DNA from: Botryllus schlosseri
Taxonomy: Eukaryota
Reading direction: 5' to 3'
NCBI GenBank assembly: GCA_051294905.1
Contig: CM119383.1
Coordinates: 7,440,001-7,504,000, forward strand
Length of the DNA stretch: 64,000 nt
The notes below the pieces were generated by a model that was not told the DNA's origin, made no database searches, and saw nothing but the letters and a program-made list of their open reading frames with translations. This document shows positions 1 to 64,000 of this stretch, one piece after another. Both the position numbers and the translations under genes were made by a program. Numbering within the stretch: the first letter of the stretch is position 1; the number at the start of each line of letters is the position of its first letter.

Positions 1-39
1 ATAGGTTGTTTTGAATAGCCGAGACATTATTGCAAGGTA

Positions 40-3000
40 CCTACCTGGCTTTTTGACTGAAATATGGTTGTAGCGATATAACTTTGGGCAGAAATGATTG
101 AGGAGGGCATTGAATGATTCACTTCCAGCAGTGTTTCCATTCGGCGATAGATGGCGTATGTCATTTTTCATTCACGTGGAGTAGAGAACATGGCAAATCC
201 TTTCATATGCCAATGAATCTGAAAATGGATTGTCATAATGGTAAACAACAGAATCAAAGATGCTATTCATTGTAACTTAAATTTAGGCCTATATGTATCA
301 TGTATATATGCAGAATGGAGCAGCTTGTTTCTTTTTGATACAGTCAAGTAGGCTATTTCATCTTCAAAGTATGTAACGGCATCTATATACACTACCCGTG
401 AATCAAAATCTGGAGTATGAGCAGTCTTGCTTGATTCTCAGTGTGCTACCTAAACCAGACTCTTGCACGTCCGACTCTGATTGACACATTGGACAATGTT
501 GAAAAATGCTCACCAGTTTATTTCTGTCCGCAATCACAAACTGGGTCTTGCTATTCTCCAGACATTCCTCTGAATCTGAATGCCTGCAAATCAATATCTT
601 GGTGAAGACTTGGTACAAATATGATTACACTGTTCAAGTACTCACTCTGACTCGCCATCCAACTCTGTTGGGTGGAAGCTATCATCACTCGACAGGGATT
701 GGATATCACTTTCAGTCTTCATAATCCTCTCCAACAATAGGGTTTGGACAGCGATGAAAAGACACTTTGGGTACCGAATATCGCGTATTCGAGCAACCAT
801 ACGCGACATCAGATGTACCTAAGTGCCTCATCTTCTTCATACCTCCCATATTCACAATCAAATCCAGTATCAAAATCAACCCCAACGCTGATAACTATCT
901 GTTTACCACACTGAGCTATACCAGGAGCAAAGTCACTCAACTATGACAAGTCGTCCGACTAATAAGCGCAATGTTACGAGAGTACTGGAGCGCAAAATGT
1001 TGCACAAAAGTCCGTCGGCGCTAACCTGCGGTAATGGAAATCCTTGCTTGCCGACCTTATATTTCGACTTTTAACGGTTATTTGTCGAGAATTATTTGGC
1101 TGTGTGTGATTTCAAGGATTGCAGTATGTATTTCAACGACATTAAAACGAAATATTTATAAATGGGTGACCCTCAAACGAAATATACCTCATATATGCTG
1201 CAATATCAATCTTGGCGTAGATCGAAAATATTACTAGTCGGGATGCAGGATTATTGCTGGTCATGACCGTCGAGTTTTACAGTCCACCAGCCGCACGAAT
1301 TCGATGACCTGGTATCATTGCCCAATGGAAGTGGAGTACTCACTGACTTGACAACCAACCTGCAAGCAGACAACTACCACCCTTCGCACCGGGATTTCCG
1401 ACTAGCCTCCACGTCTAAACACATGTCTGCAGTACCTTTTCTGCAATAGACGAGAACTTAACATGTAGAAACCTTATCTTCAAAGTCCTCAGATGTGAAA
1501 ATAAGTTATTTATTATTTTTCGTCTTATACCTGACCTTGCAGCACATTTCCAAGCATACTGCTTTCTCTCTCGTACGTTTCTCTTTAACAATTTTAAATC
1601 TGACAGCAAATTTACGGGTTCTTTTAATTTTAAATCTGACAACAAATTTACGGGTGCTTTCTGTGATGTATCCATGTAATTGGATGACACGAAATATGGG
1701 TAGTCCAATCCATTTTATTGAAATTTCCATCAGATCAAAACACCACAAGATTGCAATATAAGGAAAACGATTGAACAGTGCCTGAATGATTTGGATCGGT
1801 CATTTCAATCAGTCCCCCACCTTGACCAAGAGCATGTAAATAAGAGGCACAGTCCAGGAAAAGATAACAAAAAGGACTAGCAATAAAAATGTCGATATAT
1901 CATATCGCAGTCCTGCAGGCTGAATAGTATTCATTCAGTAGAAACAGCTTGCATGTAGGCCTGGACATGCTTGACGACTGCCGGTAATGTCCATTATCGG
2001 TAACGTCCATTCTCGGCAATGGCATTCTTGGTAATTACCATTCTCAGTAATGGTTTTCTCGGTATTGGTATAGGACCGGTTCATAGTGGGCTGGCTGCAC
2101 GAATATCGACCAGTGCACCACGAACAATTGGTGAATTGTCCAACCCGCCAGGGCCAGATAGTATAAGCCACTTCTGAGAGCGATTCCTTGCATTCATATT
2201 TCGAGTCAACAATTTGGGGTTCGCATGGAATATGGAATTGAGCTACCATCATCAGTTTCAAAAGAAGCGATGAATTCCGTTGATGTTGCATAATTCCCCG
2301 CATGCCGACCTGAATAAAAATATAACATACTAAATGAATAAATACACTAAAATTAATCTCGTACCAAACTAAATATATTTGCGAGTGCACCCTTTGAGGA
2401 CTGCCCAAACAAGAGAAAATCAAGGATGCGTTTTGCAGGCAACAGCAACTGCTTATGGCTACAATACAAAGTATGCTCGATATAGTCTAATGCCGGCTTC
2501 AACTGGTTTCCATGTAGGCTATGATTGGAAATTTCATTTATTGACAGATGTAATCATTTGAAAAATGCTCAAGGTCACTGATATTGACAAAGCACAACAA
2601 TACGATGAAAATGATATTGCCACTTCAAGAAATTCAGGCTTTGTGAGAACCCCCGACACTGTACCATGACCGAGGAGAAAAGACTAATAAGGTTTCCAAT
2701 GAGTAAAAGGTTGTGCAGCATCAAACAATGTCTTACCTGTGCAGTGTGCAACTGTCCTCGCAACATCATATGGTATCGTGATTTGTGATGGATGGTTGAA
2801 TATGCTTGACGGGTAACTCAAGGCTGATCTTAGATTATCAGCATATGGTATTTCATTCCAATCTGCAAACGGAATTATACAATGCTAAGCAATGGTACTC
2901 TTCAGCAGTATACAATTAAATCTTACCAGCCAGCCGCTTTCCACATCCGCACGAAGACTCATCCGAAACTACAGCAACCACCTTGAACGGTTTGTTAGAA

Positions 3001-3390
3001 AGCGAATAATTATTTCAAGAGTGATATTCCATAGTCTTCTCTCCATTGGTGGAATTCTCCCAGTGAAATCATATGCTGCATAAAATATGACCCATGATTA
3101 GGATAATATAAAGACATGAAGGATGAACCATGAACGTATCATATCTCTAGATCTCTATATTTGACATTTTTCGAACGCTACATGTACTACAGTAGACTTA
3201 CTACTAATACTACGGTACTGTACCTTTGATCCCACTTCTTCTGAAGTGACGACGTTGAGGATTGGATTTATTGGGAAGCGAAATAGAACAGGACAGTCTC
3301 TATCTGACACTATTTTGCTTCTTTCTTGAGCTATTCTTCCTTGATGCTTCATTTTCTTGACCTTCCACAGCACATCCAGTCATATTTGCG
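40..3390. mobile_element. Decayed, rearranged THAP-DDE (Kolobok-like) transposase fragments
   Basis: Minus strand ~3385-3270 gives broken THAP-like MTGCAVEG...LFRFP; 1500-1420 gives SGIRRKIINNLFSHLRTLKI; 618-430 gives FVIADRNKLVSIFQHCPMC...GSTLRIKQDC; 250-40 gives DIRHLSPNGNTAGSESFNALLNHFCPKLYRY. Plus strand 2420-2530 gives AYGYNTKYARYSLMPASTG, resembling the DSPG..AKY..YSLM catalytic block. Many stops. Family assignment is from remembered motifs only. Confidence 0.5.
1591..1660. repeat. Two-copy ~36-bp tandem repeat
   Basis: ttttaaatctgacagcaaatttacgggt followed by ttttaaatctgacaacaaatttacgggt. Confidence 0.7.
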
Positions 3391-3536
3391 CCGCGAACTC
3401 CAAATAATCCAACCCACAACGGCGTTCGCCGTAAGGCGCCATACTACATAACATCAAGTTGTGCAACATTTCTCGCTCCATGAAAATCAGTTCGGACGAC
3501 TTGTCATAGTTGAGTGACTTTGACCAGGAGTTTAGC

Positions 3537-4535
3537 TATAGATAACTACCTTATACTTCGTTTCCATGCTCGGCCGATGGGCCCATTTTCGAGAGACTCG
3601 GCCGACGAACGAGAGAATTTTGTTGCGCATTTACTGTGATGCACACCCACGTCGGCCGACTCGTCGGCCATCTAGTAAATCCTTCGGCTTAGCCCTTCGG
3701 CCATGCTTGCGCTGTGTCTTCGATTAGCTAATTGGTATTCGCTACTTACAATACACTTTTCGTATCAAATTAACCATGGCTGCACTCCGGACGGATCTTG
3801 GACGCCTTGAGAAACCAAGAATTATGATCGCAACGGAATTTAGTAGTACCGGTACTGCTACGAATTACCCGTAGGCTACCGAAATCTTCGCGATCTGATC
3901 ACATACGCTGCTGCCACAATTCGGAGGTTTGCGTTCTATGGGGCATGGATACAATACAAACTATACCGCTTGACCACAAACTAGGTGAACTTATTCACAT
4001 TCCCCTGGTAAGCAAATCATCGACAGGACACTGGACGTTCATGTCTGAATCATGACGACGAAACAGTAGTACCGGTAGACTACTGGAGAAGTTACTATTC
4101 TGTGCTCGAAATTATTGGACCACGACATCCCATATCTATATCCCCCACATACGAAGATATGCCACCAATTTTCATCTTTTATCCATCTTATTTTATCTTC
4201 TGTTAGTTTTAAGCAATTGGTTCATCGTGACCATTTTACATGTTGGATGCATTTCGTGTTCAAGGTCAAAGCGTGTTATTTGATTGAATGACCGCTACAA
4301 GTCTTTTCGGCTCATTCCTACCGAGTCATTTATCGCAATCTTCTGATTATTATGAAATTGTTACTGAGTAAGTAAGCCAAAAACGTCATCGCGATCGCTT
4401 CGCCCACCTAGTTCGGCCAAGTCACGGTTGGGTTACGTCTGCTCATGGAAACACGGCCGACATGTACAACGCATGCGTCATGGCCTTTCGGCCGACCGTC
4501 GGCCGAGCATGGAAACGAAGTATTAGTTATCTATA
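3537..4535. mobile_element. 27-bp micro-palindrome with 7-bp TSD, split by a nested MITE
   Basis: GTTTAGC at 3530-3536 and 4536-4542. Removing the nested element and one TTA leaves tatagataact-acctt-agttatctata (11-bp stem). Confidence 0.6.
3554..4522. mobile_element. PIF/Harbinger-type non-autonomous element (969 bp)
   Basis: Perfect 24-bp TIR tacttcgtttccatgctcggccga (3554-3577 / 4499-4522); TTA duplicated at 3551-3553 and 4523-4525. Confidence 0.75.
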
Positions 4536-4754
4536 GTTTAGCCGTGTCACTCACATGACGTCATTTCATAGCTGAATGATTTCATATCCGTTTTTCAGCT
4601 TTTCGATTTATAATTTAAATTACTTGAAAACTATCGTGTAATTTCAATTTTTATGATTTTATTCATATTCCTAACCACATAACGTACGATATAAGGCAAA
4701 GTCAATTTTAAGATGCTAAGATTAACTAAACATTTCTTTACAGCCAGACTGTTC

Positions 4755-4932
4755 AGAGTCAAGTGTACCTGTTTGATGCTGGTGTGATCAGACTAGATGA
4801 CCTTCACGGTCTTATCGATCATTCCTATCTAATACCAAATACTGTGCACGCATATTTTCTGTACCACCATCACTGCCGTTTGTTATGTATTTTGGTTCGA
4901 TGAAAATAAAGACTCTCTCTCTCTCTCTCTCT
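4755..4932 (+). mobile_element. Non-LTR retroelement 3' end with AATAAA-(CT)n tail
   Basis: Highly similar copy at 34508-34683; both end gaaaataaagac(tc)n. Confidence 0.65.
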
Positions 4933-5427
4933 GCAGTTGAGTAATGACTGATCTACACGCACCAATAAGCATTTGATTGGCAGCTAATAGCATATTTCTG
5001 AAATCAGAGTCTTCTATCTTTCGTTGAATAATAATACTAATGATAGCAATACGTTTCAATTGCTTGATCGCTTATCAGACAGTTTGTTATAGTGTTAATG
5101 TAACGGCTACACCCCACTACCGAGGCAGCGAGCAAAACGATACGGCGGTGCCGATCCCATATCATCATTCATTTTAAATGCGGTTGGTACTTGCCAGTGT
5201 TGCCACTACTCCGTTAGTCAATAGGCCTAGTCACTATATGATTCATCCGGTTTGTATGTTTTCTTCGTTATTCTTATTATAATTGAAATTGTATGTTTAT
5301 ATATACCACTGCTCTGAGATTGCTACAGGTATATTAAACTGTAAACATGAATTCAGCGACACATATTCCAATGTTAGCGTTACAGTTCTGTGTAGTTCAT
5401 AATAGGTAGCAACAGATTATCAAAACT

Positions 5428-6729
5428 ATGGCGAAGCTTCCAGGCTCCTGTGGCTATCCTTTTGTAAGTGACACGTCCATTGAATTCTACCGCAATCCGG
5501 AGGAATACATTTCGAAAAGGCTGCAGGAATCTTCTTCGAATATATTTCAGAGTCGCTTGCTGAACTACAAAACTGTTTTTGTATGCTCGTATGATGCTAC
5601 TCGTGAAATTTTAGAAGAGAAAGGGAGAGATTTTAAGCATGGATATCGTTCGTTCTTGTTCAATTCGTACGGAGACAATATACTGTTTGAAGACGGTGAA
5701 TCGGCGTCACACTTGCGGGGATGCATGCTTCCTATCTTTAATGACTTTGCCCGATATGAAAGCACTATGGAAAAACTTTGCAAGCAGTTTTTCTCGTCCA
5801 TGACTCCTGGAGACGGTGACAACGTAGTGATAAGCAATGTGTATGAAACATTCAAGACTCTGATGACAAAGCTTTGCCTACAGCTATTTTTGGGTTTTGA
5901 TGACGATAACTCAACAGAGTCGACTGAATCCATATCGGAATTGGCAACTTTACACTGGCATGGTATTATATCGGTACCTGTCAGTTTGAAGGTTCCGTTT
6001 GCTGGGGAAAGTGGTTGGAGTAAGGCTGTGGCGGCCAAGGATAAATTACTTGACATCATCAGGGACAAAATCATCATTGGGAAGACCAAAAGCACTGAAG
6101 CATGCAATAAATCCGTATTTTCCTCACTGCTAAATTTACCTTTCAAGAATGATCGCAAAGACATCGAACAGCACGTTTTGTTGTTTATTTCGGCTCTGAT
6201 TCCCAAAGCATTTTCCTCCATCATCACCTCCTTTATTATTGAAATGTCAGGAGAGGAGAGAGAGGATATGCGAGAAAAAGCAAGGACGGACGACTCGTTT
6301 CTTGAGAGAGTATTGCTGGAAGTGCAAAGACTCCGACCCCCCTTTTTCGGTGGTAGACGCATAGCAATTCGAGACACAAATATCGGCGGTTACCATGTAC
6401 CGAAGGGACATGCTGTTGTGTATGTGTCACATTTCGCTCATAGAGACGAAAAGGTTTTCAAAAATCCTGAGAAGTTTGACCCGGATCGTTGGCTCAACTG
6501 GGACGGGCCGCTGCTCGCTGCCGATAAAACCTTCACATTCGGTCGTGGTGAGAGACGATGTATCGGCCATAAATTGATTCATGACATACTATGGTATATA
6601 ACGAAAGAACTTCTGAAAAACTATGACTGGTCCAGTGTATCAACTCGCTCCGAAACACCATATAAATTGCTACCAGTCTCACGACCTGTCGAGGTGGTCT
6701 CTATGACATTTGAAAGGCACGGCGCATGA
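5428..6729 (+). CDS. Cytochrome P450, CYP16/CYP26-like, single coding exon, 433 aa
   Basis: ExxR (EVQR), PERF-like PEKFDPDRW, haem motif FGRGERRCIG. N-terminal LPGSCGYPF with no hydrophobic anchor. I-helix LLFISALIPKAFSS. Confidence 0.9.
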   Translation: MAKLPGSCGYPFVSDTSIEFYRNPEEYISKRLQESSSNIFQSRLLNYKTVFVCSYDATREILEEKGRDFKHGYRSFLFNSYGDNILFEDGESASHLRGCMLPIFNDFARYESTMEKLCKQFFSSMTPGDGDNVVISNVYETFKTLMTKLCLQLFLGFDDDNSTESTESISELATLHWHGIISVPVSLKVPFAGESGWSKAVAAKDKLLDIIRDKIIIGKTKSTEACNKSVFSSLLNLPFKNDRKDIEQHVLLFISALIPKAFSSIITSFIIEMSGEEREDMREKARTDDSFLERVLLEVQRLRPPFFGGRRIAIRDTNIGGYHVPKGHAVVYVSHFAHRDEKVFKNPEKFDPDRWLNWDGPLLAADKTFTFGRGERRCIGHKLIHDILWYITKELLKNYDWSSVSTRSETPYKLLPVSRPVEVVSMTFERHGA

Positions 6730-7338
6730 TAGACCGATGAATTTTGCGTTTCTGTGAACTTTACTGAGCAGCACCAAACTACAGGAAAACATTTTGGTAC
6801 ACTGATATGTCTTCCACTGTATGTCAAAAAGTGATGTTTTTCATGTTTGGGTACTGAACCTCTTACCCGACTACCACAAGCACCTCAGATATTTCACATA
6901 ATCATTATTTGGAACATTAATGATAGTTTTTGCATGATGCAACCAGCAGTTTGTCATCACTAACAGGATTAACGATGATTAACATAACATTTTTGATAGT
7001 GACCCAATTTTGATCTTGATAAAAAGCCACCTTCGATATTTCACATGATCATATTTACTACGGTAACAATAGTCTTTGTATGATGCAATTAGTAGCTTAG
7101 TCAATGCAATAAGTTCTTTTATAGTCAGTATTACCAATTATAAACCTTATTACCAACTCCTCTGTATCAGCTAATGAAAATTGCACTGTAAATCTTCATA
7201 TCTTAGTTCCGCAATCGCAGATAGTTGTAGCACTTTATAACCCTTATCAACAACTCATATATGTATCAGTTTGTGAAAATCGCACTGTAAACCTTCATAT
7301 TGCAATTGCAGATTATTGCAGCACTAACTTCTATCATA

Positions 7339-8007
7339 ATGGCAAACGCAACAACTATGGACGAAAAAGCCCTGGACGCTTCTGTGGAGGACTTGACAAC
7401 TCGCGCAAGGGAATTAAAAAGCGCTCTGGAACAATTCCTGATGAAGATAGAAAGAGAGCACGCGACCCTGACTTGGCCTTCCGTGTTGGACAGCTTCGCC
7501 TTGCTTTCGAGCCAAATGAGTTCACTATTCAACTTGTTGCAATCCGAAAAGGTCTCTCCGCTCCAAAATTATCCTGTCATACCGCTGCGTCTCGGCCAAG
7601 ATGAAGACAGGTACTTACAGACATTAACGGAAGGCAGACTCTCGTGCTTGAATCATTCAGTGGTTCCGGATTATCTGCGGACGAAAAGCATACCGGAGGT
7701 CGAGCAAATCGAGAAGCAGATTATGCAGGAAGGGAGCGCCACCAGCGACGCTGCCGTCAAAAATTTTAACAAATTGTGCGACCGGATGCTCGAGAAATTA
7801 AGAAATCCGCAGATGTTGCGTAGTGATCAACAATTCAAGAACGTGAAGCCGACTTACAATGTCAACGACACTTATCAACTGATTGCGGCAGGCAATTATG
7901 GAAAGGATTTGATTGGCGCCAGTCAACAGTCGCAGCTTCAGCCTGGAGCGAAGATGCAGCAGAACCCGAATGTTAAAATGCAAGCGCATCCTTACTCGAG
8001 GAACTGA
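7339..8007 (+). CDS. MED8: Mediator subunit 8, single coding exon (first ATG 7339)
   Basis: EKALDASVEDL...LEQFLMKIEREHATLTWPSVLDSFALLSSQM...VIPLRLGQDED..L..LTEGRL..LNHSVVPDYLRTK is the MED8 signature. Confidence 0.9.
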   Translation: MANATTMDEKALDASVEDLTTRARELKSALEQFLMKIEREHATLTWPSVLDSFALLSSQMSSLFNLLQSEKVSPLQNYPVIPLRLGQDEDRYLQTLTEGRLSCLNHSVVPDYLRTKSIPEVEQIEKQIMQEGSATSDAAVKNFNKLCDRMLEKLRNPQMLRSDQQFKNVKPTYNVNDTYQLIAAGNYGKDLIGASQQSQLQPGAKMQQNPNVKMQAHPYSRN

Positions 8008-8968
8008 TGGTTCGCCTTGTGACTCGAGGAATTAATGGTTCTCATCGTGATAACTTGTGTTTGATAACGATTGCGATAGCTTGTGCACATGGAAGACATA
8101 AGCCGCAGCTCCATACACAGTGGATGCTATCTGACTAGCCGCTCAGCCAGCTGAAGTTTGGAACCGATCTCATGCAGCAACATTTCTCAGCGCCTCGCAG
8201 ACACTGCATCAGTGAGCAGATTAAGGTGCACTCTGTTCAACCCATCTTCGTGTGCATTGCTGAGTTTTCCTGTGCCCAGATGTGGGAATATGTTGGCCAA
8301 ATATATAGATCTAGCTCTGTCTCTGAGACTAAGAGCATTATCATCAGGGTTGGATTATATGGATACTGGTTTAATATCTGATATCCGGATAAAAGATTGT
8401 CGTTGCTAATGCGTTTTACACTCTTTAGTAAGCTTTAATAAGTCGTATTATCAGTGTTGCGCGCAGCCAATTAGCGAGAAGCGTATTGCCAATTAGCGAG
8501 ATACGTCTGGCTAGAAGGTCGTTGAATTAGGTCATTGGTTGCCGCGCGCTTGGCTATCGTCACTGGTCTGATTTATCACGTCTTCAACAAGCCTATTGTT
8601 CCGATGGCTTGAAGAATTGCATCTGCACACTATGCCATCGCCAGCCTGCACAATCGCATGAGCATTGGCTTGGTGCTCACGATATTATCGCTGGTCTACA
8701 CGATCGCACCTGCAATAGGTCTGATGCGAAAGATATCATCGCTGGCCTAACGATCACGTCACGGGCCTACCATGTGCTGGCTCCTATCTCACGAGGGCTT
8801 GGAGACAATATGCCGTTAAGTGTATTTTGATTAAAGACTGAAATCGCGAAACTGAATGACATCGAATGTTCGCAAACATCGCGTGCGTGCAAGCGTAATT
8901 GATTTCTTCTGATACTACATTCGAAAAAAAAATCGAAACCCCTCCATTTCATTTGAAACACCCCCCAT

Positions 8969-9154
8969 CAATGTTCCCTCTAATTCTTGACGGGTCTGCG
9001 CACACTCACCAACTCACTGCGCAGACCCTTGGAAAACAGTGCGTAACGACTAAAAAAAAGGTCATCACTTCAGATTTTTTGTGCGCAGCTTAGATTTTCT
9101 GTGCGCAGAGACCGTGAAAGTACTGCACATTTGCGCAGATTAGAGGGAACATTG
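8969..9154. mobile_element. hAT-type MITE (186 bp)
   Basis: 16-bp TIR caatgttccctctaat; 8-bp TSD ccccccat at 8961-8968 and 9155-9162. Confidence 0.85.
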
Positions 9155-10753
9155 CCCCCCATCCCCCCCATATTTTTCGGCTGGCCGGACATCATGGCGT
9201 AAATTCCAGTATCAGCTACTCGTCCTTCCACTACTCCAAACCTAAACAGAAGAATGGCCATGAAAGGAATGTAAAGTCAGTGAAGCTTCCGGGAAACGAC
9301 CGGCCAACATTTGGACTCTCTACGAAGCGCTCCTTACTATTCAGCCCACTTCCGTGGAAGTACAAAGAGCATTCAATGCATGTAGACTCTTTTCTGAAAA
9401 ACTCCGGTCCCAGCTACAGTATGCCACAATTGATGCATTGTACTTTATAAGGAGGGCGTTGCAGAAGCAGTGAACATTAAATTTGCGTGATTTTTCTCGT
9501 ATTCTCTCGTACAGCGCGTCTACGTATAGATCTACAATAACACTGTGTTTGGAATTTACGATCCATTTTTCATGCAAACCTGGTGAAATCGATTGTCTCA
9601 CTTTGCAGATATTATCCGTTTAACCGGTTAGATAAATTGCAAATATACGGATATATCCGTCATCCGGATAGTGAAAATAATTGATATCCGAACTAACCCT
9701 AATTATCAGTGGCGTATCCAGGGGGGGTTTTAGGGGGTCGGAACCCCCCCTTTTCGAAATCCTAAAAATTGATGTAAAATATAGCCTCTAATATTTGCTA
9801 ATTTAGTAGTTTAACATATTCGTTTTTACGTATGAGAAGGCGAATATGGCGTGTTAATGTTATTTAAGGGTACTAAAACCCCTACCAAATCTTGGAATCA
9901 TGCGCCGAATTAGTCGAAAGCATAAAATAGGTCATTATATTTCGCTAATTCCAAACGAATTCTGCGCTTGTTCAGCTACATTTCAGCGGTAGTAGCTGAC
10001 GTTCTCAACTTTCTTCCCTCGATTTTTCTCTCGCCTTGCTAAAACGAGAGACGCATTTTAGGAAAATCTAATCTAATTGGCCGACTCGATACGTAATTGC
10101 AAAGACGAAGTTGTCGGCAATCAACATCGCCCGCGAATTCGCTGCACCTGCTCGCCTTGAAATCCTAATTAAGAATTCCACGGCGTGTTGATTGATCAGC
10201 GAGACGCAGACACGGCGGCACCAGTACGACAATGCTATTCTCAAATCCACATTGTCTTCGCGATTATTGGCGAGAAATGGTCTACGATTGACATTCACAT
10301 TTCAAAATACAAGCCTAGCAATCCACGTTGCCGAATGTTAGGTGGCTTGCTGGCGTCCGAATACAGGCTGTGTTGTCGCTGAACGGGAGAATTGAGTAGG
10401 CCTAGTAGTATAGTTATCGGCTGACAAGTTTCTCTGTCGATCAAGTTATTATCCCAGCGTGTACTTTGTATTAATTGACTGACTTGCGTACTTGCAATTA
10501 AGGTGTAATTACCTTCGCGTGTACTACACGCTCAGCCGTACGGCTAGTAAAGCCATCGAAAAGCACACATTCGTGTCGACGTACACTGTTCAGTGTTCAC
10601 ACCACACCTCTCTGTGGTGATTGCGATCGCCCTCGTTTATGCTACCGCCTTATTCCGCGCTTGTTCGTCCGCTGCGATACTACCGACCGTGCGCATAATA
10701 TCGTCAAAAACCAACAAAACCGCGCATCTCTGGCCGGAACTACGCGCTTGGAG

Positions 10754-12013
10754 TAGCGTTGGGACCCCGGGAAATCCCGATCCCGGGATCCCGGGATTTG
10801 AAGCAATCCCGATCCCGGGATTGGTCCCGATGAAATCCCGGGATTTGTGAACAGCATCTACCAAGGCTTATGTAGCGCCATATCTCTTATTTTGGTAATA
10901 AAGCAGTGTCACAAACTCGGCTGATTGTCTAGAACAGTGGCATCAAACACGCGGCCCGCCAGAACTGTTTTTGCGGCCCACGTCGGCGTTTTGACTTTTC
11001 AAGCATTCTACAATATTAAACTCGAAAATTTCAGATTTCGGGTTTGAGAACTTGAAATTTCATTCTGAAACCACTCCAAAAACCTGAATCGCTATCACAC
11101 ATCAAACGTCCACTAGCTGCTAAATTATAATGCGACAGCTTTTACGATGACACGATGCATTTGTCGTCTCGCATGGTTTCTAACTGTCTATATAACTCCT
11201 TTATGTCGCCAAATTATGCCAAGCACAACAATATTTTTAAAAAATATTGAAAAATATGACTTTTTCGTGGCAACCGTGAATATTACAATATTGTATTACA
11301 TTTTCACAATGTGTATGGAATGCCAATCTGCAAGGTCCGACAAAAAAGGCGTACTGGGAAATACATATTATACCCCTATTTGATGCTGCTGCCCGCCGCG
11401 TCATCAAAAACTACGAAATTGGCCCGCGATAAAATTAGAGTTTCGGACCCCTGATCTAAACGATGATACTCTTGATGCTCTTATGTTTTGCGTCAATTCA
11501 ATATCACAAGGACTAAATGTTATTTGTGTAACTTGTATGTCTATTTTACTACTTTTCTAATCTCGGGGAGTCCCGGGATTGAGGAGCGAAAATCCCGGGA
11601 AATCCCGATCCCGGGATTTCAAATTTGATCCCGAAGTCCCAACCCTACTTGTAATTGAGTCAAATTTGTTTTGCATAGTTTTTGAAGACAGCCCAACAAT
11701 GGCATGGGGTTGGCAGAAAAATTTGAAAAAAAAATTTTTTGAATTCAAAACTTCCAAACTCAACGAAACCCGCGAATATTGGTTGGAATGAATTCAAATT
11801 TGGTGAGCGTCGTTTTTTAAGGCAACTTAACGATTTTACAACGTACCCAGCAAGATTCAGGAAAAGAGGTTATTTTTGAACAGCCCTATTGTGTAGCTTG
11901 TATGTGTATTTCAATACTTTTCCAATCCCGGGAAATCCCGGGATTGAGAAGCGAGAATCCCGGGAAAATCCCGATCCCGGGATTTCAAATTTGATCCCGA
12001 AGTCCCAACCCTA
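10754..12013. mobile_element. hAT MITE with atcccggga subterminal repeats and a duplicated right end
   Basis: TIR tagcgttgggac / gtcccaacccta; 8-bp TSD gcttggag at 10746-10753 and 12014-12021; extra right-end copy at ~11525-11647. Confidence 0.85.
10935..11453. mobile_element. Charlie-like hAT MITE (innermost nested element)
   Basis: Ends cagtggcatcaaac / gtttcggacccctg with gcggcccg subterminal motifs; degenerate TSD gtctagaa / atctaaac. Confidence 0.6.
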
Positions 12014-12317
12014 GCTTGGAGACGGGCGGCGTTTGCTGGCTCATGACTAAATGTGAGCAATTACGAATTTCTTTCAATCATACCGTCAAAGAAACGCGAT
12101 TTTCGGGCAATGTCTGTATCGTATTCGTACATCTCCCACTCACCGCAAATCTCTTTTTATTATTAAACTATAGAATATCGTAAATATTCGCCATGGCGTG
12201 GATACGAGTAATTGTAATGATGACGTCATAATAGCCAATTTCGTAACGCAAAACCCCCCCCTTTTTCGCGCTCTGGATACGCGCCTGCTAATTATCACTA
12301 AGGTGATGTAAACATAT

Positions 12318-12823
12318 TAGAGGTCGACCGATTATCGAGGCCGATATTTAGAGCTTTCCGATTATCGATATCGGCCTATGAAGGCCGATATTTTGTAGAT
12401 AAAAAAAGTTCCAAAATATTGGGAATTCAATACTCTGTGTTCTCAATCTCAAGAAATCGACGATACGTGATAGATTTACCCTTGCGGGACGAGTTTGACT
12501 TGGTGAGCATGCACAGCAACCATCTTCCTGCATTACAATCTACCTCTACTGGACTGGTCTGCCATTCTGTATCATGTTTTGCTTTTTGAGTTATCCCAAA
12601 TTTCAACGAATTTGCACAATTAAGCAATAATTTCAGTTTTCTTGTTTGTTGTTCAGCTTTCTGTGGCATGAACAAGTGCCATCTTGCCTAATATATATTA
12701 TTTTTGGCGAAATTGTTCTCTGCTCCTTCCATATTAATATCGGCCTATGATATCGGTTATCGGCCTTGTCAGTGTGCCAATATATCGGTATCGGCCTGCA
12801 AAAATCATATCGGTCGACCTCTA
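12318..12823. mobile_element. MITE (hAT-like) with atatcggc repeats
   Basis: TIR tagaggtcgaccgat / atcggtcgacctcta; duplicated aacatat flanks (7-8 bp). Confidence 0.8.
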
Positions 12824-13503
12824 AACATATAGCGAGAAAAGAGAGCATCAAAGATTGCGAGTCACAAATGGATGTTCTGTGATGTCGTGGTTTTGGAGAA
12901 CGGCCTGACGTCAGTGTAGTTCCGATGAATAACATTGTCCAGCAGTGTTGCCGATGGTCATCCTTATCATTTTTAAAGCTTATCATTTTCAAAGGGTATT
13001 GACTTGATGACATGACGCTATTCTTAGGTTTCCCAATTATGTGTGCAAGAAATTTGGCTCGTTAGTGATCATTGATCAAGGGATGACGAGAGGTGTGATT
13101 GGTGACCCTTTCGAATATTGCCTCCATGAACCATTTTTTGCAAAAATTATCCGTTGCTAACATCCGATGTGGTCCTTCGATTTTCCATTAGAGACCATAT
13201 GCTGTGTTGGGCGACTTCGACTTCATATGACGAAATTACAACCGCACTTTTCATTATTTCACGAGATTTGCTGTATGAGCCTGGTACAAAGGAAGAATAC
13301 ACACATTTGAAACTTTTTATTTTGGTTGATGCACATTCGAATACTATTACCGCTCGGATAAATGTAAGCCACAAAGAAACGGATATGGACAAAGTTTACA
13401 ATGTTTTCCGCTACAATTTTAGAAGCATACCCCGGGCACTCTCCGAAAAATGTACAAATAGACAAAACGAAATAAATAAAATATAGACTTCTTTAAAAAG
13501 TTA

Positions 13504-16500
13504 TTACGATCCCTCTTCAGTGTCTTGTTGTTGCAACTTGGTAGCCGAGTCCAGCTTAGCAATCCTGCGCCGACGCAATTCATTCGCATCGTCAGGCTCG
13601 ACCTCGGCCCCTGCAATAGAAGCAGAGGTTTTGCATGCTGTTGATGTTCACCGAGTTCAGGGACTACAATGATAACATAACGTCTTCAGAGCGAGTGCAA
13701 ATGTCAACATTTCAAATCGCAGCGAATAATGCGCACACACAATGGTTGCATGTGTTATCAAGTTGAAAAGTACGGCCGATTGTGTGATTGAATCGGGCAA
13801 GTGGGTGAAGAGTTTTTCCCCACTGGGTTGCCATTAATTGAACCCACTCGGAGAAGATTAAAACGATGGGTATATACGAGCGGTCATCCTAAAAGAAATT
13901 CGAATCGAACATTGCGAAGTCACTCACAGTAAATACTTAATCCCGTCTCAATATCTATGTGACAAGATTCGGCGATAAGTATTTCAAACAACAATTCACT
14001 TACTGGCGTCAGGCGCGTTCGCGGAACTCGTAGAAGGTACATCGGCTTCTATAACAGGTTCAGACACTGTTGTTGTGGATTGAGCACTTGTGCTGGGAAT
14101 CACAGTATCTGCGGCAGTTGACGAACTTGACGGAGGTGCGCTTGTGTTAGAGTTTGCAGCCGTCGGTGTAGTCGCGTTAAAGGGAGGTGGAATATGAAAC
14201 CTAAACAAACAGCACATAAAATCAGCCTAGAATTTTCAGATGGAGGAGCAATAATACTCAAATCTTATTTCAGTGACTAACAACATTGCTAAATAATGAT
14301 ATTGAGCAAGCAAATTGTCAACAGCCTCTGAAGTCTCTCAATCGCAGAGATGGTGAAAATAGTCTCATGATAGTGATGTGAATCTATCAAAATACTACTC
14401 TCTACTGACAAAATATAAAACACGGAATAATATACATAGACTTCACCACTCCAGCAAGTAGTAGAGTACATGAGATGCATTTGAGTATTTTGCAAAAATA
14501 GCAGTATTACGTTACTGACCAACTCTGCTCAATATGACAATGCTAGTCATCTCATCAGAATACTCCCTACTAGCCCCCAAAATACTCGAGAGAATCAGAA
14601 CATTTGATGAGGACATACCCTGGTAAACCCTGCCCTCTCGCTACAGTTACGTATTGCGTGATTTGTATCATGGCAGCATCAAGCAACGCATTGATGTTCG
14701 ATAGGCATTCCAGTCTCTGTTCAATATTCCTCCTCTGCATCCCTTCCATAGCCAGCAATTGTTCTTCAGACATACCGCTGCAAAAAATATTATATATCGT
14801 AATTCCCCATGTCCATTGCATTACCTCAATAAAATTACCCGTAGTTCGGCGGCGGCATCGGTGGGGGTGGCATGAACGGGGGAGGCATCATCATGGGCGG
14901 GGGTGGCATAACAAATGCCGGGGCTGCGCCGGCAGGTGTACTGGCAGACGTCGGTGCACTGGTAGACGTTCGATTATCTTAACATAGAACATTCTTTGCT
15001 CTTACATCATTTCCATTGACACGATTATCAATCAAGTGGCCACTCGGCAGGCCTATTTCGTAACTGCATACATTAATACATACATATCAAGTGCCGCATA
15101 TCACAACGTTCAATCTCATAGCTAATTCAGTGAAACATTCATTTTAAAATTTATTAACGCAATATTGATGCATCGGCTTCATATACCATTTGAAAAATTT
15201 CTAATACAAAATTCACTTCTCTGATAGCATATTCATTACCAATAAATTCGGCACCTGTGGGCCCTAATCCTAATACAAATACATTATTGCATACCACGTG
15301 GCATGTATCAGGTATCAGAATTCACGCTCATATTCAGTGAAACATTTAATTAATAATAATACAATATTGTTGCATCGCCTTCAAAATAACAAGAACTGTT
15401 CAAAATTAAAATCACTCACCCGATCCAGATGGCGGGGGAGGAGGTGGCGGTTGGTGAGGGTTTTGAGCTCCCGGCGGGAGGAACATCCCCGGAAACATGC
15501 CGGGATTGAACATTCCAACTGAAAAGTCAAAAGTTCAGCACAATTTCAAGGCGGTACACATTCGAAAAGTGACGACGACGCTTACATGGATTCTGTCCCG
15601 GCTGAGGTGGCATGGCAGCCTGTGGGTTGGGAGGTACGGGCGGAGTCTGGAAATATAAGTTCGACTTTTAACGATGTTTGATATTTTGCAATCATGCCTT
15701 AATCAAGCAGATTGATTATGCGCTAGATTTAATTTCAAAATTCAACAATGCATCACCAACGGTGTCCGGTCAATACCGAGAATGCTATTACCGAGAAGGA
15801 CAATACCGAGAATGGACATTACCGAGAATGCAATGTATGCAATGCAGGTATGTTATGCATATGAACAGGTCGTGTGTGTGCATTACGACGTTGCCACAGT
15901 CGGTATCGATTCTCAGGTATAAAATTCTCAACAACGTCCGTTACATTAAGCTAGATCAGTGGTTCCCAACCTTTTTCGACCCATCGCCCCCTTTTCAAGG
16001 TCAACACCGATCATCGCCCCCCAAATTTTGTGCACCGATAATTGGGCATACAGACTGTAATAACCGGCGGGTTGACTAAAAAAAAAAAAAAGGTCATCTT
16101 TCCCCGCTCAGAGCTGAAAATAACGATTTTTCGCTCCACATTGCTAGGCGGATAACTAAAAAAAAAAAAAAAAAAAGGTCAGCCGTTTTTACGCGTCATC
16201 GCCCCCCTATCGCCCCCTTCGCTATTTTCGCCCCCTTTGTTCATTTTCGCCCCCCTGTCGCCCCCTTCGTCATTTTCGCCCCCCTAGATCGCCAAATCAC
16301 CCCCTGGGGGGCGATATCGCCCACGTTGGGAACCACTGAGCTAGATTCTAGGCCAGGGGTGGGCAAACTTTTGAGCTCGCGGGCCGCATTCAACATATGA
16401 ATCCATTCGCGGGCCGCACTATATAAAATTGAGATTACAAACCAAAACGCAATATTGGTGTTTGATTATATAGTGAGGACATGGAGATAATATATGTGCC

Positions 16501-19500
16501 TATTAAAAACAAAACAAAGATTGCTTTGATGATATCGTGCACACGTCAGAAACAGTGGCTAGATTTCATAGGCTGGCCGACCTCAATAACCAATTTGTCA
16601 AAACTATAGAGATGAAAGTCGGTGAAATTTAAATCTGTGAAGAGCAATCTGTTCATAGATTTAGTAATTCCGCTTTTGGTTCAGTTCCAGGCCACACAAT
16701 GCTGACGGCATCATAACCACGGTATAGCTTCAAACACGCTTCTACTATATGTGTAGATAAAATATAAATACCCTAATTCTACGCATACAGAGAACGAATC
16801 GACCTAATTAAGACACGCGCGAACCATTTTTTATAAGCACATCACTGAAATGATTAAAACTGGAGTGGCCAATCTGAAATCACACTCGTGAGTCGTGATC
16901 CGAATTATGTCAATGTCGTTTAGGATTTCTATGATGTTTAGCAGTTGAAACCCTTCAAACTTCGTGGGCCTTGAGATCGGGCTGTCGCGCAAGAAATTAA
17001 ATATAAGAAATAATATAGCAAGTATTTAACTAAGAACAGTGGTTATTTTTAAGACACGCCCCCCTTATGATGGTGAAAGATTTCGCGCCCCACTTATCGT
17101 CATATCACAAAACGGGATACACCCGGATGCTAGCAAACATAGCCGATAGTTTTATGGCATGGAAGGTTACGACTGATTTTGAAATTTGAGATTTTGAAAT
17201 ATGAAATTCAGACTAAATACAGAGCAATAACTATGAATTGGATGTAAATCGCGCGAAGCGCGAAAAAATTTCAGTTGAGCTCAGCTTCGCGACCCCCTTC
17301 AGATGTTTTCACTCCGCGCCCACCCCAGTTTGAGAACCATGCACTGCCTTAGAATTATCATGGTGAAGTATACTAAAAAAAATTAATCACGTCCCTGCAT
17401 TAATTCGGTTTTTAGTACGCTTCTTATCAATATTTTTAATAAGTTTCTTCAGACTCTCGAACGGTGTTGCGGGCCGCATGCGGCCCGCGGGCCGTAGTTT
17501 GCCCACCCCTGTTCTAGGCATTGGGCATTCTCGGTAATGTCCATTCTCGGTAATAGCATTCTTGGTAAAGTCCATCTCGGTAATAGCATTCTTGGTAATA
17601 GTATGGAACCATCACCAACCCTGTCGGAGTAAGAACCTTACAAGTACCAGAAATCATAGTTGGTACCCAGTAGTCAAATACACAAGCCCAAGTAGCCCAA
17701 ACCTACTTGAGTAGCCTAATCTAAAAAAGTCTGAAGTTGTCAAAGTAATCATCGTTGGTAGAAGTACTAAGTTAATTCCTGTTCAAGTAGAATGAGCAAT
17801 TTACAAGTAAAAAAGAAATTATACTAGCTTTCAACTTTGGAAATACTCTAAAATCATAACAATTGGAGTAAGTAGTGCAAGCAGGCAACATCGGCTTGCT
17901 TACTCCAAAAAAGTAGAAGTGCTTCGATACAGACCCCTACCTCTGCTCGGTTCTCAGTCAGACATGCCAATGTCGAAGGTACCAAGGCGACATATTTCCC
18001 ATTCCAGTAATACCTACCGGGGCAGCAGCTGGAGCATTGACCAAGACGTCCAATCGGCAAGTTGGACAAGTCTGCTGACGTTGAAACCACGACCGCAAAC
18101 AAGACGCATGAAAAATATGACCACAAGGCAGCTTCTTATTCACACCTGTGGAAAATAAGACAAAATCGTGTCATACTTCGGTTAGCATTGAGCACAGTCG
18201 TTGAAATTTACCAGTGAGAGTCGGCCTGCCACCGGGTTGCGCAGCAGGCTGTGGATGCACCATTTCCTCTCTGCATATAATGCATGTGCTGTCCCCAGAA
18301 GCCAGTTCCTCTTCAGTCGCGTCTGGGTAGCTGCGATGCAAATAACATTCAACACCTGTTGGATGCTTAAAACCAAAGTCTGGCATGCTCACAGGGTGTT
18401 CATGTTGCTAATTGCTCTTCTCGAAAGAACAATGTCCGTAAATGCTTTCTTGAACTGGCGCATGGTCAAATACAGCGGCCGGATGGCAAAGAGTGGAAAA
18501 GTGTGCATCTTGATCATTATCGCGGTGAAGCAAGTGTACAATATGACTCTGACAAAACCTGAAATTCGGATATTCGTGTCGACACAAATACTAGAAACCA
18601 AATTTCCTGTTTTTTTTAATTTGTAAAATAAAATATAATTTTGATTTCACATATAGGCCAATGATCACGACTCACAGGACCAAAAATCATAATGCTCTCA
18701 AGTAGCCTAGCACAAATACACAATATCTACTTGCACTTTCTACTATTGATAATAATAATGTTGATTAGCAATATTTTACGGCCTAGCAAAAAATATAATT
18801 TCACTACTAACCCGTAACCAGTTCCACATACAGCATATAAACGGCTTTGTTTTCCCAAGGATTTTCGCTTTGTAGGTCAATCGAATGCAAGACATATTTC
18901 ATTGCGATGGTAAGAATAACAGTCAACAGAATCGCATACTATAGCAGAAATGGATCGGAATCAGTCAAGCCGGAATCTTGCAGTCGATAAATTCAACATA
19001 CCTCAAATCCAAAAACTAATTGCACAGAAGCACCTTTGCTCGCGGTTTCGTATGAAGAATTCACGAAAAACGCATCAAGAATTGAAAGCAAAGCTAACAG
19101 GGCTGTAAATTAAGTAATGTATAAGAGCAGATTTGTAGCGAAACAACACCTGGGGCAGGGGCGGGCAACTTCTCCAGTCGGCGGGCCGGATGTAGGAAAA
19201 TTAAGTACTTGGTGGGCCAGATTGCTGAATCGCTACATTATTCGCCCGTTTATCCAAGGAACAAACCGTATGTAATGAATGTATTTTAACGACAGCAATG
19301 TCACTTCAAAGCCATTTCTCGCCGACAATAACGAACACAATGTGGATTTGAAAATAGCATTGTCATACAGGCGCCGGCGTGTCTGCTTCTATCTGATCAA
19401 TCAACACACGGTGCAATCCTTAATTAGGATTTCAATGCGTTCTATAAGCCCGGTAGTCCAAATTTACCAAGATTGATTACCAAGATTTACCAAGATTCAT

Positions 19501-21373
19501 TAAGCTTGAGTAGGTGACGAGATAGCGTCGTTGTTCAACTGTATGGCCTAATAATCTCGATATTGAATGCATGCCCGCGTCCTCTACGAAATTTGAAAAG
19601 TGGCCCGCGACCCGTTTTGAGTATAAGCGGTGTCATATAAAAGTCTATACAAGTGTGCCGTGCTACAAGTCGGCGGTCACGGAATCAAAGATAAGAAATA
19701 TCAGCCTGGTGTAAATGGCCATTGTAGTCGACAAACACCATGATCACCACAAATGACATTAGGGTTGAGTACATCGTAAATATCAATAACGCAAGTTGTT
19801 TGTGATATTTGTCGACTACTATGGTCATTTACACCAGCAAGATATTCATTTTTTTTATTCCTCATCCAACGACTTGTAGCACGGCCCACTTCTAGGCTTT
19901 TTTTAAGACACCGCCGATGAGATGGCGAGGAGGGGCCTAGTTAAAACCTCCAACACTTAAGTCGGAATTCTGGAGTCGACCTCGGCCGGACTCGAACCCA
20001 CAACCCATTGGTGTTGTAGTAGTGGATTATACCACTACGCTATTTCGCCACAGATAATGCAAGTCTTCTCTCTTCGACGAACCTACGCGTAAGCTCTGCT
20101 CACGCACGCTGCGCATTCACGTATATAACAACATACAGTCACTAAAATTTGACATACTAAGCAAGTAGTGGGGAATCTAGGCAGACTGGGGCCGCGGTCA
20201 CATTATCATGTAAGACAGAAAACTGTCCGCGGGCCGGACAAAATCCCTTCGCGGGCCGTATGTTGCCCACCACTGACCTAGGGAGTAGGCAGGCTACTAG
20301 TCGATTCAAGCAAGCCGGCTAAGATTATCAGTAACCTCCCTCAGATAATTTAAGATTACCAAGAGCATCTTGGGAAGGAATGTGTATAAAAAGAGCTCAG
20401 ATTGCACTGTGGCTAAACCCCGCCACAAGGCAACTAAATACTAAAAGCATCTATCTTGATCGTTCAAAGTTACACATTATATACATCATAAATAATTCCT
20501 AGAAATAGTAGATGAATATCAATGTTAAGATGAGTCTGAGTAAACCAAGATCACGACTAAAAAGATCATACTTACACACAGCCCTGACTTTGAATAACAA
20601 ACTGATAACGGGACTTCTTTCCATCTATAAAAAGTTTGAATTCCAAATTAACCAGTTACCCCCTTCAAACGAAGCATTGAACTCTAACTTACATAATCCA
20701 CGCGGTCTTCCGCCAACCAATGAAAGCATTTCAAAAAGAGAAGAAATGTAAATGACGCAACGAAACGGGGACTGAAATCGTCTCTGAACATTGTGAATGC
20801 AAGGCAAGTGTCTGTAACCGCGTACCACGATCGTTCAATAAGATGCTGAAAATCAAAATGGAGATTTAGCACGAATTAGAATGTTACTAGATGCATGAAA
20901 TGCTATGGCATTGATTGTATTGGCTCAATCTCAATCGATTTCATATCATGTTTTTAAATAATTTCAATCACAAGTCTTGAGATTTAGCATGAGTATCAAG
21001 AATACTTTTTCAATCCGATGTACTGTAGTAGATATAATTTCATCAGAAGCTAGATCGACAGTTAGTGCAGACGAATCTACTCACCTCTGTCTCAGCCGCT
21101 CGTAACTGACCAAAAAATATCTTTCTCATTAGCTTCCCAAGTAACAAAACAAAAACAAAAGCTTGAACATATAGCACCTGCAACGTAGAATCATATATCA
21201 CAAAAGGGCGTCCTAATTACATTTGTTACATTACTTACCGCCATGCATGGGCTCGACTTCGTGAGATAGACCACAGTAGGATAAAACTGTTTCTTCTGCG
21301 CCCATGCATTGCCTACAACCGCCACTGTAACGGCGAAACTGCCCAGTGTGAACAGAAATCCCCGCATTTTCAT
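13504..21373 (-). CDS. SYVN1: E3 ubiquitin ligase HRD1/synoviolin, 15 coding exons, ~610 aa
   Basis: Exons 21373-21239, 21177-21085, 20845-20693, 20624-20576, 19102-19002, 18938-18812, 18558-18393, 18330-18212, 18145-18018, 15646-15586, 15518-15420, 14977-14839, 14777-14619, 14200-14004, 13610-13504; all GT-AG and phase-consistent. Motifs [27 protein letters not shown]2 CIICREEM...[25 protein letters not shown], Pro-rich region, C-terminal [10 protein letters not shown]. Confidence 0.95.
15957..16338. mobile_element. hAT MITE with tcgcccc repeats
   Basis: TIR cagtggttcccaac; TSD agctagat at 15949-15956 and 16339-16346. Confidence 0.9.
16354..17511. mobile_element. Charlie-like hAT MITE
   Basis: TIR caggggtgggcaaact; TSD ttctaggc at 16346-16353 and 17512-17519. 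Confidence 0.9.
19156..20275. mobile_element. Charlie-like hAT element in an HRD1 intron
   Basis: TIR caggggcgggcaac / gttgcccaccactg; TSD acctgggg / acctaggg. 19290-19440 is homologous to 10150-10290 (transposase C-terminal remnant). Confidence 0.75.
19795..20050 (-). mobile_element. tRNA-derived SINE
   Basis: A box tagcgtagtgg, B box ggttcgagtcc; body shared with 52011-52270; a further 3' fragment on + at 19655-19745. Confidence 0.75.
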
Positions 21374-22226
21374 TCTCCAACACCGTCAGTCCGTAAAACA
21401 ACCGCCGCATACACGACTTCTGTAACACCTACGCTGACATATACAGTATTCGTTTACGAAGCCTCGCTTTCCAATATCGACTATTCCACTCAATGGAGCA
21501 AACGTATTCTGTAAATAACACGTCGCCCTGATAAATTGTTGAGTATACGGTCGTGCAACTAAAAGCAATCTCATATATCGCATGTATCATCACTTTTCAG
21601 GATCCCAGGGGCCCCCATTGATTCGTTTGAATGCAAAAATATTCCGTAAACTTCGGGATTTTAGTTTTCAAAGCATAATGAGAGCTCAACTAAGCTAAAT
21701 AAAGATGAGTTAAGGACTGCTGTAGTGACTCGAATGTCAGTAGAGAATCATTTTATTAGAATTTTCATCAAATCAAAACACCGCAAGATTGCGGTTGCAT
21801 TATTAGGATCGGCTCGATTTGACCTGCGGCCATGGCACTTAACTCGACCAAGTCATAAGACTTGAGATATTCTCTTGACTCTACGAAAGTCACATATTTT
21901 AATTACGCTTCTTCGGGTCACTCCTATGCTCTTCTGCCGCGGTTTTCATTCCGTTGCCTCTGCTTCCGTCGTAATAATTGTAGGGTTCCAGCATAATATG
22001 GAACATCCACGTACTTTGAACATGTTGGTACGGAATCAACTGGAAGCTTTGTTCCTCAAAGTACGCCGATTAGTAGTAAACTGTTTTTTGTTATCTGTTG
22101 AGAAGGATATGTTGTAACAGCGAATCTTTCGTTTATTCGTCCGCCTTATGGACATCAGCGCAAAATGCCTTAGAAATCGACGAAAATTGATTACGTATAT
22201 ATTTCCATCCACCGAAGTACATATAA

Positions 22227-22561
22227 TAGGCTTACCATACGTCCTCTTTTTTGACTTTTTTGAAAGTGTCCTCGGAGGACGGCCTTTTGTCCTCTTTTTG
22301 GGGATTTTGTCCTCTTTTTTGAAAATTTAGGTCAGATTTAGAGCAAATTGCGAGTGATATGCCGTAAATTAGTACAGAAGTGACGCACCGGAGGGTATTT
22401 CGGGGCGAAAAACGCTATATTGAGATGACCTTTTTTTTCTAGTCAACCGGTCACAAAGTGGGAAAAATTCACCGGTTTTTGAGAATTCTACTCCAGTTTT
22501 GCAAGTCTCAAATTTCTGAAAAAGTGTCCTCTTTTTAGATTTCCAAAATATGGTAAGCCTA
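22227..22561. mobile_element. hAT MITE with gtcctctttt repeats
   Basis: TIR taggcttaccata; TSD acatataa at 22219-22226 and 22562-22569. Confidence 0.9.
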
Positions 22562-22944
22562 ACATATAACAAACACAGCGTGATGACTAGACGTAGAAAT
22601 CGCAAGAGGGTATCTCCATCTGTCAACTGTTCAAATCAATAGTATAGATAACAAAAATGCAATCGATTTAAATTTATATATATATATAATTATATAGGTC
22701 TAGCTCTGTCTGCGTTCAGACTAAGAGAACTAGCACCGAGGTGATGGAAGTTTATCCATCGAAAATGATCAGGGAGATGTAGCCGAATAGGATATACATA
22801 TAAGCAAGGTACAGAAGGGAGGGCTCGATAAAACGGACCCATCAAAGCCACTACACTCGTGTATCTGATGATCGGTGCGATCTTGGAGGTCAACGAGTCT
22901 GATCACTGATCCCACCTGCATTTGATATGTGTCAAACTGTCTAT

Positions 22945-23429
22945 CAGTGATGAGCGGATAGTGCTTTTCGAGACTGCGAATCCCTCCGACAACTTTAGTG
23001 TCTGAGGAAAACTCCCTCCGACTCCGAAGAGCTCAATCCCAGACTCCGAGATACTCCGAAGAATCTCGTCGAGTATCCGAAACAGAGGCAAGCATGGTAC
23101 ATGGTATACATGGTACATGTGATAATAGGGTTGGCCTCATAGTCTTGTTTACTCTCCAGTCCCCAATTGCAGTGCAGATAGCTGATTTTTATGCACTTGG
23201 CAATCATTTTTGCATGTTACCCGTTATATTACAACTTTACAAGGTGTCAACTGTCTGTGTTTTGGTTTGTAATCATAATCAATAGTGTATTCTGGTCAGA
23301 GCTATCCAAATATATCGCAGACAGAAGTTACAATTCTCCGAAAGTATCCGCAAAAATATTTGTAGTAAACTCTGACTCCGCTCCGAATGTCACAAAATCG
23401 GCAAAACTCCGCTCCGATGCTCATCACTG
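22945..23429. mobile_element. hAT MITE with ctccga repeats (copy 1)
   Basis: TIR cagtgatgagc; TSD ctgtctat at 22937-22944 and 23430-23437; inverted homolog at 63591-64000. Confidence 0.9.
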
Positions 23430-25140
23430 CTGTCTATAGGAGTGGTTTCCAACCTGGGGGGTGTGAAAGCTCGGAAGGGGGCGCGAAGAAGCGGTCAACT
23501 GAAAAAAATTGGCGCTTTGCATCCAATTCACGTCTTTCTCTATAAACACCTAATTTCATATTTTTATAATTCTCTCGTCAAGTTTTAACCTTCCATGCCA
23601 TCACTATCATAAAGGGGGCGTGTCTAAGCTGAGTATACGCGCCCAATTTCTGCATTGAGAGCATACAATATAGGCAAGCCATCATCTTCAATCATCGGTC
23701 CAGCTCATCAATTGCAAGTGATCACACTATCAGTTTCGGAAAATTAGCATCCGCATAAAGATCGAACCGATAATTCATTCGAAAACTGACGAAGATGCTT
23801 CTAACATTTTTATTCACGCAAACTTTTGATCGCAGCTTGCCCTCGACTCCTACGGGACACCAGTTTAGTGCATAGGGCGTGAAAGCAGCTCTCGTTGCTC
23901 CTCAAGCAGAAGTCACCAGAGGTGGTCAAAGTTGCCACCGTCGCTACTCGAGTAGAAGTAACGCTGCAATTTCTACTCAAGTAGAAGTTCACAAGTACTC
24001 TACGATTATTTTTGCCTACAAAACTGAAAACTGTGAAGTAGAAGTAGTCTAATATCATAACTACTGAGAAGTAGTGTTAGTAGGAAAAATCTACTCCAAA
24101 AAGCAGTACTTCGTTACTGACCTCTGGAAGTCACTATGGTAAATTTCTACTCCAGAATGATTAGTTCTATGCTAGGACTGCCGTATCGCCTAAGTAATCA
24201 AAAGGGACCCGTCAATAACCACGCCTAACCATCGCCGAATTTTAAGCTCTTACTAGTTTCTCGCGGCATAGTCGTATACTAGTTTCTCGCGGCATAGTCG
24301 ATACGAGTAGTTGGCCTTCACTTTTTGTACGGTCACCTCACAACCAGTGACCGGCAACTACCAACAAGATATCTGAAGTAGCAGTGACAAGCACCCGTTA
24401 TATCTTATATGAACTATGCCCTCCCGCTCCCACACATCAATTTATTGCGACACATCTTATATCAAAAGGAATAATCAAACAGTAAACATGCATCAGACGC
24501 CAAGCCAAGATCTCGGAAGAACATAATGTTCCAAGTCAAACTTTGCAAATCGGGTGCCAATTGATATGTTAATGTGAATAAATACACTACCTAGATATGG
24601 ACGTGAAGGCTGAACTGCAACAATCCCATTGTTGCAAGTGCGATCCAGCTGCTCATCTGAAAATAGAATTCTAGGAAATTAGTTCAAGTTTAAGCCTAAC
24701 CCGACCCATGACATCGAGAAAACAGCCTGGCTGATTTCCTCATTTACAAACCACAACGGGAACTTTCTCAGGATACATCCCATTTAATGCAGTGCATTAC
24801 TTGCAACGCCACTTCGGTCTTCAGAAACCTGTTACGTTGGAAGAAGGTAATTTTGTGTTTAAATAATGATCCCCAATAATTTGATAAAATGCAAAGTTTG
24901 ACTTGGAAACGATACAAATGTACCGAAGCTGGCGCAGTCCACGTGGTCGCGGTGGCATCTGAAAAGTAAGTACAAGCAAAGCATATGTATACGAAAAATG
25001 TACATTGTACAAGTCTTAATTATACCTTGACAGCAAAAATACCAAGGCAACAGAATTTCTGCTCCGAATTTCAAAGCACATAGAAACAAAGGCAAATAAG
25101 TAATATTAACCGACCATAGCTGGGCCTTCCGTATTTCGAG

Positions 25141-25935
25141 TCATTGATGTTTTGAGGACGTGGCAGGATGCGAGCTGGAGAATGCATTACAATGCGGACA
25201 GAATTCAAATGAAACCCCGCCATTTTTTATATTCAGGCAAATACCATAGTCATTTTCTTTTCGCCTTGCTTTTGCTGCGGCTTCTTCGGAATCTGGGTTT
25301 CTTTTCCGTTTAGCACCAGACGAAGACGGGTTAACACACTTTATAGTTGGATCAACTGATATACCAGGAATTGACGTTACCGCTTCGAGTATTTTTGCCA
25401 GTTCACTCTGGTTTTGTAATACACCTTTCAAGTATTCAGCATCTTTAGATAATGATTCCACTGCTTTTTGCAAAGAGTCTATTTTTGATTTATATTCGAC
25501 GTTCTCTTCTCTCAGTTTTGTTACAGAGCTCTCCAAACCTTGAACATATTTCTTTTTTTTAATCCTGTTTTGCCTTGCCACGGCAGCACCTTTGGTCTCG
25601 ACATACTTGTATCGTTTTGTACTCCGAAAATAATGATCTCCGCCTTCACGAACGTTTTTCGCGGATTCAGCGGTCGCTTTACATGCGAGATTAGTCAACA
25701 ACATGGCCCCGGGATCGGAATCGATATCACAAATCAAATTCGGAGACATCAAATATTCCAGTCCATCTTCCGGGGATGCAGCGTCACTCAGAAGACTGTC
25801 AAATAGTTGAACTTCTCCATGTTCGCTCCCATCATACGACGATGTGGTTGCAGGCGACAACTCACCATCGTCAATTGTAGTCATTTCTGGAAAATCGACG
25901 TTGGATAGAAGGCTGAAATCGTCGAAGATATCCAT
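25141..25935 (-). CDS. CREBZF: CREBZF/Zhangfei-like bZIP transcription factor, single exon, 264 aa
   Basis: Atypical basic region TKGAAVARQNRIKKKKYVQGLES, leucine zipper, YLKGVLQN.SEL, and C-terminal GICLNIKNGGVSFEFCPHC matching the CREBZF G.CL.V....VS.EFC..C motif. Confidence 0.8.
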   Translation of the reverse strand: MDIFDDFSLLSNVDFPEMTTIDDGELSPATTSSYDGSEHGEVQLFDSLLSDAASPEDGLEYLMSPNLICDIDSDPGAMLLTNLACKATAESAKNVREGGDHYFRSTKRYKYVETKGAAVARQNRIKKKKYVQGLESSVTKLREENVEYKSKIDSLQKAVESLSKDAEYLKGVLQNQSELAKILEAVTSIPGISVDPTIKCVNPSSSGAKRKRNPDSEEAAAKARRKENDYGICLNIKNGGVSFEFCPHCNAFSSSHPATSSKHQ

Positions 25936-26338
25936 AATAATTCTTTAAATTTACACGGCACACTGTATCCAAATTCGAACTCACCAGCGAAAGACGTACT
26001 ATGAAAATAATGAACGTATATAGACTTCAGCGCAGATAACCGCTATGTGCGTTTCTTCAACGTCGAGCCACGACCCAAGTCTAGACTGTTGTGCAATATT
26101 GCGCAGTGGCATTCTGCGCTGGTCACGTGGTATTGTTTTCTTCCTGTTTTGTGCTCGGCTTCTGTTAGCATACCTAATATTAGTGCAGTGGATAAATATT
26201 ATCAAAGCATATTAAAGTTAGACGGTGCCCACGATATAGAAACAGTGATAAATTTATGTATTTAGCAATGGAATATCCGCCAAAGAGCACATATGCACGG
26301 AAAACCAGTGAGCCATAAAATAATAGATAGGTGGATTG

Positions 26339-26766
26339 CAGAGATGAGTGGATTTGAAATTTCTATGTCTTAATCCAATCCAAATCCGAACCTTCAAATC
26401 CAAATCCAAATCCTAATCCATTACTTCTTCTTATTCAAGTCCATGTCCAATCCTAATCAGAATCCAACTGAAAATTCAGAAAAAAATACTAATTTATGCA
26501 ATGGAGGGATTCGAAATTTTTTTTTCACAACCAACGATTCACTTGATTCAAGATAACTTAGTAACCATAAGTACATTAATAACTGATTTGAATAAAGTTT
26601 GTCGCCATTCGCCACACGACATTTCAATCTCCCAGAAAATAGGTAAATCCAATCCAAATCCTAATCCGTTCTGAAAAAAATGTCTGATCCAAATCCAATC
26701 CAAATCCGACAAAATTTCACAAATCCTGTATTTTCAAAACCTAATCCTAATCCATGCTCATCTCTG
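26339..26766. mobile_element. hAT MITE with aatcc repeats
   Basis: TIR cagagatgag; TSD gtggattg at 26331-26338 and 26767-26774. Confidence 0.9.
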
Positions 26767-27045
26767 GTGGATTGGGGGAGTGGGGGAGTTATCACATTTG
26801 GTTACGCCACTGGGACGGTGGTTTGTCTGGCTCCTACATTCCTCATCCCCTGCGTCGCTGTTCTTTCAGCATCTTTGCGATAAATTCCGGAGAAAGACCA
26901 GTGAAGGAAGATAAAAAAGATTGAGGAGGCCGAAAGTTCATGATTGACATGACCGATAACACCGTTACATCGGGCATTGATACTAGCACCCCGAGGTGGA
27001 TGCTACATTATGGATTACTAACCTTTATAAAGGCTATGGTTTAAT

Positions 27046-27081
27046 TATAGATTACTAACATACGTAGGTTAGTAATCTGTA
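27046..27081. mobile_element. 36-bp near-perfect palindrome with 7-bp TSD
   Basis: tatagattactaacatacgtaggttagtaatctgta flanked by GTTTAAT at 27039-27045 and 27082-27088. Confidence 0.65.
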
Positions 27082-28364
27082 GTTTAATGGATAGATTGAT
27101 CGTTTCGACCGCCCCATTGTCTTGCATGTCGCTGTCGCATTGTACATTGTTTTTTCAGAGGATTAAAATATTAGGATTACTGATTATGATAGATATGACT
27201 CGTCGAAATACCAGAAGATAATATAAAAACAATAGAAGATTGGAATATGGCAATTTACAAAATACTAATCCCTGTGTACAAAGCAATGAGTGTTAGGCAG
27301 GCATGCTGCTCTAAATAGTTTCTGCTATGTTCATTTGGACAAATAACAGTAGCATTTTTTGATTGACGGGTTTTCATTACAAATACCTAACCTGCGGTAG
27401 GTTAGTTAACTATTTTTTTATCGTCAAATAGCTGGCAACTGCCTTTTCGAACCATCGCGTGATTTTCAGGCGTTTGTTGTTTAGTTACGTCACTGCTCGA
27501 ACGATCAAGCATCGATGAAATTTGGGTTCACTATTGGACGTAGGCGAGCATCGTATGATAGTTGTCGGTGTAGTTGTGGCGTTCAGGCTTCGTATCTCTT
27601 TGAATGCAATGTGCAGGTTTTTGCGTATGTAGAATACAAGGGATCACCATTATCATATTGTAACAGCACGTGCAACGGAGTGTATCGGCGATGGGTTACC
27701 TGTCTGGAACTGGAATCAGTGTCCTGTGCTCACACTATATTTCATTTTTTAAGTATATCAGGCAAAAAGGCCAGCGATTCCAATCAGGGGGTTACGGCGG
27801 GGTGGGGGGTACCGTATTTACTTATCAGCCAGCCGTGAGAAATTTTGAAATACCGACACTGACGGTGCGTGTTATATAGCGTTAGCTGGATCCTGCTGCT
27901 CATGTTCATGTCAGTACATAATAATATTGGTGAGGTTTAACTTACTGCCGGTTACCAGATATGTTTCATGTACATGATTATTACCATGTAATTATGCATT
28001 AGTCGGCCTTATAATAATTAATATTGTGTTCTATGGTTCTGCCCCAGACTGGAATCGGTGGTTGTTTTCGACAACATGTTGTGCGTGACAGACGGATTTC
28101 TCGCGTGATTGAAAAATTTCATCCGCGCGACGGAAATATTTTTCGCTGTGATTCGATACTGAATTATTTATTAAACGACACAATGTGCTAAAATAGACCT
28201 GGTATGCGCCGGACTAGGGTTACGCCGTATATTCGTTGTTGCACAAATGCCACGCTTGCTTGCGATCATTGTAAAGCGCCTTATTCTGGATCCTGACTCT
28301 GTTATCGCTTTGTGACGTCAGCATAATTCATTAATCCCTAGATCTGTACTAAGAGACATATATT

Positions 28365-29100
28365 TTTCACTCTTCCACTCTCACCTCGACTATGGAATCA
28401 TCTTTTGGGGGTTAACTTACGATACCTACTTGAATCAAATCGCAGTTCTCCAAAATAGGGCTATCCGTTTGATAAGTGGCATGGGCCGATACGAGCGTCT
28501 TTCTCCAAGATATAAATCCCTGGGGATATTGAAAGTGCGCGACCTCTGCACTTATGAAATTGCCAAGACCATGTACCGATATCACCATGGTGAATTCCCT
28601 TCTGCTCTTAGCCGCATCTTTACGCCATCTGCCGGTGTCCACTCTCACGGAACTAGATCCGCCACCGCTGGAAATATCTTTATAAAGAATTTAGCCGCTA
28701 GTGTGTGCCAGAGATCCCTAACTTTTGTTGGTCCAAGGATTTGGAACTCCTTATCAATAGAGCACAGAGGTTTGTCATTTGCATCATTCTGTCGGAATTT
28801 TAAGTCTCAGCTCATTTCTACATATTGAGACCTGAGAGTATAATCTGGTATTTATTTTGAACTAGTGTTACAGTTTTTTTTTTTTACTACCACTGTTTTG
28901 CGTTTGCGTTTTGTTGTTTAATCTTTTGTTGAAGTGTTACTGACCGACAGTTGCATGATATAAATGTTCTAACGTTACGCCTTGACTACAGCTGACTTGA
29001 AGACTACACATCTTGATGTGGTCATATCGCTGTGTTTGTCTTTTTTACATATTTGTGTGAACAATCATCGTACGAATAAAGAATCTGTCTGTCTGTCTGT
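28365..29100 (+). mobile_element. 5'-truncated L2/Crack/CR1-group LINE (ORF2 C-terminus, 3' UTR, (CTGT)n tail)
   Basis: HSHLDYGIIFWG...LQNRAIRLISG...LGILKV.DL...GPRIWNSL...FKSQL; aataaagaat(ctgt)n tail. Confidence 0.8.
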
Positions 29101-29904
29101 AATCGGCGTGATCAGATATAAATGTTCGCTTGACGTTGCGCGTGCCGTTGCCACCGATTCCACTCTGGGTTCTGCTTCTGCGTCTGTATGGAATCGTGCT
29201 CACACTATGTTTTATTTTTTTCATTCAATTACTAAAATTACTTCAACTTGGAGAATCATGGCTGCTCACCACGTCACCAGTTATATCAGGCAAAACGTAC
29301 CGAGATTCCAGTAAGGGCTTCTGCGGTATACTCGTGATGCCTGCATCAACCGTTGCCTCAATGTCGTTGTTTTTGGTATATTTTTTTCATAAATAAGTTG
29401 TGGCGGCTCCAACACAATGTCATATCGATCGCCGATCGGTTGACCAATTATGAAAAGACCAAATTATTTTCATTTTGCAGCATTACTATTTCTTATTCTT
29501 TAGTTCTATGCAATTTCATTTTAAACAAAAATCGACCAAACATCAATTCGTAAGAGGGGGGAGATGTGTCTGTTTAGTCGACTTGGTATAAAGTAGCTTA
29601 TTTTTTCACAATATTTGTTAATGCGACAAAGGTTAAGATAAGTTGAAAAGCGGTGCAATAAAAGAAAGTATGTTCACTTGGTTTCGACTTGAAGTTGATA
29701 TGGAAAAAATGAAATAAAAATTGTATATCATTCAAAAAAATTATTTTCCATTTGGGGCTAACCCATTCTACCTAATTGACCATCTACTGTTGTTCTATTA
29801 AAGATGTGCGTGCTGTACTTGGTAATTCATTTCTTCTTTCAGAATTATTACAATTATCTACCAAGGATATAACTGCAAGTACTATAACACATATTGAGGC
29901 AGTG

Positions 29905-32900
29905 ATGGCTGCAACAATCCATGATGAAGATCATGGCTTCCTAGATATGAATTTTGATGACCAGAACCTTAGTAACTGCTTTCTTGATCCATCGGATTTA
30001 CCACGAGATATGGACTTCTCATCGTTCGACAAGTCTTGGATGAACGGAATCAACCTTGAAGAGATATTGGAGACTATAAAAGACCCCAAGGAGGGCGCCG
30101 TAATCAAGTCGCCTGTTTCAGAAACTGTTGGCAATCAAACTCTGAATGACTTGCTAAATGCCCCTCCCACTCGTCCTTACGCTGCAACAGCGGCCTGTGA
30201 TACATCATTCACCGACCCCACATTAGCGGCAAGATCGCCTCCGCAAATTGTACCGACTGGTCAAAAAATTATCCAACCAGCGTCACCTCCAGAAATCAAA
30301 CCTGACGTTGCACAGTACTCCACGGTTCCCATCATGGTAATGCCTAGTAATGATTCGATTACTGTTGATAAACAACCGATCCTATTGAACTTACCACACC
30401 CATTCATTGTGCAGCCGACAACCACCAACACCATTCAATTGCAAAACAATACTCCCGTGCAGATGGTATCCGCTACCCAAACTGCAGTGCTGCAGAACAC
30501 AACTGTTACAAATTTTGTGGGTAATGGGAATAATCCAACTAGAACTCCGGAAACCGATCTCATTGGTCTTCTCCAACAAAACCCTCAATTCGGTACCAAA
30601 GTGACCAACGCCGCTAACTCAAAACCGCTTTCACAGCACACTGTCCCTATGACGTTGGATGACGGTATGAGTTTGGGAGCGATACCTCCTGCCGCGCTTG
30701 AAGACAAACACAACATGCAACTAAAAGACGAACCACCGAAAAGATCGTCCCATAACGCGATCGAAAAAAGATACCGTTGCTCCATCAATGATAAAATAGC
30801 GGAGCTTCGTGATATGCTCATGACAAAGGACGCAAAATCTAACAAAGCAGCCGTCTTGAAAAAGGCGATAGACTATATCAAGTTCCTTACTAATGCTAAT
30901 AAGCGACTGAGGACGGAAAATGCATTTTTAAGAAAGCATTTGAATCCTGACAACAAAGTCACAGTTCGTGATCTCATTGAAAACAGCCCGCAAGCTCCCA
31001 TTGATATGAATTCCGATGCGGGTTCACCGGAAAGTTTCTTCGGTCCTATTGGCGGCTTTCCGACACCGCCACATTCTGATCCGGATTCAACCGTGGCTGA
31101 TAGCCCTCAGTCGATGGATGAATGTATGACTGCTGCCGAAGTTGAAGCAGTAAACTCTAAAAGGCGGCTGACCAGTTCTGCATCTATCGGTTTATTCATG
31201 GTCTCGATGCTGATACTGAACCCTATTGGTGTAATGTTCAACTACTTGAGTCCGAGTTTTGTGGGCGTGGATTCTGACGCGGTGAACATAGGCAGAAAGA
31301 CTCTCGGACAGGAACAGTCTTACCTTGAACAATCGTGGGGCTGGAACCTGGCATGGTTTTTGAATATTATTGTCACCCTGGGGATTTTCTTCAAATTTTT
31401 CGTCTGGCATCGTCCTGTGTCGGAATCTCTTGGAAAATCATCCAAATACTGGCAGTTCCGAAAACAAGCAGACAGTGATATTGCCAAGCGCAACTGGTCT
31501 GCGGCCACCCAGCAACTTCATCAATGCCTTGTTCAGCTCGATAAACCTCACGACGTGTCCAAGTTTCACACTTTCAAAGCGTTCTTACTGGCTTCGGTAT
31601 ATGTGTTGTTAGGCCGCTTGAGAATTGTCAGACGCCTGTCTCACCGTAGATCAATGCAAGCAGCGTCGGTCAAGATGAGATCTTCGTGGGATGTTGCAGG
31701 AATATACCACAAGTTGAATGAACTAAGGTTGGCTGGTCGTGCTACAGACGAGCAGTGTCCTCTGTTCTTTGCATTGTCTGCTGTGAATTACGCGGAATCC
31801 GCCGGGGCTACGGGGCGAGGTATGGTTGAAATTTACCTTGGTGCGGCGTTGAGATGCAAGCGTTCCACGAACCAAGTGGCCAAGTTCTTCTCGAAGCTGC
31901 TGTTCGCGAAAGTGCGGTACTTGGTGAAGAATGATAAGATTGGTAAACTTTCTACTTTGAAATGGATTTGCCACGCCGAAACTCGTGCTTTCATCCACGA
32001 AGAAAAGGCTCTTTCACAAAAAGATTTTCGTGGAGACACCGAACTGTTTCCGAACGATGACCACGTTGACGTCGTTGAACTTTTTGGAAAATGCCTCGCT
32101 AGAAGAATGCTTGCAAAGGCTTTGCATTCCTTGGTACTCCCTGACGTTGAAAACGCGTCGAAGAAATCTGATATACCTGGAGCTGTGGATTTATGCGGCG
32201 CTGCTCTTCATTATATCGAGCTTGCGAGGGATTGCTCCGTTGTGGGAGGAAAGTCGGACGCAGTGTGGAATTGGTGGTGTAATATGATTTCTGTCGCTGT
32301 ACATTGGCAGTGTGGAAGTGACGATTTGGCCAATCAGTTGGTGCGGGATATTGAAGACATTCCGAAGCATCTTCAAGCCAGTAACAATCCCATATGTCTG
32401 TCACTGTTTGCAGCGTTTTCCGCTCGGCAGGACTGCACCAAGCTAGATTATAACGAGAAACAGAAATTCACGGTGGAGACTAAAATTAATGGAAAGTGTG
32501 AAATTGCCGAGAAGTTTTTGAACGAGAGTCTGATTTGCTCGAAGTCAAATGCCCAGCTCGAAAACGCACTTCACCTTATTACTTGCGACTGGCTTTTGTC
32601 ATGTCGAGTGATGGTTTGGCAGCATGTCTATTGCTCTGACAATGTGACGGCACGAGCGCCGATAAGCCTTCTCTCGGGATTTAATCGTGACCTTTGCTCC
32701 TTGAGACGCATCGCTCGGAAAATGGCCGCCGTCATGCCGCTGGTGTACTTGAATGAGGCGATCGAGCGACTCATGGCCAGCGCTTGTCCGATGAGAACGC
32801 AGCAGCTGCTGAGTCGAACGTTGAGGAAGCGTCACCCTTCCGACAAATCGAACAGCGAGTCGAGGGAGGGGGCCGCGGCGCTGATGATGGCCAGCAGACA

Positions 32901-33060
32901 CTTGCCGTATCCTTTGCTGTCGGTGCCGGGGCAAAAGGCCGATCTGGTGTCGAAGGCTATGAGTACTTTAGAGAAGATAGGCGATCAACGGGGTATGAAA
33001 GATTGTCGTCGAATGCTTTTGAGACTGGGCTCGTCGAGTCCCGCGTCTGTTACGACTTGA
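29905..33060 (+). CDS. SREBF: Sterol regulatory element-binding protein precursor, single coding exon (~1051 aa from ATG 29905)
   Basis: bHLH-Zip with the diagnostic Tyr ([16 protein letters not shown]); TM1 with NP helix break (LILNPIG); luminal S1P site RKTL; TM2; long C-terminal regulatory domain. Confidence 0.95.
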
Positions 33061-34507
33061 AATGCGACGTTTGTGTGTACTTTTTTATGATACTTGTAAA
33101 TAGTGTAATAAATCTTCTCTTCTTATTATGATGATGAGCCAGGCTGCTGAGTATACCAGCTCGTGAAGGGTATAATATGACATATCCACATCAAAATGTC
33201 ACGATCATAGCATAAGCGAGTTATAGTTTATGAATGTGTGAGGATCATAAATAGCCAAAGTAGTCGGTGCTGATTGCTTGAATAAAAATACATAAGTAGC
33301 AATTTTCCAAGACCTTTCGAGACTTTAGTTTGAATATACAGATTGGGCGATGCGTCACTGCCAAGTTTTGTTCAATCGCAGCAGTCAGAATTACTAGAAG
33401 CATCTTAGCAGAGTAATGCCACGAATCACCGTATTTAGTGAACTTGAATTCTGTTGTATGAGCACATGAACTTTATTGCCAAATTGTTACGACAATTTCA
33501 CTCATAAAAGCGATGAAAACTGTTCAAATGCTGGATTGGTAAAATTCATTTGACTTCGAAAACGTCTGATGTCAAAGTAGTGTAAAATCTTGAGTAAGTA
33601 GGGCGGCAGTAGGCGATGAACTTGGAGTGGTTATTGGCTATGCTAGGTAGCCTATGCCACATCGTGTAATTATCTTGGGTATGCGGTATGCCCACAATTT
33701 CGTTGTTTTCAGCAAAACCTTGCTGGCCAATTGTGTAGCTTGACAACAAAACAAAATGATCGCTATGTAGGCTATTTCGCATAACGTTGTGACTCATATC
33801 TCAGTAAAAAACACCTTATCTATCATTCATCGATTAGACGAGCAAATACTCATTCTCTCAAGCAGAGGCGTTCAATCTTTTTGGCAGTCACGACCGCATT
33901 TCGATTGGCCTACTTATAGCGTACACGGCCGCGTAGTGTACCGGCTGGACGCTTAATAGCCATGCTAAATTGGCTACTGTAGTAGTTCGCATCGCGAGCA
34001 GTCCTTGCGACGTCTGTTCCATCATGGTTCTCTTGTGAAATACATTGCGAATGAAAGAGTATAATTGTATGAGAAGAACGCCAAATCTAATGAACTAGGG
34101 TTACCATACGTCCTCCTTTAGAAGGATTTGTCCTCGTTTTTCAGGTCTCTATTGTGTGATCAACAATTATACACTTCTGGGCGTGCGGTAACCCCCTCGC
34201 GATTAAGATTTACAGCAAAGTGAGGGAGTAGTCTGATCTCAAAGACTACTCCATGATGAAATTTTATGAATAAACTTGAACGATTACATTGGAAAGTATA
34301 ATCGCGAATACCTTTATTTTGCTTCATAGAACTTAAGATATATTTTCAATACAACGATTGCGATGAAAGGAGAGGACAACTTTCTTCTTAAATGACGTCA
34401 TTTACTGTTTACGTCATAATATACCCATTGGTCAACTTTATAGCTTGCGATTTCTCGCACCCAATAATTTGCATTCCAGCCGGGGCCGTAATCAAACCTC
34501 CCTGTTT

Positions 34508-34683
34508 AGAGTCAAGTGTACCTGTTTGATGCTGGTGTGATCAGACTAGATGACCTTCACGATCATTCCTATCTAATACCGAATACTGTGTGCACAATGT
34601 GCAATGTGCATGCATATTTTCTGTACCGCCATCACTGCCGTGTGTTATGCATTTTGGTTGGATGAAAATAAAGACTCTCTCTC
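34508..34683 (+). mobile_element. Second copy of the non-LTR 3' end with (CT)n tail
   Basis: Matches 4755-4932. Confidence 0.65.
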
Positions 34684-35776
34684 CAATTGGGATAGGGATC
34701 GAGCTCATAGGGGACACAAAATTATTTCGTAAATCAACATATAATTTTAGAGTATCTTCGAGAGAATGAAGTAACTTGAAAAATTTGTTTACGCTTCGCG
34801 ATATGTCTCTATAAGTATCTTGGTTTTGACACGCCCGTCTCCCCCGTCAATAAAAAAAATGTGCGTAGTCTATTGAAACAGGCATTCCGGTGCCGCGGCC
34901 ATTACCGCGCCACGACACATCAAGACACATGCAGTTTCGGTTCAGCCAACATGCGACTCCGCGATGTGTGCTACCATAGAAAGCCCTTGGCCAAAACTTT
35001 AGGGTTCTGTTAAAAACAAAAATAAATATAAAACAAACACTCTTTTTTTGAAGCCGTGACGTCACTCATATTCAATTGTCACGTCATAGTGGATTGATAT
35101 TCACAATTGAAAATATAGGCTAAATATAACTCCTTTGACGAAATACTCTTTGAAATGAACCCATGCCATATAGGCTACACATAACCAAAATATCGTTAAA
35201 CAGGCGATTACATCGTCTCGCGGCATTTTTACTGTCGGCTTTCATCATCATATAGAACATTCATTCTGTATCTACGTAGGCTACTATAGCTATTGAACCG
35301 ACTATTTCGAGGGTTCCAACCATCCCATATCGTATAGGTCTGCTACATCGGATAATCGTCGTCCGTACGCTCATATACAACATGGTTTGGTAAGCATATT
35401 ACACAATTATGGCATAATTATACAACTTTTAAAAGGCATTGTTTAAAACACTGTTTTAAATTCCACCCTAGCCGAAACGTTGTGCATGTGTCCATTGCCC
35501 ATAATCGCGCTGTATGAACGCGGCGAATAATCCTTTACTCCCAATCCGCGCCCCACAATACAAATGCCACCCGGGACGTTCACAGCGGAAAATGATGCAA
35601 CCCGTGAAGAAATGCGACAATTTCTGCGTGCGTCTCACGAAAGTTTTCATTTAGTCTTCTCAAATTGCGGGGATGGAGAGCGGTCTGTCAGTCTGCGATT
35701 GTATACGGGAAGTCCGTGGTCTACGGATAGCAGCTTATAGTATATACTTAACTGGCAGTAGCTGACACGAACGTCC

Positions 35777-35962
35777 TGTGTAGTTCTTGACTGTAGTTCA
35801 ATAGACACAAACAATTGCCTTTTCCAGATATATTGTACGGACGGTATATCAATTCGGATACAAGCAGTAGGTTAGCGTACATGAGTCTCTCTGAGTCAAC
35901 TTTGATATGCACTGGGTTATAACTATGCGATAAGTCACGTGACGTAATATTATACCATAACA
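35777..35962 (-). mobile_element. Possible solo LTR
   Basis: TGTTATG...gtcaagaactacaCA termini resembling the neighbouring Gypsy LTR; no TSD seen. Confidence 0.35.
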
Positions 35963-36159
35963 GATATAGGAGAGAGAAGGGGCCAGAGCTCCACATTATA
36001 TAGCAAAAGTATGTAGCAGGGATGTCACGAATTAGCAACATCAATAAATTAATAATAACAACGTGGGCTTTAACCAGATATACCGGTAAATCTGACCGCG
36101 GGGGCTAAATGAGGATAAAAAATGAATAAATATAGTGATATAAACATGCTGACGAAATT

Positions 36160-37688
36160 CAGTCATGAACTTTTTTCACTTTTGGCACGACTTGAAAGCA
36201 AACAGTGGCTTGTCGCCGTACGCTACGAAAGAGCAATGGTATGCTGAGAGTTTCGGAGAGCCCAAAGTTTTGTACCCAGTCAATCCCACCATGGCGGAGG
36301 GTGCACCAGTGTCCCACTGTGTCGGCAACGGAATGCCGTTGATGCTGGAGTTGATCCGGAGCTGGTTTCCTACTCGTCGATATAATTGATCGATGTCGAA
36401 GGGGAGGAGCGGCACTGAGCAGAAATTGACGGATGTGACCTGCTGCGTGATACTAGGTTTGGTAGACATGCACACAGCTTTGATATGACATTTTACGACC
36501 ACATTGCTGACATACTGCATGTCGATATTGACAGTCTTTTCTCTGGTGATCGATGAAACAGCGGCTGCAGGATTTCAGTCTTTCCGAGAAGTTGCCCTGG
36601 ATGGATCTGGAAGTTTTTTCCCCTTCTGATAACTTCCCGTCATTTTGTTGACGATGGAAGTTTCTTTGTCGCTACTCTCGCCCTGGATAACCCGATCAGT
36701 TTCCAGCGTTCTCACGTATGTTGCGGCTACTTTGAGAACGTCGTCGAGGGATGGATTGGTTTGTGTTAGACAATACCGTCTCACATCCGCGTACGGCGTT
36801 TCTTTAATGATGAGATCGCGCATTAGCTCATCAACGTAGCTCTGATCACAGCCTTCTCTGCAGCATGTGAAGTTGCAATCCTTGAAGATTCCGCGTAGAG
36901 TATAGCGATCCAATCGGCGTACGATTGTCCAGGCTGCATTTTGCAATTGTAAAATTCGTACCTGGCAGCTTGCACATGAATTGAGTCCTTGAAGTGTGTA
37001 TAGACAACTTCTCAGTCAACGCGTCGAAGGATTGCGCACTGACATCAGCGGCACCAAACAAATTACGTAGGAGCGAGTACGTTTCAGGTCCGACCCATGA
37101 GAGTAGACACGCCCTTTTCTTCTCCATGTTGGAATTTGGAAATGCCGTAAATTGCTAGGTGATGGTTGAATCGTTGCAGATATTGGTCCCACTTCTCCTT
37201 TGATTTTACAAATGAATCAAACTTGGGAGCGGTAGCTTCAGATGTTGACGCACCGGGACTCAACCTCTGCACCAATTGCGATATGGCCTCCTCATGCTGC
37301 AGCTTTTGCTGTGCCATATCTTCTTTGTGCTGTGCGCGTTGTTCAGCCATCATTTCCTGCTGCTTCTCTAGAAGCTTCAATATACTTGCGTCCATAATGT
37401 ATCTCAGTCGCAGAAAAAATATGAATCCGACTTCTGACACCAATTGTTATGTTCTTGATCTTGTTTGAACAATAACTCAATGCGACGAGGTTGCAATAAG
37501 AAATCAGTATAACTTATTTACGGCAGCGACACGATCCCGAGTGCAGTTAAATGAAAGACCACGAGACAACAGAACACAGGGTATAAATACAAGCACGACA
37601 CACGAGGAAATAATGATTGGCTGTAATTACTAATCCTATAGAAAGAAAGAGTTGCACGACACTAAAACGTAAATGCACGAACATAACA
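36160..37688 (-). mobile_element. Truncated Ty3/Gypsy LTR retrotransposon (5' LTR, PBS, frameshifted gag, protease)
   Basis: LTR 37688-37445 with 10-bp terminal IR tgttatgttc / gaacataaca; PBS tggtgtcagaagt (tRNA-Leu type); gag ...FDSFVKSKEKWDQYLQRF...ACLLSWVGPETYSLLRNL; protease INGIPLPTQWDTGA. RT, integrase and 3' LTR not found. Confidence 0.85.
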
Positions 37689-40190
37689 GTTTGAACAGTG
37701 CAGTGGGAAATTCGGGACGTATGGCAAGTTGGCAACCCCATTATACAATCACACATTCACACTACTACATTTACTCCGAATATCTATTTACTACGTAACG
37801 TGTGGATGATAATTCATTACGCAATGACGAGCAAATTTAATACTTGTGACGTAATAATGGGCAGTGGCATTTGAAAATCCGACGTTTCTGCCATTATTAA
37901 CCTGGTTTATCTCGCACTCGCTTCACTGTTCAAGAATGTTCAATGTTTAGTTTATGTCATGGTCCTTGTACAAATAAAAAGTAATCGTTTTTTTCCGTAA
38001 AGAAATCGACTAGACATATGAAATAGTCGATTACGATTACGGTTACATCGGATTTGTTTCGAATGTAATCGATTGTGGTCACGAGTATTTGAAAATGCTG
38101 CTGCTCCTCAAGATTACTGGACCACGACCTGGCCTGTCGATCTCGCCTTCCGTGACATACCCGACATTTTGACGCCCCAGTGGTGGGGTAAAGTATTAAA
38201 ACGACCGTTGCGCCCAGCACATATGGTCATATAGCCCCAACAACTTCACTTCAGTTCTGCACTTCTCTATCAATAATCACTACTTTATGACCTCATCTGC
38301 ATAGAGATACAATTGTGTGTGTAAGAGTAATTTCCCATATGTAACATACGCATAGCTTACAATATTATGCATTTTCTTTATTCTGTTTGGATAGCAACGA
38401 TGACAGTAATGGGAAGCACCGAGAATTGATGTGAACGGGTAATGTCACATAATATGACGGCATCAACTATCAGCATGCGTGCATCATGACTATATATCTA
38501 TTGCGCATATTGTCCATGACTATAGAAACTGTGTAGCTCGTAAGTAGTGCAATGCAGTGAGAGAGTGAACCAGCACGTCGGTCTTGTATCATTTCCTTTT
38601 TATCAACGACTTTGGAAATAGCGCCGAGGGTCTTTTACCAAGATAGATGAGGAAGTCAGCATGATATAGAAAGTATAGTAAAACCAAATGTGACCTGTTA
38701 GCTATCGGGCTGTAACCTGTAGGAGAGTGGAGCGCGTAGGGTAAGCTACAGTACACGGAGTGAAATGCAGATATAGCATTGGATCCGTCCGTGGGTCATC
38801 CACTGTCCTTCGAGATAGAATTGGATTGTGTACTTTTTGCAACATTTAACAGACATCAGTAGGCCTAAAAACATACTTATCAGGACCATTATTCACCGAA
38901 ATTCTTGTATGTTTACAGCAGAATATCAGATGTTGGACTGATAAACAATTATTCAAACGTCTGATAACTGGCGAAATCTTCTTATTCGCTGTAATGTCAG
39001 AGTCAAGTCGATTCTCAAAAATACTGGACAGGTTGTTCTTTTGTTGCGCGAATCAAAAGTCGGCAAAGTGAGTTCATAATCATTTCTCGACGACCCATTT
39101 CGATAGCGAATGTATGCAAAAACGCAATTGCATGACTAATTGACTTCCTTTCAGCGAAGTATGTATGGCAATATTATGTGTGAAGACGGCATATAGTTTC
39201 CACTTACTACTGAGTTACTATATAGTAAGATCAAGATCGGTCAAGATAACGGCTGTTATTGAATAGGTGAAAGAATTTTTGTCCTGAACACGTGCGTTAA
39301 TGTGAACTCTTTAAGGCGGGTGTTTCCATCGAATATACAGCACAAGACACGGTGCTTGAGTGGCGTATGTAGTTAGTCTCGTAAACATGGAAGAAATGTC
39401 AAACATACGGCCCACGGGTCAGATCCGGGTCGCGAAGCAATTATGAGTAAATGAAAAAAAGCTTGTTGTATCCAGCAGATTAATAATAAGGGCTGGCCTA
39501 AACCCGCATCACCTCTAAAAAAGAGATCATAGAAATTCAAATTTACAAGTTTGCGAGTAAAGGTGTGTTACAAGTTGCTAGAATAGTGCCCCTATGCCTA
39601 TAATCCCTAATATTTGACATCATGGATAGAATAGAATCTGGGCCCTAGGGCCTCTAGACGATAATGCTGCATCCAACCGAAAAAACAAGGGGTTTGTGGA
39701 TCTGGAGATAACACTGGGATTCTATTTGTCTGGTCCGGTCCGGAAGCGATATTAAGGTTTGAATACGGCCCGTGACCCAAATTGAAGCTGACGTCCCTGA
39801 TTTAGGGTATTTTGAGGAGCATCTTTGCGCCATACCAGGTAAAATATTTGCAATTGCTTTGAACTGACAATGTACAAATGTAGTGTAGCCATGCATGGAT
39901 AGCATTATCGGCTTGCAAGAGCGGTGATTCATTCATTAAAACCTATACGTAACTCATGGTTATGTAGCGTATTCTATATGAGACTCTGTAGCTAAGTAAT
40001 AATGTTTGCATTTTAAGAACTCCAGTGAGTCAAAATGCCATCGCACAGACATCCGGAGATGATGCCGAAGTAAGTCTAATATTTCAATTATTATAGTATA
40101 TCTCAGGGGCGCGCACCGGCTCGCGAGTCGCACGCAGCTCTAGCCTTTGATGCGTTCTTTAATGATTGCAGCATTTTAGTGATTGCACAA

Positions 40191-40853
40191 TAGGGCTCTT
40201 CAAAAATGACTGTTTTTCTCAAATCGTACTGGCTACTTGATAAAATTGTTAGGTTACCTAATTTAAGCCTACACACAAAATTTGGTTCAATTCCAGCCAG
40301 TAACCGCTTTGCTACAGGAGAAGAAAGTTTCTATTTATTATATAAAAATAAATCATAAAAAATTTGAAAATTTTCTGTTCACCCCATGAAAGTGTTAGGC
40401 TGTCTATAGAAACGATGCTCACCAAATCTGGTTCAATGCCAACCAGTGGAAGCGGAGTTATTGCCGTCGAAAAATTTTGATTTGAATAAAATAGTATTTA
40501 CGGAGACCGATTCTTTGTTTATTGATTATAGTTGTGCTTACCGTAAATACTATTTTATTCAAATCAAAATTTTTCGACGGCAATAACTCCGCTTCCACTG
40601 GTTGGAATTGAACCAGATTTGGTGAGCATCGTTTCTATAGACAGCCTAACACTTTCATGGGGTGAACAGAAAATTTTCAAATTTTTTATGATTTATTTTT
40701 ATATAATAAATAGAAACTTTCTTCTCCTGTAGCAAAGCGGTTACTGGCTGGAATTGAACCAAATTTTGTGTCTAGGCTTAAATTAGGTAACCTAACAATT
40801 TTATCAAGTAGCCAGTATGATTTGAGAAAAAATGTCATTTTTGAAGAGCCCTA
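40191..40853. mobile_element. Foldback hAT MITE, ~320-bp arms (copy 1)
   Basis: Ends tagggctcttcaaaaatga; almost the whole element is one inverted repeat; TSD ttgcacaa at 40183-40190 and 40854-40861. Confidence 0.9.
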
Positions 40854-41277
40854 TTGCACAATGCACACGCACATGCGTTTTGCCTCTTTGCTAGAGAGGT
40901 TCAACCTGATTATAAATTGATGGATTCTATCACGTGTTAACAATATGCATATTGCTTTCGTGTTGTTTCTTTCCTCATGGTTTACGCAACACTTGTGAAA
41001 TTTTGGGAAATGTAGAACTACAGGGCTAGAACTTCGCAATTGAACTCTGGAATCGAGTTCAAACGAAAAATGTACATGTTCCGTTCATTTGTTCATCAGC
41101 CAATGATAAATGATCGTGTTCACTGTTCAACAATGAACTTGATAATTAATCACGGCAGCCCAGGTTACGATAATTTCCGGGCTAACATAGGTGAGTACGG
41201 CCACCGCACTGCTTTGTCGTCGTATTATAGCCTTATTTCAAACACCTCGCAACCCAGGTGGAGACGCACAGTATCAC

Positions 41278-41299
41278 TATAGAATGTAAACATTCTATA
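41278..41299. mobile_element. 22-bp hairpin with 7-bp TSD
   Basis: tatagaatgt-aa-acattctata flanked by GTATCAC at 41271-41277 and 41300-41306. Confidence 0.65.
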
Positions 41300-43249
41300 G
41301 TATCACCAAACAATAATAAACTTCATTCGATAGCCTATAACATTTCCTTGTGACGGAATCAATTGGTATTTTTGAATTGGTGTGCTGCGGATCTTTTAAA
41401 ATTAAGATTTTTGATATGCGGCTCGCGCATGAAGCAAGTCTGTCTACCCCTGGTACATCTGAATTGCCGGTTCGCATGCAAAAATGAATAGCGTTTGAGG
41501 TTAAAGGGTTCGCTTTGGATAGTCCGGCATTCCAACACTTCCCATAGTCAGTTTTTCATCGGAATCTGTTGAATAGAACTATATCAACCTATTGGCAGAC
41601 TGGGGTGTAGAAGATGAACTTTACCATACTCCAATTTACGATTCAAACAGGTTAATGCCATTTCGTATTTGTTATTTCACACCGATCAAGTGATATCAAT
41701 AGTGACTTTCTGGAATCCTCCAAAACAAGATAGCCTATAGCTATGCCCAATGCATAGAGAAACTCAAGCGTCTAACTTCGGGGAATATTTAATGGATTCT
41801 TCGTTCTTTATAGACTAACGATGATGAGAAGTTCCGATACAGTGGACGTAACTTCGATGAAGTCAATATGGATGAAGAAGGGACTGTTGGCGAGAAAAAC
41901 TCAGTTTACACAAAAAAGAACAAGCATTCAAAATCCAAATTTCGTTTTACGCGTACGAAACGAGGAAGCAAAAACGAGTCCGTGTACACAAAAACGTCTG
42001 AATTTTGAATATGCATTGACATATATGTAGTCGTGTTATGACACACCTTTTAACGTTTTCAATTCCTTTTCCATCAGCATGTATTTGCACTTTAGTTTAA
42101 ATATTCCCGTTGCATATACCTGACCGGGGAGCAGCTGCGGCTTCTTGGTAAGAATAATAGGTTCGGGATTCATCATCATCTATTAAATTTTTTATCATAC
42201 AATATACACCACAAGCTTGCGATATAATGAAAAGACAGGAGGGTGTCGAAACGACTTGGAGTAGCCTTTTAATCAGATACCCATCTTGGCCTATAGCATG
42301 TAAATAAGAGGCATGCAAACTGGATTTAAGAAGGACTGGATTATAGACTGTTGCGATCCTACTTGAATAAATAGGCCCGAAGCACAATATATTATTGCAT
42401 CTTACTGATGTTAGAAAGTATGCTCATGCTGGTCACTGCTCATGCGTGATAGGCCCATGAAATAATCAAATAATCCAGTTAACATAATTCTGCTGTGGTC
42501 AAGTACCAGAGATATCCGGATATATGACGAAAAATATTTATGTGATACGTACAACAATGTCGACTCAATATTTTCAAAGCCGCAATTGTTGTCTAAGCTG
42601 CCTCAATATGTCAAGGGTATATATTTATGTATACCCGGCTACCCGCAGATCCAGCTTCGTACATTTGCATATGCAACGTGGTCATCGCATTCTTCAATCT
42701 TCAGTGTGTATATAATTACTGCGAAGCGTTGCTGTGCCTATTCAGCCAACTTTTCATACGGTAGGCCTATTCGTTTCTATGTGCATGAGTTGTTCATTAT
42801 TCTGATTTTCTGTGTATGTGCGCAATACACAGGGACTAACCCACCGTGGTATATTTGTGATTCTACAACCGAACTGCGGTTAGAGCCATGCATGGGACTA
42901 TCATAATGCAAAAATGCAATTGATTGCGATTACGACTACAGCAATATCGCGCAGCAGAGTCGTTTACGATTACATGGAAATTCGGACATTTTTCGACATT
43001 ATGAAACTTAATTTTGAAAAATTTCACACTTAGGCATTGCTGCACAAGTGCACAGCATACTGTTGGTATTGTAGAACTTATCCACATCTTTTGTTTGAAC
43101 TGTCTGTCCTATATAAAGTAGCTTGGCAAGAATAAAGAAAAACGCTCAAAAGAAGCAGTTGTTTGCTGAGACTATTGTGGTTCAGCGTATACTGCTGGAG
43201 TCCTATGTAATACACCGAAGTCCCTAGAAACTAAATTATCACCGAAGTG

Positions 43250-44050
43250 CGGCCTGTTCTACAGCCTTGGGCGCTTCATGCCAGCATGGGTTCTTCTGAT
43301 ACTCTTTAAATCCTCAATCCAATCGAAGTTACATTATGGCATCCTCTGTTGGGGGGCTGCCAGTAAAACTGCACTCAAGCCACTGCAGAAACTACAGCAT
43401 AAAGTGCTCCGAATCATAGCTAGGGCCCCAAAGGGGCCTGGCTGCCCATCCAATAAGTCGCTGCTGAAGAGATTCGGCGTCCTAAACATAGAAGATATGC
43501 GGAAACTAGAAATCGCCAAGTTTCTGTATCAGTTTCACTGCGGTCGTTGCCCCGAATATTTCAATGACTTCTTTACCTCTGAATCAAAAGCGCACAGGTA
43601 CAACACACGCGCGTCCACGTCGTCCAAATATCATATGATCGACCGAAAAGATCATCGCTCTATCAAATATGCCGGACCTGATGTGTGGAACAGTATCCCG
43701 CCGGCCATCCGACAGTCGACGAGCATGTCCACATTCAAGTCGAAATACAAGCAATTACTACTAAATAAATACAGTCCATCCTCAAGATTACCGGACCACG
43801 ACTGACCTATCGATCTCGCTTCCCATGACATGCCGCCCTATTTCTTGTCGCTTTCTTTCTCTATACTATATTCTTTACTTTCACTCAGTGTACATGCCTC
43901 CTCTTTACATCGCCTAGGCCAAGGTGGGTGTCAGATTCCATAGACTACTCCTTGTCGCTTCGACATCTTCCTGTCTTTTCATTGTATCGCATTTTTTTGT
44001 GGTGTATTGAACTGATAAAATTGCTAATAAACCAATGATGATGATGATTG
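43250..44050 (+). mobile_element. 5'-truncated L2/Crack-like LINE with (ATG)n tail
   Basis: IQSKLHYGILCWG...LQKLQHKVLRII...GPDVWNSIP...FKSKYKQLLL. 3' UTR motifs recur at ~38100-38170, 42180-42320 and 56940-57330. Confidence 0.8.
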
Positions 44051-44570
44051 CTTAATATCGACAATATTGTCAACATCGCTCCTTTTAAACCGCAACCCAA
44101 ATTTGAATGTTATGAACATCTCGCGATCCACCCATACGTCGAGAACCACTGGGATATATGAAACAATGTCCACCACGCGATCAAGTTTCAGATTCGTATT
44201 TGAGATATCGGCGTGAGCTTCGTAAAACCTTTGAGAAAAGGAACATGGGCAGTGGGCAGTGTACGCAAAATTCTTCCTGTGCGTAGAATCCATAATATCA
44301 CTATTCTGAGCCGTCACGAAACAGCGCAAAATAAAGAACAGCTCGGATAATAACCGATTGATGTCAGCAGCTGAGTCCTAATGATTTATGTTGTCATGTT
44401 TTTTGTTTGACCGGTATAATATATTCGAATCTTTTAACATTCAGCTGGCATTTGTCGGATATGCATACCCTCACTTAGCAGCAACGCTCAATGTGCCTTT
44501 ACCTGGAAAGTATCCAAACAACAATGTCTCTAAATGCAATATTCTGGACACGACACTCTGCAGTCCACAT

Positions 44571-45232
44571 TAGGGCTCTTCAAAAATGAATTTTTTCTCA
44601 AATCGTACTGGCTACTTGATAAAATTGTTAGGTTACCTAATTTAAGCCTACACACAAAATTTGGTTCAATTCCAGCCAGTAACCACTTTGCTACAGGAGA
44701 AGAAATTTTCTATTAATTATATAAAAATAAATAATAAAAAATTTGAAAATTTTCTGTTCACCCCATGAAAGTGTTAGGCTGTCTACAGAAACGATGCTCA
44801 CCACATTTGGTTCAATTCCAACCAGCGGAAGCGGAGTTGTTGCCGTCGAAAAATTTGGATTTGAATAAAATAGTATTTACGGTGAGCACAACTATAATAA
44901 ATAAACAAAGAATCGGTCACCGTAAATACTATTTTATTCAAATCCAAATTTTTCGACGGCAATAACTCCGCTTTCACTGGTTGGAATTGAACCAAATTTG
45001 GTCAGCATCGTTTCTATAGACAGCGTAACACTTTCATGGGGTGAACAGAAAATTTTCAAAATTTTTATTATTTATTTTTATATAATAAATAGAAACTTTC
45101 TTCTCCTGTAGCAAAGTGGTTACTGGCTGGAATTGAACCAAATTTTGTGTGTAGGCTTAAATTAGGTAACCTAACAATTTTATCAAGTAGCCAGTACGAT
45201 TTGAGAAAAACAGTCATTTTTGAAGAGCCCTA
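44571..45232. mobile_element. Foldback hAT MITE (copy 2)
   Basis: Same family as 40191-40853; TSD gtccacat at 44563-44570 and 45233-45240. Confidence 0.9.
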
Positions 45233-47349
45233 GTCCACATAGACGGTTCAAGAAAAAAGTTAGAATACAAGCAGAATCATAGCTGTTCAAAGTTCATGGT
45301 GTTTAAACTACATTTGACATTATACACCAGGCCAATATTTCGATTGCTATTCCTGATCCATCGTCTTGTAGCACGGCCCATAGCTGGGCTTGAAAGTTAG
45401 ATAGCGAGTAGTAAAAATTACAAATATGACGGTCAATAACTTAATGCGCCGCACTACATTCGTTGTTTAGTTAGATTATCCTGTTTTTATCTCATAGTCC
45501 TTTAAAAATAAAACGTAGAGAAATCGTCCTTTTACAAAGCAATCGATCGTATCTGCAAACAATCAATTACGATTACTTGAAAACGCTGTAATCGTTGTAA
45601 TCGGTTGCAAATCACGATTATGTCTGGTCACAGCCAGTCACCAAATCGGAAAAACTTCCCTCTAATAATCGGCGGCTTTTCGTAATTGTAACGCGAAAAT
45701 TTTGGACGGTATCCAAATTACCTGTTGGGTGAATATACAGACAGATGGCTTTCGTCACAACCTCTATTGCAAAAACACAAGGTGTTAGCGACAATCGATC
45801 CTAGGATTTCAATAATCTTTGCTAGGCCTACATCAGCCATTGATATGCTGTAAAATCGACGTTGTGCAAGAGCCTGCTGCGTTATCGGTCATCGACGTTT
45901 ACCGCAAAGCTGCCGATAGGTTCTTTAAAAGTGTTAACTATCAAACAAACCAACAGAGTGCTAAGTGAGTGGATCAAGGATTGAATGGCCTTGAACTTTT
46001 CAACCGAATAAATTTATTTCGAGTTCTAGCACGATGAGATCGTTCGAAAGGAAACATTTGGACAATTTCACGTAAATATACTATAAACGAATTGTGGCTT
46101 CTATGCAATTTGAGTGAAGTTTCTGCGAACCAAAAATTCGTCTATAGTTCCAACTTATAATAGTATAAGTTCATTTTTCCGACACTAAGGTCAATATTAG
46201 TAAAATCCCTTGGCACGCATGAAGAGCGAGAATCTCGACAATTTTAACATCATTCAATTATCAAAATCGTGAATTTATAGGCATCCGAATGCACATAACG
46301 AACGATGACAGACAACATCGGTCACTCTATGAAACACAGAGTGGAAATTTTAAATTCATGTAACTGCAGAGTTGAGTATATAGCAGGTAACATTACTGAT
46401 TCGAAGGCAACGAAAGGTTGCTACCTTACCTGCGCTCTCATTTCTGAGCAATAATAATATTTACCACTATTAGTCCATGTTTCGTCATAATCGTCGGGCA
46501 CAAGCATCGCGTAAAGCCAACGTTCATTTGGGTAGCAAAATATGGTCTTCAATATAACGTTAGTCTGTCAAATTACTACTGCAACTGGTGGTCGATAACA
46601 TATGTTTTCCAACGGCTTAAACGCATATATTGTACTGTGAAATTTATATTGGATTGCATTTATACCTCCATTGAGTATAATTCGTATCAAATATATAAGG
46701 TCTTGTGGTCTCTTGGTTCCAGTAAGAATGGACGTAAATGACGACTCAAACATTAGATAAACAAAATACAGCTGCTGTATATTATGGAGCTTTCGTGACA
46801 ATAGCTTTACTCAAATAATAACGGCGGGATACTGACGGATGAGAGCATTAGACCTATACCTTATTGTCGGGTGACTATAATGCCTACATTAACGTTTGTT
46901 CTAGTAATACACCAGTAGTCCGGTGCACCCAATTTTAGACAGTGTCGTAAAAATTGGCGAGGAATTGCTTTTCGAGATTGTGAGGATATTTGCTTTCCAC
47001 ATGTAATTATTTAAATTGTTAGTTATATGAAATCTATGCAAAATGATGCTTTGCGTCGTGACACGACATGAACGTTTGTAAAATTTTCGAAAGCCAAGTG
47101 CACCAGCCCAAATAGGGTATTGCGTCGCTAAAGTCACTTCCCACGTGACAGTTTCCTATAGGCCTCATCAGCAATTCGTAATCTCTTATAGATTTCGTGT
47201 TAATCGTTGTTGAAGGTTAAGACCGAGTGTGTGAAAAGTTAAAGGCCGTGTTGTATTTATACCGACGCGCGACGCAGATTCTAATCAATTGCATGCGATT
47301 CAAGACGCCTACTTCATAGACTCTCTGGGGTTACGATAGTGACCATTGA

Positions 47350-50364
<3,015 letters not shown>

Positions 50365-51828
50365 ATGAATCTGAGTGTTACGTGTACGCTTCGAATTTAT
50401 TTGGAAATGTAATTGTAAATATCCGCAAACCACATCAACGCATTGGGTACAAGATGGTAGTTGTTCTAGTTTGGAACTTTTTCACTGGATTAGCATGTAC
50501 AAATTCACCACCATCCATAATTTATCAGATGTATATTGAAGTTATAAAGCACGCATGGTCAGTGGTCACTATATATCTTCACACTGTGTGTAATGTAGAC
50601 TTGATTATTCGCTATCACATACCGTTCATCATTTGATAGGTTCAAAATAATAAGCGATCAGATATGCAGCTTAACACGCATTTCACTTGTCACACGCTCT
50701 TTCTAAAATGATAAATATTGTTAAGTCCTCAATATATACACACTTGAAAGTTATGAATGGATACTGGAGCCCTAAATACTACTATATAATATTTAAACTT
50801 CGATGCAACTTTTGAGTAAGGTGTGGTGGAAGTTTTTAAAATTCATATAAGTGTATGTATATCCAAACCTTGTCTCGCCGTGCATGATTAACTTTGTTCA
50901 ATTGAATTGACCATGACTTTGCTGAATACATATCGAATCATTGCAACATCGAGTCGCCCACGTTTTTCAGTGTATGTTGACTTGCAAATAGTCTACGATA
51001 TTGTGAAGGTAAAATAAGTATACATTCAAGTAATGACGCAATCAACTACTAGTAGAAACAGCGATTTCAAAGACATTACTAAGAAGTATAGTAGAAAACG
51101 AAAGTACTGAAGACTCGACGTACAAGTAATTAAAAGGGGGAGGAAAAGTAGCTTAGAACGAGGCCTTCGTTAGTCAACCACAGATAATGGATTTCAACAT
51201 TGTAAGAGGAATGTTTCACCTCAGAATGACCAATGGTGCCGAATATATAACACCACTTTTTACTGGACAAAATGTCCGTAGTTTATTGGCTTCAAAATTG
51301 TTGAAGCAGAAACGGACGCAGTGCAAAATATAGTCATTTGTGTAAGTAGTGCAAGTAAGCAGAACCTCCCGGAGTACTCCGAAAAATCGGGTTTGTCGCT
51401 GACCAACTCTGCCTTATTCCAACGCCATATGCCGTGAATGTCTATACTTGGTGCTTCGGAGGCCACAAGATCAGCAAGTATCGAAATAGAGGTCACATCT
51501 GCTCTCTCCAATTTCGTTGGTATGGTTGGTGCACGTATAGGAGTAAGTATATGGCGACCTGTTTCGATAATGCCCAACGTAAGATAAATATTCACACCTA
51601 CGACTGTTCGTATAGTTATTTTTACCCATTTCGCGCTGGTCACGAATGCTCATCATAACCCAAACTACTCTCACACTTCTACCCACAAATAAGAACATAA
51701 TTTTATCATCGTCTTGGAACACCGACTGATGAATTTTAAATACACACAACTACAAGGTAAGATTTTATTAGCAACGACATAATAAAACGAAAAACACCGT
51801 CTCCATTTTGTGCACCGTAGCTGGTGCT

Positions 51829-54800
51829 TCATCGTGGTCTTATCAAATACCTTCCCTTTAAAAGTTGATGTGAGCTGATTTTTACTAAAGTACTGTTGCT
51901 CTGTCGAACTGTGATGTCGTTCAAGCCAATTGAAGTTATTGTCGCGCTGAAAAGAACAGGTGCGATATAATTATATGCATGCGAAACAAATCAACGCTTA
52001 AGGGGGTAAGGTGGCGTAATATAATAAGGCGCGGTATAATCCGCGGCTGCAACACCAATGGGTCCGGGTTCGAGTCCAACCGAGGTCGACTTCCGAATTC
52101 CGATACCTAAGTGTTGGAGGTTCACCTAGGCTCCTCCTCGGCACCTCCTCCGCGTCAGCGGCGTCTTACAAAAGCCTAGAGGTGGGCCGTGCTGTAAGTC
52201 GGCAGTTACAGATAATAATAAGAATATCGGCCTGGTGTAAATGACCAAAATAGTCGACAAACACCATGAATACCCCAAAAACAAACAAACCTAAGGGGGT
52301 ATTTTATGCGTGTCAATAGTTTCATCACTGCTACACAGTTAATTAAGAAAATGGCTTTGTATACATAAACTCTCGAGAACTATTGATAATACTCAACCTG
52401 GGAATGATTCATCCATGTTGTACTATTTGTCCTTGAGTGTGCAATGTGCATATCTTTTAACAAATTCTTTCATTCAGTCACCGGTACTGTATTCGTAGGC
52501 CAAGGTAGCAGTTTGATTGGTTGGATTTCACCAAGTCGTTTTGATACCTCCCATTCTTTTCATTGTGTGGCAATTGATAAAATAATACTGATTCTGACAC
52601 CATGTGGCGGAAATAATTGGACGTGGCCAGGAAAGTAGTACTTCTTTGGAGTACTTAAATAGGTTTTTCCAACTTTCGTTACTTACTCAAGTTGTTATGT
52701 CATATTCCACTCCACTTCCACTTGAGCAGTATTGGCAGCTAAACTGCTCCCTTTTAAATTTTTTAATTGTGCCAAGTAGAATGTATTGTTTGGGTGGACT
52801 TTTATGGGTACAATTGACCTAAAACTGGGCGAGGTGACCCTTCTGGACTTTACCAGAATAATTGCACCAATTGCACATGTCACAAATTATTCTGTGCTAG
52901 TCACCAAGATACGACAACTGACCTCAGCAATTGTTTAAAAAAAGAAAGTCAGCAAAGTCCTGTTCCAATTAATCCACTTCTTCAAACTATCTACTGGAGT
53001 ATATGGAGACACACTCCACTTACTGTGTATTGCACATATCTTTTCCTTTCATTGTAACGGTTTGTCCTCTGCGGTATATTCTTCCATTGTATGTCAATTT
53101 GTGGTCGCGGATGCTGCAAGTGTGCTTCAATTTGGAGACGTAGTCTACAGGGTAAGAGTTAATCCCAACCGAAATCACGGGAGAAAAGAAGTACCACACC
53201 TGAGTCTCCAAACTTTTTTCGTTTGGTCGCGGTCAAGGCTCTCTTGATCACAGTCCAGTCGTCCACTATATCGTCCTCTTTCAACTTGTAGACTATATAT
53301 GGACGTGAGGTGGAGTCAAGGGTAATGTCATCTTTAATCACACACACAAAAAAGACAAGGCCTAATGAAGATTTGCTAGAATTTAAGATTTTCTTGACTG
53401 TGCATTAAAATGTAAAAACTTGTATGTAGTAATATAATAAAGTTGTTTCTTTTGATTGTAAAAGGATATCTGACACTGTCACCGGCTTTCTCTTCCTCTT
53501 ATTTCCATTTCCATTAACGTATCCAAAGCTGAACTGGCAATCTTTTTTGAATTTCAGGCCATGACCCTTCCGTCTGGACTTGCAAATTGGTCCCCCGTGC
53601 ATTGAGCGCGACTTTTGCGCATTTCCGAGCTCCGTGTCAGTCCACAATTCAGTTGAAAAGTCAACATTATCTCGATCTTCCTCCAGAATCCTGATTCTCT
53701 CCAGTATATCCGCTCGAATATCGTCAGCCATCATGCTCTTCTCGTTCTGAAACATGTATCTGAAGAATTCGAATGCACCCTGTCAAAAGTCTGTCTCACC
53801 TCAAAATGTTGAGTGTTGGCTTGAATTTGCGACTTGTAGATGCGTCCGATCGAGCTTTTTCTCAGCTCTCGAAGTCTCTCGCACACCTGATAAATTCATC
53901 AATTACCGAGTTAATTATTGTACCAACTTGTCATACATCGTTTGTCAAGTAATACAAAGCTATTGACAATTATTGTGATCAAATTTGAATGTTCAATATA
54001 AATATTTGGGGAGCGATAGACGGAGGCAAATTATAACTGACACTAAAGCAGGAAGGAGCCGAACTGTATATTATCATCTGCCCTGCTGGGAAGAGGAGTC
54101 GGAAGGGAGTCAGCATCACCATATTTTCCCGTTCATGCAATTCCGGAGTGCCAATTGGCTAGCCGGGAAGCAGTGGATACCAGTTCGAAAACATAACCGC
54201 CAATACATAAGGTGGACGCTATAACAGTACGCTGTCACGTCAGCAATAGCAGTAAAGGTATACCAAATTGCATGAGGTATCAGACAAAATGTGACTTTAA
54301 GCACGTATTTCAATTGGTCGTATTTCCGCCAACAAAATTCCAGTTGGCATCAATCCAACAAAATATGTTCGATTTTTTACCATCAAGTCATTCATGCTGA
54401 GACAATGAAATAATTGTTATATAGTGGTGGGAGTGATATTTGAAATTTGTTCAGTTGAGCACAGATGTAAAGTGAACAATTCCTTATAAAGAAGCATATC
54501 ATCCATCGTTATAATTTGAGAATCTCACGATTGCAGATTGTTTTTCAATGAACTATTATCCACACAAACCTCGATCCTGGATTTTTGACTCTGCTGCAAC
54601 GCATTGAATGGATCAAGATATTCAGAGCCAGCTTCAGACTTTACTTTTTTTAGCTGCCGTGTGATTTGGCTGTGACGCTCTTTGTAAAGCCTTCAAAACA
54701 TTGAAGTTTAAAAAACATAATATGCGTCAATCGCTCTCAAAATAATATACCGATCTCTGATGTTCGTGAATTGTCTTTCGATAGTTGACATTTCGTCCAA

Positions 54801-55566
54801 GCATTGCGAGCGTATTCTGCTACTGTCTTCTTCGTCCAGTTCTGAACTTTCCGAATCCTCATCCTGCGTCAACCAGAATACACAGTAATGTAAATTAGTA
54901 TTACCAAAACAAAGGTGTGTATAGAAATGTGGACAATGACATGCCACCATCAATCTGTTGGTCACAGCATCATAAATGTGACGACTAGAAATATTATATA
55001 AGCTAATTACAGTCTGCAGTTTTCTTACAACAAAAGTAAAATAATGTAGGCCTACAGATATGCATATTTTCGTCTGCGCCATTGATGTGCTTCGACAATG
55101 GATATGGAAAGGAACTGGAAGGTCACCGAGTCCCCATTTTTCTGTACCGGGCTATCGTGGAGTGCCAGCGGAGATGAGCAGCAAAGAAGCTGGGAACAGC
55201 AGCTTTACAAACAAGTCTTTGGTCGGACCTGAGGGGGCTCGAACCAACTAACTAACAATGGAGAAGCTAGATACTTTACCATTGTGTTATCTATAGTATT
55301 AGAAATTTCGTATGACAGAGGTGATTGGAATCTAGGTTGCACTAAAAGACCCAGAACTGGACACTGTTTAGGTTAAGAAGAAACACATAAACAGCATATT
55401 ATTAGCCAAGTTTGAATGAATGTCATATGGACTATCACATATATGGAATATCACATAGACTGGACCACCAGACACTTGATTTTACTATCTTGATTCTAAC
55501 TAAACTACAATCTCAGTCACACTTCTCATCTTCATGCAGCAATACCAGCATAAACAAACACCCATA

Positions 55567-55605
<39 letters not shown>

Positions 55606-56639
55606 TTTATTCATCATCGCAGAATAAAGTGGGTGTTAACTAATTTGAATTTGATAAAGAGTTCCTATAATCATATTCAAGACACCCCATAGCATGCGGG
55701 CATACTACAAATCTTACTTCCTTGCTCGCTTACATGCAATAATTGAATACTAGTAGGTCTATCCCATAAACGTCAAAGATTTCAATATAACTACAACACA
55801 GCTTACTTCTTCATTATTCGAAGATGGTGATGATGAAGATGAAGGCGAATAAACCGCAGTTCTGCGGACTACTCTAGAGCTGCTTCTGGTGATTGTTTGC
55901 AGCTTTTTTGCTTGCCTATCTTGCCGATTTTTTTCCGAATTCGCAACAGACGACAAGATGGATAGCATATCAGAGTCCGCATTATAAAGTTCTCCAGATA
56001 AATTCTGAGTAATATCTGCAAAACGATCTTCACCGTGGGAGCTGGTTTGCGGAGCCATTCCAGATGAAGGACTGCAATTGATTAAGCATATCCCAGCAGA
56101 TTTCAGCCCTTTCATAGATGATGGCAAATGACGTTTTGGTAGAGCACCAAGCCTCAAATCTTTCCTTCTGTTCTTTGTGACGATGTCATCTTCGTCAAAA
56201 TGCACATCGCAAATGCTTGCACTGAAAAATATTTGCATGAAATCAGTTTAAAAAAGCAGGGATGTTACCTTAATTCAGAAAAAAAAACTATCCACAACTT
56301 CTTTACTGTAATTCGAACTACTGAATCTATACATACAAAGTAAATGTCTCAACGATTTCAAACGAAATTGGTTTCAGTGATCTTCAATTTCATATTGTGT
56401 AAACGTACAACTCAATTCTGATGTTACCTTTCTTTATGAAGTTGGTGCATGATACTGTCATAATGGTGTTTTTCATCTTGCAACGACAAAATAAAACTCC
56501 GCAACGACTCCCTATGCGTTTTCTCTTGGTCGCTCTTCGCAAATTCAGGTCGCATTATCCTAAAGAAAGACCGGTTGGTACAGGACTTTTTGGCCTTGGA
56601 AAAAGTCCAGGAGCACCCCGGAATGCAGCAGTTACTCAT
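51829..56639 (-). CDS. THAP zinc finger-BRMS1L fusion, 9 coding exons, ~522 aa, intact frame
   Basis: Exons 56639-56428, 56221-55807, 54863-54751, 54690-54570, 53886-53800, 53746-53470, 53304-53200, 53144-53024, 51946-51829; phases consistent and no internal stop. N-terminus CCIPGC...FFRI.RP...ICDVHF...LRLGALPKRHLP (THAP), then BRMS1/Sds3 coiled coils, VTVSGPYIVY.L.EDDI.DDW, and the BRMS1L C-terminal domain. Confidence 0.8.
52011..52270 (+). mobile_element. tRNA-derived SINE in the last intron of the fusion gene
   Basis: B box gggttcgagtcc; body shared with 19795-20050. Confidence 0.7.
53305..53469 (-). other. U12-type AT-AC intron (165 bp)
   Basis: 5' ATATCCTTT, branch-like CCCTTGAC, 3' AC; splicing restores VTVS-G-PYIVY. 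Confidence 0.9.
55571..55602. repeat. (GA)n microsatellite, probably a minus-strand retroelement tail
   Basis: Minus strand reads gatgaataaaaatt(ct)n. Confidence 0.7.
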
Positions 56640-56939
56640 GTTCTATAGAACTATCCCTGTTCATAATGGAATATGCGATCAAATATTGCATGACAGACTC
56701 GCGATTAGCGAGACGAGAGACATATCGCGCCACATCCGAAAGTGGCCGCAGTCCCGCATAGTATAATGCTGCGAGCTGCGAATGAAGATTCGATCGCAAT
56801 ATCAACACATTAAGTCAAGCGTGAGCAACGTCATTCTCGCTACTGTCCACTAGAAATGCGCGAGACCTGGATTTTTCAATAACTTCAAGTTCAAGCAATG
56901 ATATATTTATATCATTGGTTCAAGTTTATTCATAAAATA

Positions 56940-57330
56940 TTATCATTTCAAAACATCACAAGACTGCGATACAATGAAATATAGGAAGGTGCCAAAACGA
57001 CTAGAAGTAGTCTTTGAGATCAGACACCCACCTGGTCCTATAGGCAATGTAAATAGGAGGCATGCACATATACACTGAATGAATGTAAAAGAAGATAATA
57101 TAAAATGATAAGCGACAAAATCAGGTGGCTTGTGACGGAAGGCGAGATCGATATGTCAGGTCGTGATCCGGTAAATGTTGAGGGCTGACTAGTATTCATT
57201 CAGAAGAAATTACTTGTATTTCGACTTGAATGTGAACTGGACATGCTCGTCGACTGTCGGATAGTCGATGAGATACTGTTCCTCACTCCAGGTCTGGCCA
57301 ATGATATATAGCCGAAAGTATTCGGGTTCA
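56940..57330 (-). mobile_element. LINE 3' fragment between the two BRMS1L paralogs
   Basis: Homologous to 43670-44000 (ccgacagtcgacgagcatgtcc...cacattcaagtcgaaatacaag). Confidence 0.7.
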
Positions 57331-58350
57331 TCTCAATATGAATATACTATCCGATTGCATAGTGAAGCCGGGGCCTAAGATATTCAGTAATAAGTATCGT
57401 AGGCCCCGGTTTAGCTCTGTATCTCCATGAAGCTCTTCAAATATATCATTGGGCGCACCATAGCAATTTACAGCGTAGCTACGATGTTAATGGCTATGGG
57501 TGCACACTGCACATCCCAGGTTTTCGGAAAATCAATTGGATACAAGCGCGATATTTTTCAAGTACTTGATCCCATGATTCGAAATTTCAAATTTATGCAC
57601 GTTTACGACGTTTTTCAAGTAAACAATCTTAGCACCTGCACTGTATTTTGCACCCTTGACCTTTTTATTACAGTTTAAATTTTTTAGAGTAATGTAAGGC
57701 TCTTCAACCTCTGGACCACCAGTTGTTTGAGCATGGAAATTTACAGCTCATCTGATGTATCCTAAAATTACTTTCAACTTTTCAAAATCAAAATAAGTGT
57801 AAAAAGTAAGTTGTTTTGATGTTTAAATAGCAGTAGAAGTAGTATGCAGTGAAGACATAGCCAGTTCAGTAATTTGTGGGAGTAGGAAAACCAGGGATAT
57901 ATATCCCTGAGGAAAAACTACCTGACTACGTCGAAAAAGTAGTAGTACTTCGTTCTGACTGTCTCTGCTTCACGTTGCTGGGTCCCTAAGACAGTCTGCT
58001 TTCATTTTAAGACCATGATTTGAGTTGTTGCGTATAGAAATATCTCGCGTCAATTTGTATAGGCCGAAAACCAGCTAGTTTAGATTAGGTGGCGAAAGTC
58101 TTCTTGAAGATGCAGTTAACCTGAAAACTAGAACTGAACCGGAACATGCGCAATTTATCCAATTTCTACACCGTACCAATACTTTCTAGAAGTACCCTGT
58201 TTCTATCACTGAGCTATTATTTTCTCGATTTTCGTCTGTTATTTTATGTCACATTTTGGTTATTGAGTGAAGAATAAACATTACTAATAAGTGGTGGCGC
58301 AGGTATAAACGTATTTTTCTTTTCAAGCTCGCATCTAATTCACCTTGAAA

Positions 58351-61300
58351 ATGGAGTGTAGTGAAAAAATGGAGGAATCTCCGAAAGAACAGGACGCCGC
58401 GGGGTTAAACTCTAGCGGGTCTTCATCTGGAATAGTTCCACAAACCGGCAACCACGGCGAAGTTAGCATGGAAGATCGCTTTGCAAATATTGCTCATAAT
58501 CTATCTGGAGAGCTTTACAATGCGGAAAATGATATGTTATCGCTTTTATCGTCTGTTGCTAACTCCGAACAAAAGCGCCAAGATAGGCAAGCTAAAAAGC
58601 TACAGGAAATGAACAGCAACAGCAATAGGTCCCGGGTTGTTCGTGGAAGTACTGTTTCTTCGCCTTCATCTTCATCATCGTCATCATCAAGTAACGAGGA
58701 GGTGAGTGTCTTCTACATGAATGTTGCTTATATCCATATTATGTTGCTGTTGAAAAGTAGGAGATTACCATTTATTGCTAATCGTGTGTGGAAGACATCG
58801 TATAGTTTATAGGGTTCGGCGTTCGGCCCATGTGATGATGACAGCCTACATATTGTAAGGAAGTTTGAGTGCAACCATTAGCCTGACTATTGTGACTGTT
58901 AATTTATAATGTTGAGGACAATTCTGCAACCTGTATAATTATTATACATTATGGAACTGGTGTAGGTAGGCCTACTTCTGTCCTGTGCATGAGAAATGTA
59001 TCTGCCGACTGCACGCACTCACTGGTCACAAGCATTGTCAGTTCTGTCATAGAAAACATCTTGCTAAAATTTTCATGATAGTAAACTTGCTACATGATCA
59101 GTCTGCACCTTGTTGCAATTGGATTAAATGCTGAATAGCGGAAACTGCAAAGACTAAATCACAATAGTGAAAAATTGTGATTCTTAAAGCGCCGAAACAG
59201 CAGAAAATGTGGATATTTATAGCAGATCAACTCTTAAATTCGTAAACAGTAGAATGTCTTGTACTTATATCACCGGAATGATCTTGTAATGAAAACAACA
59301 GAATATTTACATGAAATGAAAATATGAATTAGCACAAAGTGGAGCATGGATGAAGACGTGTGATTTCGATCAGTCATTTTCAGCCTAATCAGTGTTGAAC
59401 TTGCATGACTTACTTTTCCGTGTTTCGCTAAAGTGTATTTTTGTTTAACGCTCATCCTCGGCTAATTTCATATCAAGGCCGCTGTTTCACCAAAATATTG
59501 CTAAATAATTTCCGCCTTATTCCCACAAGTTTTCATTCCCGTGTTTCAGAGTTGCTCTGCGCTATGCTGTAAAGATCAACCGCTATTTCATTGTTTTAGG
59601 AATCAAACTTTTTACTGTTTTCGCGCTCATTTTCCATATTTCTGATTTCGCAATTCCTGGAAAAATTGTCTGTAATTAGCCTATTCAACACTAGCCTACT
59701 GCGACGAACAGGTTCAGACCAATTGTGGTGTGATGTTTGTTGCTATCATGTTCAATCCTGTTGTGTATTGTACTGAATGCAGGACGAAGATTCTGACGCG
59801 GAAAGTTCAGAACTAGACGAAGAAGACTGCAACAGAATAAGATCACAATGCTTGGATGAAATGTCAACCATCGAAAAACAATTTACAGACATCAGAGATC
59901 AGTAAGCTTTATTGAAGGTCCATCGCCTTTTATGCTTCGATTAATTTGAAAATTCGTTTCTCTGAAGGCTTTACAAAGAGCGACACAGTCAGATCACATG
60001 CAAGCTAAAAGAAGTCGAGTCTGAAAGTGCTTCAGAATACCTAAATCCATTCAATGTGTTGAAGCAGGGCAAAGAAACCAGGATAGAGGTTGGTCTTGAT
60101 CATAATTCGTTCAAATATATAGTTATGTGTGAACCTTATAAGTAATCTCTGATTGGGAAAATCTTGAAATTGTAATTAAAGCTGGGAAAATCCAGTACCA
60201 GTATACGAGTGAATCTATTCCAAGTCAAGTGTCATATATTATTATGTCACAACAGTAACTATAACTTAAGTGGTTTGAATATATGCCGTTTTTGTCCACA
60301 TTAAAATTAATGCCGGCTATTGCCTATTAGTTGCTAATAATGCCATGACGACTTTTTCAATCCATGCGGCATTACTTGAACTGAATAGTACATGATAGTT
60401 ATAGCGTTGGGCATGCATACAACCTGCCTGTTTGTCAATGGACTATGACGTATAAGGTTGTGTGCTACATAAGCCCCAGTTCAGCCCCAATTTGGTACAA
60501 TGTTCACTTTCCATCAAATTGAGACATTACCATTTACGGCGAATCATGGACATCGAGTCGAGGAAATTAGTGACCGATTGGTCACTTTTCGATGTGTCGG
60601 GTAGATTCGGAATGCTTTGCGAAGGAAAATCATTTTGATTACTTGAAAATATTACCCCAGGTAACGAGTGATTCCATATTTCTCATACAGCGAATCAAGT
60701 CAAAGTGGTGTCCTAGAGATTAATACAGCAATCAATGAATTTATCAGGTGTGCGAGAGACTGCGAGAGCTGAGAAAAAACTCGATCAGATGCATGTACCA
60801 GTCGCAAACGCAAGCCAACACTCAACATTTTGAGGTGAGACCAACTTGACCGAGCGTATTCGAATTCTTTCAATATTTCACATTCGCTGCAGAATGAGAA
60901 GAGCATAATGGCAGACGGTATCCGAGCGGAGATACTGGAAAGAATCAAAATTCTGGAGGAGGACCGTGACAACGTGGACTTCTCGACTGAACTCTGGACC
61001 GACACGGCGTTGGCGAACGCACAAAAGTCACGCTCAATGCACGGAGGACCAGTTGCCAAGTCGGGACTGAAGGGTCATGGAAAGAAATCGAAAAAAGAAC
61101 GTCAGTTCAACTTTGGCTTCACAAATGGCAATGGGAACAAGAGGAAGAGAAAGCCGGTGACAGTGTCGGATATCCTTTTACAATCCAAACACGCAACTTA
61201 CTATCTATGCTACATATTTTATTACTCAATTGTGATCCAACAAGAGTTGGTCAGTAACAACATAGGCTTACTTCTACTTTACCGGAGTACTAAAGTAGGT

Positions 61301-62204
61301 TTTCCCACTTCTACTTCAACAGTTTCTCTCACTTTTATGAGTTAAATTGTCATAAGAATTGCACGAGATACTCCGTGTTACTAGAACTTAATATATTTTC
61401 GAAGATTCTACCTATATGTTGTGCCAATTACTTGTTTTGCATTAGGCGTGAAGATATATCTTACAATTTAGAAAGTAGCTGCCACCGATTAACTGCTAAC
61501 AATACGCCGCCCCTCGACCAAATGTACCTTTGAAACTACCGCATCTGAATTCAACCCTGACTTCGTAACATTAATGATGACATCATCCTTAACTCCGCTG
61601 TACGCCCGTATATAGTCTACATGTTGAGAGAGGACGACATAGTCGACGATTGGACCGTGATCAAGAGAGCTTTGACGGCGAGCAAGCGAAGAAAATCTGG
61701 ACACCGAGGTACGGGGCTTCTATTTCTCCCATGATTTCAGTCGAGTTCAATCTCGCGCTCTCTATAGACCATTTCTCAAAATTGAAGCACACCTGCAGCA
61801 TCAACGACCACAAATTGACGTACAACGGAAGAGTCTTCCAAAGAGGACAAACCATCACGATGAAAGGGAAGGAGATGAGCAACACACAGTGAGTTAAGTG
61901 TTTTTCCACTTCTGCATGGAATAGGTTCATTTCAATATGAATATACAAACATACTATTCAATTGTATATTGAACAGAAGACGATTATTGTGCAAATAAGA
62001 TTTCATTTAAAGTACCATCACATATTAATTGCATGATAGCCTTCTTACTAATGGATACTTAATTCCAACACGCGTCTTCTTTCCAGCGCAACAATTACTT
62101 CAATTGGTTCCAACGACATCACAGTTCGGCAGAGCAACAGTACTCTAGTGAAAATAAGCACACACCAGCTTTTGAAGGGACGGTATTTGATACGACCACG
62201 GTGA
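58351..62204 (+). CDS. BRMS1L: BRMS1-like Sin3/HDAC subunit, 8 coding exons, ~432 aa
   Basis: Exons 58351-58701, 59783-59901, 59968-60088, 60748-60834, 60893-61169, 61604-61708, 61768-61888, 62087-62204. Motifs [70 protein letters not shown]. Confidence 0.92.
61170..61603 (+). other. U12-type AT-AC intron (434 bp)
   Basis: 5' ATATCCTTT, consensus branch TCCTTAAC at 61586-61593, 3' AC. Confidence 0.93.
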
Positions 62205-63590
62205 ACCTGACCGCTGCTTGCGAGCTTGGAATACCGTTTTCAATTTTGTGATATATTTTTTAATACAATCATATCTCTAACTTGTCCCAGTGGTTCTTTC
62301 GATTATCTTCAGTCTGTGTTCCAAGACCACCATAGTCGCTAGCCAGTTTTCATTGTGTGAGTATAGCAATGGAGCAGTATCAATCGACACTAGGAAGCTC
62401 AGTGATCACTTTACAGATCCTATCTAGCTTGCTGAACCCAGTGTTCAGGAAGCGATAAAATAGTGCGAAAAATTGCATAGCGGTGCAGCTTCATACTGTT
62501 CGACCGATGAATATTGACTTTGGATATTTCTTTTGAAGTTCAGGCCATTGCACGAAAATCTTGTCTGCCCAGCGATATAACAAACGTCCAGACAATGACA
62601 TGGTCTTTACTCTGCATATACTCTCCACAAATACTATCTGGGCTTTTCCTAGTCCGAAGTACTAAAATGGAAATGGAAGTTCAGAGTCTCAGACGAGTGT
62701 GACTTAACAGAATTCACCCAAACCTTGAATAGAAGTCCTACAAGACACAGAGGAATGCATGTACCAGGTCCAGTGCACAGAATTAGATCTGGCGATGTGT
62801 TCCATATGATAGGAAATGCGTGGATGATTGCTATCAGTGTGGTGTAGGCACTGCTCAGCCATGGTTGAGCAACTTCTCTGCTTCTGAAATTAGTATTGAC
62901 CAGTTAAAAACTCTTCGCAGATTGAGAAAAACAGGAAGGTACCATACCTAGGAATAGTATTAATATAGAAATCTTTTCCTTCAACATTTTTGCGCTCGTC
63001 TTCATGCTGCATGATCTTCGTTCTGCTCATTGTATCACTGCTAGCAAAGACATAGTGTACAGGAGTATACTGCTTCGAAAGGGATTTCAGAAGTCGCAGA
63101 AGCTCAGTTGTATGGCCGCCTGAAAATATAGTAATTACTCAGTTCAGTTTATTACTATGATTTCATCATTTCAAAACACCACAAGACTGCAATACAATGA
63201 AGAGATCGGAAGGTATCGAAGCAATCATATTTACCGACCTGACCCAGCTATTGCAAGTACAGATACCCGAATGGAAGGAGTTGGTTTCTTTCCAATACGC
63301 GTTGCGATCCAAATTAGCCGACAAATTGCGATGGCGAATATCGCTATGACAGTTCCTACGCACGTCATATCCAAAATTTGGAAGAAGGAACCGTTCGTTC
63401 TCTTAATAGTTTATTTCTTGGCGCGCCTTCACGTATTTAACACTACTTCAGCCTGCCTGATGCTGAAATTTGCTATCTTCTTTTCATAAGGATTGAGCTG
63501 TCAGCCATTTCCATCAGTATGCAATGAAGCGTAAAGACATCAACAACTCAACGAAACCCGTTGATGCGTAGCATGCAGCCCGGTGATCAG

Positions 63591-64000
63591 CAGTGATGAG
63601 CATCGGAGCGGAGTCGGAGTGGATTCGGAGCGGAGTTTGGCCGATTTTGTAACAGTCGGAGCGGAGTCGGAGTTTACTACAGATATTTTTTTGGAGAATT
63701 TCGGAGGATTGTAACTTTTGTCTCCGATATATTTGGATAGCTCTGACCAGAATACACTATTGATTATGATTACAAACCAAAACACAGACAGTTGACACCT
63801 TGTAAAGTTGTAAAATCATAGCCTTTATAAAGGCTATGGTAAAATGACGGGTAACATGCAAAAATGATTGCCAAGTGCATAAAAATCAGCCATCTGCACT
63901 GCAATTGGGGACTGGAGAGTAAACAATACTATGAGGCCAACCATATTATCACATGTACCATGTTGTACCATGTGTACCATGTACCATGCTTGTCACTGTT
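63591..64000. mobile_element. hAT MITE with ctccga repeats (copy 2, inverted, cut by the window end)
   Basis: TIR cagtgatgagc; colinear reverse complement of 23090-23429. Confidence 0.85.
63817..63838. mobile_element. Perfect 22-bp palindrome with 7-bp TSD
   Basis: catagcctttataaaggctatg flanked by GTAAAAT at 63810-63816 and 63839-63845; absent from the paralogous site 23226-23232. Confidence 0.8.

Follow-up and report, generated by a model that had tools for sequence, protein, structure and literature searches.

The window, by which we mean the whole 64,000-nt stretch of Botryllus schlosseri DNA that was analysed, carries two BRMS1L-type genes in head-to-head orientation. The plus-strand gene is the parental copy and lies tail-to-tail with an Alg14 homologue. 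The minus-strand gene is a fusion, in which a THAP-like N-terminal coding region is spliced to a BRMS1L body. The features are as follows.

56690..56900, no strand: putative promoter region 5' of exon 1, CpG-enriched (CpG observed/expected 1.33-1.60 vs 1.02 for the whole window)
56639..51829, minus: THAP-like–BRMS1L fusion gene; 9 exons, 1,569 nt, 522 stop-free codons (spliced model)
56640..56707, minus: 5' UTR of at least 68 nt (the X1 contig extends to 56707)
56428..56639, minus: coding part of exon 1, codons 1-70 plus 2 nt (ORF, model and unbroken RNA contig cover)
56222..56427, minus: intron 1, GT..AG, phase 2, interrupting the THAP-like domain (joint 56221/56428 in X1 and X3 contigs)
55807..56221, minus: exon 2, the fusion exon (Pfam THAP match; homology with parent 58421-58715)
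54863..54751, 54690..54570, 53886..53800, 53746..53470, 53304..53200, 53144..53024 and 51946..51829, minus: exons 3-9 (model; all joints in the X3 contig)
53305..53469, minus: U12-type AT-AC intron between exons 6 and 7 (sequence; joint 53304/53470 in X1 and X3 RNA)
51764..51769, minus: AATAAA polyadenylation signal about 60 nt past the stop codon (sequence; the X3 contig extends to 51772)
58351..62204, plus: parental BRMS1L, 8 exons, 432 aa (model), head-to-head with the fusion gene
62494..63368, minus: Alg14 homologue, tail-to-tail with the parental copy (tblastn with L001 Alg14)

A SERCA-like ORF neighbours the fusion locus.

Structure and transcription of the fusion gene

The two minus-strand ORFs that an earlier note on this DNA had picked out (56424-56639 and 55759-56238) are present at those positions, and the intron proposed there to join them, 56427..56222, is a phase 2 GT..AG intron whose removal gives the reading ...HKE-S-ASICDVHF... 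and whose joint is seen in RNA from two studies. Exon 1 encodes the THAP-like N-terminal half, comprising the initiator Met, Cys5-x3-Cys9, FFRI and a helical stretch without Trp. Exon 2 begins with the THAP C-terminal half (C75-x2-H78-F79 ... GALP99), followed by a short new linker and then by the homologue of parent exon 1. The frame does run continuously into this homologue as the note described, with DNA homology beginning at about 56069 and not at 56110. Exons 3-9 encode the full BRMS1L/Sds3 body: the coiled coil, the GPYIVY...DDW Sin3-interaction stretch and the C-terminal domain. For these seven exons the intact splice sites and frame that the note described agree with the joints in the X3 contig, with the correction that intron 53469..53305 is AT-AC and not GT-AG. 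The model's 522 codons equal the length given in the note.

RNA support comes from Logan contigs of two runs (X1 and X3) belonging to two different studies. A 556-nt X1 contig contains the exon 1–exon 2 joint (56428/56221) and extends to 56707, and a 1,560-nt X3 contig has all nine exons joined at the predicted sites, that joint included. Both junctions singled out earlier for an RNA check were recovered, 56428/56221 in X1 and X3, and 55807/54863 in the X3 contig. An assembly or chimeric-contig artefact was rejected: the exon pieces of the RNA contigs show 0-3 differences from the minus-strand copy, whereas the paralogue's exons are only 79-91% identical to it. Words from exon 1 occur in runs of at least eight studies and under two further organism labels; expression of the fusion gene was low in the two raw-read runs. 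The fusion is almost certainly a real, spliced, chimeric transcript.

At the 5' end, CpG observed/expected is 1.3-1.6 across 56600-56899 against 1.02 in the window, which bears out the CpG-rich stretch noted earlier upstream of exon 1, and we infer that this region acts as a promoter. The 5' UTR holds a 19-codon uORF (56691..56632) with two ATGs, which overlaps the main ATG out of frame and ends 5 nt past its start; it may lower translation of the THAP frame. Downstream of the main ATG, two in-frame Met codons, M107 and M126, lie just before the parent-homologous region. In 20,000 shuffles, the first 123 codons came out as an open frame 5 times. The RNA contigs differ from the genome at six exonic positions, and all six differences are synonymous, including the one that is the sole variant in exon 1. 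We consider it probable that the fusion product is translated and selected as a protein.

To count as U12-type, an intron had to start with a /ATATCCTT donor, to have a branch site resembling TCCTTRAC 10-15 nt ahead of its YAC/ acceptor, and to be spliced in RNA. The fused-copy intron 53305..53469 is of this U12 (AT-AC) type: its donor is G/ATATCCTTT, its branch site CCCTTGAC and its acceptor CAC/, and the joint 53304/53470, with intron ends that read GT..AT on the plus strand, is present in X1 and X3 contigs. The parent keeps the same AT-AC intron at 61170..61603 (TCCTTAAC and GTAC/).

Duplication and divergence of BRMS1L

P0002, the nearest unfused relative, shares 79% identity with the parental protein, and Styela clava BRMS1L-A 67%; the exon 1/2 junction of the parental gene is carried by two X15 reads. 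When L001 Alg14 was used in tblastn, four exon-sized matches were obtained beyond the parental copy's 3' end (summed E 6e-67). The BRMS1L/Alg14 arrangement is common to L001 and L002, and we take the plus-strand BRMS1L as the parent because the ancestral Alg14 neighbour is retained there. Judged from its sequence, the fusion gene is an inverted, 5'-truncated duplicate of this copy. Exons of the two are 79-91% identical and short introns 68-79%; the duplicate has neither the parent's own promoter nor its first 23 codons, and its 3' UTR is non-homologous to the parent's, with parent homology stopping just past the stop codon. The earlier proposal that a BRMS1L duplicate exchanged its own start for a THAP-type 5' end is upheld.

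A duplication predating the split from the P0002 species was considered and rejected; the two copies have derived indels and residues in common that neither P0002 nor Styela shows. The three-taxon dN geometry attaches the fused copy 0.012 from the parent.

The body of the fusion is a full-length Sds3-family member over residues 161-521. An HMM built from 120 PF08598 proteins, which confirmed the family identity suggested earlier, gives the spliced protein 367 bits (E 7e-114, residues 161-521) and the parent 411 bits; P0002 matches PF08598 at 72 bits. BRMS1, BRMS1L and SUDS3, which make up the Sds3 family (PF08598), are core subunits of Sin3L/Rpd3L HDAC complexes (PMC8800102, PMC6295471). Like them, the fusion body has an acidic Ser-rich stretch, a coiled coil, a GPYIVY..DW..IK stretch and a C-terminal domain; unlike them, it follows a THAP-like N-terminus, a THAP domain being found in 0 of the 120 family members retrieved. 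Of the 57 family columns with conservation of 90% or more, the fused copy keeps 44 and the parent 49. Five replacements at such positions are private to the fused copy (C223S, K259Q, E262K, A268G and M415K), the last of them within an otherwise kept Sin3-interaction stretch, GPYIVY.L..DDI.DDWT.IKRA.

Pairwise dN/dS between fused copy and parent, a comparison suggested earlier, is 0.14-0.20, which indicates purifying selection. With L001 as outgroup, the branch to the fused copy has a dN of 0.095 and that to the parent 0.012, and 53 polarised amino-acid changes fall on the fused copy against 3 on the parent. The paralogue dS of 0.75 was split evenly because dS to the outgroup is saturated; on that assumption omega is about 0.25 for the host part of the fused copy and 0.03 for the parent. 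At the protein level the fused copy evolves about eight times faster than the parent. That the fused copy is still constrained is supported by the dN/dS of its BRMS1L part, the synonymous variants and the conserved residues.

The THAP-like N-terminus and its relatives

THAP domains have a C2CH zinc motif, defined as Cys-x2-4-Cys-x35-50(53)-Cys-x2-His (10.1101/2021.02.01.429122). All four ligands are present in the fusion N-terminus, as C5 (or C4), C9, C75 and H78, with a spacer of 65 residues against the 35-50 or 53 of the definition; some THAP homologues have long domains with N-terminal insertions (10.1101/2021.02.01.429122). Two of the four invariant THAP residues (Pro, Trp, Phe, Pro) are in place, as Phe79 and Pro99. 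The first Pro of the set is shifted, the nearest one, P31, lying two residues beyond the expected site after FFRI, and the only Trp of the N-terminus is W11, beside the Cys pair; the helix region has none, so that an earlier caveat about a replaced THAP Trp proved justified. The C-terminal AVPTIF box is represented by GALPKRHL, with Ala97 18 residues after His78, the His-to-Ala spacing reported for human THAP1 (10.1101/2021.02.01.429122). The corresponding boxes of homologues are GALPKLHL in P0001 and GAVPKYHL in P0003.

When pieces were scanned singly, the exon 2 piece matched positions 52-85 of the Pfam THAP profile (PF05485) at 13.7 bits (E 0.11), and the C-halves of P0001 and P0003 matched PF05485 at 16.5 bits (E 0.015) and 18.3 bits (E 0.0042); none of the three matched any other profile. 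All three matches lie within profile positions 50-87 and below the gathering score of 23.9 bits. Exon 1 alone gave no Pfam match even at E up to 10. PDB sequence searches with exon 1, the THAP C-half, a three-sequence profile and P0003 returned chance-level matches, none of them a THAP structure, and a word-indexed search of 5.8 billion proteins yielded no homologue of 39-122 aa that shares words with exon 1. Among the 100 Atlas clusters nearest to exon 1, 92 are THAP, though with a score of only 0.69. What had earlier been called a complete THAP fold finds partial support, from the C-half (C-x2-H-F ... GALP), which matches Pfam THAP below gathering, and not from exon 1, which has no HMM match, no Trp and an over-long spacer.

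The N-terminus thus resembles canonical THAP domains (human THAP1-11, Drosophila P-element transposase) in its N-terminal position, C2CH ligands, Phe after the His and ALP box 18 residues past the His; it differs in the absent helix Trp, the displaced first Pro, the 65-residue spacer and Pfam scores that, for the pieces scanned, are below gathering. Whether it would serve as a working DNA-binding module is, on these features, close to an even question, leaning slightly towards no.

P0001, a genomic ORF of a relative, has the same THAP/BRMS1L junction exon and is 86% identical over all 138 exon 2 residues. In the THAP C-half 31 of 34 residues are identical, a level of conservation equal to or above that of the BRMS1L part of exon 2, and similarity falls off exactly at the exon 2 splice acceptor. 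P0001 was the sole candidate in a word-indexed search with exon 2. Neither the 120 BRMS1-family proteins nor the 100 nearest Atlas clusters included a THAP+Sds3 architecture, and a literature search found no paper describing such a fusion; the earlier statement that it was not previously known agrees with the protein databases and literature searched. The fusion is a real, lineage-specific chimeric gene, and as a domain capture by a co-repressor subunit its variant form is new.

Proposed origin, function and significance

The explanation that we favour, and hold to be somewhat probable as a whole, is that a stolidobranch ascidian has acquired a chimeric gene, young and lineage-specific, that combines a THAP-like finger with an Sds3 body in a targeting role. 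An inverted BRMS1L duplicate, which starts at about codon 24 and extends slightly beyond the stop, would have landed head-to-head about 2 kb upstream of its parent. The 5' part of a zinc-finger gene of THAP type would have become joined to it in frame, at a point within present exon 2, and would have contributed the start codon, exon 1 and intron 1 together with promoter and 5' UTR. What the analysis shows is a nine-exon spliced mRNA whose 522 encoded aa begin with a divergent THAP-like finger (about 105 aa), continue through a short linker and end in a complete Sds3-family body. From its conserved coiled coil, GPYIVY..DDW..IK stretch and C-terminal domain, the body probably still dimerises and docks on Sin3/HDAC; the appended finger could give the subunit its own DNA- or chromatin-targeting surface, and a Sin3/HDAC complex containing it could then be directed to particular sites with no transcription factor as go-between. 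A function altered after the fusion would fit the eight-fold faster protein evolution.

The same fast evolution, spread over the whole copy, would also fit relaxed constraint, as expected if the duplicate had captured just a promoter and start codon and the THAP-like part had decayed to a leader that does not bind DNA, leaving a divergent and perhaps tissue-restricted BRMS1L paralogue in Sin3/HDAC complexes. The duplicate came without promoter and first 23 codons and therefore needed a new 5' end, and exon 1 has the atypical features described above (no HMM match, no Trp, over-long spacer). Decay is harder to reconcile with four retained zinc ligands, a Phe after the His, an ALP box at THAP1-like spacing, a C-half with 31/34 identities in P0001, and an open frame of 123 codons that 5/20,000 shuffles reproduce; we regard this account as rather doubtful.

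Initiation might instead be moved to Met107 or Met126 by the uORF and leaky scanning, which would turn exon 1 into a non-coding leader and the product into an ordinary-sized BRMS1L-like protein. The uORF, with its two ATGs, does lie in the known 5' UTR and overlap the main ATG, and both Mets stand just before the parent-homologous region. Yet the long open frame 5' of those Mets is unlikely by chance, the THAP C-half is conserved as protein in P0001 from exactly the splice acceptor onwards, and the sole exon 1 variant is synonymous, and we think such untranslated THAP coding very unlikely. A transcribed pseudogene, or a non-functional by-product of segmental duplication, would account for low expression in raw-read runs and for many more amino-acid changes than in the parent; it is hardly credible given 522 codons without stop or frameshift, eight of eight splice-site pairs intact and used (the U12 intron included), omega of about 0.25, 6/6 synonymous variants, exons more conserved than introns, and a fusion exon kept open in a related species.

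The finger could also have come from a P-like transposon of this genome and still recognise its ends, the fusion acting as a dedicated genome-defence subunit that would direct Sin3/HDAC deacetylation straight to that family. We consider this improbable. The window holds no second THAP copy or similar DNA, and around the THAP part it has short, chance-level inverted repeats, with no flanking terminal repeats or cognate element. Such a hard-wired, protein-based transposon silencer, derived from the DNA-binding domain of its own target, would be analogous to KRAB-transposase fusions, though acting through a core HDAC-complex subunit.

For the favoured reading, in which the finger targets an Sds3 subunit, there are two kinds of precedent. 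C. elegans CTBP-1 is a CtBP co-repressor with an N-terminal THAP domain (Nicholas et al. 2008 J Mol Biol, cited in PMC8816384), whose features are also discussed in 10.1101/2021.02.01.429122. Both are lineage-specific fusions placing a THAP-type finger at the extreme N-terminus of a co-repressor of a kind that ordinarily lacks a DNA-binding domain and relies on transcription factors for recruitment; the partner there is CtBP and not an Sds3-family Sin3/HDAC subunit, and the CTBP-1 THAP keeps its Trp and has a solved fold, whereas the N-terminal half is atypical here. KRABINER and SETMAR are host-transposase fusion genes ('Recurrent evolution of vertebrate transcription factors by transposase capture', 10.1101/2020.05.07.082677). 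As in those genes, a transposase-type DNA-binding domain is spliced to a host chromatin or repression domain, which could create a new sequence-specific regulator, and one spliced transcript joins both parts, with the host part under purifying selection (omega about 0.25). They differ in having been traced to a cognate transposon, none being found in this window, and in the capture of exons by splicing; the fusion here was joined inside an exon, with partial gene duplication. The text of 10.1101/2020.05.07.082677 does not contain THAP, Sin3 or HDAC and therefore names no Sds3/Sin3 subunit as a host domain.

The usual description of Sin3/HDAC complexes gives them no sequence-specific DNA binding of their own, transcription factors bringing them to their targets (PMC8800102, PMC6295471). 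A core subunit with a built-in zinc finger would bypass that transcription-factor step. Such a fusion would offer a natural experiment on the assembly of new repressors through duplication and domain capture, with parallels in the THAP-CtBP of nematodes and the KRAB- or SET-transposase fusions of vertebrates. Parent and daughter still lie head-to-head in a single locus, the duplication being so recent that part of the intron sequence can still be aligned, and the order of events, from truncated inverted duplication through in-frame exon fusion to accelerated evolution, is therefore reconstructable and testable in a tractable chordate relative.

Gene models of the fusion gene and its parent

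The minus-strand gene that joins a THAP-like part to BRMS1L (the fusion gene) is a real gene that is expressed and under selection. The two minus-strand ORFs from which the earlier note had built it are present at 56424-56639 and 55759-56238, and the intron proposed to join them is found at 56427..56222 (206 nt, phase 2 at both ends), with donor GTAACA and acceptor TTTTTCAG. We aligned the minus-strand region to its plus-strand paralogue with blastn and tblastx and then read each junction base by base, which gave nine exons summing to 1,569 nt, or 522 stop-free codons, in agreement with the product of about 522 aa that had been predicted.

Exons of the fusion gene
56639..56428, minus strand, exon 1
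56221..55807, minus strand, exon 2
54863..54751, minus strand, exon 3
54690..54570, minus strand, exon 4
53886..53800, minus strand, exon 5
53746..53470, minus strand, exon 6
53304..53200, minus strand, exon 7
53144..53024, minus strand, exon 8
51946..51829, minus strand, exon 9

The plus-strand BRMS1L (58351..62204) encodes 432 aa from eight exons homologous to those of the fusion gene. Seven of the eight fusion gene introns are GT-AG; between exons 6 and 7 both copies have a U12-type AT-AC intron, with donor G/ATATCCTTT, acceptor YAC/ and a TCCTTRAC-like branch site (TCCTTAAC in the parent, CCCTTGAC in the fused copy).

U12-type AT-AC introns
53305-53469, minus strand, fused copy, directly 5' of the GPYIVY codons, used in RNA
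61170-61603, plus strand, parent, directly 5' of the GPYIVY codons

An AATAAA lies about 60 nt 3' of the fusion gene stop codon. Intron 8 measures 1,077 nt in the fusion gene versus 198 nt in the parent, and repeat insertion explains part of the extra length. The short interspersed repeat there (51994-52387) has a word depth of thousands to tens of thousands in RNA run X1 and of hundreds in run X3, and its loose ends, ...GGCGAGATAGCGCAGT, resemble the head of a tRNA-derived SINE; an ARAGORN search across the window found no tRNA.

Elsewhere in the window, long uninterrupted ORFs, named here by their sequence motifs, suggest many intron-poor genes, unlike the nine-exon BRMS1L copies.

Long ORFs in the window
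5428-6729, plus strand, cytochrome P450-like, 433 aa
25141-25935, minus strand, bZIP-like, 264 aa
29776-33060, plus strand, SREBP-like bHLH-zip, 1,094 aa
47365-50364, plus strand, SERCA-type Ca-ATPase-like, 999 aa

Two plus-strand ORFs, 28430-28828 and 43278-43805, have similar C-terminal motifs (...YRYHHGEFP... and ...YQFHCGRCPEYF...) and look like the tails of non-LTR retrotransposon ORF2 copies. CpG observed/expected over the entire 64 kb is 1.02, and the window is therefore without overall CpG depletion.

Transcription and translation of the fusion gene

RNA from four runs was mapped onto 51600-57500. The earlier note had asked for RNA across 56428/56221, and a 556-nt contig of X1 leads from 55946-56221 directly into 56428-56707. 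This shows splicing between exons 1 and 2 and puts the start of the transcript 68 nt or more 5' of the fusion gene ATG. A 1,560-nt contig of X3, from a different study, matches eight of the nine exons between 56573 and 51772, and X3 joints entering and leaving exon 5 complete the chain. The X3 joints match the predicted junctions exactly, that of the AT-AC intron included. We rejected the possibility that the RNA contigs are paralogue chimeras: each piece has 0-3 differences from the minus copy, as against an identity of only 79-91% between the exons of the two paralogues. Two reads of a further run, X15, carry the exon 1/2 junction of the parent, whose transcript is therefore present too. Depth over the locus is low in the raw-read runs, and exon 1 words turn up in runs from eight or more studies and under two other organism labels.

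The 5' leader contains an upstream ORF of 19 codons (56691..56632, minus strand), which has two ATGs and overlaps the main ATG out of frame. This is a caveat on translation from the main ATG and, with in-frame Met codons at positions 107 and 126, would fit exon 1 being a non-coding leader of the fusion transcript. However, only 5 of 20,000 shuffles gave an open frame across the first 123 codons, and the C-terminal half of the THAP-like part is kept at the protein level in P0001, a genomic ORF of a relative, both of which argue for a coding exon 1.

The THAP-like part

The earlier note described a complete THAP fold. Its C-terminal half is partly supported by a match of the exon 2 piece to PF05485 below the gathering score; the N-terminal half departs from THAP in two defining features. 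Pfam scanning of the exon 2 piece matched only THAP (profile 52-85, E 0.11, 13.7 bits; gathering score 23.9 bits). Against 1.84 billion representative proteins the exon 2 query gave three matches: P0001, which is 86% identical across the entire exon and therefore has the same THAP/BRMS1L junction; P0002, a BRMS1L without the fusion; and P0003, a further ORF with a THAP C-half, which shares the DNA sample SRR25569784 with P0001. Both P0001 and P0003 match PF05485 over profile 50-87 (E 0.015 and 0.0042, respectively) and have the motif ICDVHFD ... L.LGA.PK.HLP in common with the exon 2 piece. Similarity between P0001 and the window falls off at the very position of the splice acceptor.

The joined domain reads C5-x3-C9-x65-C75-x2-H78-F79, 18 residues, GALP99. 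Its 65-residue spacer is above the 35-50 residues of the THAP definition (10.1101/2021.02.01.429122), the invariant Trp is absent, as had been cautioned, and the first of the invariant Pro residues is shifted. Exon 1 gave no match in an HMM search and no homologue in a word-indexed protein search; 92 of its 100 nearest Atlas clusters are THAP, with a weak score of 0.69. That a BRMS1L-type Sin3/HDAC subunit has gained its own DNA-targeting finger is a plausible inference, and the THAP-like part may have come from a transposon and might target transposon ends.

Origin, selection and precedents

Among named proteins, both copies are closest to BRMS1L-A of the ascidian Styela clava, with further matches in Ciona, Phallusia and Clavelina, which makes the genome that of a stolidobranch-like ascidian. 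The minus copy arose from the plus copy as an inverted duplicate truncated at its 5' end. DNA homology between them extends from 56069 (equivalent to 58421, parent codon 24) to just beyond the stop codon and takes in parts of introns; within the window, comparison of the copies found no likeness to the parent promoter or first exon 5' of 56069. The THAP-type join lies inside exon 2, and the fusion therefore arose at the DNA level, in frame. Behind the plus copy lies an Alg14 homologue.

62494-63368, minus strand, Alg14 homologue, four exon-sized blocks, tail-to-tail with parental BRMS1L

L001 and L002, P0002-encoding transcript contigs from a more distant ascidian, have the same tail-to-tail arrangement, which identifies the plus copy as the parent. 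In these contigs only about 200 nt separate the 3' ends of BRMS1L and Alg14. Indels and derived residues common to the fused copy and the parent, together with an attachment of the fused copy only 0.012 from the parent, date the duplication to after the divergence from the P0002 species.

The interval between the copies holds several abundant repeats (56919-57500) with sharp read boundaries at 56942, 56979, 57131, 57310 and 57350. The 73 nt at 56918-56990 have an inverted copy at 63142-63214, and a 40-nt palindrome (56887-56926) lies directly 5' of the CpG-rich stretch.

The fusion gene is under constraint yet evolving fast. Pairwise dN/dS against the parent copy, a check that the earlier note had proposed, is 0.14-0.20. 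With the L001 CDS as outgroup, dN per branch is 0.095 for the fused copy and 0.012 for the parent, and polarised amino-acid changes number 53 and 3, with 20 ambiguous; omega is about 0.25 and 0.03, respectively, if the paralogue dS (0.75) is halved evenly, the outgroup dS being saturated. RNA contigs and genome differ at six places in exons, one in exon 1, and each of these differences is synonymous; exons are more conserved between the copies than short introns. On a family HMM built from 120 BRMS1-family proteins with PF08598, the fused protein scores 367 bits (residues 161-521) and the parent 411 bits; of 57 columns conserved at 90% or more, the fused copy keeps 44 and the parent 49, and five replacements at conserved columns are private to the fused copy.

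PF05485 was absent from the best 120 BRMS1-family proteins and the Sds3 + THAP combination from the 100 nearest named Atlas clusters, so that the architecture search suggested earlier returned no second case in either set; literature searches on THAP with BRMS1L, Sds3, SUDS3, Sin3 or tunicates brought up no fusion of this kind. As to the concept, nematode CTBP-1 carries a THAP domain at its N terminus (Nicholas et al. 2008, as cited in PMC8816384), and KRABINER and SETMAR are host-transposase fusions (10.1101/2020.05.07.082677). The fusion gene is a case of domain capture by a co-repressor, and these are precedents for the concept itself.
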